From Camelus dromedarius (taxonomy: Eukaryota), in assembly GCF_036321535.1 (NCBI RefSeq), contig NC_087447.1, forward strand, positions 28,458,001 to 28,522,000: a DNA stretch of 64,000 bases. The letters are read 5' to 3'. The translations under genes were made by a program, and so were the position numbers. How positions within the stretch are numbered: position 1 is the stretch's first letter; each line of letters starts with the position of its first letter. Positions 1 through 64,000 of the stretch are shown here, piece by piece. The notes beneath the pieces are model-generated. The model made no database searches, had not been told where the DNA came from, and saw only the letters and a list, made by a program, of their open reading frames with translations.

Positions 1-234
1 ACATTTTATTTCCCTAGGCCAAATTCCTGCTGCCACCATCAGGATGATGACTGCATGTTTGAGATGATATCAACATGGAATTTATTCCCTAAGCAGGAAC
101 AGTGGACACCAGATAAACAGGCCTCGGCACACCAACAAAGGCCTCAGCTCCCTTCTAGGCTTCCCACCCACTATTCCTATTGAGGGCACCACTTTTATTT
201 GCTTGTTTGGCTTTGTATCACTAATTTTAAGGTA

Positions 235-480
235 GGAGGCAATGTGTATTCCTATAGCACCATTCCACCTTGGTCACAGCTGGCCAGACCAGAGGAGGAC
301 AGCTTTTCCACATTCAGCCAATATGTAGGCCAACTAGAAGGCTAGGAGACTGTAAGACTAGTGGGCTTATTCAAGACTTCTGCCATGAGGATGAGAATGA
401 CAAACTGTGTACCAGTCAGATCATCTCACTCAGAACTGTGAATTTAAGAGAAAGAGAGAAAGAGAGGTAAGTAGTTTTAC
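235..480 (+). mobile_element. Degenerate ERVL-type LTR fragment (LTR16-like)
   Basis: 'ggtcacagctggccag...cagccaat...ctgtgaatttaagagaaagagag' loosely resembles recalled LTR16-class motifs; heavily decayed. Confidence 0.3.
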
Positions 481-1307
481 ACCTGGAGGAAAACTCAAAA
501 AAGAAGAAGTGTATGCAAGAAACGATGGGTCATGAAATGGCGAAGCATCAGTCTGGGGAGGTGGCAGAGGTAATCCTGCTGTTAGAACGGCACTAATACT
601 CAGAGACAGCCTGCTTCTCAGACTTCCTTCCCACGCCAGCCTGGTTGTAGGATAATTCCCATACTGCCTTAGGCCTTGACATCATCAACAATTTACTGTG
701 TCTTACATGTTATACTTATTTTTACATTTGCAAATTTTGAGCGAGACTCTGCTCCTTGAGGGGAGATTACAATTACCTGGAGAGAGAAAATTATTAAAAA
801 TACAGATTGCAGTACTCTCTCCTGGAGATTAAGATTCAGAAAGAGGCCTGGGCTGGAGAACCAAGAATATGTCTTTTTACAGTCTTGCAGATGACTATGG
901 TAATAGGCCAGATGTAAAAACGACTGACCCAACACAATGAACAGACAATTCAGGTTCCATAAATGACAAAAGATTCGTCAGAATGGGTACACGATGGAGA
1001 AGGGCAAGGACGCATACACCCCATCCCTAAGTAAAGGGGCAGCAATATATTAGTTCTAGGAGCCTCTTCAACAACGTGGTGGTTTGGATTGTCATTCACA
1101 GAACAGGCTCCCTAGAGAAGGGTGACACCATCACACAAATCAAAAGTAAGGACGTGTTTTCCAGCAAGCACGAGGGTACTTATGGAGGCAGTTGTATCGA
1201 ATAGCCAAAGGGGGACTGTCACGGGAAAGTTAAGATCTATATTCACTGCACAAAGACCACGTACAATCTGTAAGTGAATCCAATCATCTGAGGATCAGTG
1301 TCTAAAT

Positions 1308-1560
1308 CATGCAATTAAGAGCATGGGCTCTGTGACCAGACAGATGTAAATTCAAATTCCAGCTCTGCTCTCCACATACACAATGTACAACTTTCGGCAA
1401 ACTTCTTAAGCCTTCGTGGCTTCAGTTTCCTCATCTATAAAATAACAATAACACTGGTGCTTTCCTCAAAGGGTTGTTTTGTAAATTAAATGGGGTAGCC
1501 CATTTAAAGCATTCAGAACAGTATCCAGTGCATCGTAATTGCTCATTAAATGTTGTTTTG
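1308..1560 (+). mobile_element. MIR SINE, near full length
   Basis: aagagcatgggctctg...ttcagtttcctcatctataaaat...gctcattaaatgtt matches the MIR head, core and tail. Confidence 0.85.
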
Positions 1561-2849
1561 TTGTTGTGCTGCTGCTGTTGTAAAAATAATAATAATCATT
1601 ACTTGTCCTAAGACTCCTTGTTCCTTCCTGTCCTGCTTGTCAGTTCAGTCACATACGTCTTTGTCCTGTTCTTAGCACTGTCGGCCTAGATGTTTGCCTC
1701 TGGTAGCTCTGCGACTCTGACTTGAGTTCCCTCATGGAATCTGCTTGACGTGTACCCCAACTAATTTCCCGAGCCTCATGAAAACTCAGGTAGGATAGCT
1801 TGGCCAGTGTGCCCCTGCAAATCCAATACCAGCGTGGCCTGCCTGACCCCTGTAAGATAGAGATTCAGAAATTGGGTAGGTTACAGCTTTCTTAGCAGAT
1901 GAATGACTTCTTCATTAAGTGCTTTAAAAGCAATTAAGTCCCCAAGCTGTTATCTTTCCATGGTGAGCTCCACAGAATGCCAGGTTTCTCTAGTTTCAGA
2001 TATCTGATGTAAATAAAAGAACAAAGGCTTATAACAAATCTTTTATCAAGTTCTCCATGTGGCAATTATGGGGACCGTTCCTTTTATTCATTGTCTCCAT
2101 TTAAATTGCTTGACTTTCTCTGGAGAACTTGTACTTCGAAAACGCCATATTTTCACAAAGTTTCTCCTGCAAGCCTGTGACTAGCAGGAGTCCCAGCTGG
2201 ACATTCAGTCTTTTTCAACATCTTAGTCTCTTTCACTGTATTTGATCTACCTCTCCTGAGCCCAACCTTACGTCATTCAGGAAAATCATTCAAATAGCTT
2301 TCGCCTCAAAGTGTTCCATTGAGTTTTTTTTCCCCCACAGAGAATGAGGTCTGCTCTGATTAGCATAGATTCCAGCCAGTTCTTTTTCTATGATCAAGGA
2401 CAATTTTTTTCCACCTGTACCAGGAGGTTTATAATCTACCAGCTGGAAACATTTCCTCTAAAAACAACGATGTTAAAATCTACAGGGGTCGGGGTTATAA
2501 AGAAATATCTAGCACTACCTTAGAGAAGCTTATATTATATCCAGACCTTGATTCAGAATGTGTTATGTTCTGTTCCAGAGATGACAAAAGCTTTAGCAAA
2601 AAAGCAGTCTTGTGGGATGGGAGAGCTGGAGGGCCATAACACCCACGTGAAGAGATGACTACAATCAGAAGCACGCAAATCCCAGAAGTTCTCTCAACCA
2701 CTTGTGCTCAAACCTTGCTTCACAACTCAGAGTAATGATTGGTTATTCTATTGATTCAGACCACAAAGGGGAACTGGACTTCCCTGAGAATAAAAATGAA
2801 CAAAAAAAATTTCTTATAGCAGTTAGTGTTTAAAAATGTCCCACAGTGA

Positions 2850-3265
2850 ACCACAGCTTTCAGTATCCATTGCCTTTGTGAGAGCCCCTCCCCTTGAATC
2901 TAGGTTGGGGCTTTGATTTTCCTGAAACAAACAAGGTATAATACAAAGAATGCTGCATGTCTTCAGTTTCTGCCTTGCAGCCTCTGCCTTGGTCTCTTGT
3001 ATGCTTACTGTAGGGGAGCAAGCCTCATGTAACAAGTCTGGCCTGTAAGCGAAGACGCCATCTTGGACGTCCAGCATGGTTGGACACCTTCTGATGCCTC
3101 TAGCCCCAGGTGCCACCTGACTGCAACACATGAGAGGAACCAAGAACTAGCCAGCTGAGCTCATTCAACCCACAGAAACATGAGTGATAATAATAAGTTG
3201 TTAAGCCACTAAGATGGGGGCGAGGGGAGAGAGATGTGGTTATACTACAGTAAATATTAGAAAGA
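2850..3265 (+). mobile_element. MaLR solo LTR (MLT1 family)
   Basis: cctccccttgaatctagg...gccatcttggacgtccagc...ttaagccactaag are typical MLT1 motifs. Confidence 0.7.
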
Positions 3266-3339
3266 ATATTCTAAAAATTTGGAGTACTGACTCTAAAGCG
3301 GCACCAGCCCAGCATTATACAGGCATTTTTAGGTGAAAA

Positions 3340-3720
3340 TCTTGGAAACAAATACATACTGACTCAAGCAACAAAAAGAGGATTTACTGGTTCAGGTAAC
3401 TGAAAACCTTAGCTGCAGAAAATTCCAATCATAACTAGATCTAAGTCTCAAATGATGTAGTAGAGGACTGATCTCACTCCTTTACTTTTGCCTTTCAGTT
3501 GGCGCTACTCACAAGCAGGCCCTTTTCCTGTGTTAGCAAAGTGACCATCAACAGTGCTATGCTTGAAGTTTAACCTTTGGAAGTCCCAGGGAAAGAAACC
3601 TTTTTTTCCTCAACAATTCTAACGTTGGTGTAGATTGACCTGGCTTGGGCCACAAGCCCACTCGACAAGCCAGAGATGAAATCAGTACTTTTCATATGCA
3701 CACAGTCTAAGACCAAAGAA
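3340..3720 (-). mobile_element. Old MaLR LTR fragment (MLT1K/L-like)
   Basis: gatttactggttcaggtaactgaaaa...gattgacctggcttgggccaca resembles the antisense of old MLT1 LTRs. Confidence 0.5.
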
Positions 3721-3764
3721 GGCCTAAGAAGGAGTAATCTCCTAAGCAAAATGGAGGACTTACG

Positions 3765-4205
3765 GTGGCTGAGATATCACCTCAGGTTCAGTAGCAGAAA
3801 TTCCAAATTTAAAACGGCTTAAAAAATAAGTTCTTTTCTTTCTCTCACATAAGTGCAAGCAATGTAGCACCTTTCTTCCTTGATGGCATCAGGGGCCCAG
3901 AGTTTTTTTTTTTAATCTTATTGTTTTGCCATTATTAATACATAGGTTCCATCTCTTGGCTTAAAATGGCTGTTCCAGCTTCATCATCATGGTCATATTT
4001 CCTCAAGTAGGAAGGGAGAGAAAGTAAAGGGAGGGATGCAAAAGTCACACATTAAACTTCTGCTGACATTCAGTTCACCAGAACTGAGTCACCTGACCAT
4101 GTGTGAGTCAGGAAATGCAGTCTTTATCAATGATCCTTTGCCCAATTAAAATTTCTGTTACTACATAAGAAGAAATTTCTGGGAGACAGCTAGCAATCTC
4201 TAACG
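3765..4205 (-). mobile_element. Old MaLR LTR (MLT1I/J-like)
   Basis: aaaatggctgttccagc...ttctgctgacattcagttcaccagaactgagtcac resembles antisense MLT1. Confidence 0.6.
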
Positions 4206-4737
4206 TGCAATTACCAATAGAAAAGGGAATAACAGCTAAGTCAGAAACAATCATTCATTGCATAAATATTGAAATGTCTATGATTCTAAGATTTTTTTTT
4301 AACACTATGGGACTGTTTCTTTCTTGAAAATTGTTATTAATGGCATCACTAGTATTAGTGACCCTCCATTTCTCTAATAAGAGAGACTGCATGGTGATTC
4401 CATTTTATTTATTTTTATTTATTCTCTCTTGTTGTTTTTGTTGCTTTTGCTGGGTTTTTTTTTTTTTTGAAGTTTGTGCATAAATTTTCCTTTAAAAAAG
4501 TACACCATGTAAGTTAGAATGTGTTCATGAGCCTGACACTCAAACTTAGCAAATGTTATTATGTTTTAATAGAGGCTACAGACCTCTTTTTTTAGAAAAC
4601 AAAATATTACAGATAAAATTGAAATCCCTTGTGTTATATTCCCATGTCCCACTCCTCTCTCTTCCTCTCTAGATGCATCCTACTTCATGAATTTTGTGTG
4701 CATCAATGCACATTATAACACTGTCTCAAACAATAAT

Positions 4738-4980
4738 AAATAATGATAGCAAACATAGCACTTATTGTGTGTAGGCATTCTTACAAGTGCTCTGCAAATA
4801 CTAACTTATTTTATCCTTATAATAACCAAAAGGTAGGTACCATTACTATCATCATTTTACAGATGAAATCTGAAGCAGAGAGACATTAAATAACTTTCAA
4901 AAGATCACATAAGCAATAGTGGTGGAGCCAGTATACAAATCCATGCGTGCTGACTCAGGATGGAGTAGATGCTTTTAAAA
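4738..4980 (-). mobile_element. MIR SINE
   Basis: cattttacagatgaaatctgaagcagagag...aagatcacataagc is the antisense MIR core. Confidence 0.85.
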
Positions 4981-5169
4981 TTATTAGTAGAAAATAGTCA
5001 CCATGCCTCAGGAACAATAAGTGGTATTGTTCTGTGCAAGTCCTCTCTTTAATTTCAATAAACATTACCATTTGTAGCATTCTGTGACATGACATTTTCA
5101 TGAAAATTTTATCTTGATTCCCTGTACTCTTTCCCAGGAGTTACTCTCAGCCCATGAGGGAATATCTCA

Positions 5170-5320
5170 GTTATAGAATTTGTGACTGGAAAAAAAATCT
5201 TAATAAAATATGTAGTATCTTTATTTTATAGATTAAGGAATTAAGATGAAACATAGGCTAAGCACTTATCCAAAATTTCCAGAGCCAATCAGAGTCGGGA
5301 TAGGATTGGAAAGCAAGTCG
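5170..5320 (-). mobile_element. MIR fragment
   Basis: ttattttatagattaaggaattaag matches the antisense MIR core, decayed. Confidence 0.45.
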
Positions 5321-5544
5321 CTTGGGGTATATCAGTGTTAAAACACATAAGGATATTAGCTGCATTGGAATGGAATGGTTGAGATGTCGTTTAAGTTTTA
5401 TGCTGAGATTTCTAAGTTCAAGCACTTAAGGGGCTGTTCATACACAGTCTGCAAGCTAGGTAGTCGAATAGTAAAATAGCCATGCCCTAGATCTTGTTTT
5501 ATTCAGAGTGGTAAAGTGCAACAGACAATATTTTGGAAGGGAAA

Positions 5545-5850
5545 TTCACCTCTCTGGTTCCTTCTCCTTCAAGTCACAGCTAAAACTTCACCCCTTCAGA
5601 GAAGCCTTTCTGTCCATGCCACTAAAACATTCCTCTGGCTCTATGTCATATTATTTTCATATTTTCTTCATAGCATATACTGCCTTAAAAAATTAATTTA
5701 CTTGCTTTTTTCTCCTCCCCACCCGCGCCACTGACACCCCCCCCCCCACTCAACCCTTGCATCAGAACATACAATTCTTCTAGTCTCTCTTTTCACCATT
5801 CTGTGCCTGTTGCCTAATATAGCATCTAGTTCAGAGAAGACACTCAGTAC
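5545..5850 (+). mobile_element. L2 3' end fragment
   Basis: cagagaagcctttctg...ttttcttcatagcatatact...tgcctaatatagcatctag...cactcagta. Confidence 0.6.
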
Positions 5851-5879
5851 CTGAGTGGGTGAAGCCAAATCCAGATGGC

Positions 5880-6390
5880 AAATGGGAGTGGAGGGACAAG
5901 ATAGCTACAGACCCTCCGCAATGTACGAAGGTGAGTGATGCAAGAAGCACACTGAGGAGGACTTCCAGACAAGGGAGCAGAGACCTGACGGATTACGAGC
6001 AGGTGACCAAAGGTTAGACAACAGGGGCTGCGCCAAGGAGGATGAGACATGCAGTGAAGGGAGGGGGCGCAGTTAGGAGCCCTGGTTGCTGAGCTCTTCC
6101 TGAGTCAGCAGGGTAGGAGTTGTCTACAGAGGTGTTAGGCAGTTTGAGCTTTGTTTAGGCTGAGAACAAAAGTGTTTCTGATACACCAAAATCTTTTTCT
6201 CAAATCTCTATGTTGCCGCGATCTGGGGTCCCTCACCCCCACCCTCTTACCCGCTGCCACCCCGGCATGAGCCTGCCCATGACTAGAAGTAGTCCGGAGG
6301 GTTGAAGTGAGTCCAGCCGTATTTCACTCCCCCACAGTGCCTTCTCCATCAGATGTCCTCTGCACTAACTAGAATAACGGACCGATGATC
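5880..6390. promoter_or_regulatory. Candidate regulatory element: CpG-enriched non-repeat patch with an NF-E2/ARE motif
   Basis: 14 CpGs counted in 5916-6385 against a CpG-poor background; TGAGTCAGCA at 6101-6110; consensus donor AAG|GTGAGT with GT at 5931. Confidence 0.3.
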
Positions 6391-7229
6391 ATTTAGAAAA
6401 GTTATCTGGGGAAATCCTCAAAGGCAGCCTGCCAGAGTCTGGGAAAGAGACATTTCAGGGCAGGCCACCAGGGAGATACTCTCATACACTTTCCACCAAA
6501 AGGACTTAAGGTTTTAAAAACCTTCCTAGGGCAGAAAGTGGGTCTGCTGTGGTAGTCTTCTGCAACGCCTCCTCCCCAGCAGACCAAAAGCTCTGTGTCT
6601 CTTGCTGAGACATAAGTCTCAGCTTCATCAGTCTCCAAACCACGGAGCCTGAATACTTCTCTTTTACCCACCTCCAACTGCAGGCATGCCCCAGACCAAC
6701 TTCTAAAAGGATAAACTAAACCTGTGTCAGAATAGAGGGGTGACAATTTGCAAATAGCTGAGGGCGAATGAAGTTCTGGAATTGTTGCAAATATGCAGAC
6801 AGTCGGGCCTTATGAATGTACAGAGAGGACCATGGCACCTCAGTCATATGGAAAGAGTAAGATCAGGATTGAGACTAAATTTGGAGCACAAAATTACCTA
6901 GTTATGGAGACAATCAGCCTCTAAGGCTTTCTTGTCTATGCTGAAAATTGCACTAATATACCCCAGGCATCTTGAGGAACTGTGCTGACCTACAGTGTGA
7001 CCGTGGTCTCTGTGTTTCTCTAATGAACTGATGTGTTCTGATGGTTTGGGCCAATATTTAAGTGAAGATAATTGTTTTCTTCATTTCAGGAACCCATTCT
7101 ATTTCTGAAATCTTTATTAAACTGAGTTTCTTTTTTCTGTGGTTTATCTGAAAAAGAGGTTTGGCAGAAATCTGTTGTATATCAGCTAGGCATCTTCATT
7201 TGGAAACAGTCCTCCAATCTCCCATCACC

Positions 7230-7448
7230 CAATTTATCAAATCTCTGCAGGAACTCCCTGCCTCACCCTGCACTCTGACACTGGCCGCAGGTGACTGATC
7301 CAGGTGTAGGCACCTGACCCAGAGCCCATGTTGTGGACCCAGCTGTTCTCAGACCTAGTAATATTCATATTCTTGGGTTCCTACCTTTTGGTCTAGTCTA
7401 GTTCAGGTTGAGTTTCTGTCTCTTGCAACACAGAATTCTAATTAACAC
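7230..7448 (+). mobile_element. ERVL LTR 3' part (LTR16-like)
   Basis: ends gttgagtttctgtctcttgcaacacagaattctaattaacaca, like LTR16-family termini. Confidence 0.55.
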
Positions 7449-7518
7449 AGGAAAGAACGGGGAGATGGAATTAACATATAGTAAAATCAATGAGTACATA
7501 ATCAAAGATATTTGAACA

Positions 7519-7748
7519 TAGTGGTTCGCAACTGGGGGCAATTTTTGCCCCCTCAGGGGACATTTGGTAATGTCTGGAGACATTCTGTGTGTCTGTGTGT
7601 GTGTACAAGTGTGGAGACAGGGTGCTACAGGCTAGTAGTGGGTAGAGGCCAGGGTTGCTACTAAACTTTCTACAATGTACAGGAAGCCCCCACAACAAAA
7701 AATTGGGCGGCCCCAAATGTCAGTAGGACTGCTACTGAGAAACTCCAT
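7519..7748 (+). mobile_element. MER20 hAT-Charlie MITE
   Basis: gtggttcgcaactgggggcaatttttgccccctcaggggacatttggtaatgtctggagaca...tagtgggtagaggccaggg...gagaaact. Confidence 0.9.
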
Positions 7749-8203
7749 TCTAAAGAAAGCCTTTCATTCATTCAGTTTTTCTCTTATTTATTCAACTAAC
7801 ATTTGTGAACCATTTATAATGTTCTAAGCACTAAGTTAGTAGCTTTGTAGGCATGGACAATATGACCTAGTCATTGACTTTGAGTGGCTCACCATCCGAA
7901 GGGAAGGACAGACAAACTGACCAATAATTATAGTACAGAGAATATGCAATATTCAAGGTATGCATGGTGGACTAAAGCAGCAGTAGAAGGGTATCAAACT
8001 CACACTGCAGAGAACAAGGAAGCTTCCTGGAAAAGATGCTAGCTGAGCTGACTTTTATGGGATGTGTAATGTTGAATGAGACAGAGAAGAGGGAGAGACA
8101 GAAAGAGTTTCCATGTACAGAAACACAAGCAGTTGCTCAAACACCAATTTATCCATTCGTTTAGCATTCATTCATTCATTCCACAAGCATTTACTGAGAA
8201 AGG

Positions 8204-8440
8204 AAGTACAGCATAGAGGTTAAAAGTACAGACTCTGAATCTAGATCCACTTTGCTTCAGATCTGAGCTCTGATTTACTTCCTAGCTGTGTAACCTTGAG
8301 CAAGCTGTTAACTTCCCTGTGATTACATTTCCTCATCTGTAAAATAGGGATAATAATAGAATCTTCCTTCTGGAATTGTGCACAATAAGGGAATGAACAT
8401 GTGTAAAGTGCATTTTAGAAGTGTTTGTTATCATTTACCT
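8204..8440 (+). mobile_element. MIR nested in L2
   Basis: gtacagcatagaggttaaaag...ctagctgtgtaaccttgagcaag...tttcctcatctgtaaaataggga. Confidence 0.85.
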
Positions 8441-8584
8441 TGTTATTCAGTGCAGACACTTGCTAGGTACTGGAGATAAGAAGATAAATAGCAAGCATTA
8501 CCTCAAAACATATAGTCAATATGAGGTACAGTAAAGGTGGAAGTATGGAGTGCTACCAAATTATACAGGAAGGAGCACTGTATT

Positions 8585-8975
8585 AATAACCAGAGGCTAG
8601 ATTAAGTCAAGGCATCAAACAACCCTCAAATCATAGTGCCTTAGAATATCAAATGGGTACACATTATATTTCTGCTAAATTGCTGGAGCTGTGCTCCAAG
8701 TCTTCTCTCTCAGGGACCCAGATCAATAGAGCCTTCAATAACACAGAGTTGGGCAGTTGCCTTGAGAAAGGCGGGTGGGTATTTATTATAAATCACACCC
8801 TGGTTCTTAAAGGTTCCTGCCTGGATGTGACACACTACTTCTGCTTACATTTCATTGGCCAGAGAAAGTCACATGATCACAACACACTTCAAGGTTGAGG
8901 GAACATGCAATCCAACCAAGTGTCCAAAAGGAAGGGAATGAGAGCTTTTGGGAATAGCCTTAATAATGACCACCT
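8585..8975 (-). mobile_element. MLT1J-like MaLR LTR nested in L2
   Basis: cttctgcttacatttcattggccagagaaagtcacatg...taataatgaccac. Confidence 0.75.
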
Positions 8976-10124
8976 AAGTTAGCATTACAGGGTCAGAGGA
9001 ACATCTTTTAGGATGTAGCTGAAAGCCATAGTAAAACAGGAATTAGCTAGGCACAGGCTGGAATTGGAGTGATTCCAGGCATAGTGTTGCAAAAACCAAT
9101 TAGGCAGAGTCCAAAAGTTAGGTGGCCAGAGAGAAGGCTGAGAAGCTGTCGGGCTGGATTATATAGGACCTAGTACATATATGTGGAATAAACAGAATGA
9201 AAACCATCTTGAAGCAATGATGGCCACGAATAAGTTTGAGCATTAGATTTGCATTTCAGAAGATGGTTCTGTTTGTGATATGTAGACTGGATTAAGATAA
9301 CTAGACAGGGGGTCTAGATCAGGGGATACCTGTTAGGAGAATCTTGCTGTGATGCAGGATGAACCAAGAGCTCTCCAATGGGAGCAGAAGCATCAAGGGT
9401 GATTGCCAGGTTTCTGATCTGGCAACCAGTAGATGGGCTGATACCATTCACTGAAGAGAAAATGTAGGATGAAAGGAAAGATGAAGGGCTTAGCCTTAGA
9501 AAGATTATGTATGAGAGGCTTTTACATTATCCAAGTGGAGATGTCTCATAAGCAATTAATTTACTGGTGTGGAGCTCAGAAGGGACACTTGAATAAGAAA
9601 AATAGACTTGGGGGTCATCAGGATGTGAAAGTTAATTGAAGATACAGGGGTAATAATATTGTTCTGAAAGGATGTGAAAGCAAAAAGAGAAAAAGGCACA
9701 GGATCTCCTAAAGAACACTAATATTTAAAGGGCAAGAAGGGGAAGAGTGTCTCGGTGAGGAGGCTGAGAAAGCTGGCTGGAATGGGGAGGAGGGACTAGG
9801 AGAGAGTGGTACCAAGGAAGTAAAATGAAGAGTGTTTCAGGGGGGGGGGCACTAGGGTCGATGACGCTCAAAGATTCAAATAAGGAAATAGCAAATGGGA
9901 AATTTCTGATAAGAAAATGCCAATTGGAATTTGGCAAGAAAGAGCTCCTTGGCCGTGTTGCCAAGAGCAGCATTCATGCAATGATGAAGGTGGGAGGTAG
10001 ATGACATTAAAAAGATGAGTAAACAGGAGAGAAGGAAATAGAGCCTGTGTGGCCAGATCTTCCAGAAAGCTTGGCTGTGATTGGGAAAAAGGTTTAAATA
10101 TATCTATTTAATGTTAGGCCATGA

Positions 10125-10450
10125 AGTTAAACCTAGGACAGTTTTCTTGCCTTCAAGGAACTTACAATCCAGTAGGAAATAGAGGATATATCTACCCACA
10201 GAGAAAAATAAGGCAAAGAGACACTGAGCCAGAGAGTTTGGAGCTCAGAGGAAATAGTTCTCCCTGGTGGTAACGCCTTCAAGAGCAAGTCTCAAAGAGG
10301 AAGCAGAACTTGATCTGGTCCCTAAAGAAGGAGCAGACCTGAAAAGGAGAGGACATTCCTAGGAGGGGAAAGAATATAGACAAAAGTACAGACATGTGAT
10401 AGCATTGGAGGAACAGAACGCAGTCCACTCTGGAGCAGAACAGTAAATTT
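10125..10450 (-). mobile_element. L2 fragment
   Basis: ttgccttcaaggaacttacaatccagtagg followed by purine-rich antisense L2 body. Confidence 0.55.
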
Positions 10451-10543
10451 AGAGAGGATCCATATTTCATCATTTTCAAAAGGTGCCCTGGGGAGCCCTA
10501 AGGTGCCCACAGAGGTGTCCATAAGAAAATAAACATTCTAGAT

Positions 10544-10753
10544 CAGGGGAGGGTAAACTATGGCCCATGGGTCAAATTTGGCCTACCAGCCACTTCTGTA
10601 AATCATGTTTTATGGGAACGCATCTATTGGTTACCCACTGTCTACAACTGCTTTCACAGTACAACAGCAGAGTTCAGTAGTTGAGACCGAAACTCTATGA
10701 CCCACAAAGCCAAAAAATCATTACTATTTTCAGAAAAAGCTTGCCAACTCCTT
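10544..10753 (+). mobile_element. MER58A hAT-Charlie MITE
   Basis: caggggagggtaaactatggcccatgggtcaaatttggcc...acaacagcagagttcagtagttg...cagaaaaagcttgccaactcc. Confidence 0.9.
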
Positions 10754-11054
10754 TCCTAGGGAATGGAAGTCTTTCTGTTCTTATGGTTAAATCCTCTTTA
10801 TTTATTTTCATCATTATTGGTAGGATCTTTTACAAAATACTTCATAGATGGTCTTGCATAGACAAATGATGATAGCGTGACATGAACTAAGGCCTTCTGT
10901 ACTATTTCACAAATAAAACGAAATAAATGCCTTGCATTCTTCCTTTCCTTCTAAAGTACAACATAAGCAAACATGACTGCATGTTGCTGAGAGGATGCCA
11001 GCATTGTCGTGAACTTTCATTATCCCATGAGGCTGCAGTGCAGGAACGACTGGG

Positions 11055-11460
11055 GGAAAGCTCTTCAGTGCTCACCCAGATCCAGTTTTACTCTCCTTCT
11101 GGCACAAGGGAGAACTACACTTGCCCCACCTCGCACTTCCACAGGGTTATGTGTTTAGTTCTACTCAGTGGTAGATGTGTGTGTTTCACTATTGGACAAA
11201 GCACTTAATTGCCTGGAGGGAGGCCCTCCAAGGATAATTTTTTCCCCTACCATGGCATTCATGGTAAAGGTGTTGAGAGCCAGTATTCAGTATGCAGTAG
11301 ACTAAATTAGGAAGCCTCCATGTGGAGATTAGTAGCCCGAGAGAGCCACCCGGGCCAGAAATAGACCTTGTATAAGGAGTTATCTCTCATGGTCTTAAGT
11401 CCCTGAGATTCTGGCAGTGTTTGTTACTGCAGTAGAACTTATCCTATCCAGACTAATGTA
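11055..11460 (+). mobile_element. Old MaLR LTR (MLT1K/L-like)
   Basis: cccagatcc...gaactacacttgcccc...ttaagtccctgagattctggcagtgtttgttactgcagtag. Confidence 0.6.
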
Positions 11461-11974
11461 ATGTCCTGCGGATTTTTTATTGGCAGAAGAACGCTTTCCT
11501 CCACACTATAAAGTCCCATATTTACATGCTTTAGAGCATTTCAATATTTGAAACGTCATAGTTTCTCTCTTTCTTCAATGCCAGGCTGTCATTTTAAGCA
11601 GTTATCAGCATGTCCCACATTCACGTTCACTTATAATTCTCTGATCCTAATTTTCTGTAAGCTAATAAAGCAGACATGTAATCATTATAATCATTTCTAA
11701 AGTAAAATGAATTTGAAAGAAGTCCTCGAGGGAATTTCTTGGGATCAAAATGTTTTAGTAGCATGAGTGGGTCCTATGACACCCATTTTGACCATTCAGA
11801 GGTCTTTTTTTTTTTTTTTTTTTTTTTACTTCTTTTCTTGTTTTGGGTGGTGTTCTAGATCAGAGAAGCTAACAACCAGTAATTTTTGGATAAGACATAA
11901 ATGAATTACCATATGCTTAATAAAACTTCATGGGATTGTTCTGGAAATTTTCAGATTCATCTTAGGTAGGTCTG

Positions 11975-12005
11975 ATATATATATATGTGTGTGTGTGTGT
12001 GTGTA
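11975..12005. repeat. (AT)n(GT)n compound microsatellite
   Basis: seen directly. Confidence 0.95.
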
Positions 12006-12059
12006 TAAAATTTTTCCACATCTTCACCCTACATGTCTGGCAGGCTTCTCAAAATACAC

Positions 12060-12290
12060 TTATCCCCCTCTTTATAACAACTTTCTCAGTAACATTTTTT
12101 ATTATCCATAAATTCATTCATCATCAAAACTCTGTTGTCTTCTTTGATTCCTCCCTTATCATTCCCCCAACAGACAGTAGATCATGAAGTTTTGTTGATT
12201 CTGCTTTTGAAATATGCTTCAAAAGCCTCAGCTGACATACAAATCCCTCCACAAGTCAGCTTCATCTTACTTTTAATGGACGTTTGCTAT
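12060..12290 (+). mobile_element. L2 internal fragment
   Basis: ctttgattcctcccttatcattcccccaacagacagtagatcatgaagttttgttgattctgcttttgaaatat. Confidence 0.5.
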
Positions 12291-12598
12291 TTTTCTGACC
12301 AGTATCTGTTTCCATCTATTTGAGTAATAGCAACCAAATAGATAATGGAATTTAAATTTCCCCCATCAGTACCATTAGTTTGATGTGTAACAAAGTTGTA
12401 AAAAATCACATGCTGTCTCACTGAACTCTAATGTTTAAGGGAATTAACTGAAAATGATTCACCTTAGGAGGCTGCCTGAAGAGACCACCATTAGTTTCTG
12501 ATGCCCCAGTTCCTGTCTACTTGGAATCCTGGTTCTGCAGCATTTCCCATGATTCTGTGTTTGCTTCCAGTGAATTGAGTGTCTGGGTGCAATTATGA

Positions 12599-12655
12599 GT
12601 GTGTGTGTGTGTTTGCATTCATGTGTGTGTGTGTATGTGTGTGTGTGTGTGTGTG
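12599..12655. repeat. Interrupted (TG)n microsatellite inside an LTR16-like remnant (~12460-12752)
   Basis: TG runs seen directly; the flank ends tttctgttgcttgtaaccagagatttctaactggtaca. Confidence 0.9.
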
Positions 12656-12759
12656 GTGGGGTTGGTGGTGTATGTGTGTATGTTTGGCCTAAGTTCTTCC
12701 ATTAGTTTCTGTTGCTTGTAACCAGAGATTTCTAACTGGTACACTCCCTTCTAACCTCC

Positions 12760-13122
12760 TCCCACAGCTCTCCTCACATATCCTAGATTCCAGGACCATA
12801 AGAACTTGAGTAATTTTCACAGCATACTATATACTTCATTCCACTTTCAAGCTTTTGTCCTTAATAGTCCCTCTTCCCGTAACACCTTTTCTTCATTTCT
12901 GGAAAATTACAATTCATCCTTTAAACATTAGCTTAAATATGGAAGGAAGGCAAAATTAAGTGTCCTTGTTTTTCATGTACTCATGGCAATTTTCACATCT
13001 TTATAACTTACAACAGGGTATTATAGCTAGTGATTCACATGTCCAACTCTTCCAGGAGATGCTGAAATCCTCAAGGACACACAGGCAAAGTTCAACAAAT
13101 ATTTGTTGAACTGAATGAACTA
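12760..13122 (+). mobile_element. L2 3' end
   Basis: ends ttcaacaaatatttgttgaactgaatgaa, the L2 terminus. Confidence 0.7.
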
Positions 13123-13914
13123 AATCACATCCAGAGATATTTTTTTCAAAAGATGGCTCTCTTCTTTTCTTTGTTAGTTTAAATGTTTTAAAATTTCCAA
13201 TCGTCTTCTCTTTTGAAAACTGTATCCTATTAACACTTTATAGTGTTTAGAATTAATAACTGATGAGATGTAGAAAGCAAAAATAGTTGTCCGACTTCTC
13301 TCCCTTCTGTGGTTCCCTGCCTCTCTCTTTTCCACTGGCATATCACATTTTGATGCCATTTTTTGTTTCCTTCCAAATTCCCTTGGCCTCTGTCTTTGCA
13401 GAAATACACAATGACCCATTATGCAGTGAGTTACGTTGTATAACAAACAGGATTTCCCTCCTCTCCTGAGACCATGTGGAAGAAGAAAAAAACCCATGAA
13501 ATCCTTAACAAGGCTGCTAATATGAATGAAGGCCAAGGATACAATCCCTGAGGAAATTCTGAAGAATGGATACAGTTGGACTCCTCCTGTTAAATCACTA
13601 GTGAATTATTCAATAAAAGCAAAACATAAATAAGAAAATGCCAGGGGTTCCTGTCTACCTTCCTGAAAAGATTGATCCAAAGCCCCACTTTGCAACTGTT
13701 CAAATGAATTACCTTCAATCAGAGAAGCAAAACACTAATCAAAACTAGGGAAGAAATAAATGGAATTGGTTTTCTCTTTGTACTACTTAATGGTGTCTGT
13801 CCTGTCTCATCTGCTGCCCTTCCTGATTGACCAGGGAGTTAGTAAATATCTCTTTGGTATTACAAGTCCCCATTCTTGAAGAAAAAAGAAGTAATCTTTT
13901 TCACCTGACCTCTT

Positions 13915-14365
13915 GAACCTCTTCACCTTAACCCCTCTGCCTATACAATGAATTCCAGATTCCTGACCTCAGTACACAAGGTCCTCCATGATTCCATCCG
14001 GCCCCAAACTACGTCCTCTCCCACTATCTCTGCCATTCTATTCCAAAAGCCAGTAACTTTTCCAGTTTATCCAAAGTTTTTTGATACTCTTACTTTCAAG
14101 CCTGCTACATTTTTAAACTGGAAAACCTTTTCTCTTTATCTTGGAGTCATATCCTCCCCATCCTTGTTTACTCATTTCAAAGACCTAGTCCCTTACTCCT
14201 CTGAACCCTCACAGTGCTCTAAACACATCTCCATGTTCTGTGTAATTTATCTCTTGATCTGTTTTTCCCTACTCAGACTCGGAGCTCCTTGGGAGCTGAG
14301 AGCATATATCAATCACAGTTCCCAAAATAGAATAGATGCTCTAATATTGGTTGGATGAATTAATA
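13915..14365 (+). mobile_element. L2 3' region
   Basis: attccagattcctgacctcagtacacaaggtcctccatgat...gagctccttggga...atattggttggatgaat. Confidence 0.7.
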
Positions 14366-15224
14366 GTTACTTACTTCTGAAATAAGGTCACGGGTTGTTG
14401 CTGAGGGTGAAGGAAGTACCCAGTTAACGGTACACATACAGTCTTTTTTTTCCTACCCAGTATGAAAAAGGAAACCAAAAGTTAAGTTTCATAACACAGA
14501 CCATCAGCTCTGAGCTAGGCACCACAATACAGAGATACAGTCTCAGCTTTGAAAGTTCACAGTTTTGAAGGAAAAAAGCTTTAAACTGGTACATGTTACA
14601 AAATAATAATGGGGTTAAAACGTGCTTATTTTACCTTTCTTATCATGGGAAAATAAATACGCCATCTCTGAGGCCCACTGAAAAACAATTCAATGACCCA
14701 TAAGCCAATGGGCTTCATGGTGCCAGAGAGAAATTCATTGTTTTTTGCTATGACAGTTAGTGATCATGGTATCTGGAAATTAACACCAACAGAAACTGAA
14801 GGAAATTTCTCTATGTGCCCATAAGGGCATAAAGGTGCTAATCTATAAAATTGTAATGGACACCAACAATAAATGACAAGGGATAAACATATACTTATCT
14901 CCAACTGGTTCTGTTTAAAGGAAGAGGAAAAATGAGGTCAATGACTTCACTCAAAAAGCTATTCTAGGTAAAGCCTTTCTAACATGAGCATAGACAGAAA
15001 TTGGTTATTTCAGCCCAGATTCCAACAGCTTTAAAGAGCTCTCCTCTTTAGAGGGTAACATTCATTTAAGGGATCTTTCAACCCATACAATTTCCCAATT
15101 CCTAAAATTGATCATACGAGCAACTTGATTCCAAAAAGTGTTAGCACTTCAATAATGGTGGTAGACAAAGAAACAAGAAATCACTACAAACTATTTCACT
15201 GGTCCTGAAGTTAAAATATAATAC

Positions 15225-15375
15225 GGCACTGTGAAAAGTGCATAAGCTTTAGAGAGACACAGTTTCTGGTTCTGGCTTTGTCTTTCTCTGGTTTTCGCTT
15301 TCTGCCTATGGAAATTTGAGTAAGATTTTTAGTCCCAGTGGACATCAGCTTCCTCATCTGAGGAACTGAGATTTT
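15225..15375 (+). mobile_element. MIR fragment
   Basis: catcagcttcctcatctg core motif. Confidence 0.45.
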
Positions 15376-16169
15376 TTTTTAAAAGCCCACTTCATAAAGG
15401 CTTGTGAATATTGAAAATGGTATTATAAGGAACCTAGCCTAGTATTTACCACATGGTCACATATCAAGTAATACATACTTTATAAAAGTATACTGATTAT
15501 CTAATTATAATTAATTGAATTATTTATTACTGTTCTGGATAGGGAAGACCAAAGTATAAGGGAGACACTACCATTGTTCCTGATGTTTAGTAAAGACACA
15601 GTAGAGGAGAAAGTTAAGGATGAAGAGTTGAGATAAAGAACAAGACAGGAAGGAAACAGGTTGAGAAAGCTGGAGCATCTCAAGAGCACTGGCTCATTGG
15701 AAGGGGGTTTATAAACATGTCAGAATGGCTAAAAAGTCCAGGATCCTAGGAAGAACATAAACAGAGACTGCATAGAAGAGTGGATTTCTGAACATTTCAC
15801 CTGACTTTTCACTCCACTAATGGACATCCTTCCTTCAACAATAATCCTCTAAAATGTCCTGCATCTACAGTGGTGTAAAGAAAAGAGAAATGTATTTTTC
15901 TAACCACAGATGGTCATACAGATGGACGGGAAACCCCTCTGGATAGATATAGGCTACATGTTGTTGTGAAGAGCATCAAAGAAGTAGCGTAGGCAATCAA
16001 TTTGTGGACCAAGTGAGATAGTGCTCCAGGATTTGTATGTGGTGATACCTTTTCCCCCAGTGCAAGGCCCTAGGAAGTTAAGGAACAACAGTTCTAAGGT
16101 GAGAATGCAACACACCATGAACTGTCTTATTACCCTGACTTGAAAGAGACACAGAATCTTCTCTCTAAG

Positions 16170-16400
16170 CAGCTGTGTGAAGAGCTCCAGGCTTTGGAGG
16201 GAGAAAAGACTGAATTCAAATCCCTCCTAAGATACTTGAGAGCTGTACGATATTGGGCAAGTTTTTCTATATCTAAATTTCAGTTAAATGAATAGAATAA
16301 TCACTACCTCACAGAGTCATGTACAGATTAAATAGCATAATTATGTAAATTACATATCACAGCCCCCGACTACACAGTATACACTCAAAACTCAACAGCT
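16170..16400 (+). mobile_element. MIR SINE
   Basis: ggctttggag...gaattcaaatcc...gggcaagtt...ctacctcacagagtcatgtacagattaaat. Confidence 0.75.
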
Positions 16401-17594
16401 GTGTCTGTTACGTGGAAGAAGAAAAGAAATGAAACATTGTCGTTTGTCCATTTCTGCATTTGGCACTAAAGGAATTCCACAGAATCTTGAAGATGAGGCT
16501 TCACAAAAATGAATAAATCTAACATCTAAACCTCCACCAGTTTCAGTGAACCCCACTGGAGCAAAGACTATCAGAGAATATTGGATGGAATATGAGCACA
16601 GCTTTAAAACTTCCCCAATTTTCTCTAGGGAGATGAACTCAGGTGTGGTAACGTTCTTCTGCCCACTCAAGGTGAAGTCTTGCCAGTTGTAGGAAGCCCT
16701 AAGTGGGGGCTTTTCAAGACTCCTATATACCCAACAAGACCACTCTGAAACTCTAGTATAATCGAATTATATATTTGTAAAAACTGTCATCTGAAATTAA
16801 CACCTGGGTCTGGCTACAAATTCGCCTCACTTCATTCTGCTCACGTTATGTTTTAGTGACCAAGCGTCACACTTGCTGATCTGCTGGCAACTGTGCAGTG
16901 ATGCCCAGTCTGCAGGTGTGTGCAAACAACCAGCTCCTCCTTACAGCACCTGTGGAGGGCGGAGCGCTGCTGGCCTGCCTGGTGAGAGCCTGACTACCTC
17001 AGCAATGTGGGTGGCTCAGGTACCTGAGTTCTAGGGGACATCTAGCAAATAGGAGCCTCAGACTTGGGGATCAGAGCACATCACAGCCGTGTGAGCTTTG
17101 GTGTCCTCACGTATCAAAGGTAGATAAAAACATCTGTCCTCATCAACCTTTCAGACTGCTTGGGTGGATCAAAATATAAACAGATAGACATTCATGCAAA
17201 TTCGGTATAAATTACGAAGTACTAAGGATTAGAACAATATAAGCAACACTGTCACTATTTCTTCTTACAGGTGTTTAAAATATATCTTATAAGTGCCTGG
17301 AAACAATATATAATCTAGCATTGAGAGAGGATGAGACATAAATGAGGATGGAATCTGTTTATGTGGGTCTTCCCTAATACCATTAGTATGTGGTGCTTAT
17401 ATCTCAGACATTTGTTTTTGAAGAGGTAATATTGTGGCCCTAGAAAGCCCCTATCAGAGTAACGGGAATGATTTTGCCTCTCCTCCGTGCTTCCCAGAAA
17501 ATCTGTGAGCACCAGTATCTTCTCGGGACATTTCCTTTTTGCTTAAGCCAGCGTGATTGGCTACTAAAGCTTGCAACTAAGAACTCTGACTGGT

Positions 17595-17825
17595 ATACAC
17601 GGTATAGTGGAACGACCTTTGGGACCAGGCAGAGCTGGATTGACATACCAGGTCATCACTTACTAAACTTGGACAAGTCACTTAATCTCTATGAGCCCCA
17701 GTTTCTAATCTATAAAATGAGAATGAGAGGCCCCTCGTCACAGAGATTGTGTAGATTAAACCAGCATGTGTGAGGAGAGGGAATAGGGTGGTTGGCACCT
17801 AAAGAGGTTTAATGTATCACAGTTG
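17595..17825 (+). mobile_element. MIR SINE
   Basis: cttggacaagtcacttaatctctatgagccccagtttctaatctataaaatgag. Confidence 0.8.
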
Positions 17826-17854
17826 CCTTTATTCTCCAGATCAAGGATTCTTTA

Positions 17855-18000
17855 CCTTGCAGGGTCACTCACACCTTTGAAAATCTAATGAAAGCACTGG
17901 GTCTCTGATCCAAAAGTGATGTGCATATACATATTCACACAGCCTCTTCCATAGAGTTCCAGAAGTTCATTGGCTCCACCGAAGTCTAATAAGGGGCCCA
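17855..18000. mobile_element. hAT-Charlie MITE remnant (MER103-like)
   Basis: gggtcactcacacctttgaaaatctaatgaaagc; antisense-similar to the element at 48847. Confidence 0.5.
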
Positions 18001-18274
18001 GCAAAATCGAACAACACCTCCTACTATACATGGTCACTTAAAACACACACACACACACATTTTCACTTCAAGTGTTAAATACTTGCTTCATCTCTGAGCT
18101 CTTCTGCCACTGCTACTACCAAGACTCAATAAATGCTCTTCCTTTCACAACGAATAACTACGTACAAAAGGCTTTTACATTCACCATATCACTTAATCGT
18201 CAAAAAAAAAAAAAAAAAATCCTGAGGTCTATCTTGTCACCCTGTTTTACGTATTGGAAGAGTAAATGTTTATT

Positions 18275-18412
18275 TTTTATTTCTCCACCGTAAATAAGCC
18301 TCACGAGGACATAGCCAATACTGTTTTAGTCCCCGTTGTTTGGTCAACAATTTATACTGCGGCTGGAACATGGCAGGCACTCAGGTGCTTATGTGAAATA
18401 AATGAATGGAAA
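18275..18412 (+). mobile_element. L2 3' end, preceded by an antisense MIR scrap (~18140-18255)
   Basis: gctggaacatggcaggcactcagg...aaataaatgaatg. Confidence 0.6.
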
Positions 18413-18639
18413 ATATAAAAAGAGGACTCTCGTTTCCTGAATGATAAGATTCAATAATTTGAGGCTAAATCAGCACAAAGTTGCAACCCTATTAGAACTG
18501 CCTTGTGGACCTACCCCAGTACCATCAGAGATATAATGAACTCTTGGTAAATGTTTGGTTGATGGATAAGGGATAAATGCATTAACAAATATCATCTCCT
18601 TTCTAAAAATGGAACCTTGAATTTCAACAAGTTTCTGAG

Positions 18640-19132
18640 TCCTTTATATATTACTGCCCAAAATGTAGCTGCTTAAAGCAACCCTTTTATTTTGCTTTCA
18701 GTTTTGTGGATCAGGCATTTGGGAAGGGCTCTGCAGGCTGGTTTATCTCTAAGCTATATGGCACCAGCTGGGGTGAATGGGACTTAGAAGATCCATTTCC
18801 AAACTGACTTCTTCACCCAATTGCCTCTGCCTTGGCAGGAAGTGGTCTCAACTTGGCCTCTCCCTCCTCATGCAGTGCCAGATTCTCCTGACTTTGGTTC
18901 TCTAGCAGGGTTGTCAGACTTCTTACGCAGCAACACGGGGCTCCAAGATGAGGAAACAAAACCTGCAGCCTACTTAAGCGTTATGTCTAGAATTCAAATA
19001 GCATCATTTCCACTGTACTTTATTGGTCAAAGCAGTCACAGGCTGGTCTTAATTTAAGGGGTGGGGAAATAGATCTCATGTCTTGATGGGAAGGATAACA
19101 AAGAATAGGAAGCCATTGTTAATCTGCTAACA
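18640..19132 (-). mobile_element. MaLR solo LTR (MLT1F/H-like)
   Basis: ttttgtggatcaggcatttgggaagggctc...ctttattggtcaaagcagtcacagg...gtcttgatggga. Confidence 0.75.
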
Positions 19133-20154
19133 GTTTCTTTAACCAAGAAAAAGTTCACAAACATTAAACTATGGAGTGGTTCTTGTTGCCATCTTCAATC
19201 AGACTTTTGTCACGGAGTAACTTTCATTTCCCAAATATCAGTAAATAATTCTATAAACCCTTAGATTAAAATTCAATGAAGTTTGGATGCATATCTGAAT
19301 TAATTTCCATGCTTCAGTGAGCAGGTCTCAGGAGTAACATAGGAGTGCCTGTGTTCTAGTTATTTAAGGTAATTTAAACTTCTCCAAATCTGGTGGGATC
19401 AAGCAGCCCAAAATATCATTACAGCTAAAAATTTACTCTACAGTAAAGTGTCATTGCAAATCAACCAACCTCCTAGGCATGCAAAAAATTCAGCACTGCC
19501 ACTTTTAGGATATTTTAGCATCTCAACAGGGAGTATGGCTAAGTAAGAGCTAAAATAGCACAACAATCCCTGAAACCACACAGAAAAAAGAAAAAACAAA
19601 TAGCACAAACAAGCACAGGGCATCATGGACAATCCCAAAGAGAACTGACGTTTATTCTCAATGCCAGTTTCTAGAGGCTCCATATTTTAAGGAGTTTTAC
19701 TTCTGAAGGTTTTAGCCATACCTATTCCCACAAATTGAAATTACTTCCACAGGCACAAAGATTATTTTCTTATTGTGTCATGATCTTAATCTCTACCTGT
19801 GACAAGCATTTATACTGCATATTTATTTTCAGTGACCCAGGCCTTTTGCTATCTATTAATTGCTCAAAAAGAGGAACTGTTTGATTTTGTTAAATGCACA
19901 CTTGGATTATTTTGGTTCATTGGAACTTTCAAGATAATGGCTGAGTATATCGGGGAAGAAAACACTTTATAAATATAAGACTTGCCATAACTAAGGTAGA
20001 TCTAGACACAAATGTGGAAACCTTAGAATATAAGAGCAAAGGAGAGAATGAACAAGATGGGTTTAACAGAAGCTATAGATGTTAATCCCAGAGAAAGCAT
20101 CTGGAGAACCGTTCTGTTTCTGATGGGGCACAATGTCCCAGCCCCAGCATCACA

Positions 20155-20306
20155 ATCTTTCATTCTTGAAACGTTCACTAGAATGCAAGATCCATGGGGA
20201 GTAAGATTTTGGCCTTTTGCTCATTAATGCATCCTAGACACTTAGAACAACACCTGGCATGTAATGAGCACTCAATAGATGTTTGTTCATTTTTTAACAA
20301 ATGAAG
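20155..20306 (+). mobile_element. L2 3' end
   Basis: cactagaatgcaagatccatg...cttagaacaacacctggcatgtaatgagcactcaatagatgtttg. Confidence 0.8.
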
Positions 20307-21559
20307 CTCATGAGGACTGGCCGAAAAGGATCCAGGAGGCTAACTGAATGTGGGTGTAGTTACTAGGTATGTATTCATGCAGCAGGAACTCTGTCCATGG
20401 CATAAGAGAATGGAACCAAGATACCTGCCAACACAGAGGCAAGCCTCAGGGCCCTTGTCCACTGGATAGTGTGTAATGAGGGGCTCCTCAGTGCAACCAA
20501 CCAGAGTTAAGAAAAGAGGACACAGGCAGAAATCTTATTCTATGATGAAACTGGGCAAAGAGGACAAGTATGAGGCTGTTGCATCCCTACCATCACTTGG
20601 ACACTCAGATCCTAAGCCCGGTGAGTAGAAAGGGGAATGGGAACAGAGTGGAGGAAACACCATATGATCCAAAGTGTGATACATGACATAATGCCAAGAT
20701 TTACTCCACTCAAAGGATAAGTGCAATGTGAACAACATCATTATTCACTCTCTTTTTCATTTGATCGACTCAGGAACTAGGAGCCATGTGTGAGACAATT
20801 TGAAGCAGTGAGCAGGCATAGGTAGAAGGAAAAAACAGAGATTGACATAATCCATCTTAACGCCTAAGGCAAGACATTCCATAGTCTCTCTCTCCTCCTG
20901 AGATATTCTGAATCTGAAGAATTTTTCAATAAGAAAGCCCATAATATCCAGCCTTCAAACATTTTAATGCATCAAGAAGAACTGATTTGGGAAATTATTC
21001 ATGGTAAGTTTTGCATGAGAATTAATACAAAGCAGTATAATATAATAATACAATTAATATAAAACAATATAAAACTAGAGAAGGAAACAAATCTCAAAAT
21101 CCCAGTAGACCACAAGCTAATGAGATCTAGCCATTGGTTTCTATGGCACAAAAAAGAAAACTAAATGGCAAAAAAAAAAAAAAAAAAGTCAAAGCTCATG
21201 CTTATCTTATTCAATGCTCTATTATCAGCCCTGCCAATAGTGATGAATTTATAGTGAATGAAGGGAGTCTGGCCTTGTATATGCAGGACACCAGCCTAAC
21301 GCTGTCAGAAGTTCTGTTCACCAAGGGTAACAGATGCTGTGTTCCCTTTTAGGAGGGAAACCTTTCTGCATGCCTGATCACCTGACTCTTTGCCGGCCTG
21401 TCCTTTCCACGAGCGTCTCCTTCTTCCACTGCATCTTATAACCTGACCTCATTAGAGAACTACATCCAGTTGGGCCCCAAATTAGGAAGAAAAGCATTAA
21501 ACAATCTCAGATGCTCAAAGCTGATCAAGGACAAGAACAATATGAAAAAGAAGGACATA

Positions 21560-21975
21560 CAGTAACACACATGCTCAGGAAAAAAAAAATCAGAAAATAT
21601 CCAAACGATACCAGAGGTAAGTAGTGCAATTATAGGTGATTTAAAAATTTTTTTTCCTTTATGCTCTTTTCATGTGTTCCATAAAGAACATGTATTATTT
21701 TTATATTGAGAATATATCATCAAATTGAAATATATGGTATATGTGTATACGATCCCATTTTTTTAATAAAAAGAGTGTGTGTAGGCATATATGCTTGTGT
21801 TTGTGTAGAAAAATTTGGAGCTTCAGACATCAAAGCTATAAATAGTAGCCATGTTTTGGAAATGGGATTGAGGTTGGGGGAAAAAAAAGAGACAAATTTT
21901 ACCTCTTTTCTTTTATTTTTCTGTAATGTTTGAATTTGCATTTTATAATACACTGCATTATTTTAAAATTTAAAA
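21560..21975 (+). mobile_element. Old L1 (L1ME-like) 3' UTR fragments
   Basis: attataggtgattt...gaacatgtattatttt; atatggtatatgtgtatacgatcccattttt. Confidence 0.5.
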
Positions 21976-22719
21976 AAGTAGGTGACTAGAAATGATATTC
22001 TACAGTGTCTCCTTGGTAGTCAGACCCATGGAAAATAAATCCAAATATACACTTAAATGTATTATTGCTATAATAATGTGTAGTTTTGAATGATAATATG
22101 TTATTATACCATTATTGCTATTATAACAACACATTACACTTGTATAGGTTAAGTTCCTTTGTTTTATTCCTTAGGGTAGACTAAACAAAACAAACCTGAG
22201 GGACAAGTGATACAATACAGTTCTCTAAACATAATGATGGGCTTGTGACTTATACATGAGTCCTTCCTAAAAACAGAATGAGAACAAAGCTTAAGACCTG
22301 CTCCTTGAGGAACTTAGCTGAGTTACAGGGAAGACTTCACGCAGAGAGGGCAGTGGCACCGGTGTGGGTTAGCAAGAAGCACACACAGAATTGCTTTCCC
22401 TGGAGGACTTTAAAAATAGGCTGGCATGTCTGGGTGAGTGGAAATGTGCTTCTGCTGAAGGCCAAGCAGATGGACTTAGTGACCCCTCAAGGTCGCTTCC
22501 AGCCCTGGGACTCGGGTTTACAACCCCTGCTCAGGCATGAGAGCCCTGCTTCGCCCGAATGGCCTCACCTGTGTTCCCTGGCTGCCTTATCTCCATGGGT
22601 TACAGATGCTTCCCGCATCCTGCTACATCTAGAATCCTTGGGCCCAGCTCCTATCCAGATAGGGACCTAACTGCAATCTCTAGCAAGAAGATGGTTGTTC
22701 AGAAGCAAATTCAAAACAT

Positions 22720-23242
22720 GAGGTCTGCAAAACCCAAATTAAAAGACATACTATAAGATGACTGACCTGTAATCTTTAAAAAGTCAATGCCATCTAAAAC
22801 AAAGTAAGGCTGAGACACATTCTGGACTAAAGGAGAACAAAGGAAACTGAAAGGAAACTAAATTAATGGAAACTAAATGCAGTATATTATCCTGAATTGG
22901 ATTATATAATGGGGGAAAGGACTATAAAAGACATAATTGGGCCAATAAATGAAGTTGGAATGTATTGTATCAATGTTCAATTTCCTGGATTTGATAACTA
23001 TACTATGATTATGTAAGAAAATCCTTGTTCTTAGGAAACAGACACTGAAGTATTAAGCAGTAAAGATTAGCTAGGTAGCTGGATAGATAGAGATATAAAT
23101 AAATACATACACAGATGATAAATAAAGTATGACAAAATGTTCAAAATCGGTGCATCTGAAAAAGGATCTACAGAAGTACTTTGTACTAATATTTAAACTT
23201 TTCTGTAAATTAGAAATTATTACAAAGAAAAAATTTCTAAAA
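22720..23242 (+). mobile_element. Old L1 (L1MC4-like) 3' UTR
   Basis: gtatcaatgttcaatttcctggatttgataactatactatgattatgtaagaaaatccttgttcttaggaaacagacactgaagtatt. Confidence 0.75.
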
Positions 23243-23449
23243 CTGGGCTCTAATGTTGGTACTATGACTTAGGTTTCACTCCCAGGATTCCTGCCTTCTT
23301 ATCTGCTCCTAACCACTAGAAACCACGTCTATCTTGGCCAGCCTTGGACTCCTCCCCATTTTGTCCTAATCTCTGGGACTGCCACAGTTCTGCCTCTCAG
23401 CTTGTGTCCGCTGCTCACCCTTTCACGTCTCTAACTCCATCCCTTTAGG

Positions 23450-24085
23450 ATCAGAATGATGGAGGTGAATCGGATTCAGGTGTCAGTGTGGGACGTGGTG
23501 AGAATCTGTCAGATTCTCTGATACACTCAGAAATTATGCTGACAGGATTTCCTAATCAATTTGTTGTATGTTATGAAAGAAAGAGTGGAGTTAAGAATGC
23601 CCTCCAGTCCTCTGGTTCAAGAAATTTGAGTTGCCATTTTCTGAGACGGAGACACGGAATGGGAGCAGGTGGCGAAGGATAAATCAAGGCTTGGATTTGG
23701 GGTATGCTACCTTTGAGATGCTAGTTAGACATTCAGGGAGAATGTTCTAGGCTGTTGAATATAAGACTCAATCTCATGGTTATGGATATAAATGTGAAAA
23801 CTGTCCACTTAGAGACGGTACTGAATGCTATGTGACTTGATGAGACCACGAGGAATAGTGTGCAGGTAGGGAAGAGGTAGAAGAGAGTCAAGAACTGTCC
23901 CTGTTCAGTGAGACATGAGGACGAGAAGGACAACTGAGCAAAGGAGACAGAGAAGTAGCAGCCAGATGAGTGAGAGGAATACGGAAGTAGTGCTGTGCCT
24001 CAAAATCAAGCTGAGGTGTGGAATATCACGTGGAAATGATCAATGGTGTCAAAAGCTGCTGATAGCTTAAGTGGTGATTGCCAGT
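23450..24085 (-). mobile_element. L2 internal fragment
   Basis: gagttgccattttctgagacgg...ttgagatgctagttagacattc...caatggtgtcaaaagctgctgatag. Confidence 0.75.
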
Positions 24086-24134
24086 GTGTGGTAGGACTGA
24101 GTTTTTTGTTGTTGTTTTCTAACTCTGCCTTTCT

Positions 24135-24430
24135 GATAGAAAGCAGAACAGTAGTTGCCTAGGGTGGGGAAGGGAGGTCATGCAGATAATAAGAAAGGAA
24201 TATCAAGGAGCTTCCGGGGTGACAAAAGTGTTTTCTATCTTATCTAGGGTGTGGGTCACACAGGTGTGAACACTCTTCAAAACTCATCGAACTGTACACC
24301 TAAGATCTGTGCATTTCACTGTGTGCAAATTACACTTCAATAAAAAATAAAAATAAATTCTATTTTTCATGTCTTTGCATTTCCAATATTACTATAATGA
24401 ACATTCATTACTTTTATAATAAAAACTAAA
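24135..24430 (+). mobile_element. Old L1 (L1MB/MC-like) 3' end
   Basis: tcaaaactcatcgaactgtacacctaagatctgtgcatttcactgtgtgcaaattacacttcaataaaaa. Confidence 0.75.
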
Positions 24431-24734
24431 CATTTAGAACCGAAGGTTGGATTACTGCATATGTCAAACGTCTTTGAATTGTAAAGGTAAGAATTAGCAG
24501 GATATTATTTCTTCCCTCAACCAAAAGCCAGTGTAAATAATAATTGAATAGTGTACATAATGAAAATTTTGCCACGAATTTCCCTAGGGGAAACCCACCT
24601 CTGCAAGTGAAAAACTAATTCTTATAGATAAACCAGGCAACATCTACTTTGTCACAGGTCAAGACTGGACAGTTCAGGTGATGAGCGAGTTTTGCATTTC
24701 ACAAATCCAAAGCAATGGAAGCTAATATCAAAAT

Positions 24735-24910
24735 ATAGTTTTGTGTCCTTGAGTAAGTCAGCTAAATTCTGTGTCCAGATTTTCTCCAAAATGGCAATAA
24801 TGTCTGCATATATCAATCTCACAGTCTTGAGACAATTCTATGAGCTAATGATCATGAAAGCTATTTGGAAATCATACAGAATTTTGCAAGTTCAAGGCCT
24901 GGGAAATATT
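24735..24910 (+). mobile_element. MIR3-like fragment
   Basis: tgtgtccttgagtaagtcagcta...caaaatggcaataatg. Confidence 0.45.
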
Positions 24911-25399
24911 AATACAACCTAAGGCCATGGGCAGTTCCACTTATTTCAGTAAGCTTACAGGGAATCTTCCCACTGAAGGTAGACCTCAAAACCTCCTTCT
25001 TTCCTGGAAAAAGAGTGCAGAGCAAATGCCCCAATAACTGTGACTCTGAAACACTGGCTTTCTACAGCTAGTGAGTTTTTGCAGTACAATGTGAAGCTTG
25101 TATCTTGAGACTTTTCAAATGATCCCTTCCTCTCTTTTGCTGTACATCCTCCTCTGCCTCCATTCTCATTAGAATGAGAGATTCTTGTCTTCTTGTAAGT
25201 TAGTTGAGAAAGAAATTTAATTCATCTGAAAGGCATATGAACTTCCATGTTCAAAAATGAAATTTCTTCCTTCCCTTGTAAAACTTACTCCATTTCCTGT
25301 GTACAAAGCATCTCAGTACATTTCTATCATCTCCAGAAGCTGCATTTGAAAGATAGAAAATAATTAGTGTTTTTCTAGAATAAAAAAGCTGGACCAAAG

Positions 25400-25700
25400 A
25401 ATTAGAGAAAGGACAAGAATAATACCAAGCAACTTGGTTGTGGGTCTTATCTTACTGGCAAATGGGTGTCATGGAAGGTTTTTTAAAAGAAGATTGACAT
25501 AATTTTTAAGAAATAAGTGATGTGTTAGCAATCTTGATTCAGTCAGCAGAATAGACTGAAAGGGGTCAAGTAATAGAGAAGCTCCCAGATGAAAGTCTAC
25601 TGACATGGTAGACCGTGAGGTCTTGAGGGCAGTGAGAATAGAACAGGAATAGGAAAGTCAGAAATAGAATACAGGCATGAAGAACATGAAAATATGGTTT
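25400..25700 (-). mobile_element. L2 remnant
   Basis: tcttactggcaaatgggtgtcatggaaggttttttaa resembles antisense L2. Confidence 0.4.
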
Positions 25701-26069
25701 AGGACATGGTGAGTTCAAGATCACAGTGAGATGCACACAGAAGCATCAGGCACATATAACCGAAAGTGCAAGGCTAGGAAGCAGAAGAATGGCTTCACGC
25801 ATAATTACTTTGGGAAGAGCGTTCCATTCAGTGTGGTCATTGAGGGTCTGTAGAGTTGCCTTTACCAAAAGTGTATATGGATTCTATTTATTTAATAACA
25901 CATTTAAGCTAAGATATCAGAAATATCTTTCAGGATGTAAACAATATTGAAAATTACTGAGCTACTTTACATTCTTTTTTCCGTATTTTTCAAAACCTTT
26001 TTTTTCCCATAGTCTTCAAAATTCAGTGTGCATATGTGTTTATCTGAATTTATGTGTGTACTTACAATG

Positions 26070-26230
26070 ACATTATCAAGTTTTTAGTATATGCCAGGCA
26101 ATGAATATAGCATTTTAGATATATTAATATAAATAGCTGAAACAATTTTGTGAAATAAGTATTATGAATATTATTCTCATTTTATGAGTTAAAAGTCCTA
26201 AGATTAAGTAACTTTTTTTCAAAACTATTC
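26070..26230 (-). mobile_element. MIR fragment
   Basis: tatatgccaggcaatg...attattctcattttatgag. Confidence 0.55.
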
Positions 26231-28371
26231 AGCACTTAAGTGTCTTTGAAAAGGTTATCTAACTTCTTTAAACCAAACATTCTCATCCTAGAGATCTTGA
26301 ACTTAACTTATATTAAGATTTGTGGAATTTTTTTTTCCACTTTCTTTTCTGGAAAAAAAATTAAATGCTAAAGCTATTATTATCTAATAACTATCATGAG
26401 CAATTTTTCATATTTTAAAATAATATTCATATTATGATTGTAATGACTGTGCACTAGAATTCATATGAATATACAACAACTTATTTAATCATTTCTACTC
26501 ACAAGTGGGCCTTTTGTATTTAACAACACAAATAACTGGCTCATCGGTTTGACTGGGTATGCAAAACTACAACAAAATACATGTTGAAAACTAGATTGAT
26601 GATCTCAACTCCCAATATAGCTTTCCTTGGGGAACAGCAATATAGCTACAGCACTCCATCCCACACCACACTAATTGCCACAGTCAGTGTCTTAGCCCAG
26701 ACATCAAAGAGACTTGGCAAAAGCCTCCATATCTGGCCAACATAGGCACAGTTGACAAATACAAAACCTTAGGAGCAGACCTGAAGACAGATATGCCAAC
26801 TAAACACGGAAAATGATGCCAAGTCAGAACCTTCTCTTGTATCTGTCAACTCCACAGGTGGGCAATGAACCGGCATGCTCTGCTAGCATGTGGCATGTTT
26901 CCAAACCCAAGGCTTCTCTTCCAATTGAGAACCAATTAGGCTGAAAGTGCTTAACGATTAAATCCCTCCTCTTGGTATGTCCATAGTCCTACAAAATTCC
27001 AACGGATAATTACAGTAGGAGTAAAAGAGATCAGACTTACGAGTGCTTATAAAACACATCTGCAACTACCCAAGGCTATGTGATGTTAGTAGGATTATTG
27101 AGTACTCAGTGAGCACCTTTTCTCCTCTGCCTCCCATTGGTCTCACCCACAGGGATAATGGAGGTAGACAGATACAGAGTTCTAAGTGAAATATTGCACT
27201 ATTAAGTTTAAGTTTTATGCACATAATCAGATATGGTACTCCAATAGATGAAAGTCAGTTATTCTAAATTGCATTAATTGCTTGGCTTGGGAATGAGTTT
27301 TCCTGAGATCTCATGAAGCAGACCTATCCCACATACCCCTCCATTTCTGGTCTCCATATCTTGGATACATGCCCAGCATAGTGAACTTCATTATTGTATA
27401 ATAATATATATATGTATACTTTTTTTTCTAGCAGCAAGCTTAGTGGGAGGATTCTCAGAAATATATAACACATGACTGACAACCTCCTGGGATTTCCTAG
27501 GAAAGAAGTAATCTTAACAAAATTGGAAACTTTCCTGCACACCTTAGTCCTTTTACAACGTCAACGGTTCCCTTCATGGATCCTAAAAACCTATAAATTA
27601 TTACAAAAAAAGAAAATGCTCATCCAGTCAAGATTCTGAAGAAGTGTCCAGAGACTTCTAGTAAAAGGTGACGATTTCTCTTCTGCCCCAACTCGATCCT
27701 AAACGGACATTCACCACAGCACCTATAGCACCTTACGGCATTTTTATTTTTGCATTCTGCACACACACGCATGTGTGTGTACACATGCAGACAATTACTG
27801 TTTCTAAAACTGTGGGTTTACAGAGCACCAATAGCAGACTCATGGGAGTGGAGTGGTTAATAAAGTACTTTCCTGGGACCTGCTCCAGCCAGTTCAGCTA
27901 AATTAGAATATCTGGAGAGTGGGAAGTGGGATTCAGTCAGACAATAAAATCTAATGACCACTGCTCTGAACTGTAATTCTCTAAAGCACAAGGAATAGAA
28001 GACATTTGGGATCAAAGGAAGGACTTTTGAGATCTACCAGGTTACTCCACCCAGGACACAGGTACTAGTCCATTCTGCCTACAAGGACCAGACCAGCCCC
28101 ACTTGGCCTAAAAAGTCTCCAGCATCCCATTTGTCTTGTTAGAAATTCTTTCCCTTTGAATATGAAGCTCCTGGTGAGCGCAGTACACAATTTCTCATTC
28201 TCATTGTCTGGGAGAAGGTCTCTGAGCAAGAATGAAATTTGGGATAATAAAAGAATTGAGTTCCTAAGCTGTTTTAAGGAATTACCTTTAAGACTAATCA
28301 CAAAACAATGTCCTAGTATAACGTAGACTGGAACTGCTTAAAATAGGAATGATGAATCTGGATTTCCTTAC

Positions 28372-28610
28372 TTTCAATTCATTCAGTAATTCATTTACTC
28401 CCTCATTTATTCATTTTCAATTCAATAAATATTAATTGAGCACCTACCATGTACCAGGCACTGATAGAATGGCTAAGGATAAATTAGACAGACAAAAGTC
28501 TCTGCCCTTGTGTGGTGTAAATTTGGTTCATTTATTCACTCATTCATTTACTCATTCATTTGTTTAACAAATTTACTAAATACACTATTTGGAAGCAACT
28601 GTGATGTATA
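28372..28610 (-). mobile_element. Two L2 3' tails
   Basis: caataaatattaattgagcacctaccatgtaccaggcactg plus TTCA-rich tails. Confidence 0.75.
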
Positions 28611-29282
28611 TTACGAAGAATCTTTAGCCAAATTATGCACAGGCCATGCCCTCAAGCAGCTTTTAACCTAGCTGCTGTATCAGAGTTTGAAATAATTCTT
28701 TCTAGTACTGGGCAAAATAAAATAAATACTAAGCCCCAGAATGAAATTACTTCTGACATCTGAGGAGGGGTTTGAGCTAAGCCATAATGTGCAGCAGATT
28801 TTGTCACACAGATATGAGAAGAACATTCATCAGCTGAAATGAGAAAAGGCAAATATGAGTATCTAATATTTGAGAAAAGGTGTAATAGGATGAAGTTTTA
28901 TAGAGTGGGCTTAAGAATTGGAGAAATAAACATCAGAACAGGTTGAAGAATAGCTGGCTAAAGATTTAGTCTACATTGCATCTCTATATGTATGTATTCT
29001 TTTTCCATTTATTCACTAATTACTTATTTAAAATATTCTTTGGGCACCTAATATGTACCAGATGTCATACTAGTGAATAAATATAAATGAGATCTGATCT
29101 ACGCCCTTGAAGACCTCAGGGACCAAGAGAGAAACAGTGGGTACAGGGCACGTGTGCCACTTCTGCTCCTCTCACGCATGGATGAAATCACTAATAACAT
29201 AGTACCCCTTTCTATGGAGCCTCTGAATGTTTTAAAACATAGTCTTCCATGCAGGCATTTCAAAAAAATCAATTTTAGTGTA

Positions 29283-31187
29283 TGAGCCATATGGAGGAGG
29301 GCTGAGATTTCCCAGTCAAAGCTCCTCTCCATCAGCCAGATCCCAGAAGATCCCCCAACCTACCACAGATAAAAGAGCACAGAGGCACTGAGATTAGCAC
29401 AGATCTGCAAGATCTTGTACCAATGCACAGACTTGTAAGAAATAATACATGGTTGTTACTTTAACTCACTAGGTTTTGGAGTGGTTTGTGATGCACAGTA
29501 GCAAAATGACAAAGAATCTGGCAATGTACTTGGGTTCTGCCATAACAAAAACTTTGTGTATGTGATATTGGCTTTGGGTCAGACCAATCAACAGAAGCTG
29601 GAATAATGGGGAGGAAACTGTTAAAAGAAACTGGAAAAATGGTGATGCATTCCATATAATGGTGAAACAATTGGTAAAAATGTCATGTATTGTAACTAAG
29701 AAGACAGAAGATGTAGTAATGAACTTTTGGACTTGAACAATGAGATTTCCCAGGCAAAACCTTCAAGGTGCCAAACAGCTCTTATTGGATGTATCTGATA
29801 AACTGCTATAAGGAGATGTTCTAAAGAAAAAAAAGAAAACTAGCTAGTTTATAAGCAGAACATAGAGGAAATAAAGAGGGTTCATGATTTTCTGGCAGAG
29901 AACATAAAACTTTTTCATCTCTAGCCTCTCTGGGAAGCAGAAAATTTCTCAAAATAAAATACCACCTGGGGACAAAAGATCAAATTACAGGTGTGGCTAT
30001 AAGGCCCTGTGTAAAGATCTGTGAAAGAATTAAGGGAAAGCCTGGTAGAACTTCTCTGCAATACTGAAAGACTTTTAAAGTTGTGGCTTTTAGTTCATGG
30101 AATAAAATCACATCATATTCAAAGGAAATCCGCAGTGTTTTTAATTAGGCTGGATTGGCAATGTTCTGTTAGTATGGACTAAAAGGAATTGAGACTGTAG
30201 AAAAAAATGTCTCAAAATTGTAGAAAGACCTTTGTGCCCCCACCTCTCTACAGGCAGAAAGTAGAAATGCTTCCCAATGCCCTCTTCAGAAGGAGCTAAG
30301 GAGGGTGAAAAGGAAATGACATGCCAGAGAGCTGAGCCACAGAGGACCATGGACTGGGAGCCATTCCCAGAGAGCAGAACTGAAGTCTAATCAAAGAATA
30401 TCCCCATGTCCACAGTAGGGGAAATTGGCAGAATTTGCACAGAAAAAGTTTGGGATTGCTATGGGTGACTGCTCTGTACATTCTTTTCTTTCCCTTTCCA
30501 AATGAGAGTATTAATACAGGTTATTCTGTTCTCATTTCATCACTATATGGTGGGTATACATAGTGTGGATAATTTTTTTTAGTGTGTAACTTTCTGAATC
30601 AAGAGGAATTTATATGAACCTGATGTAGATCATAATACTCTAGACTTCCAGCATGATGCCATGACTTGAGATATGGGAGGGTCTTGGGATGGGAGTGAAC
30701 ATATTTTCCATGTGACATCATGTTAGTAATTGTGGCCAGAAAACAGACTATGGCAGATTGTTTGAATTAGAGGCCCTAGGTTTCCATGCCTCCTTATATC
30801 CATGTTTTTTGGGAATGTTTTCTCATTCTAACCCTGGGCTTGACCAGTGACTTGTTTAGACCAATGAGAAAAATCTTATACCAGCAGAGACTTGAAGAAG
30901 TTCCTGTGCATTTCTTCCTTCTCTCTTTTGATCCCTGACATTGCCATTAGAACATACCTGGGCTAGCCTCCCAGAAGGAATGAGAGACACATAGAAAAGA
31001 ACCTATTGTAGATGTGACAACTCCTAGTCAGCCTGCCAGCTGACTGCACTCGCCCAAGAGAACCTAGTCAAAGTGAGCTGAGCCTGGCCCAGATCAGCAA
31101 AACCACTCAGCCAATGTGTAAACTCATGAGAAATAATGGATACTAAGTTCAGGGTGGCATGTTACACAGCAAAGGCAAATTGATATA
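29283..31187 (+). mobile_element. MaLR provirus remnant (MLT1H-like): partial 5' LTR ~29283-29511, internal ~29512-30748, 3' LTR 30749-31187
   Basis: the LTR pieces align (cagatctgcaag...agaaataat...ggtttgtgatgcacagtagc vs cagatcagcaaa...agaaataat...gttacacagcaaaggc); the internal starts gggttctgccataacaaaaac. Confidence 0.78.
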
Positions 31188-31789
31188 GATAGTATGTGAG
31201 ATGAAATCTATTTGCCATCTCAGTACTAAAAACTCCCTTTAATTAGGCTAATTTGAAAAATATTCCCTATTAACAGGTTCATCTTGTAATGATACCATAA
31301 AATGTCAGCCAGATAGACACCTCTAACTTACAAACATTAATAAGAATAGCAGAGAGACTACTACAGTGTAAAAATTCAACAAGTCAGTGTCTGAAACCTT
31401 GAAAACAACCATGGTCAGAGATGTGATTATTCTATTTGCAGCCTCTTCACTATAGGATGATGCCCAAGGAGGCCACCCGTTCCTTAGGAATAAGGCTGGT
31501 TTAATTATATTTGGTAATTAGATATCTCTTTAATAAAAATCACACTTAGGACAAATGGGGGATTCTTAGTGGGATTAGAGAAGAAAGGATTGACCTATGA
31601 GGCATAATCAAAGGAGAAACCAACTAGTCTTATGGTCTGACTGTGGATGGGGAAGCATGAAAAATGAGGAATCAAAGATGGTAAGAACCCAGTAATTAAT
31701 CTGCTTAGAAACCTTCGATGGATCTTTGGGAATTTCTGTGATATCCCTCTAAAGTCTAAGCTTCATGAAGGACTGGGTAATTAAAAATC

Positions 31790-32285
31790 ATCATTATTAT
31801 CCTCACAAAAGCTAACATCTATTGAGTGTTAATGTTTGTTACACACCAGGCAGTGTACTGAGAAATTTCCCTTCATTAATTGTCTTGTTCACTCTTTACA
31901 ACAACCCCAAAAAACAGGAACTGATATTACCCCCATTTTATAGATGAGAAGCTGAAGTCTTGGGAGCTTGAAGTAGCTTACCCACGGTCAGCCTGCTAGG
32001 ACACAGTGGAGTTTAGAGTTCAAACAGAGGTTTGTCTCTGACTGCAAAGCAGTTACACTTTTTTTTTTTTTTTTTTAATTGAAGTGTAGTTGATTTACAA
32101 CGTTAGTTTCAGGTGTACAGCAAAGCGATTTAGTTACACACATACATACATATATTTTTTCTTTTCAGATTATTTTCCATTATATCTTATTACAAGAAAT
32201 TGAATATAATTCCCTGTGCTATACAGTAGGTCCTTGTTGTTTATCTATTTGTCTTACTCTTAAACATTACCTATGCTACCTCTCA
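31790..32285 (-). mobile_element. MIR SINE split by an L1 insertion
   Basis: cccccattttatagatgagaagctgaag...tctgactgcaaagc [L1] ttactcttaaacattacctatgct. Confidence 0.8.
32059..32250 (-). mobile_element. 5'-truncated cetartiodactyl-type L1 3' end
   Basis: T18 tail, then aattgaagtgtagttgatttacaacgttagtttcaggtgtacagc...ttccctgtgctatacagtagg; same 3' UTR type as the L1 at 46360. Confidence 0.9.
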
Positions 32286-32834
32286 TTAGAATACTTATTA
32301 GCTCCCCAGTGTCAATTCAGGTTTAGCAAATGGTAGATACAATACATATTTGCTGAATGAATGAATGGAAAAAATAAATAAAAAAGATAAATGAATAAAA
32401 AAATGAGTAAGAAAATGATAGTACCAATGACAGAGGGGGGAAAAAAACTGAGAGAAGGACCTTAAGGAAGGAGTAGGAAGACTTTGGACATTGTTATGCT
32501 AATAAGAAAATGACAATTCCTGCATATGTTCAAGAAGAAATTAATAGGATGGGATTTGAGAAAGAAATTAAATGAACATGGGTTTTTGACATTGTCAGTA
32601 TAAAGGTAACCAGGTTATTTAAACAGGAGTGACTTTTGCAGATGTGGAGGCAAAAGGCAAAAACAGAGGGAAAGGGGGTCACCAAAACGAGCCAGTGGAC
32701 AAGTTCTGGGAGTTTACTGCTAAGAAGGACTATTTCCCAGTCATGGTCAAATACAATCATACTATAAAGCATTCTTCCCAGGGTGCACCTGCTTCCATGT
32801 GCACTGACCCAAATTAGCAAGAACAGCTGAGAAT

Positions 32835-33050
32835 TCATTGATTATGTCCCTACTTGTACTATTCACTGTGCCAGACCCTTTATATGCATTCCATAATTTA
32901 ATCCTCACAGCAACACTTTGAGATTGATACCATTCCTTCCATTTTACGGGTGAGGCTCAGCCAGAGAATGATCGTTCAGGTAGAAAATGGCTGAGAGGTT
33001 CAAACTTCGATCTAACACTAAAAACCCTTTCTTATTTTCTTATACCATGC
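32835..33050 (-). mobile_element. MIR SINE
   Basis: aatttaatcctcacagcaacactttgag...ccattttacgggtgagg. Confidence 0.75.
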
Positions 33051-34579
33051 AGACAGAACTGCCAGGTTACTGACTGAAAGGGAAAAGTTCCCCCTTTTGC
33101 CTTCAATGGACAATGTTGAAGAAGAAACACCTCTAACACATTCCCCCTCTCCCCTCTAACACATTTCCAAGGAGAGAAAAGAAATTGAGTGGTTATTTCC
33201 AGTCAATTGAGTGATTATATCAGCAATTATTGATCCTTATACTTAATTCCAAAAAGAAAGAAATACACCCAACTTTGATTAAACTACCGCAACACCATGC
33301 AGACTATGAGACAGAGAAATAAAATAGCAGTGAGCTGCTTTTCTTTTCCAGCTCAGTGTCTTTATTCTTTTGCATCCTCAATTGATATCCAAACCACTTA
33401 TTTTGCCCATGTCAAACTATAAGGTTTGACAAAGAATTTGGTCATCCTATTATAATCCCTTGCATGGCACAAAAGAGCATTCTCCATGAGGTGGATGCCA
33501 AGTCACATAAGGTTTTGGAGTGGAAAATTGGAGTCTTTCCCGCACCCATAGTTACATACTCTGGTGTTAATGGAAGGATTTCTCCAATCCTAATAAGGGC
33601 TGGGAGGGAGTCAAGAATCCCGTGACGAGCTCCCTGCAGAAACACAGTTTGCTTGTTGTCCAATAAGCTGTTAGTCTGACTTTTTCTTGGACTGACAGTA
33701 TAGATTTCACTAGACATAAACATCCTCATTCCCCTGTTTAAAGTATTTTTATAAGCAGACAACTTCCACCAATGTTCTAAGGCACTTCTGACTTTCAACC
33801 TTCTTTAACTGTCATTTAAGGACATGCATTATGTCCTCTAACATTATAGATTTTGATAGCAAGAACTCTCTAAACAGGAGTTTCAGTGGTGGCAAGATAA
33901 AACTGAGAATAGAGTCTTAGTTTGAGGGACTTGTTATATAAAATAGGGTAAGGTAAACAATAGGAGGCAGATCCAGCTGTAGTTCTGACAGTCCATCAGA
34001 AGTGCAAACCGTTCTGGAAAGGGGTAGCTGTCCAGGCAGGCAGGCAGTGTCATAGTGGGTCAAAAAGTCAGGCAGGTAGAACAGGGTGATGAGCACTCCA
34101 GACACAGGTAATACAAACAGGTGGTCAGCACCGAGGGTTAGCCTGGCCCCAGCAGGGACTGGGCTTCAGGAACAGAACTCTAGTCATCAGGATATGGGGT
34201 GGGGGGATCTGTTGGTGACAAATGCAGGCCCCATTCTCAGAAGTACCAGGGTCTTGGAAAAGAAATAAAGACACAAGGGAACAGGACAGAAACTCTAGCA
34301 GTGATTTGACCTCATGAATGCGGAGGAGTTGGGCTTGTTAAGGAGATCATGCCTGATCAGAAGGAAAAATGAGGTCCTGAGCTCTGAAGCCAGATTTAGG
34401 GCAAGATGTCTCCCCAACCCCAAGTCTATGCTGGTCCTCAGCTTGCCTCACAGAGTCATTTTTGTGGTTTAGAGGGATTAAGCCAATCCTTATAGTGACT
34501 TATTGATAACACAACTTTTTATTTCATGCCAGGTTCAAGTCCAGAGCACTGAGCATGTAGAAGACACAATTACAACCAT

Positions 34580-34810
34580 ACGTAACTAAGTGTATTCTAT
34601 GTGCTAGACACTAGTCTAGATGATTGACATGTAGTTTCTCATTTAATTGTATCCTAAGAAATATACACTATGACTCCTATTTGAAAGACAAGGAATCCAA
34701 GGCCAGGTAGGTGAAGTAAATTGTCCGAAGTCATGCATTTAATAAATGATGATGCTGGAATACAGATACAGACAGCTTAACAACAGAACCCAATCTTTAA
34801 ACAATATTGC
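34580..34810 (-). mobile_element. MIR SINE
   Basis: ctatgtgctagacactagtc...ctcatttaatt...gtgaagtaaattgtccgaagtcatgc. Confidence 0.75.
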
Positions 34811-34829
34811 CAATCTTGTTGGTATACAC

Positions 34830-35390
34830 TTTTTACAGCAACAATTTGCTGAATTCGTGTTATATGGCAAAGTCTATGCTAGATATTATAGGTACCATTA
34901 ATGCCCTTAAGGAGCTTGGATTATAGTGGGAAGAGAGATGTATTAAAGATAGTAACACTTATTCCTGGGCCTGCTGGGAGGCTAGAGGGTGCTCTGAGAG
35001 CCCTTGACACTGGGACCAGACACTCCCTCAAAGTGAGACCTTCTGAGGGATGATTAGTGACAGAGGATTAGTGGTCATGAAAGCTAAGGATGGAGAGCAA
35101 GAGGAAAAAAAACCCCAACTTCCTCAAAGTCCCAGACGTAAGAAAAAGCTTGATTTCTTTCAAGTTACTGTGGACAGGAGTGAAGGGTATATAAGAAGGT
35201 GGGAGGAAGAGATAAGAGATGTCACCAGAGAGATGGGCAGAGCCTCATTATGCAGGAACAGGGAGGCCACATTCAGAAGTCTGAATTTCACTCCAATGAA
35301 AAAGTCAGAAAGGAGTTAAGAGGAGAGTCACGTGACCAGATGTGCATTTTGAGAAGACATTCTGGTTTCTGTGTAGAGAGAATAGATAGA
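34830..35390 (-). mobile_element. L2 remnant
   Basis: gcccttaaggagcttggattatagtggg...gaccagatgtgcattttgagaagacattctgg. Confidence 0.6.
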
Positions 35391-35422
35391 TGGACAGATG
35401 GACAGATGGACAGATGGACAGA
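35388..35422. repeat. Octanucleotide tandem repeat (AGATGGAC)x4
   Basis: four perfect copies seen directly. Confidence 0.95.
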
Positions 35423-36728
35423 AAACCAACTCTTGCTCTTCATACTCCATGAAACCAGTCCCAGTAGGTTAAACTGCTCCTGTAGCCCGCCTGCCCCTTC
35501 GTCTTCTAGTAGGGCCTAGAGCACAGAAGACAGCCCCAGAGGCCAAGTCTACCAGCAGCAATGCTATCACATGGAAACAATGAGTGGTTTTCATTTAATG
35601 ATGGTTTCCTTCCATGCTCAGCATGGCCCCTCATGCTCCCATCCCCAGCCAGGTAGCCCTCACTGGTTTCTGAGTCTCCATGCCCAGGTTTTATAGCTCT
35701 GACAGGCCATCTACAACCCTCCAAGGCTACTCAAGTAACTGTAAACGTATGTTTTCTGCTCTCCCCACATCCCTGCAGTAGACCCACAGACTGTGGCTCA
35801 ACACAGAGGAAAAAAAGTCCAGAAGAGGTCTGGAATGTTCATTGTAATCCCAACCACACAAAAGGTCTTGGTCTAATGTGATAAGTCATACCTTCGACAT
35901 CTGTCAGGGGAAGAATTGAAAGGGCCACATCTCTTGTTCTGTGTGTGGCCAAATGGTTTTCTCCCAGCACTAAGCAAGCCCATTTGAGGCACAGGTTGGC
36001 CAGGGTCAATTCCTTTACCATCACACACATTTCAACAATCCAGGTGCTCATGGAATATAAAGTTCTATAACCGACAACAAAGAGAGAGCTTTGAAGAGCC
36101 TTTTAGAAGGAATTATGTCTACAAAATCCTAATTGTTGCACTGACCTTATGCCTCTCTTGTGTTCCTACCACCTTCTTTGTTACAGTTATGTACCTTCCC
36201 TACACTTTTACCCCATCTTATCCTCCATGCAGAGGACCAAATAGGAGGGAGGGGCCTACAGTAGTTGCTCACTTTGGGTACCTGTAGGCAAAGCAAGAGG
36301 TGATGATTTTAGTTCTTTTTCACAAGATCATGCAGCCTAGAAAAAGAAAGGGCAAATGTTTAGAAAGAATAAAACAAGCAACAGGTTAGACATTTTCACT
36401 CCTTCTCTGTAAGACTAAGTTATTTTTATTAGCAAGATTAGTTTAGAAAACTTTATAACCACTGTGACTACAAAAAATGATGCAATATTAGCATCATACC
36501 AAAACGACAGATGTAAATGCCAGTAGAGAGAACACTCAGAATAGCGTAAAGGGCCCTAAAAATGTAAAGATCCATGATGAGATTTCTCATTAGTCCCATG
36601 TAGCTATGACATCGCACCTGTAGTCAATATTTTGTCATCCACATTCAAAATAGAGCTGATTTAAGAACAAACAAACAAATAAGCAAGCAAACAAACAAAA
36701 TAAACCTTCACTCAGTTTCCTGAAATAG

Positions 36729-37113
36729 NNNNNNNNNNNNNNNNNNNNNNNNNNNNNNNNNNNNNNNNNNNNNNNNNNNNNNNNNNNNNNNNNNNNNNNN
36801 NNNNNNNNNNNNNNNNNNNNNNNNNNNNNNNNNNNNNNNNNNNNNNNNNNNNNNNNNNNNNNNNNNNNNNNNNNNNNNNNNNNNNNNNNNNNNNNNNNNN
36901 NNNNNNNNNNNNNNNNNNNNNNNNNNNNNNNNNNNNNNNNNNNNNNNNNNNNNNNNNNNNNNNNNNNNNNNNNNNNNNNNNNNNNNNNNNNNNNNNNNNN
37001 NNNNNNNNNNNNNNNNNNNNNNNNNNNNNNNNNNNNNNNNNNNNNNNNNNNNNNNNNNNNNNNNNNNNNNNNNNNNNNNNNNNNNNNNNNNNNNNNNNNN
37101 NNNNNNNNNNNNN
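36729..37113. other. N run (385 nt), content unknown
   Basis: seen directly; flanks not recognisable as L1. Confidence 0.99.
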
Positions 37114-38344
37114 AGGCTAAGGTGATGGGATAAAGCCCATGCACTTCATTCACACAGGAATGTTCCTGGGCTCACATTTGGAGTCAATTTACTTATATTT
37201 TAGGCAAAACTTTAGAGAGATGATGGTCTACTTTCCCAGTTCAAGGTATCCTGGAGGCAGCAGGTCACCAGGGAGACACACACTGGCAGCATGAAAAAGT
37301 GAAAGCTGGCAGCCCAAGAGTTGATGAAGATGGAAAAACTCTGAAAAGTTGATACCAGAACCCTAATATAGAGCTCTGCACTCAACAGGCTCTATTACAG
37401 CCTGTTAGAATAATTTATGATTGAGTCAGAAAGACAAGATCGAATTAGAATGTTCTATTTAATAAAGCAAGGAAATATATATACATTTTCAAAGATGTTC
37501 ACCAAAAATAGTTTAAATGAACCTATTTTTATACATATGAACCTTGTAACCAGAACAACTCATTTCCTTAATATTCTAGATGGAAAGTTAACATTTTACT
37601 GTACATTGGTTATGTCCTAATTTCAATCTCAAACTACCTGCCCCTCACTGACCAGGGAGACACATTCAGGAAGCACAATGTCATTATGCTAATACTGCCC
37701 TAAGCTTAACAAAATTAGGTAAATGTGCTGCCACCACCCCCAAAATAGAATCACACATTGCTACCCCAGCCCCAAATATATGACTCCAGAGTTATCTATG
37801 CCCCTGCCTGCTGCCAGTCATAACCAATATATTTTAGTGTATGTGCTGATCAAGTTTAAATCTGATTTTAGCAGACCACTTAAGAAGACATCCCTCTAGC
37901 ATTTTGTGATTCAATTTATCTTTGAATCCCTTGAGTCAGAATCTCAAGAAATCACATCACTTGAACCTTGAAGAGAAAGACAACAGATTGACTGGGACCT
38001 AGAAGATGGAGCAAGAACCTACAGAAATAAGATTTTGCACGAGTCTTTTCACAAACATTAACAGTGGAAAAATCAGGGTCACCAAAGCCAGAGCAAACTA
38101 GAGATAAGAATGCTGTACTAATGGTCAAGGTTTCTAGACACCATCAATATTGAAGTGAGAGTGAAAAGGAATAAAAGAAGACAAAAGATAAGTGTACAAA
38201 CACCAGGAATCACCATCCACTTGGGGACAGCATGCCAAATTTTTTAGCACAGTGTCAAGGAGGAAAGAACCCCACAGAGAAAAGGTTTGCAAGGTCATTC
38301 ATAAAGACTCATGGGCAGTGCTATAGGTTGGAGAAAGGGGGTGT

Positions 38345-38850
38345 TTCAGACAGGATAATGCTATAGTGAACAACTTCCACAGTTCAAAGCTTAAAACAAC
38401 AAAGGTCTCTTTCTTTCTCATGACACATGTCCACGTCCACGGTGGGTCAGCTGGGGCTCTGCTCTATGTTGCCTGCTCTCCTCACCCTAGGATCTCGGCT
38501 AACAAACCAGCTGTTATCTGGTCATTACAGTTTATAGTGACAGAAGGAAGGAGAGGAAGTAGTAAAGCATGTGTTGACTTCTAGGACCTCTACCTGGATG
38601 ACATTTTGGAGGGAGGGAGGTAATTACGATTTTTAAAAAATTTTATTTAATTTTTATTTTTTAAATTAATTAAAAAAATTTTCAATGGAGGTATTGGGGA
38701 CTGAACCCAGGACCTTGTGCATGCTAAGCATGCACTTTACCAGTGAGGTAGACCCTCCCCTCCCCTGACGACTTTTAAGGGAGTAGGAAGTACAACCGTC
38801 CTGCAGAGGGGCTTCCAATATTGATGCACTGGATTGTGGTCACTGGAGGC
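38345..38850 (-). mobile_element. MLT1J-like LTR split by a SINE
   Basis: ttaaaacaacaaaggt...ggtcagctggggctctgctc; resumes aagggagtaggaagtacaa after the SINE. Confidence 0.7.
38637..38765 (-). mobile_element. tRNA-Ala-derived camelid SINE (Vic-1 type)
   Basis: reverse complement GGGGAGGG...GTAAAGTGCATGCTTAGCATGCACAAGGTCCTGGGTTCAGTCCCCAATACCTCCA plus AT-rich tail; TSD ACGATTTTTAA (38626-36) / ACGACTTTTAA (38768-78). Confidence 0.9.
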
Positions 38851-38886
38851 AGTTGGGTAAAAAAAGACAAGCTGTCCACCAGAGAT

Positions 38887-39430
38887 CAGGGGTCTTCACA
38901 CTTGAGCATACGTAAGAACCCTGTGGAGGGTTTATTAAAACACAGCTTCCTGTGCCCCAGCCCCAACCGTCCTAATTCAGAGATCCTGGGTGGAGCCCAA
39001 GAACGTGCCTTTCTTTTCATACAGGCACGCCTCGTTTTGTGCTTTGCTTTACCGCACTTCCCAGAGTCTACATTTTTTACAGATTGAAGGTTTGTGGCAA
39101 CCCTGCCCAAGCAGGTCTATCAGGACCATTTCTCCAACAGCATTTGCTCACCTCACAGCTCTGTCATGTTTTGGTAATTCTCGGTAATTCCTGCAATATT
39201 TCAAACTTTTCTATTATTATTCTATTTGTTGTGGTGATCTGCGATGAGTGATCTTTGATGCGACTATTACAAAAAGATTACATCCTGCTGAAGGCTCAGA
39301 TGATGGTCGGCATTGTTTTAGCAATAAAGCATTTTTAAATTAAAAAAAAAAAAAAAAGAATGTGCCGTTCTCACAAGCCCCTAGGCGATTCTGACGTTGC
39401 TGGTCCACGGACCATACTTCGAGTAGGACG
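38887..39430 (+). mobile_element. MER5A hAT-Charlie MITE split by a Tigger-derived insert
   Basis: acacttgagc...ggagggtttattaaaacacag...[insert]...acaagcccctaggcgattctgacgttgctggtccacggaccatac. Confidence 0.85.
39020..39357 (+). mobile_element. Internally deleted Tigger1 derivative (Tigger1a_Art-like) with 5' TIR, no 3' TIR and a poly(A) end
   Basis: TA+CAGGCACGCCTCG...TTTACAGATTGAAGGTTTGTGGCAACCCTG is the Tigger1 5' end; GCTGAAGGCTCAGATGATGG is from the 3' part; AATAAA 39323-28; A16 39342-57. Confidence 0.88.
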
Positions 39431-39810
39431 GATGCAGAGCCATTGCTGGGAAGCAGCTGCCCAGACATGTGTCCCAGCTTCACCCTTGCATCCAGGTGGG
39501 GCCAAATAACAAGTTCTCACCAAAGAAATATGAACAAAAACATGGTGTGTCACTTCTTGAATTAACGTGGTTAAAAAGCCTTTTTTCTCCCACTTCCTTC
39601 TTCCGTCTGTGTTCTCCATGTTGATGCCCGCGGCAATGTTACAGCTCATGTTTGAAGTTAAAGCCTTCATCAGCCTGAGCCACCTTCCCCCCACTGACAA
39701 GAAGCACCTGCATCAGATTACTGTGGGGAAAAGAATAAATTTCTATCATGTGAAACCACAAAATCTGGGGGTTTGTTTTTCACAGCAGGTCATATTACTT
39801 TAGCTAACAG
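39430..39810 (+). mobile_element. MLT1J-like MaLR LTR
   Basis: ggtggggcca...tgtgtcacttc...aataaatttctatcatgtgaaaccac...gggtttgtttttcacagcag. Confidence 0.7.
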
Positions 39811-40739
39811 GGGAATGGGAAGAGGGCAAGAGACTCTGGACCCCCTGCTCTATATTTGTCATTTTACTCTCCTTCAATTACGTGAGAAACCTCTTCTGCC
39901 TCCTTAACTTCTTCAAATGTCACCTCCTTTTGTCCCCCTTTACTGTATCTGTTTTCTTCTCAAACTCACTGTGGTAACAGATAAAATTAAATGGATTAGG
40001 ATTATGAGGTGGAAACACTCAGAATCATTTTAATTCCTGCCTAAGGTACTATCTATAATTTGCTTATTTATAGTTTATTCATTCATTTAACAAAGCCCAA
40101 CTCCATGCCTACTTATATATCTAAGACAATCCTGTTTCCAAAAACGGCATGAGTGTCGCCCCGGTCCCTCCCATAACCATGGTGGATATTGAAAATATAG
40201 AAGTGCTTTTTCTCACTGAGTCCTGAGGAAAAGCCTCCAAATCCTTTACAGCAGGGTGCTTCAAATAGCCACTACTAATAAATCCATAATGGTGGTTTTA
40301 CCATGAAGGGATAAAAAGCAATATGTATCCAAGTCATTTCTATTTCTATCACTTGTATCAATATATGGATTTTCCCAAAGATGTTGCAAGAAAGTTTGGT
40401 CTCCTGTGGTCACTCAATCTACTTCTAATATGTTTTCCTGAGTAATGGAAGCTGTAAAGGCCAAACTACATTTGCAGCTAAGTTTCCACATGGACTTAGG
40501 TTCCACCAAGCAGATATACCACACAAGACTTGAAATGCAGAACTCAGCACTGTGAGATAGCAGTCTTATATGAAGAGACTGGGCCTTCTGGCAGACACAA
40601 CTGCAGAAGTGTTTGGTTCTTCTAAGGCATTGTGAAGAAGGTTCTACAGGCCCGGATCTTGCATCAAAGTTATAGATCAACAGGTATCTGAGGCAGTCGA
40701 ATTTCTCTTAGCAAGTCCCTGGTATGGTTGAGCAATTCA

Positions 40740-41435
40740 TCAGGCTACATTGTTCCTTAGTGAGCAGGTTCTGCCCTTAGATCCAGGCAAGAGGGGCTCC
40801 TATTCTGGGACCAACACTTTAGAGGCTCTTACTCCGGCCACTGCCTCCCAAACGCAGAGTGAGAAGTATGTAGGGCCAACCGGACACACTTAACCGGAGT
40901 TCTAGCCCCAGACTGTGCCCCAGGAACATGGACCTGAATTCCTTACCCAAAGAGCCCTGAGCTTTCTTCCAGGATCTTTGTGGGACTCTTTCCTGAGGCC
41001 ATTCTTCTGAAAGTGTACCACACTACCCATGTGGACACCTTTAGATCTGAGAGTGGCCGCAGAGTGGCTTGTTGCCAGGGGTATAGATAGATCTTGGACC
41101 TGTGGGCTCTAGCATCCACACATATGCAGACGAGTGTCTCTTGTAGCCCATGGAGTCAGAGATGGGAAGAGAAGGACTGAGAGCCTGGGCTGGGGGCTGA
41201 GATCATGCTTTCCCCATGCCACTGTGCTTTGGTGAGGAACCCCAAGGAGTCTGAGAATTCGAGTTAATCTTGACTTTTCGGGTCATTTCAAAGGTAAATT
41301 TCCCAAGGTGTGAACACAGCACATATTTAATTTAAGTTTGAAGCGTATGTCTAAATTTTAAGTATTTAGACATGTTATGTGGGTATCTTCTTGAGCTCTT
41401 GCCCCAGATCCCACAAATTCTTGTAGCAGGACTAT
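40740..41435. mobile_element. hAT-Tip100 element remnant (MER45-like)
   Basis: ttaagtatttagacatgttatgtggg...ctcttgccccagatcccacaaatt resembles recalled MER45B/C termini. Confidence 0.5.
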
Positions 41436-41692
41436 TTAGTTCTCTAGCCTCTGATATGCTCTGTAAGCTACTTTATGCTCTGTAATAAATCCCTTTCTGT
41501 CTAAACTACCCAGAGTGTATTTTGTTCTCTAAAGCCAAGAACTCTGCTTGTTATGCTTCCCTAGATGCTTAGAAAGGGGCTGTATTTTCCTTTTCTTGTA
41601 GATAAGTCTACATGAAGTCCAAGAATATGGTTCTCTTTCGGTATCAACCATAGCTTCTAATTGTTGTGACTCTTCCTGATCCCAAGGCTCTG

Positions 41693-41850
41693 CACTACAG
41701 TAGAGAAAGTATGGAAGGTTGGATGAGAGCCTGGGTTGAAGATTCAGCTCTGACCCTTACCACGTGTGCACTCTGAACAAGCCATTTGTAATCTCTCTGA
41801 ACGCTAGTTTCTCATCTGAGAATTGAACAAGATAGTGCGTGTGCCTATCT
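41693..41850 (+). mobile_element. MIR fragment
   Basis: cctgggttgaagattcagctctgacccttacc...aacaagcc...tagtttctcatctg. Confidence 0.7.
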
Positions 41851-42764
41851 TTCATTGACCAGCAGCATTCAGATGCAACACTGACATTTCTAATGCTCGA
41901 ACTAAAGAAAAGAGTTAATAATAACTGACTCCAGAGGTATATCTCCTGTGGTGTATTTTCAGATGCTTTTTCTTTTGTTTACTTCAAAAACCTCTGCTCC
42001 AATCACTTCCCTCTGGAAAACTAATTCCACTGACCTCACTTATGACTCCATTAGGAAATACTTCTAGAAAGTCATTCAAATGTTTCCATTTGCCAATTCC
42101 ATTTTGGTACTTTGAGTTCGAACTCCTTATGCTGCAGGAAACCATTTTCTTCCTTGCTTTCTATTTAAACTCTTCAACACTCGTCAAGCATTATTATGTC
42201 ATACTCACGCTACTCAGGGATTTAATCACACACTCCATCCACTTCAAGACATATTCATTTTCTGGAGTATCCAATGACACGATCTGCAATAGCAGAGATA
42301 AGGTTTCAAGCATTTAAGGTCCTCTTGGGTTTTCTTGACTTTCTGAATCTTAAGGAATCTTTTTGAGTTAGTCCTGTAGCAATGCAAGCTTAAATAGCTT
42401 TCACAAAATGTTATGTTTCCTTTCCATTATATTTTTCAGATTAAGAAACTACTACAACAGTAGCCCTATGCTAGCAGGAAGATAAGCTTTTTGTGCCTCA
42501 TAAACTTGGAAAAGGGAACACACAAAAGTCATTTTATCGTAATCCTTCAGTTCTGTATCTAAAAATCCACGATGGCATGAGCAAGAACTGCATCAGGTGA
42601 TTTCTATTTTTGAAAGATTTTTCTAGTTTCTAATAGTCAGTGTAAAGTTGCCCCCCACCAAATGTGATTGGAATTGTAGAACCATTGAGATGTGGCATCA
42701 AACTGTTGAAACTCCATAGAACCTTAGAGAAAGTGCTTTAAATTCTGGAAACACTCGATACACC

Positions 42765-43262
42765 TGTAGCTGGGAGCTTGGGCATGTTGGCTCCATCCTT
42801 ATCCTCCTTCAGTTCAGCTCTCTGTGAGATGGGGAGACTGAGCCCTGCAGTCTGTTTCCCAGGATCCTGTATCAGCTGTCTTCTGGCTGAGTTTTAACAA
42901 AGCAAGACACTGGAAGGAGATAGAGAAGCCAGGGCATTTCTCCTCCTGCCTCTCTAGGGAGGCAGCTTCTCAGCAGTGGCCTCTCCTCTGCTGCTCCAGG
43001 TCCTTGGTTCCCTTGCTTGACGGGTTTGTTAATTCCGCCTTCCGTCTGACAACCCTCTAGGCAATAATACTGCTACATGTTTCATCTTTCCAGCCTACAG
43101 ATGGTAGCGGTTTTCTGCTGTTTAACTTTGTATTACTTTACCATCCGCTCTGTGGTTCTCAGATATTCCATTACCTTTGTAATAACTTTCCTGAATTCAC
43201 TTCACTCTATTGAAAAATCTTAAAGCAATTTCTGTTTTCCTGGTTAGACTCTGACTGATAAT
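42765..43262 (+). mobile_element. ERVL solo LTR (LTR33-like)
   Basis: gagaagccagggcatttctcc...gatggtagcggttttctgctg...tttctgttttcctggttagactctgactgatata. Confidence 0.8.
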
Positions 43263-44127
43263 ATAATTCACTGAATTTTGAAACAATGCACATAATTATT
43301 AGTGCACCAATAAGAATGTTAATGAACTTGGGTAGGATAAGTCACCTTACAGACTTCTTAGGACCTAACATGAAGTGAAACATAAATTGTGGAAAAACTG
43401 CCCCAGCAAGAAGAGATCAATGGAATATAAGGTAACAGTGTAATCTAGGGACTTGATGGTCAATTTTTTTTTCCTTCCAGGTAAAATAATATCTAGGTAA
43501 GTAGTGAATGCAACAACAGTTACTGACCTATTTAAAATTCTGAACTTAGGCCAATAGGCTTATTATCTAGTATGGACTGCATTAAGATGTTCATTACAAC
43601 AGCTCACAGTAACACCTGAAAACATTATGTCTGACTTGTTAACAAAACGAATGCCAAATATGTAAACCAGCACGTGGAAACATTTGATTTCATTTTGATC
43701 TCATTCTTTCATTTATACATTGAGTACCTACTGTATACCAGTCATTCTTTCTAGGTCCTATAAATACACCCCTGAGCACATTAGAAAAACCTATCCCTTA
43801 CTTGCGTGGAGTTTATGGTCTGGAGGAGGTGGTGGCAGTGTTTGGACCAATATCAACCAACAGTTTAAAAACCTCAGAGGAAAAACAGCCAATCCCCCCT
43901 TTCTTTTTCTAAGTCTAATCTGTCATCTTAAATCCTAAAATGAAAAAAAAAAAAACAGATGATCTTCTTACCTTCTAAAATATAATAATATATAAGGGAA
44001 TTAGATTTGAAGTTTGGCAAGTTTTGATTTGAGTTCAGGCTCTTTACTTTCCTGGCTGTTTAAATTATCACGTTTATCAAGGATTTCTCATATAGGCTCC
44101 CTAGAGTAATTCTAAAAATAGAAAATT

Positions 44128-44746
44128 CACTCCTGGGCATATATCCAGAAGGAACCCTAATTCAAAANNNNNNNNNNNNNNNNNNNNNNNNNNNNNNNNN
44201 NNNNNNNNNNNNNNNNNNNNNNNNNNNNNNNNNNNNNNNNNNNNNNNNNNNNNNNNNNNNNNNNNNNNNNNNNNNNNNNNNNNNNNNNNNNNNNNNNNNN
44301 NNNNNNNNNNNNNNNNNNNNNNNNNNNNNNNNNNNNNNNNNNNNNNNNNNNNNNNNNATTCTAAGTGAAGTAAGCCAGAAAGAGAAAGAAAAATACCATA
44401 TGATATCCCTCATATGTGGAATCTAAAGGAAAAAAAAGAAGACAAATGAACTTAAACATAAAACAGAAACAGACTCACAGACATAGAATACACACTTGTG
44501 GTTGCCAGAGGAAGGGGGTGGGAAAGGACAGACTGGGAGTTCAAGATTTATAGATACTGACAGGTATATATAGAATAGATAAACAAGCTTATACTGTATA
44601 GCATAGGGAAATATATACAAGATCTTGTAGTAGCTCACGGTGAAAAGAGTATGAAAACGAACATATGTATATTCATATATGACTGAAAAATTATGCTGTA
44701 CACCAGAAATTGACACACATTGTAAACTGACTATAACTCAATAAAA
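44128..44746 (+). mobile_element. Young 5'-truncated camelid-type L1 (ORF2 C-terminus plus 3' UTR)
   Basis: ctcctgggcatatatccag...[N190]...attctaagtgaagtaagccag...ctcaataaaaaaaa; TSD AAAAATAGAAAATT (44114-27) / AAAAATAGGAAATT (44747-60). Confidence 0.92.
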
Positions 44747-44829
44747 AAAAATAGGAAATTGTGTTGAGAATAGAGATATTTAAGTTTGGAGAACTGAAAT
44801 AAGTTTTTCATTTCATTTACTTTCATTTG

Positions 44830-45500
44830 ATTTTTGCTTTTCAGCAATTGACCATGATGTGCTTGTGGATTCATTGTTTTTGTTGTTGTCATTGTTTTTA
44901 ACAAATTTGGGAAATTTTAGGTCATTAATTTTTCAGATATATTTTTCTGCTTTATTCAGTATTTCTACTTCTGTGACTTTAATTACACTTTTATTAGACT
45001 GGTTTATATGGTCCCATGACTCATTAAGAATATACCATTTTTTAAAAATCTTTTTTGTCCCTGTTCTTCAGGTTGGATAATTTCTATTTTTCTATCTTTA
45101 AGTTCACTGACTTTTTTTTTCAGTATCCAATCTACTATTAATATAATCCGATCAATTTTTAAATTTTAGATAGTATACTTGTTAGTTCTAGAATTCTATT
45201 TGGTTTTCATAGTTTCCATTTTTCTGATGAGATTTACTACTCTACATTTCCTAAAGACATCTTTTCTTTTAAATTCTTAAATATATTTATAATAGCTAAT
45301 TCAAAATCAGTATCTCTAATTTCAACAACTAAGTCATCTGGGATCTGTTTCTTTTGGTTGGTTTATTTTCATGATTACTGTTCACATTTTTCTCTTTCTT
45401 CATATATTACACAAGACATTTAAGACAATACATTATAGTGAGTTTGATTATATTATCTTCCTTAAAAAGCTATTAAGTTTTGTTCTTGCAGGCAGTAAAA
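44830..45500 (-). mobile_element. Old L1M 5'/ORF1-region fragment
   Basis: aaatttgggaaattttaggtcatta...ctttaagttcactgac...gttctagaattctatttggtt. Confidence 0.65.
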
Positions 45501-46359
45501 CCTCTTTATTAAAAAAAAAACTGCTTTTATGATCTCACAAACTGCCTCCTATTCCTTTAAATACCTCTGACATATTCTTTCTGCCATAAATATTATCATG
45601 ACTACAGTCAAAGGAAAAACGGCTATACAAATGCTCAGCAATTCAGAAGTCATGAGTGTTAGAATTTAAAATCCATTTCATCCTTTTATTTCAAGGTTAG
45701 CTTCTATGTGGAGAACTCACTGTACAGATTTGCATATATATTATTTTGTATTACCTATAAAAATCATATTCTGAAGAAAGCAATATAAATTTTAAGTGTA
45801 AACAGCCTTAACAAAATCAGTTTGTAAGAACATCTTAGTTTAAAAAGCTTAGTTTGTAAAAAATAAAAATAATCTAAAACAATTCCAGGGAAGGAGTCTT
45901 AACACGTTCACGGCAGCTGAATTAGAGGAAATAAGAACACTAATTTGGAGGTAAAGGAAACAAAACTACTTGGCAATCTCTGTTTGATTGACATATGTAT
46001 AAGGATTAAGTGAGCCCATATTGAACACCTGTTCTATTCCAGTTTGAGCCAAAGATTTAATAGTATTTTTGTTGTTGTTTTAAAAAGAACATATTTGTTG
46101 GAAAAACTCTTAGATACTTAAAAGTATAAAGAAAAAATTTCAGTCTTCTCAGAAATAAATGCCTGAACATGTTAAGTTATTTCCTTCAAGTTTTGATATG
46201 TATGTATAGTGTATATATGTGTGTCTGTGTGTGTACTGGGTAAAAATCACATATATATAACAAAACTGGAATGATGCTCTCAATATAATGCTTTATCTTA
46301 TTTATGTCACTAAAAACATTACATGGACTTTTCAACAAGATTAAATGGCCTTTGAGAAA

Positions 46360-46798
46360 NNNNNNNNNNNNNNNNNNNNNNNNNNNNNNNNNNNNNNNNN
46401 NNNNNNNNNNNNNNNNNNNNNNNNNNNNNNNNNNNNNNNNNNNNNNNNNNNNNNNNNNNNNNNNNNNNNNNNNNNNNNNNNNNNNNNNNNNNATAATAGA
46501 TGCTGAACAGGGNNNNNNNNNNNNNNNNNNNNNNNNNNNNNNNNNNNNNNNNNNNNNNNNNNNNNNNNNNNNNNNNNNNNNNNNNNNNNNNNNNNNNNNN
46601 NNNNNNNNNNNNNNNNNNNNNNNNNNNNNNNNNNNNNNNNNNNNNNNNNNNNNNNNNNNNNNNCAAAAATTCTAATCTGAGAAGATATGTGCACCCCGAT
46701 GTTCATAGCAGCATTATTTACAATAGCCAAGACATGAAAACAACCCAGGTTCCAATCAATAGATGATTGGCTTAAGAAGATGCCACACACACACACAC

Positions 46799-46829
<31 letters not shown>

Positions 46830-47276
46830 TACACAATAAAATATCACTCAGCCATTAAAAAAAGAAATGAAATATTGCCATTTACAGCAACAGGGATGGA
46901 CCTAGAGAATTTATACTTACTGAAGTAAGTCAGCCAGAGAGAGACAAATACTATATATCACTTATATGTAGAATCTAAAAAAAAAATACAAATGTATCTA
47001 TATACAAAACAGAAGCAGACTCACAGACATAGGAAACAAACTTATGGCTACCAAAGGGAAGAGGAAGGGGGAAGGAACAAATTAGGAGCACGGGATTAAC
47101 AGATACAAACAGATGAAATAGATAAGTAATAAGGATTTACTGTATAGCACAGGGAATTATAGTCAATACCTTGTAATAATGTATAACGGAATATAACCAG
47201 AAAAAATAACTGAATCACTATGCTGCACACCTGAAACTAACAATACATAAATCAATTATACTTCAATTAAAAAAAA
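46360..47276 (+). mobile_element. Cetartiodactyl-type L1 3' end with internal (CA)n (46783-46832), inserted in an antisense L1ME remnant (~46080-46340 and ~47280-47440)
   Basis: gatgttcatagcagcattatttacaatagccaag...ctgtatagcacagggaattatagtcaat...cttcaattaaaaaaaa; the 5' end lies in an N run. Confidence 0.9.
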
Positions 47277-47734
47277 GAAAAATGTGATCTTTGATAGTTG
47301 TCTAACATTATATGGATAATTTACTTATCCATCTCACTAATATACGAGATTATGTTGTTTCCAACTTTTCATTATCAAATAAATTAAATATGATTATTTC
47401 CATACAATATATTTCTGAAATGGAAATAGTAGGTTGATGGATGTGAAGAGAGTTAAGAAGGCAGGACATAAAGCCAGTGTAATGGAAAGAGAAAAGCTTG
47501 AAACAGAAACAGAGGTGGTTTTAGTTAGCATTGTTTATATAACTCAATTGGAAAGGATGGTATGCCAAGGCAGCAGGCTTTCATAAAATAGTTGCTCTGC
47601 ACTTCCAACAATCATTGGAAAATGGGAGCTTAGACTGAAGACTTGTAAAGCTACAGCAGGATTCTTTATAGTATGTGCCGTAGAACATCCACTGTGTGGG
47701 ATTTTAACAAGTGTTGTATTAAAGAAGTGGTGTG

Positions 47735-47890
47735 GGTGGGGGTGGGTATGGCTCAGGGGTAGAGTGTGTGCTTAGCATGTACAAGTTCCTGGGTTCAATC
47801 CTGGGTACCTCCATTAAAAAAAAAAAACTAATAATAAGTAAATAAATAGACCTAGTTACCTCCTTCCCCAAAAACAAACAAACAAACAAA
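47735..47890 (+). mobile_element. tRNA-Ala-derived camelid SINE (Vic-1 type, long tail)
   Basis: GGGTATGGCTCAGGGGTAGAGTGTGTGCTTAGCATGTACAAGTTCCTGGGTTCAATCCTGGGTACCTCCA plus A-rich/(AAAC)n tail; degenerate TSD 47721-34 / 47891-904 (11/14). Confidence 0.92.
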
Positions 47891-48369
47891 AAAGGAGTAT
47901 TGTGAGATACATTGACTTTGGGAAATACAGACAAAGCCAAACAAGATTTTCACTGTTATGTTTTACTGCAGGACTTCCCAGAGCCTTGAAGGTTCTTATG
48001 TGCTTTTTAACACGTCAGAGACTAAAACATAGAACATTTCCCAAAATCTTTTGTTCATTAAGTATCTTGGGAGAAAAGCGTTCCGTGGAACACCAAATTG
48101 GGCAAAAGTACTCCAACAGAATTGAGGAGAAGTACATTATAGTCAAGGTCGGTGGAAAAACCATATTAGATTAAGTTCTATTAGGTTAAATGGTTTTACA
48201 GCAACATTGCCACGTCTTGAAATCTTGCTTTCAATTTATATTCCTTATTTATCTCTTTCAAAATGCCAAATGACCTATACCTTTCTTTTGTCAGTGCATA
48301 GCTCTAAACAAAGGTAAGATTTGGCGGACTGTGAATTTTATTTCCCTATGACAAATTTTTGTGGAGTAA

Positions 48370-48525
48370 CATAGTCACAAAATCCCGGCCTAGTTGTTAG
48401 GACAGAGTGGTTGGCTCTGCCACCAGCTAGCTTTGTGACCTTAGAAATTAACTTTGTTTGGCACAGATGTAAAATAAAAGGTCTGTTCAATGAATGATTT
48501 GAACTAGATGTTCAGACACTTTCAA
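48370..48525 (+). mobile_element. MIR fragment
   Basis: ggctctgccaccagctagctttgtgacctta. Confidence 0.5.
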
Positions 48526-48846
48526 TCATTCTCACCTGGTGTCATTCACGGACTTGAAGATCTAACCAGCTTCTCTCTCTGGGATCTGTCTTACGTATCT
48601 TAGGCTGTGATGGTAATCTTATTCTCTAAGTCCACAGCATTTTTAATAACGAAGCTATCCTATAATGACATAAACCAAGAGAAAGACAGTTATTCAACTT
48701 CCTATCAAAAATTCAAAAATAAAAACATTTCTGTTCTGCCTTTTGCCTTCAAAGATATTTGTGCCCCAGAGATCAGGGACCTTGCTAACCTACATTTTCT
48801 GCATTACCTCTGTAGTTCCAGGTTGGCCAATGGGCTACTTGTGCTT

Positions 48847-49007
48847 ACAGTAGAGATGTTTAACCTGGATCCTTGAACCCTATGAAATTGTGTGTAACAT
48901 TTTCTCTTTATATGTGGGAATGTTTATCTTTCTGGGAACACACTCCAACTTTCAGTAGATTTTCAAATGGCATTTTAAACCCTTCAAAATAGTTAAAAAT
49001 TATTGTT
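48847..49007. mobile_element. hAT-Charlie MITE (MER103-like)
   Basis: tttaacctggatcc...gaaattgtgtgtaac...actttcagtagattttcaaatgg...gttaaaaattattg. Confidence 0.55.
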
Positions 49008-49664
49008 TATAGGTGTCCTAAGGTTTTTGAAGAGGTACATGAAGTAAAAAAAAAAAAAGGCACAGATTAATGCTGGTCTAAGTTATTACTACACTAATTT
49101 ACCCATCATCAGAATGTGTGGGAGTAGAGACCTCAGGCTATAGAAATCAGCATGATTGCAAAAAGACAAAAAAAAAAAGCTATTTAGAGGCATCTTCTCT
49201 TCTTCTTTGCTTCTTCAAGCCCCAACCACTGCATGGAAAAAAAAAAAACTGTAGGAAAAATGTCTTAATGGTATGTTGTAAAAACAGCCATTAACCAGCT
49301 ACAAGATGTGTCATCACTGGCAAAAGCAGAGATAACAATATTTGTCCACATATTAACCTTGCTTTTAGAGAGCTTAAAAAGAAACATTTCTACAGGATTG
49401 TTCAGTGTCATCAGAGTGCCTACGTCATAGTTCACTGTGACTGGTCCTTTAGGGAAAGGATTCTTAAGAAAGCCTGGCTGTAGGATACCTTGGCCATCTT
49501 TACTTAATCTGATTATTTTCGTCATACGCTGTCTTCTGCATGCTCTCCGACTGCAGGTCTCAATTTATTGATGCCTATTCTAGATTAGAATCACACATAT
49601 ATCTCCATACACCTCTGAACATCATCACTGTGTGTGACAGCAATGATGATGAAAGTGTGAACAA

Positions 49665-49858
49665 TGATGACTACAGCTAATATTGAGCTAGTATTTAGTA
49701 TGTGCCTTACAGAAAGCTTTTAAGGTAGTGATTATTACTAACATGTTCACAGACAAGGAAACTAAACTATAGAACGTAATTTAGCCTGGATCATAGGTGG
49801 CCAAACCAGGATTCAAGCCCAAATAGTCCTAGGCTAGAGCTTATTATGCTATTTGACC
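49665..49858 (-). mobile_element. MIR fragment
   Basis: ttcacagacaaggaaactaaac...ccaggattcaagccc. Confidence 0.65.
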
Positions 49859-50736
49859 TTTAAGATGTAACTCGGGAATTTGCTTATATCCTCCTCATTT
49901 TCCATTGTTCCAATTTTCCCCATGTTTCTTCTCCCTCAGTTCTCCCACCCAGAATGCCCTCAAGTTACTTCTAGATTCAACTACTAGAAACAGCCAGCAT
50001 TTTCCCTTGGCCCAAAAGACATGGTCATCTCAGTTCATGATATAGGACCTTGACTGCCATACTCCTTGTTGGCCAACTGTGTCTGAATCTAGTCTCCTGT
50101 GACCAGAATGTTGCAATGGCCCTATCGAAGTTGGAGTTAAACTCTGAACAGTCACATTTTACAGATTATATGTTGAGGTTTTATAGATCATCTGCAGAAG
50201 ACTCAGTGTCCTGGGCTTGCCAGGAATAGGTTCTACATCATATAAGGCTGTTTCCCAAACATTGGCCATTCCCATAATACTTTTGTGATATTTTTCAGTC
50301 CTGTGCCATCTCTCCTAGTATTTATGTAATATTTGGATTTAAATACACTGTTTTTTTAGGTAAATAGATATATTTATAAATAAAAGTTTATTTCATCACA
50401 ATAAATTGAAAACTAGTATCATCCAATCTAAATAGAGAGCAATTCAAAAAGCAAACAAGACAAAACAAAACTATGTTGTTAAATTTTACCTAGACTTTAT
50501 TGCTTTCTAAGACTCTGAATATTGAGGCTTCTTTCTCTTTGTTAAAAAGGGAAATTATGTAGTATTAGAAAAAAACCAGTACTAAGCTGATATTTCTCTT
50601 TGATCTAATCAGAAGGGTTAAAGGGGAATGAAAAAGAGAAAAACTTTTCATACTATACAATTTATTCTTATTAATTCTCATACTATACAATTAATTCAAT
50701 GCCCTGTCTGCACATTACCTAAAATTCATCGTGAAC

Positions 50737-51047
50737 AAACCTGTTTGGTAGAAATACAATGCACATCATACATAATTAAAAATTTTCTACTAACTACATT
50801 AAAAAATAAAAATAAATTGGAGAAATTAATTTTAATATTTGATTTAAACCCACATATCTAAAATATTATCATTTCAACACATAATCAATATAAAACTTAT
50901 TTATGAGATATTTTACACTGCTTTTTTATATTGTCTTTTATATCTGGTATGTATTTTACACTTATAGCACATCTCAATTCATATCAGCCACACTTAAAGT
51001 ACTCAACAGTCACATGAGGCTAGTGGCTATAGGATTAGATAGCACAG
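50737..51047 (+). mobile_element. MER33 hAT-Charlie MITE
   Basis: aaatattatcatttcaacacataatcaatataaaa...ttttacacttatagcacatctcaatt...gctagtggcta...gatagcacag. Confidence 0.9.
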
Positions 51048-51465
51048 AATCTCTACACTGCACACTTTAGGAAAAACAGGCTGTATAAGAACGCCTGATC
51101 TCCAGGACCCTTTGTGGTTAACATGGTTATGACCCCTGGAAGCCAGTTCTGGACCTTTCCATACCTTGGTTTCTGTGCCTTGAAAATGAGAGAATTTCAC
51201 TGACTGTCCCTGGGGTTTCAAGCTCTCCTGCTTTACTGACTGCTATTTGTTTCTTTCCTGTCCCCACTCCCTTTAAAGCTTTTTTCTTTAAAATCATTTA
51301 AAGCCTTATTCTTGGAAACCTTCAAACAGCAAGATGCACCATCACCCTCCAAAGAGTACACATTGTTGCCACAGGAGAGCAGATACAGGGATGAGTTACA
51401 TCTGATGGTTACAGTGCCTGAAAGCAGCCTCCAAAGGAGAAGCAAAGCACATCCCAAGAGTCAGT

Positions 51466-51755
51466 GTTCATTCATTCATTCATTCATTCATTCATTCATC
51501 TATTCATTCATTCATTCAACAGCATTCATTGAGCCTGCTCTGTATCAGGCTCCATGCCAGGTGTTGAACATAGAAAATTGAATAAGATATGATCTCATCA
51601 GTGGGAGAATGGGTTGGGAAAAGTTTGGTGAAACAGGTACTGTTGGCTGAACCCCAAAGCTTCAGGAGCATAGAAGTGTGACAATCGAGGACTCCCTGGA
51701 GAAGGTAACATTTAAATGGACTCTTGAAGAACAAATAGAAGGTAGCCAGGCAATA

Positions 51756-51791
<36 letters not shown>

Positions 51792-52305
51792 TGCTAAGCA
51801 AAGGAAGCAGCAGGTGCAAAGGTCCAGAGGCAAGAGTCATATTTGGGGATCTCAAAGCAATTGTTACCAAATTTCAAGGTGGGGATGGTAGTGAAAGTTG
51901 ACAACGGAGAGATAGGATTTGAGGGGTAGATCTGGAAAGGTCTTGGATGATATTGAAGGATTTAGACTTTATTCTGAGATCAGAAAAGAACTGGAGACTA
52001 TAAAAGGGTAGGGAGAGAGGTGTGTAATATTTATATTTCATTAGTATCTCTTTGGCTGCAGATCAGAGAAGGAATGAGAGACAGCCAAGGCTGAATGACA
52101 GCAAAGGAACCAGTTAGGAGGCTGCTTCAGAAAAAGAGGCTGATGGAAGGAAATGCATTGGAGAGACATTTAGGATGAGAATCCATGAACTGAATTGACT
52201 CATTACCACCGGTAAGGGACAGAGAAGAGGCAGAATGAATGATATTCCAGGTTTAGGCTTAGACAATGGTGACATGCCCTAAAATAGGGACCGGAGGAAG
52301 GGGAA
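51466..52305 (-). mobile_element. L2 3' region with expanded (TTCA)n tail (51466-51517) and internal A31 (51759-51789)
   Basis: ttcaacagcattcattgagcc...ggtgcaaaggtccagaggc...gactttattctgag...ttccaggtttaggc. Confidence 0.8.
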
Positions 52306-54157
52306 CAAATCTGTTCATAACAGATTTGGAATCTAGCATAATGTGTAGAAGTTCTGGAATCTCCCAAAGCAGCTTAGGTAGGCTTTGGAAGGCGTCAAGC
52401 AAATAACTGGATGCTTTCCTTAGGCGAGAGTTAGACATGTTGATTTCACATTTATTAACAAGGAAACAAATGGATCATAAATACAGTAATGTGAAGCTCT
52501 ACTTTATAGTTTAAAATTTTAATTTTTTTTCATGGAGACCTTGAAGCATACTGAAAAGAAGATAAAGTTTTTATAGCAGTGACTTTTCTGAGCTACCTTT
52601 GAAGTCTCTTCCTCTAGAGTAATTTAGACTCTGGACTCTGGAGGGAGCAGGGCTTTTTCAGTTTCTCTCAGGCAGCCAAAATGAGGATTGAGATCTTCAT
52701 CAAAGCCAGAAGAGAGTGAGGAAGGGCCAGGTACAGATCTATAGAACACTCGGAAGGCATTCAGCTATTTATCCCCAAAGTGTGGCTGTTTACAATCCTT
52801 ATTGCAAAGACAAATTAGAAAAAGATGTTAAACAGATGAGATGGCAGTCATCAAAATGATTACAATAAAAGAGCAGAGATAATACAAAATAAAAAAATCA
52901 TAAAAAGAATCCTGAATGATAATTAAATAAAAAAAATAGGTTAAGGTATTACTTCTTGAGGGAGGTCTACAAGGAAAGGCCCCCCAAAAGATCACCCCAG
53001 GCAGATATTCTTAGGCAGAATCAGCTAATTCTTCTTCATGGTAAACAGTTCTAATGTCTCTGAAAGTCACTGATTCCCTAAATTAGGGATTTCATTAGAC
53101 TGAAACCACAAATATGGCTGTCTCACATTCACTTGAAATCAGTAGATTTTTGTCAAAATTAAAATGACAAGACACACCACTGGGCATATCATTTATTGGG
53201 GAAGGAATTACACCAAATTAAAATCTTCTGTTTGCTGTAATGAAAACTTGTTGGCTATTTTTAAAACAGAGATTGATAATGACTTCCTCTTGACAGCTGT
53301 CCATGTGCACTAATTTTTGGTCACCCTGGTCCAATGGAAATCTTTGCAGTTAAAAAGACTTCATATAAGTTACTGCTCTCAAGTGTTTCTAATTCTGTTC
53401 AATTCAATGTGAGAGAAGCTGTTTAGGGGGAAGATGCTGGTCTTTCCAAAGTTAGTGTTCTGAAAACACGTTGTTGTGGTTAGTGAGCATTATACGAGCC
53501 ATCTAAATTTAGCAAACACTTTCATTCCCTTACCCAAGCCCACCCACAACAGTGAATGAAACTTTGATTTCCTCCACACTCATCTGGATAATGTAAACCC
53601 CTCGGGTTCTACAAAGCCTGTGAGCAAGAGAGCTAAATGCAGAAATGTCAGGAAAATATGTAACCTCTGGACCTAAAGAAGGGTGGGGTGGGGGCAACTC
53701 AGCCTCCACTGACTAATTCAAATTGGTTTTTAAACTGTTTCTCACCTTATCCACATCAGGTCTTCTTTGTTTGCCCAGAGAGCACCTGGAAAGATGCCTA
53801 ATTCAGGGAAGCTAGCTTGCTGTTTATCTGAGGAGCTGGACCTCAGCGTTCACGGTGTCTCACCTTTGAGCTGAAGGTCAGTGCAGGACTTCAGAGCTTC
53901 CCTCCATGTTGATGACTTTGAGGGCAGTCATGCTTTCTTAAAGGCTTAAAATTGTGTAGGCTTTAAGTGGAGCTTGGATTACTGAGGTTGAATGGAAGCT
54001 GTCATACGGTATAGGACTGCAGCGGAGAAAAGAGGAGAAAGTTTTCTTTATACAATGCCACACATAGCATGTTATCAATAAAGGATGGTTGCATAAATAA
54101 ACGGTGGCCATCTCTAAGCAAAAGGCCAAATGTATGATCTAGAATCAAATCTGCATA

Positions 54158-54382
54158 GCAGTTTTTCTCAAACTTTACTGCTTAAGTGCAGCAAAGAATG
54201 TGAGGAGGGAGAGAAAAAGAGAATAATCTAAAGACTAGGTAAAACCAGCTCACTGTAGGAATTTCTTTGAAGTTTTATGTCCTCTCTTAAAAGTTCATGC
54301 AAATTTTATAGTCTATACTGTTCTGTATAAATATTTAGTTTATGACTTCAGGTACCATCTTGACAAACAGTCTGAGAAATGG
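54158..54382. mobile_element. hAT-Charlie MITE-like remnant
   Basis: termini cagtttttctcaaact ... acagtctgagaaatggt resemble MER5-type TIRs. Confidence 0.4.
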
Positions 54383-55109
54383 TAATCTGTCATTCTCTCT
54401 GATCATGTTAACCAAAGAAAAGTTTAGAAAAAGACTTAGGGAAGGACTTATACGTACTTTGAATTTATATACCCCAATGTCTGTTACAAATTACGTGTAA
54501 AATTTATTTTATTTTATTTTTGGCATTTCATTATCAATCAGCAGATGCATTTTGATGTTTTCAAAGATTAGAAAGATTTTATATCTTAATATACTGAATT
54601 CTTTATCATGGTACATAACAAATTAAGTAAGTAGCCTTCTATTAAGCACTTGGTGTGTATCTGTCACTGCTATAGTATTGAATCAGATATTAAACAACTA
54701 ACTAATATTACAGAATACATGCTATGAAAATAATTGATTTTTAAAGAAAAAAAAAAAACCTTGAAATTTGTACACATTGCTTTATAACAACACCTTTGGC
54801 AAATACAATATGAGTGAATTATCTAGAAATTTTCTCCAGAGGAATAAAAATAGTTTCATTTCCCGTTCTTATAGCAGCTGCTACAGGAGAATAAAATTCC
54901 TTTAGTCTTAATACACTGAAAATGATCCACACTTGCACCATAAGTACTGAGTTCTAATACTGAGTATACCTTCAGTACTGAGTTCTAGTTCTGAGTTTTA
55001 GGCAAGTGTGATAAATACTAAAAGAAGTAAATTAGATTTCTATTGTTGAATTAAAGAATGCTTTATTAGTGTTACCCAAAACTTATGGCTGAAACTAGTT
55101 TCTTCCTGT

Positions 55110-55270
55110 GAAATATATATATATGACAAAACATGATTCACAGCACAGATGTAAGTCAAGACTCTAACTGCTCCTATATATATGTGTACACACATATATG
55201 CTTATATATACTTATATATATATATACACTTCACTTCATGTTTATATATATATTTATATTGATACATATT
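55110..55270. repeat. (TA)/(CA)-rich low-complexity tract
   Basis: seen directly. Confidence 0.85.
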
Positions 55271-55299
55271 TTCATGGGGTTATCCCATAACAATACTCT

Positions 55300-55717
55300 A
55301 AGTATAGTGACTTTCATAGGTCATGTTTACCAGGAAGCAGACAAGCAGATTTTTGGGGGAGTACTTGCAAGGACAACACATAGAGGGGAGTGAAGGAAGC
55401 AGAATGGGGCAGGGGGGAAGTCAAACTGCAAAGCAGTCACTGCAAAGGCCCAGTTGATCCTACTGGGAGCTTTACAGCAGGTAAAACCCTGCAGAGCTGT
55501 CCCAAATCAGGGCCAGGAGCAGACTTTTCTATCTCCTTACTGACCAGGGCCATAACCTTGGGTGTGGTGGCTCCCTTTAAGATGAGTCCAGTCTCCCAGG
55601 AGGCCTCAACTCTAAGCTGTTAGTCACCAACACACAGCAGGCAGGGGAACTGGTGCTTCAGTCCTGAAACAGGTGGGATGGGGCATCAGGCCAAGGCACC
55701 ACAGTGACCACTACAGT
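55300..55717 (-). mobile_element. ERVL solo LTR (LTR40/LTR16-like)
   Basis: gtgaaggaagcagaatggggcagggggaag...ctgcagagctgtccc...cttcagtcctgaa...caccacagtgaccactaca. Confidence 0.7.
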
Positions 55718-55754
55718 AACCTCTGCTCAGTCTCCAGGGCTTAGAGAGGAACTC

Positions 55755-55860
55755 AGCTGCTTTTTCCTAGAAGGCACACACAGTATTAATTACCTTGCTG
55801 TCCCCGTGCCTTAACATAGTATTTGACACTACGGAAATGCTTAGTGAAACTTTGCTGACT
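55755..55860 (+). mobile_element. L2 3' end fragment
   Basis: gctgtccccgtgccttaacatagtatttgacac. Confidence 0.5.
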
Positions 55861-57196
55861 GGCATTCCCTTGAAGACCAGAGTCAGGCTTATGTCTCACT
55901 TGACACTAAATTCCAAAGACAAGAAATCTTGGGTCCCTGAATCCTGAAGGCAGAATCAGGTCTCTTTTGAAACCGACAGGAATTGTGGGTAAAGGATAAT
56001 TGCCCGACAATGTCAGAAACTGCAGCATATACAATAGACATGTGGAGGAAACTCCTCAATGGATTTCATGATATTCAGTTTGATTGTAACTATGCCTGAT
56101 CAATAAGGATCAACTCACTGCTTCTACAGATTTCAATAAGTGGTGTGTTTGATGGGGAGGACTCTGTCAAGGTGAAATCTTAAATACGATTATTTTCCAT
56201 AAATGATTTAATCCATCTGCTCATACTTGATGCATATCTATTGTGTATCAGGCTCTGTGATATGTACATAAAGATAAGTAATACATGACTCTTTCATAGT
56301 CCTGGGGAAAGACCAGCGCAAACTAATGATTTTAGGAAATCAAGGTAAGAATTTTGTCGGAAAAGCTATAGGAGCCATGGAACAGCAACAGTGTCATTAA
56401 AAAGATGAAGCATCATTAATATATTTAATGTGTAAAGCTCTCTTTCGGCGGAGAATCTTGTTATAAGAAAAAATCTAATATCTCCAGTGCATGCGGACCT
56501 CCCAGCATGGGAAGATTATAACTGAAAAACTCCATGAAACATTCTAGGAATGCTTTAGTGTTGAGCACTTTTGTCCTCTGCCATCTCCAAGACCGCACTC
56601 CTTTTTACAACTTCCATCCCCCGCTGCTTGTGAGCCAGAGTATGTCAGTGAAATATCAAAAAGAGAACAGAAAAGAAAATTAAACCCAAATATGACTGAA
56701 CATGATTGTCAGAGCTGTGCCAACTGAATGACGCCAAAGGTCACACACATTCCTCAACATTTGTGTTGTTGTGGATGGAAGTTTTTCTAACTCTGCCTGC
56801 TCCTTTCCAACTGCCCCTACAAGGATATTTTTGTTAACCATCTGTTAATTAACAGAATTGGAATGCTCGTGTGTCATGAAACCTGTGACAACCAAATCTA
56901 ATTACTCAAGATCGCTCCTTCTTTCCTTTCCCTCCCTGTCTTCTTCCTTTTCCCCTTCCCTGATTAATCTTTGAGAAAAACACGACAGACAAGGATAATA
57001 AGGCATGATGGACGTCAGACACATAAAGAGGTAACGTATACATTTAAAAATGACCTACGTGCATTGTATGTACATACATATATGCATATATATGATGCAC
57101 AAATATATACATGTATATGTATACATATAAAATGCACACATTCTGTGTTAAATATATGTCATATATATCATATATATTATGCACATATATAATATA

Positions 57197-57535
57197 TGGC
57201 TTCTGAGGAAAGCTGGCCCCTGTGCAGTGAAGTCTTTCAAACAACCCTGAAGAGAGGCCTACATAGAAAGGCCACCTGCCAATCGCCAGCCCCAACTTGC
57301 CAGCCATGTGATTGTGCCACCTTGGAAATAAATCCCCCAGTGCAGTTAAGCTTTCAGATGGCTCCGGCTGACATCTGGCTGCAACCCTGGAAAAACTCCC
57401 AAGGCAGAACTACCCAACAAAGCCATTTCCAAATTCCTGATCCATAGACATTCCCAACAATAATAAATGATTATCATTGCTTTAAGATACTAAGTGTTGG
57501 GGTAATTTGTTATGCAGCAATAGGTAACTAATAGA
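57197..57535 (+). mobile_element. MaLR LTR (MLT1E/F-like), preceded by a (TA/CA) tract (~57060-57195)
   Basis: ccagccccaacttgccagccatgtg...ttaagatactaagtgttggggtaatttgttatgcagcaataggtaactaata. Confidence 0.8.
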
Positions 57536-58489
57536 GTTGGACAAGATTAAATAGGTTAAGGTCACATAAGCTGCTGAGTGAAAAAGAAAAGGGTTGATTT
57601 CAAGGATGAAAACAACAGCAGAAGCTCAGGATGTGTGGGGAGCTAAAAGTGAAGTATATGGCTGAATTTCCTTCTTCTTTAAGGCTGAATAATATTCCAT
57701 TGTATGTATATATGTATATACTATTTTGTCTTTATCTGTCAATGGACATTAGGGTTGCTTTCAACTCTTGGAACTTAACAAATAATGCTTCAATAAATAT
57801 GGGTGTGAAAATATCTTTTCAAGATCCTGTTTTCAATTCTTTTAGATACAGAATCAGAAGTGATTTTGCTGGATCATATGATAATTCTATTTTTAATTTT
57901 TTGAGGAACTTCCATACTGTTTTCCATAGCACTGCACCATCTTACCTTCCCATTNNNNNNNNNNNNNNNNNNNNNNNNNNNNNNNNNNNNNNNNNNNNNN
58001 NNNNNNNNNNNNNNNNNNNNNNNNNNNNNNNNNNNNNNNNNNNNNNNNNNNNNNNNNNNNNNNNNNNNNNNNNNNNNNNNNNNNNNNNNNNNNNNNNNNN
58101 NNNNNNNNNNNNNNGCTTGTTGGCCATTTGTTTATCTCCTCTGGAGAAACATCCATTTAAGTCCCTTGCCTATTTTTTAATCAGGTTGNNNNNNNNNNNN
58201 NNNNNNNNNNNNNNNNNNNNNNNNNNNNNNNNNNNNNNNNNNNNNNNNNNNNNNNNNNNNNNNNNNNNNNNNNNNNNNNNNNNNNNNNNNNNNNNNNNNN
58301 NNNNNNNNNNNNNNNNNNNNNNNGCATAGACGTTTTTAAGTTTGATGTGATCTCACTGGTCAGTTTCCACTTTTGTTGTCTGTGCTTTTGTGTCATATTC
58401 AATAAATCATTACCAAATTCAATATCATGAAGCTTTTTTCCTATGTTTTCTTCTAGGAGTTTTATAGTTTCAGGTCTTACATTCAGATT

Positions 58490-61400
58490 TGTCTTTGTCC
58501 ATTCAGGCTGCTGTTACAAAATACCTTAGACTGGGTGACTGATAAATAACAGAAATGTATTTCTTATAGTTCTGGAGAATGAAAAGTTCAAGGTCAAAGC
58601 ACTGGCAAATTTGGTGTTCAGTGAGAGTCAACTTCCTGGTTCATAGACCGCTGTCCTCACATGGCAGAAGGAGCGAGGGGGCGCTAAGGAGTTTTTTTTA
58701 TAAGAGCATTAATCTCATGCATGAGGGTTCCATTTTCATGACCTAATCATCTCCCAAAGGTCCCACCTCTAAATATCATCACTTTGGGGATTTGTTTTCA
58801 ATGTAAGAATTTTGCAGAAACATAAACATTCAGTTTTTAACACTGGCCCCCCAAATTCATGTACTTCTCACAGGTAAAATACATTCATTAATCCCAGAAG
58901 CCCCCAAAGTCTTAACTTATTCCAGCATCAACTCAAAAATCTAAAGTCCAAAGTCTAATCTAAATTTCATATAAATCAGATATGGGTGAGACTCAAGGTA
59001 CGATTCATCCTGAGGCAAATTCCTTTCCAACTGTGAATCTGTGAAACAAAACACGTTATGTGTTTCCAAAATACAGTTGTGGTAAAGGCAGAGAATATAT
59101 ATTCACATTTCAAAGGGGAGAAATATGAAAGAAAGAAATGACAGGTCTCAGATAATTCCAAAACCTAACAGGGAAAATTCCATTAGATCCTATGTCTCAA
59201 GAACAGTACCCTTTGGCTCATTGCTCTACCTTCGAGACTCATGGGGGTAGCAATGTTACCCCCAAGGCTTGGCAAGATAGCCCCACAGCAGGTCTCTGCT
59301 AAGGCCCACTGCAGTGGTTCTTTTAGGTCAGAACTGAAAGCCCATGGCTCTGGGCAGCTCCATCCTTTGAAACCTAAGCAGAGGCAGCCATGTCCCTGGA
59401 CCCATGTACTCTGAGGGCTGCAGAGATGGCACCACACAGATGCTGCCAAAATTTGCTGCCTGCACCGTGCTGCACTGGGGTCGAGCACAGCAGCACCTGG
59501 GGTGGCTGAAGAGCATGGCGCTGGAGAGCCCTTCATGTGAAGTAGTACTGATGGCAAGGGCTGAGGCTCTGCAAATGCCAAGAATCTTCCCTTTGAAACT
59601 GCCCTGCCTTCTGGGCTTGTGATGGGAGTGGTAGATCTGATGATCTCTGAATTGCCTTCAGGGTCATTCCTCCAGGGTCTTAGAGAATAACTCCTGGCTT
59701 CTGTTGAGATGGCTGATCTCTACCTATTTCATTAAACTGTCTCTTGGTCACACCCTTAGTGTTTCATTTTTTACAATATGGAGAGGCTGAGAATTTAAGT
59801 TCTACTTACTGTTTGTTTGACAATTCCATCTTTAAGTCAGTTCTCTCTTCTCAAATTTTACTATAAGCAGTTAGATGTGCCAAGCCATAGCTTCAATACT
59901 TTGCTTAGAAATAGTTTTAGCTTTAGCTGAATTGGATATTTATATCCAATTTCATTACTTGAAAGTTCCACCTTCCACGAAACACTAACATGACACAATT
60001 CAGCCAAGTTCCTTGTCACTTTATAATAAGGATGACCTTTCCTCCAGTTTCCAATAACATGTTGCTCATTTCCATCTAAGACCTCATCAGAATGGCTTTT
60101 ACTATCCATATTTCTACTAACATTCAGTTCAAGATTATTTAGGTAATCTAAAAAGATTGAGTATTTTTCTGTGGTTCTTTTTTTCTTTCTGGGCTCCCAC
60201 ACGAGTCACCCTTAATGGTCTGTTCATGATAATGTTGGCTTTTTCTAGCATGCACTTTGAAAATCTTCCAGCCTTTACCCATTAACCAGCTCTAAAGCCA
60301 CTTCCCCATTTTTAGGTATTTGTTAAAGAAGCACTGCACTTCTTTTTTTTTTTTTTTTAACATTTTTATTGATTTATAGCAATTTTACAATGCTGTGCCA
60401 AATTCCAGTGTACAGCATAATTTTTCAGTTACACATGAACATATATATATTCATTGTTACATTTTTTTCTCTGTGAGCTACCATAAGATCTTGTATATAT
60501 TTCCCTGTGCTGTACAGTATAATCTTGTTTATCTACTCTACATTTTGAAATCCCAGTCTATCCCTTCCCACCCGCTGCCCCCTTGGGAACCACAAGTTTG
60601 TATTCTATGTCTAAGAGTCTATTTCTGTTTTGTATTTATGTTTTGTTTGTTTGTTTGTTTGTTTGTTTTTAATTTTAAATTCCACATATGAGCGATCTCA
60701 TATGGTATTTTTCTTTCTCTTTCTGGCTTACTTCACTTAGAATGACATTCTCCAGGGCCATCCATGTTGCTGCAAATNNNNNNNNNNNNNNNNNNNNNNN
60801 NNNNNNNNNNNNNNNNNNNNNNNNNNNNNNNNNNNNNNNNNNNNNNNNNNNNNNNNNNNNNNNNNNNNNNNNNNNNNNNNNNNNNNNNNNNNNNNNNNNN
60901 NNNNNNNNNNNNNNNNNNNNNNNNNNNNNNNNNTTTTGGAGTAGGGTTCCTTTTGGATATATGCCCAGGAGCAGGCATATGGTAANNNNNNNNNNNNNNN
61001 NNNNNNNNNNNNNNNNNNNNNNNNNNNNNNNNNNNNNNNNNNNNNNNNNNNNNNNNNNNNNNNNNNNNNNNNNNNNNNNNNNNNNNNNNNNNNNNNNNNN
61101 NNNNNNNNNNNNNNNNNNNNNNNNNNNNNNNNNNNNNNNNNNNNNNNNNNNNNNNNNNNNNNNNNNNNNNNNNNNNNNNNNNNNNNNNNNNNNNNNNNNN
61201 NNNNNNNNNNNNNNNNNNNNNNNNNNNNNNNNNNNNNNNNNNNNNNNNNNNNNNNNNNNNNNTACTGTAACAGAGTACCACAGGTGGGTGGCTTTTATAA
61301 ACAACAGAAATTTACTTCTCACCATTCTGGAGGTTGGGAAATCTAAGATCAAGGTGCCAGCAGATCTGGTGTCTGGTCAAAGTCAGCCAACTACCTGGCT

Positions 61401-61615
61401 CATGAACAGCTGTCTTCTCACTGTGTGCATATAGGGTGGAACAGGTAAGGAAGCTCTCTAGGGTATCTTTTATAAAGGCATTAATCTTATGCATGAAGGT
61501 TCCATCCTCATGACCTAATGATCTCCCAAAAGACCCACCTCTGAATACCATCACATTGGGGATGGGGGTTTAACAGATGAATTTGGGCGAGGGGCACAGA
61601 ATTCAATCTATAGCA
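58490..61615 (-). mobile_element. Complete MLT1A-type MaLR provirus: LTR 58490-58842, internal 58843-~60342, second LTR ~61240-61615
   Basis: two homologous LTRs; TG...CA outer ends; 5-bp TSD AGATT (58485-89) / AGATG (61616-20); the host L1 reads through when the provirus is removed. Confidence 0.9.
60343..61230 (-). mobile_element. Young camelid-type L1 3' end inserted at the MLT1A internal/LTR junction
   Basis: T16 tail 60343-58; same 3' UTR type as 44128-44746; ORF2 end LLGIYPK...FAATWM.LE.VILSEVSQKEKEKYHM.SLICGI; the 5' boundary is hidden in Ns. Confidence 0.9.
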
Positions 61616-62164
61616 AGATGTTTAATCTGTTTTGAGTTACTTTTTATTCTGGAGGTGGACATTCAGTTTTCCCAACACCATTTGTTGAGAGACTATCCTT
61701 TTCCTATTGTGTAGCTTTGGCACTCTTGTTGAAGATAATTTGACCATACACATTAGAATTTATTTCTGGGCTCTTGATTCTGTCCCATTGGTCTACATGT
61801 CTGATTTTATGCCAGTGTTACACTGTTTTGATTACTAATGACTTTATTTTATGTCTTGAAATTAGGAAGTATGACACCTCCAACTTCATTATTCTTTCTC
61901 AAAATTGTTTTGGCTGTTTGGGGTCCTTTGAGTTTCCATATGAATTTTGGGATACTCCTTTTTCTATTTCTGCAAAAAGTGCCATTAGAAACTTGAAATG
62001 GATTGCACCGAATCTGTGGATCATTTGGGTAGCCTGGACATTTTAGCAATATTGTCTTCCAAACAATTAACACGGATGTCTTCCCAATTATTTATCTTTG
62101 ATTTTTCATCACCTTTTCACAGTTTTCAGTGCATGCCTTTTTTCTTTTGTATTAGTTATCTTGT

Positions 62165-62206
62165 TGTGTGTGTGTGTGTATGTGTGTGTATATATATATA
62201 TATATG
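62165..62206. repeat. (TG)n(TA)n compound microsatellite
   Basis: seen directly. Confidence 0.95.
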
Positions 62207-62800
62207 TATTTATTAACCAGGGACTATATTATCAACAATTCGTATATATTACTCAAGTTTTCCTTGTCTCTTTCAACACTATCTTATTTAAGGAGTGTTG
62301 AAGTTTAGGAAAAAACACTATGGCTTGAGCAGGTGGCAGGCACAAGGCTTTGCCAGTAGCCCCAGGTGTCCTCTCACAGTCGCCCACATTAGAGTTGTAG
62401 GCAGCCAGAATCAGTGGAGTTGGTCTCTGTGATTCCCTTACTTCTTGACCTTCTAACCTTAGCTCCCCAGCCTCAGTCTCTCTGTATTAAATGTCTTCCT
62501 GCCTAACGTTACTCCAACGGTTTTGATTTTCCTAACCAAACCTTATTTATTAAACTGAAGATGACTGGAGGAGAGATGGGCCTATGTCCCATCCTCAGAG
62601 AACATGCCCATGCATTACCATCAAGAAGAGACAGAGGTCTCCTGAGCTGCATTTCAGGACGTGGCAGAAAATGAAAACTCCTTGTGACAGTGTGGAAGGA
62701 CCCTCATGTCAGTGCCTGAAATACCTCTTCCCAAATGAAGGCTGCAGGAAATTCCAAGTGCCCCTGCTTTGAGGGTTTGGCCCTCCCTAAGGCTGATGGA

Positions 62801-63338
62801 TTAGGGCTCACTCTGGAGCTCATCTCTTCTCATTTGGAAAAACTGTCCCAAAGGCTCCCCAGAAAAGTAGGACTGGAACTGCAGGGGCTCCTCATACCTT
62901 TGGGGCTGAGATGAGAAACCCGGATTGGGCTCCATTATGGAGCAGGTGTTCTTCACTTTCTGGAAGGCCTGTGCCAGGCCAAGGCCTTGGTGCTACAATA
63001 GGTGGGTAGTACATAAGACATTGGAGCAACTGTCATCTTTCTTACAGTAGACAAGGCAGGTTGCACCCAGTGCACACTGCAGCCTTCATGGTGGCTAAGG
63101 TGGGCTCCACGAGAACTAGCAGATCCTTGGCTGGTCATCAAACCCTGGCATTCCAAGGTCAGCTACACCCAGGTGGTCAGGGCCAGGCTGCTAGCATGAG
63201 ACACTGATGCAGCAGCTCTGTCATGGTCACTGAGCATAAGTTCCTGGAAAATAGCAAAAGGACTATGTGAGCCAATGACAATGGTACAGGTAGGGAGGCC
63301 CCAGTGGCCTCCCAGCAACAGGTTTTTTCCAGGTCCAT
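62801..63338 (-). pseudogene. DUSP28: Processed pseudogene of dual-specificity phosphatase 28
   Basis: manual minus-strand translation across frameshifts: ATG 63338; QPGP...GVADL.MP.FDD / PAKDLL..VEPT.A.MKAAV / CLVYCKKDDSCS..LCT..LL*HQGLGLAQAFQKVK...EPNPGFSSQ.Q.YEE.LQ.QS..GEP; about 40/69 identical to human DUSP28 as recalled (CLVYCK to GEP); in-frame stops, at least 3 frameshifts, no intron. Confidence 0.9.
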
Positions 63339-64000
63339 GAGTTCTGAGTTAAGTTTATTCCTAAGTATTTTATCATTTTTTATGCTATTGTAAATTAGAC
63401 TTTTTCATTAATTTAATTTTTGGATTGTTTATTGTTAGCTTATACAATGCCACTAATTTTTGTGTCTTGATTTTGTGTCTTGCAACTTTGCTGAATTCAT
63501 TTACTAGTTCTACCAGTTTTTTTTTTGTGTTAAATCTCCTGGGTTTTCTACATATAAAATCATGTAATCTGTGAACAGAGGTAATTTTACTTCTTTCTTT
63601 TCAACTTGGATGCCTTTTATATCTTTTTCTTGCCTAATTGCTACAGCTAGGACTTTCAGCACTATATTGAATAGAAGTGTTACCACAGAGTGGGCATCTT
63701 TGCCTTGTTCCAGATCTTGAAAGAAAAGTTTTCAGTTTTTCACAATTAAGTATGATGTTAGCTGTGAATTTTTCATATATGGCCTCTATTGTGTTGAGGT
63801 AGTTTTCTTCGATTCCTGGTTTGTTGAGTGTTTCCATCATGAAAGGGTGTTGGATTTTGTCAAATGCTTTTTCTACGTCCATTGAGATAACTATTTAATA
63901 TCTGTCCTTAATTCCGTTAAAGTGGTATATTACATTGATTTTCACATGTTGAGCCATCTTTGCATTTCAGTAATAAATCCCACTTGGTCATAGTATATAA

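What the first reader, a model, noticed from the sequence alone, without database searches (positions are those of the whole stretch)
38999..39371. A DNA transposon (Tigger1 derivative) that appears to have been copied through RNA
Seen directly: the element starts at TA plus the 5' TIR (39020), lacks the 3' TIR, and stops 13 nt after AATAAA (39323-28) in an A16 tail (39342-57). It is flanked by a 16-bp direct repeat, AAGAACGTGCCTTTCT (38999-39014) / AAGAATGTGCCGTTCT (39356-39371), 14/16 identical with one difference a CpG transition. The repeat duplicates host MER5A sequence. Established: Tc1/mariner elements make TA duplications and need both TIRs, whereas poly(A) plus a 7-20 bp TSD is the signature of L1 target-primed reverse transcription. 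Inference: a polyadenylated MITE transcript, ending at the transposon's own poly(A) signal, was retroposed by L1. If many copies share this end, it would be a SINE-like family born from a DNA transposon. Caveat: the left junction lies next to the MER5A TA dinucleotide, so ordinary insertion followed by local rearrangement is possible.
Basis: partly seen in the sequence, partly recalled or inferred. Interest (0 to 1): 0.7.

Follow-up and report, generated by a model that had tools for sequence, protein, structure and literature searches.

The report
Camel Tigger transposon piece copied via RNA
A 343-base piece of an old cut-and-paste DNA transposon in the dromedary genome carries all the marks of having been copied through RNA by the LINE-1 machinery; it is a clean example, but this kind of event ("retro-DNA") has already been described in primates.

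Summary
A 16-nt direct repeat, 14/16 identical, lies at 38999-39014 and 39356-39371. It brackets TTTCA, then TA, then a transposon terminus (CAGGCACGCCTCG...) at 39022. The body has AATAAA at 39323-28 and a pure A16 tail starting 13 nt later. There is no 3' inverted repeat anywhere in the 64-kb window.

The flanking repeat is not chance: 3 of 20,000 shuffles reach it, and none of the other 12 long homopolymer runs in the window has such a repeat. Removing the insert and one repeat copy restores a continuous MER5A-like palindrome.

T4 to T6 runs on the sense strand rule out a Pol III transcript. The best reading (about 0.8) is that a Pol II transcript entered the element from 7 nt of upstream flank. 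It was cleaved at the element's own poly(A) signal and was inserted by L1 target-primed reverse transcription.

This is not new in kind. Tang and Liang (PMC11195612) describe 748 such retro-DNA events in primates, with Tigger1 the largest subfamily.

The Tigger1 label rests on a remembered consensus only.

The scan's notes hold no such case on other DNA of this genome.

The parts
38905..38998 (.). Host MER5A-like repeat: left arm and centre of its palindrome, up to the target site
   Evidence: The Rfam mir-1289 model matches 38928-39021 on the minus strand over its full length (26.6 bits, E 0.004, below the gathering score of 66). That microRNA lies wholly inside MER5A in human (PMC4482582, Table 2). 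Positions 38905-38962 align as the reverse complement of the right arm.
38999..39014 (+). Left copy of the target-site duplication, AAGAACGTGCCTTTCT
   Evidence: It is host-repeat sequence, part of the right palindrome arm.
39015..39021 (+). TTTCA plus TA: seven bases that belong neither to the host repeat nor to the transposon. Most likely they are the flank of the source copy, and the TA is that copy's own insertion duplication.
   Evidence: Read directly. They do not continue the host repeat, which resumes with CACAAGCCC after the right repeat copy. Their origin is inferred.
39022..39341 (+). Body of the retrocopy (320 nt): transposon 5' terminus CAGGCACGCCTCG..., an internally deleted element, ending at the cleavage site
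   Evidence: Read directly. It is unique in the window. The Tigger1/MER2-type label comes from a remembered consensus only.
39035..39038 (+). First of three sense-strand T runs (T4 here, T6 at 39073-78, T4 at 39169-72) that would stop RNA polymerase III
   Evidence: Read directly. That runs of four or more T's terminate Pol III is established knowledge.
39323..39328 (+). AATAAA poly(A) signal of the element, 13 nt before the tail
   Evidence: The use of Tigger poly(A) sites by host transcripts is shown in PMC10901741.
39342..39357 (+). Pure A16 tail (its last two A's are shared with the right repeat copy)
39356..39371 (+). Right copy of the target-site duplication, AAGAATGTGCCGTTCT
39372..39401 (.). 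Host MER5A-like repeat resumes (CACAAGCCCCTAGGCGATTCTGACG...)
   Evidence: The palindrome alignment runs without a break across the joined 39014|39372.

Best explanation
This is a one-off retrocopy of a DNA-transposon fossil, a 'retro-DNA'. Somewhere else in the genome sat an internally deleted Tigger1-type element inserted at a TA.

The proposed steps are:
1. An RNA polymerase II transcript coming from upstream ran into that element in the sense direction.
2. The transcript was cleaved and polyadenylated about 13 nt after the element's own AATAAA, so the last part of the element, with its 3' inverted repeat, was never in the RNA.
3. LINE-1 endonuclease nicked the bottom strand of a MER5A-like repeat at TTCTT|GG.
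4. The T-rich end primed on the poly(A) tail and the RNA was reverse transcribed up to a point 7 nt upstream of the transposon terminus.
5. Second-strand repair duplicated 16 nt of the target.

What the sequence shows directly: the structure, the non-random duplication, the continuity of the host repeat and the absence of the 3' TIR. What is inferred: the RNA intermediate, L1 as the enzyme, and the source-flank origin of TTTCATA.
For: - The 14/16 flanking repeat has a chance probability of about 2e-4, and none of the other 12 long homopolymer tails in the window has one.
- A pure A16 tail starts 13 nt after AATAAA.
- There is no 3' TIR in 64 kb.
- The host palindrome is restored when the insert and one repeat copy are removed. 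The alignment score is 16, against 8.7 +/- 1.5 for shuffles.
- The host repeat is supported by a sub-threshold match to the MER5A-derived mir-1289 model (PMC4482582).
- Sense-strand T4 to T6 runs exclude a Pol III transcript.
- The stretch is held by 20 runs from 10 studies.
- Precedent: 748 retro-DNA events in primates, with long TSDs, poly(A) tails and the TT/AAAA site. Tigger1 is the largest subfamily there, and consensus region ~1840-2240 is one of two over-used regions.
- Tigger poly(A) sites can end host transcripts.
Against: - No orthologous empty site, parent copy or sibling copy could be examined.
- The nick site matches the L1 consensus TTTT|AA only on its T-rich side.
- A 5' end only 7 nt outside the terminus is a coincidence if truncation was random.
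- One of 500 shuffles reached the palindrome score, so that test is moderate.
- The Tigger1 identity, and hence the claim that the signal is the transposon's own, rests on memory of the consensus.
Confidence: 0.8

Rival explanations
1. This copy is a member or founder of a SINE-like, L1-driven family. Many poly(A)-ended copies of this same truncated Tigger derivative would exist in camelids, sharing the TTTCATA leader and diagnostic mutations.
For: The copy keeps an intact 5' end and a working-looking poly(A) signal, so a daughter could in principle be transcribed and copied again. Tang and Liang suggest that some retro-DNAs can act as parents. The pure A16 tail suggests a fairly recent event.
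Against: - There is no second copy in the 64-kb window.
- The element cannot be a Pol III unit, because of its T4 to T6 runs, and no promoter is evident. The RNA started outside the element.
- In primates retro-DNAs number under 200 per genome and are mostly single events without a hotspot.
- The scan's notes on 533 windows of this genome hold no similar case. This is weak evidence.
Confidence: 0.07
2. The element arrived by ordinary cut-and-paste insertion at a TA of the MER5A. Later DNA-level damage deleted the 3' part, expanded an A run and duplicated the flank locally.
For: From memory, the MER5A consensus has a TA close to this point. The left junction does read TA followed by the terminus.
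Against: - The TA is separated from the host sequence by TTTCA, which is not host sequence.
- At that position the local host copy reads TC, not TA, in the right repeat copy.
- The scenario needs a 6-nt insertion, a deletion ending at exactly a normal cleavage distance from AATAAA, a new A16 run, and a 16-nt duplication placed precisely at both ends (p about 2e-4 by chance).
Confidence: 0.05
3. The mechanism is the same L1 copying, but the RNA was not a transposon transcript in any sense. It was either the 5'-truncated tail of a host mRNA whose 3' UTR ends in this element, or an orphan 3' transduction from an L1 or SINE lying upstream of the source copy.
For: The copy includes 7 nt of foreign flank, so the RNA came from outside the element. 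About half of primate parent sites lie in genes. Tigger poly(A) sites end host transcripts when SAFB proteins are depleted.
Against: Nothing argues against it. It is a more specific version of the best explanation and is counted within its 0.8. The two differ only in the identity of the upstream promoter, which this window cannot show.
Confidence: 0.5

Closest known systems
Retro-DNAs of primates (Tang and Liang, bioRxiv 2020; F1000Research 2023-24, PMC11195612)
   Same: Both are a piece of a dead DNA transposon with a long TSD, a poly(A) tail, no pair of TIRs and an L1-type insertion site. TcMar-Tigger is the second largest family among them and Tigger1 the largest subfamily (41 events). The mean Tigger retro-DNA length of 251 nt is close to the 343 nt seen here.
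   Different: This case is in a camel, not a primate. It keeps one complete TIR plus 7 nt of source flank. It has a 16-nt TSD, whereas their TSD lengths peak at 8 nt. It ends at the transposon's own AATAAA, a point that paper does not discuss; it argues for no clear hotspot. Their definition also required lineage-specific presence/absence, which was not testable here.
Processed pseudogenes and orphan L1 3' transductions
   Same: All involve trans-mobilisation of a polyadenylated Pol II RNA by L1 ORF2p, with 5' truncation, an A tail and a 7-20 nt TSD.
   Different: The RNA copied here is non-coding transposon sequence, and its 3' end was set by a transposon's poly(A) signal. No upstream exon or L1 sequence is left to name the promoter.
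Tigger poly(A) sites acting as gene traps (Nature 2024, PMC10901741)
   Same: Sense-oriented Tigger elements carry a poly(A) site that can end a host transcript. This is the step proposed here for the source locus.
   Different: That work concerns full-length coding Tiggers in human cells depleted of SAFB. It shows RNA processing, not retroposition.
Canonical Tigger1-derived deletion elements (MER2 type)
   Same: They share the TA plus CAGG... terminus and the internally deleted body (from memory of the consensus).
   Different: Canonical copies have both TIRs and a 2-nt TA duplication. This one has one TIR, an A tail and a 16-nt duplication.

Membership tests
L1-mediated retrocopy (TPRT product; 'retro-DNA') | Target-site duplication of about 7-20 nt flanking the whole insert | tested here: met
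   The repeat is 16 nt and 14/16 identical. Three of 20,000 shuffles reach it, and it is the only such repeat among 13 homopolymer tails.
L1-mediated retrocopy (TPRT product; 'retro-DNA') | 3' poly(A) tail placed 10-30 nt after a poly(A) signal | tested here: met
   A16 at 39342-57 lies 13 nt after AATAAA at 39323-28.
L1-mediated retrocopy (TPRT product; 'retro-DNA') | Insertion at an L1 endonuclease site (bottom strand TTTT|AA) | tested here: inconclusive
   The bottom strand reads TTCTT|GG. The priming side is T-rich, but the other side is GG, not AA. The nick position is uncertain by 2 nt because the TSD starts with AA.
L1-mediated retrocopy (TPRT product; 'retro-DNA') | Absence of the transposon's pair of TIRs and of a 2-nt TA duplication at the new site | tested here: met
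   There is no inverted copy of the terminus in 64 kb. The right junction is A tail plus host repeat, with no TIR or TA.
L1-mediated retrocopy (TPRT product; 'retro-DNA') | Empty pre-integration site in a related genome and a parent copy elsewhere | not testable with these tools
The only indirect support is that the host palindrome becomes continuous after removal.
Tigger1 / MER2-type (pogo, TcMar-Tigger) non-autonomous element | Collinear similarity to the Tigger1 consensus ends, with the poly(A) signal on the transposase sense strand | not testable with these tools
There is no repeat library and no second copy in the window, and no paper holds the k-mers.
Tigger1 / MER2-type (pogo, TcMar-Tigger) non-autonomous element | Both TIRs present and a TA target duplication (canonical cut-and-paste copy) | tested here: not met
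   Only the 5' terminus is present, and the duplication is 16 nt. The copy derives from such an element but did not arrive by its mechanism.
SINE (Pol III-transcribed, LINE-dependent family) | Internal Pol III promoter and a body free of Pol III terminators | tested here: not met
   There are sense-strand T4, T6 and T4 runs at 39035-38, 39073-78 and 39169-72. No tRNA, 7SL or 5S match appeared in the Rfam scan of 38700-39700.
SINE (Pol III-transcribed, LINE-dependent family) | Many copies with the same ends and different TSDs | not testable with these tools
   Only one copy lies in the 64-kb window. A genome-wide count was not possible.
MER5A (hAT-Charlie MITE) as the host of the insertion | Similarity to MER5A and its palindromic build | tested here: inconclusive
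   The mir-1289 model, which is MER5A-derived in human (PMC4482582), matches over its full length but below threshold, at 26.6 of 66 bits and E 0.004. The internal palindrome gives z of about 4.8, though 1 of 500 shuffles equals it.

The most novel reading that the evidence does not exclude
The copy belongs to a camelid-specific family of poly(A)-tailed, L1-driven elements born from a Tigger1 deletion derivative. Its members would share the TTTCATA leader and end at the transposon's own poly(A) site. A dead DNA transposon would thus have become a self-perpetuating retroposon that uses its own RNA-processing signal.
Probability: 0.07. Interest if true: 0.6.

Novelty: new member of a known kind. 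Interest (0 to 1): 0.22.

Why it matters
The copy is a tidy textbook example of how L1 can give a second life to the fossil of a DNA transposon. It also shows that a Tigger-type element's own poly(A) signal can set the 3' end of the RNA that gets copied. It extends a class so far catalogued only in primates to a camelid. Because it has an A tail, a 16-nt duplication and a retained source flank, the parent locus should be easy to find in the full genome. It does not open a new question. Its value is as a marker for camelid phylogeny by presence or absence, and as one data point for how often transposon poly(A) sites feed L1 retroposition.

Tried and rejected
The call was counted and the cap is one, so there are no read-level data: no depth test for a family and no empty-site joints.
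- The look-up of sequencing runs listed only near-identical holders under organism labels A and B. No more distant camelid was listed, so no cross-species test was possible.
- Six ORFs around or next to the site, and two inside or overlapping the insert, were looked up as a route to orthologous contigs. None is in the protein collection. I ran no further search on non-coding ORFs.
- The window has no convincing gene within 10 kb of the site. The large ORFs mostly overlap N-masked stretches, so the look-up of encoding contigs could not reach an orthologous locus.
- Paper searches for the terminus and for internal k-mers found nothing relevant. Smit and Riggs 1996 (PMC39958) is not held. A search for Tigger1a_Art and similar names found nothing useful.
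- I left out a scan of metagenome or viral contigs for Tigger-type patterns. Any hit would most likely be host contamination of unknown species, possibly human, which I am told not to save or compare.
- The sigma-70 promoter and terminator scan is irrelevant to a mammalian element and was ignored.
- Other Rfam matches inside the insert (sno_ncR3, MIR841, RsmY, Dictyostelium class I) are far below threshold and fall on the low-complexity A/T run. I rejected them as chance.
- A splice-acceptor reading of TTTCATACAG|G was considered and rejected. The copy keeps the bases upstream of the AG, so the RNA was not spliced there.

Full report
**What is in the sequence.**
- AAGAACGTGCCTTTCT lies at 38999-39014 and AAGAATGTGCCGTTCT at 39356-39371. 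They agree at 14 of 16 positions. One difference is a CpG to TpG transition and the other is T/G.
- Between the two repeats lie TTTCA (39015-19), TA (39020-21) and a 320-nt body that opens with CAGGCACGCCTCGTTTTG (39022).
- The body contains AATAAA at 39323-28 and ends 13 nt later in sixteen uninterrupted A's (39342-57). The last two A's overlap the right repeat.
- The window is mammalian. An earlier follow-up note of this scan names the genome as dromedary; I did not check that independently.

**Is it more than chance?**
- A match of 14/16 or better to the right 16-mer within the 600 nt upstream arose in 3 of 20,000 shuffles, and the analytic expectation is about 2e-4. The rest of the 64-kb window holds no other such match.
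- As a control on the method, I looked for a flanking repeat of 13/15 or better within 7 kb at all 13 homopolymer runs of 12 nt or more in the window. Only this tail has one.
- The structure is real DNA. Twenty public runs from ten studies, under two organism labels, hold 0.98 of the 182 sampled 31-mers of 38300-40100. A run lacking the 343-nt insert would miss about a fifth of them.

**The host site.** After the right repeat the sequence continues CACAAGCCCCTAGGCGATTCTGACG.
- I joined 39014 directly to 39372 and aligned the result with the reverse complement of 38840-38985. The alignment runs unbroken through the joint, pairing 38988-39014 plus 39372-39401 with 38962-38905. The score is 16, against 8.7 +/- 1.5 for shuffles, although one of 500 shuffles equalled it. 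The duplicated 16-mer is therefore part of one arm of a palindromic host repeat, and removing the insert with one repeat copy restores that arm.
- The Rfam model of mir-1289 matches 38928-39021 on the minus strand over its whole length, at 26.6 bits and E 0.004. That is well below the gathering score of 66. It still fits a MER5A relic, because human mir-1289-1 lies 100% inside MER5A (PMC4482582, Table 2).
- TTTCA does not continue the host repeat. It is neither host nor transposon.

**What is missing.**
- No inverted copy of the 18-nt terminus exists anywhere in the window at up to three mismatches.
- The repeat finder on 38700-39700 shows no inverted arm for it.
- blastn of the whole insert against the window finds only the insert itself.

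The element therefore has one end of a cut-and-paste transposon, and an A tail where the other end should be.

**Mechanism.**
- The set of features is the signature of L1 target-primed reverse transcription of a polyadenylated Pol II RNA (established knowledge, restated in PMC11195612). Those features are the long duplication, the A tail, the cut at a normal distance after AATAAA, and the loss of everything beyond that cut.
- Three runs of four to six T's on the sense strand (39035-38, 39073-78, 39169-72) would stop Pol III within 14 nt of the terminus. The RNA was therefore a Pol II product, and the element cannot be a conventional SINE.
- The bottom strand at the target reads TTCTT|GG. Its T-rich 3' end can prime on poly(A), but the match to the L1 consensus TTTT|AA is only partial.
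- The copy begins 7 nt outside the transposon terminus, and those bases include a TA. The simplest reading is that they are the flank and TA duplication of the source copy. The RNA then entered the element from upstream, as host-gene read-through, another promoter, or an L1/SINE read-through. It did not start at the element's own promoter. This step is inference, because the parent locus could not be sought.
- Ilik et al. (PMC10901741) show that sense-oriented Tigger elements carry a poly(A) site able to end host transcripts. That supports the proposed 3'-end step.

Ordinary TA insertion with later rearrangement would need four things: a 6-nt insertion at the left junction, a 3' deletion ending at a normal cleavage distance from AATAAA, a new A16 run, and a precisely placed 16-nt duplication. 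I give it about 0.05.

**Comparison with what is known.**
- Tang and Liang (bioRxiv 2020; F1000Research, PMC11195612) named such elements retro-DNAs. They report 1,750 entries, representing 748 events, in ten primates.
- Those events have TSDs of 8 nt or more, no TIRs, poly(A) tails in 23.5%, and a weak TT/AAAA site motif.
- TcMar-Tigger contributes 221 events with a mean length of 251 nt. Tigger1 is the largest subfamily, with 41 events.
- Their coverage plot shows consensus region ~1840-2240 as one of two regions (with ~1310-1440) used more often than the rest. From my memory of a 2.4-kb consensus, whose poly(A) site lies about 180 nt from the 3' end, that upper bound would coincide with the poly(A) site. 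This is an untested inference, and the authors themselves argue for no clear hotspot.
- The camel copy therefore belongs to a known kind. It differs in host lineage, in keeping one complete terminus with source flank, in a longer TSD than their modal 8 nt, and in plainly ending at the element's own signal.

**The family idea.** It could not be tested. Several things argue against it, all weakly:
- there is a single copy in 64 kb;
- there is no Pol III promoter and no evident own promoter;
- primate retro-DNAs number under 200 per genome;
- the scan's notes on 533 windows of this genome hold no similar case.

I put the family idea at about 0.07.

**Age.** Two differences in 16 nt and a still-pure A16 tail suggest an insertion much younger than the eutherian-wide activity of Tigger1, but the confidence interval is very wide. 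CpG observed/expected is 0.54 in both the insert and the host repeat, which does not help. The insert is present in every run listed, under both organism labels.

**Limits.**
No repeat library, second copy or paper text was available to test it.
I worked beside them and sent none of their letters to any search tool afterwards.
- I did not scan metagenome collections for Tigger patterns, since hits might be human contamination.
- N-masked stretches were left alone.

**Verdict.** The event is an ordinary though unusually clean member of a described class, so interest is low to moderate.

Noticed in passing
window 38928-39021 (minus strand): The Rfam mir-1289 microRNA precursor model gives a full-length but sub-threshold match (26.6 bits, E 0.004) on the palindromic centre of the MER5A-like host repeat. 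The retrocopy landed in one arm of that hairpin, so any hairpin-forming potential of this MER5A copy is now split.
   Followed up: partly
window 38702-38774 and 47725-47797: A 73-nt stretch just upstream of the host repeat matches an inverted copy 9 kb away at 78% identity. It is probably two copies of a SINE-type repeat. The first copy lies next to the places that read laying would not lay (38628-38683).
   Followed up: no
window 11805-11827, 18202-18219, 21170-21187, 32059-32076, 51759-51789, 60343-60358: Six further pure A or T runs of 16-31 nt are presumably tails of other retroposed inserts. None gave a flanking repeat of 13/15 or better in a simple scan, so their limits remain undefined.
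   Followed up: partly
window 36729-37113, 44168-44357, 46360-46663, 57955-58323, 60778-61262: There are eight N runs, 1,587 N in all. Several of the longest mechanical ORFs of the window run across them and are therefore artefacts of masking.
   Followed up: no
window 62801-63338: Another first-reader note (s1-191729) places a DUSP28 retrocopy here. That would be a second L1-mediated retrocopy of a Pol II transcript in the same 64 kb. I did not examine it.
   Followed up: no
window 39015-39024: The junction TTTCATACAG|G reads like a good 3' splice acceptor (pyrimidine tract followed by CAG). Tigger termini placed after a T-rich flank could supply cryptic acceptors just upstream of their poly(A) site, which fits the gene-trap behaviour reported in PMC10901741. 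This is speculation and was not tested.
   Followed up: no
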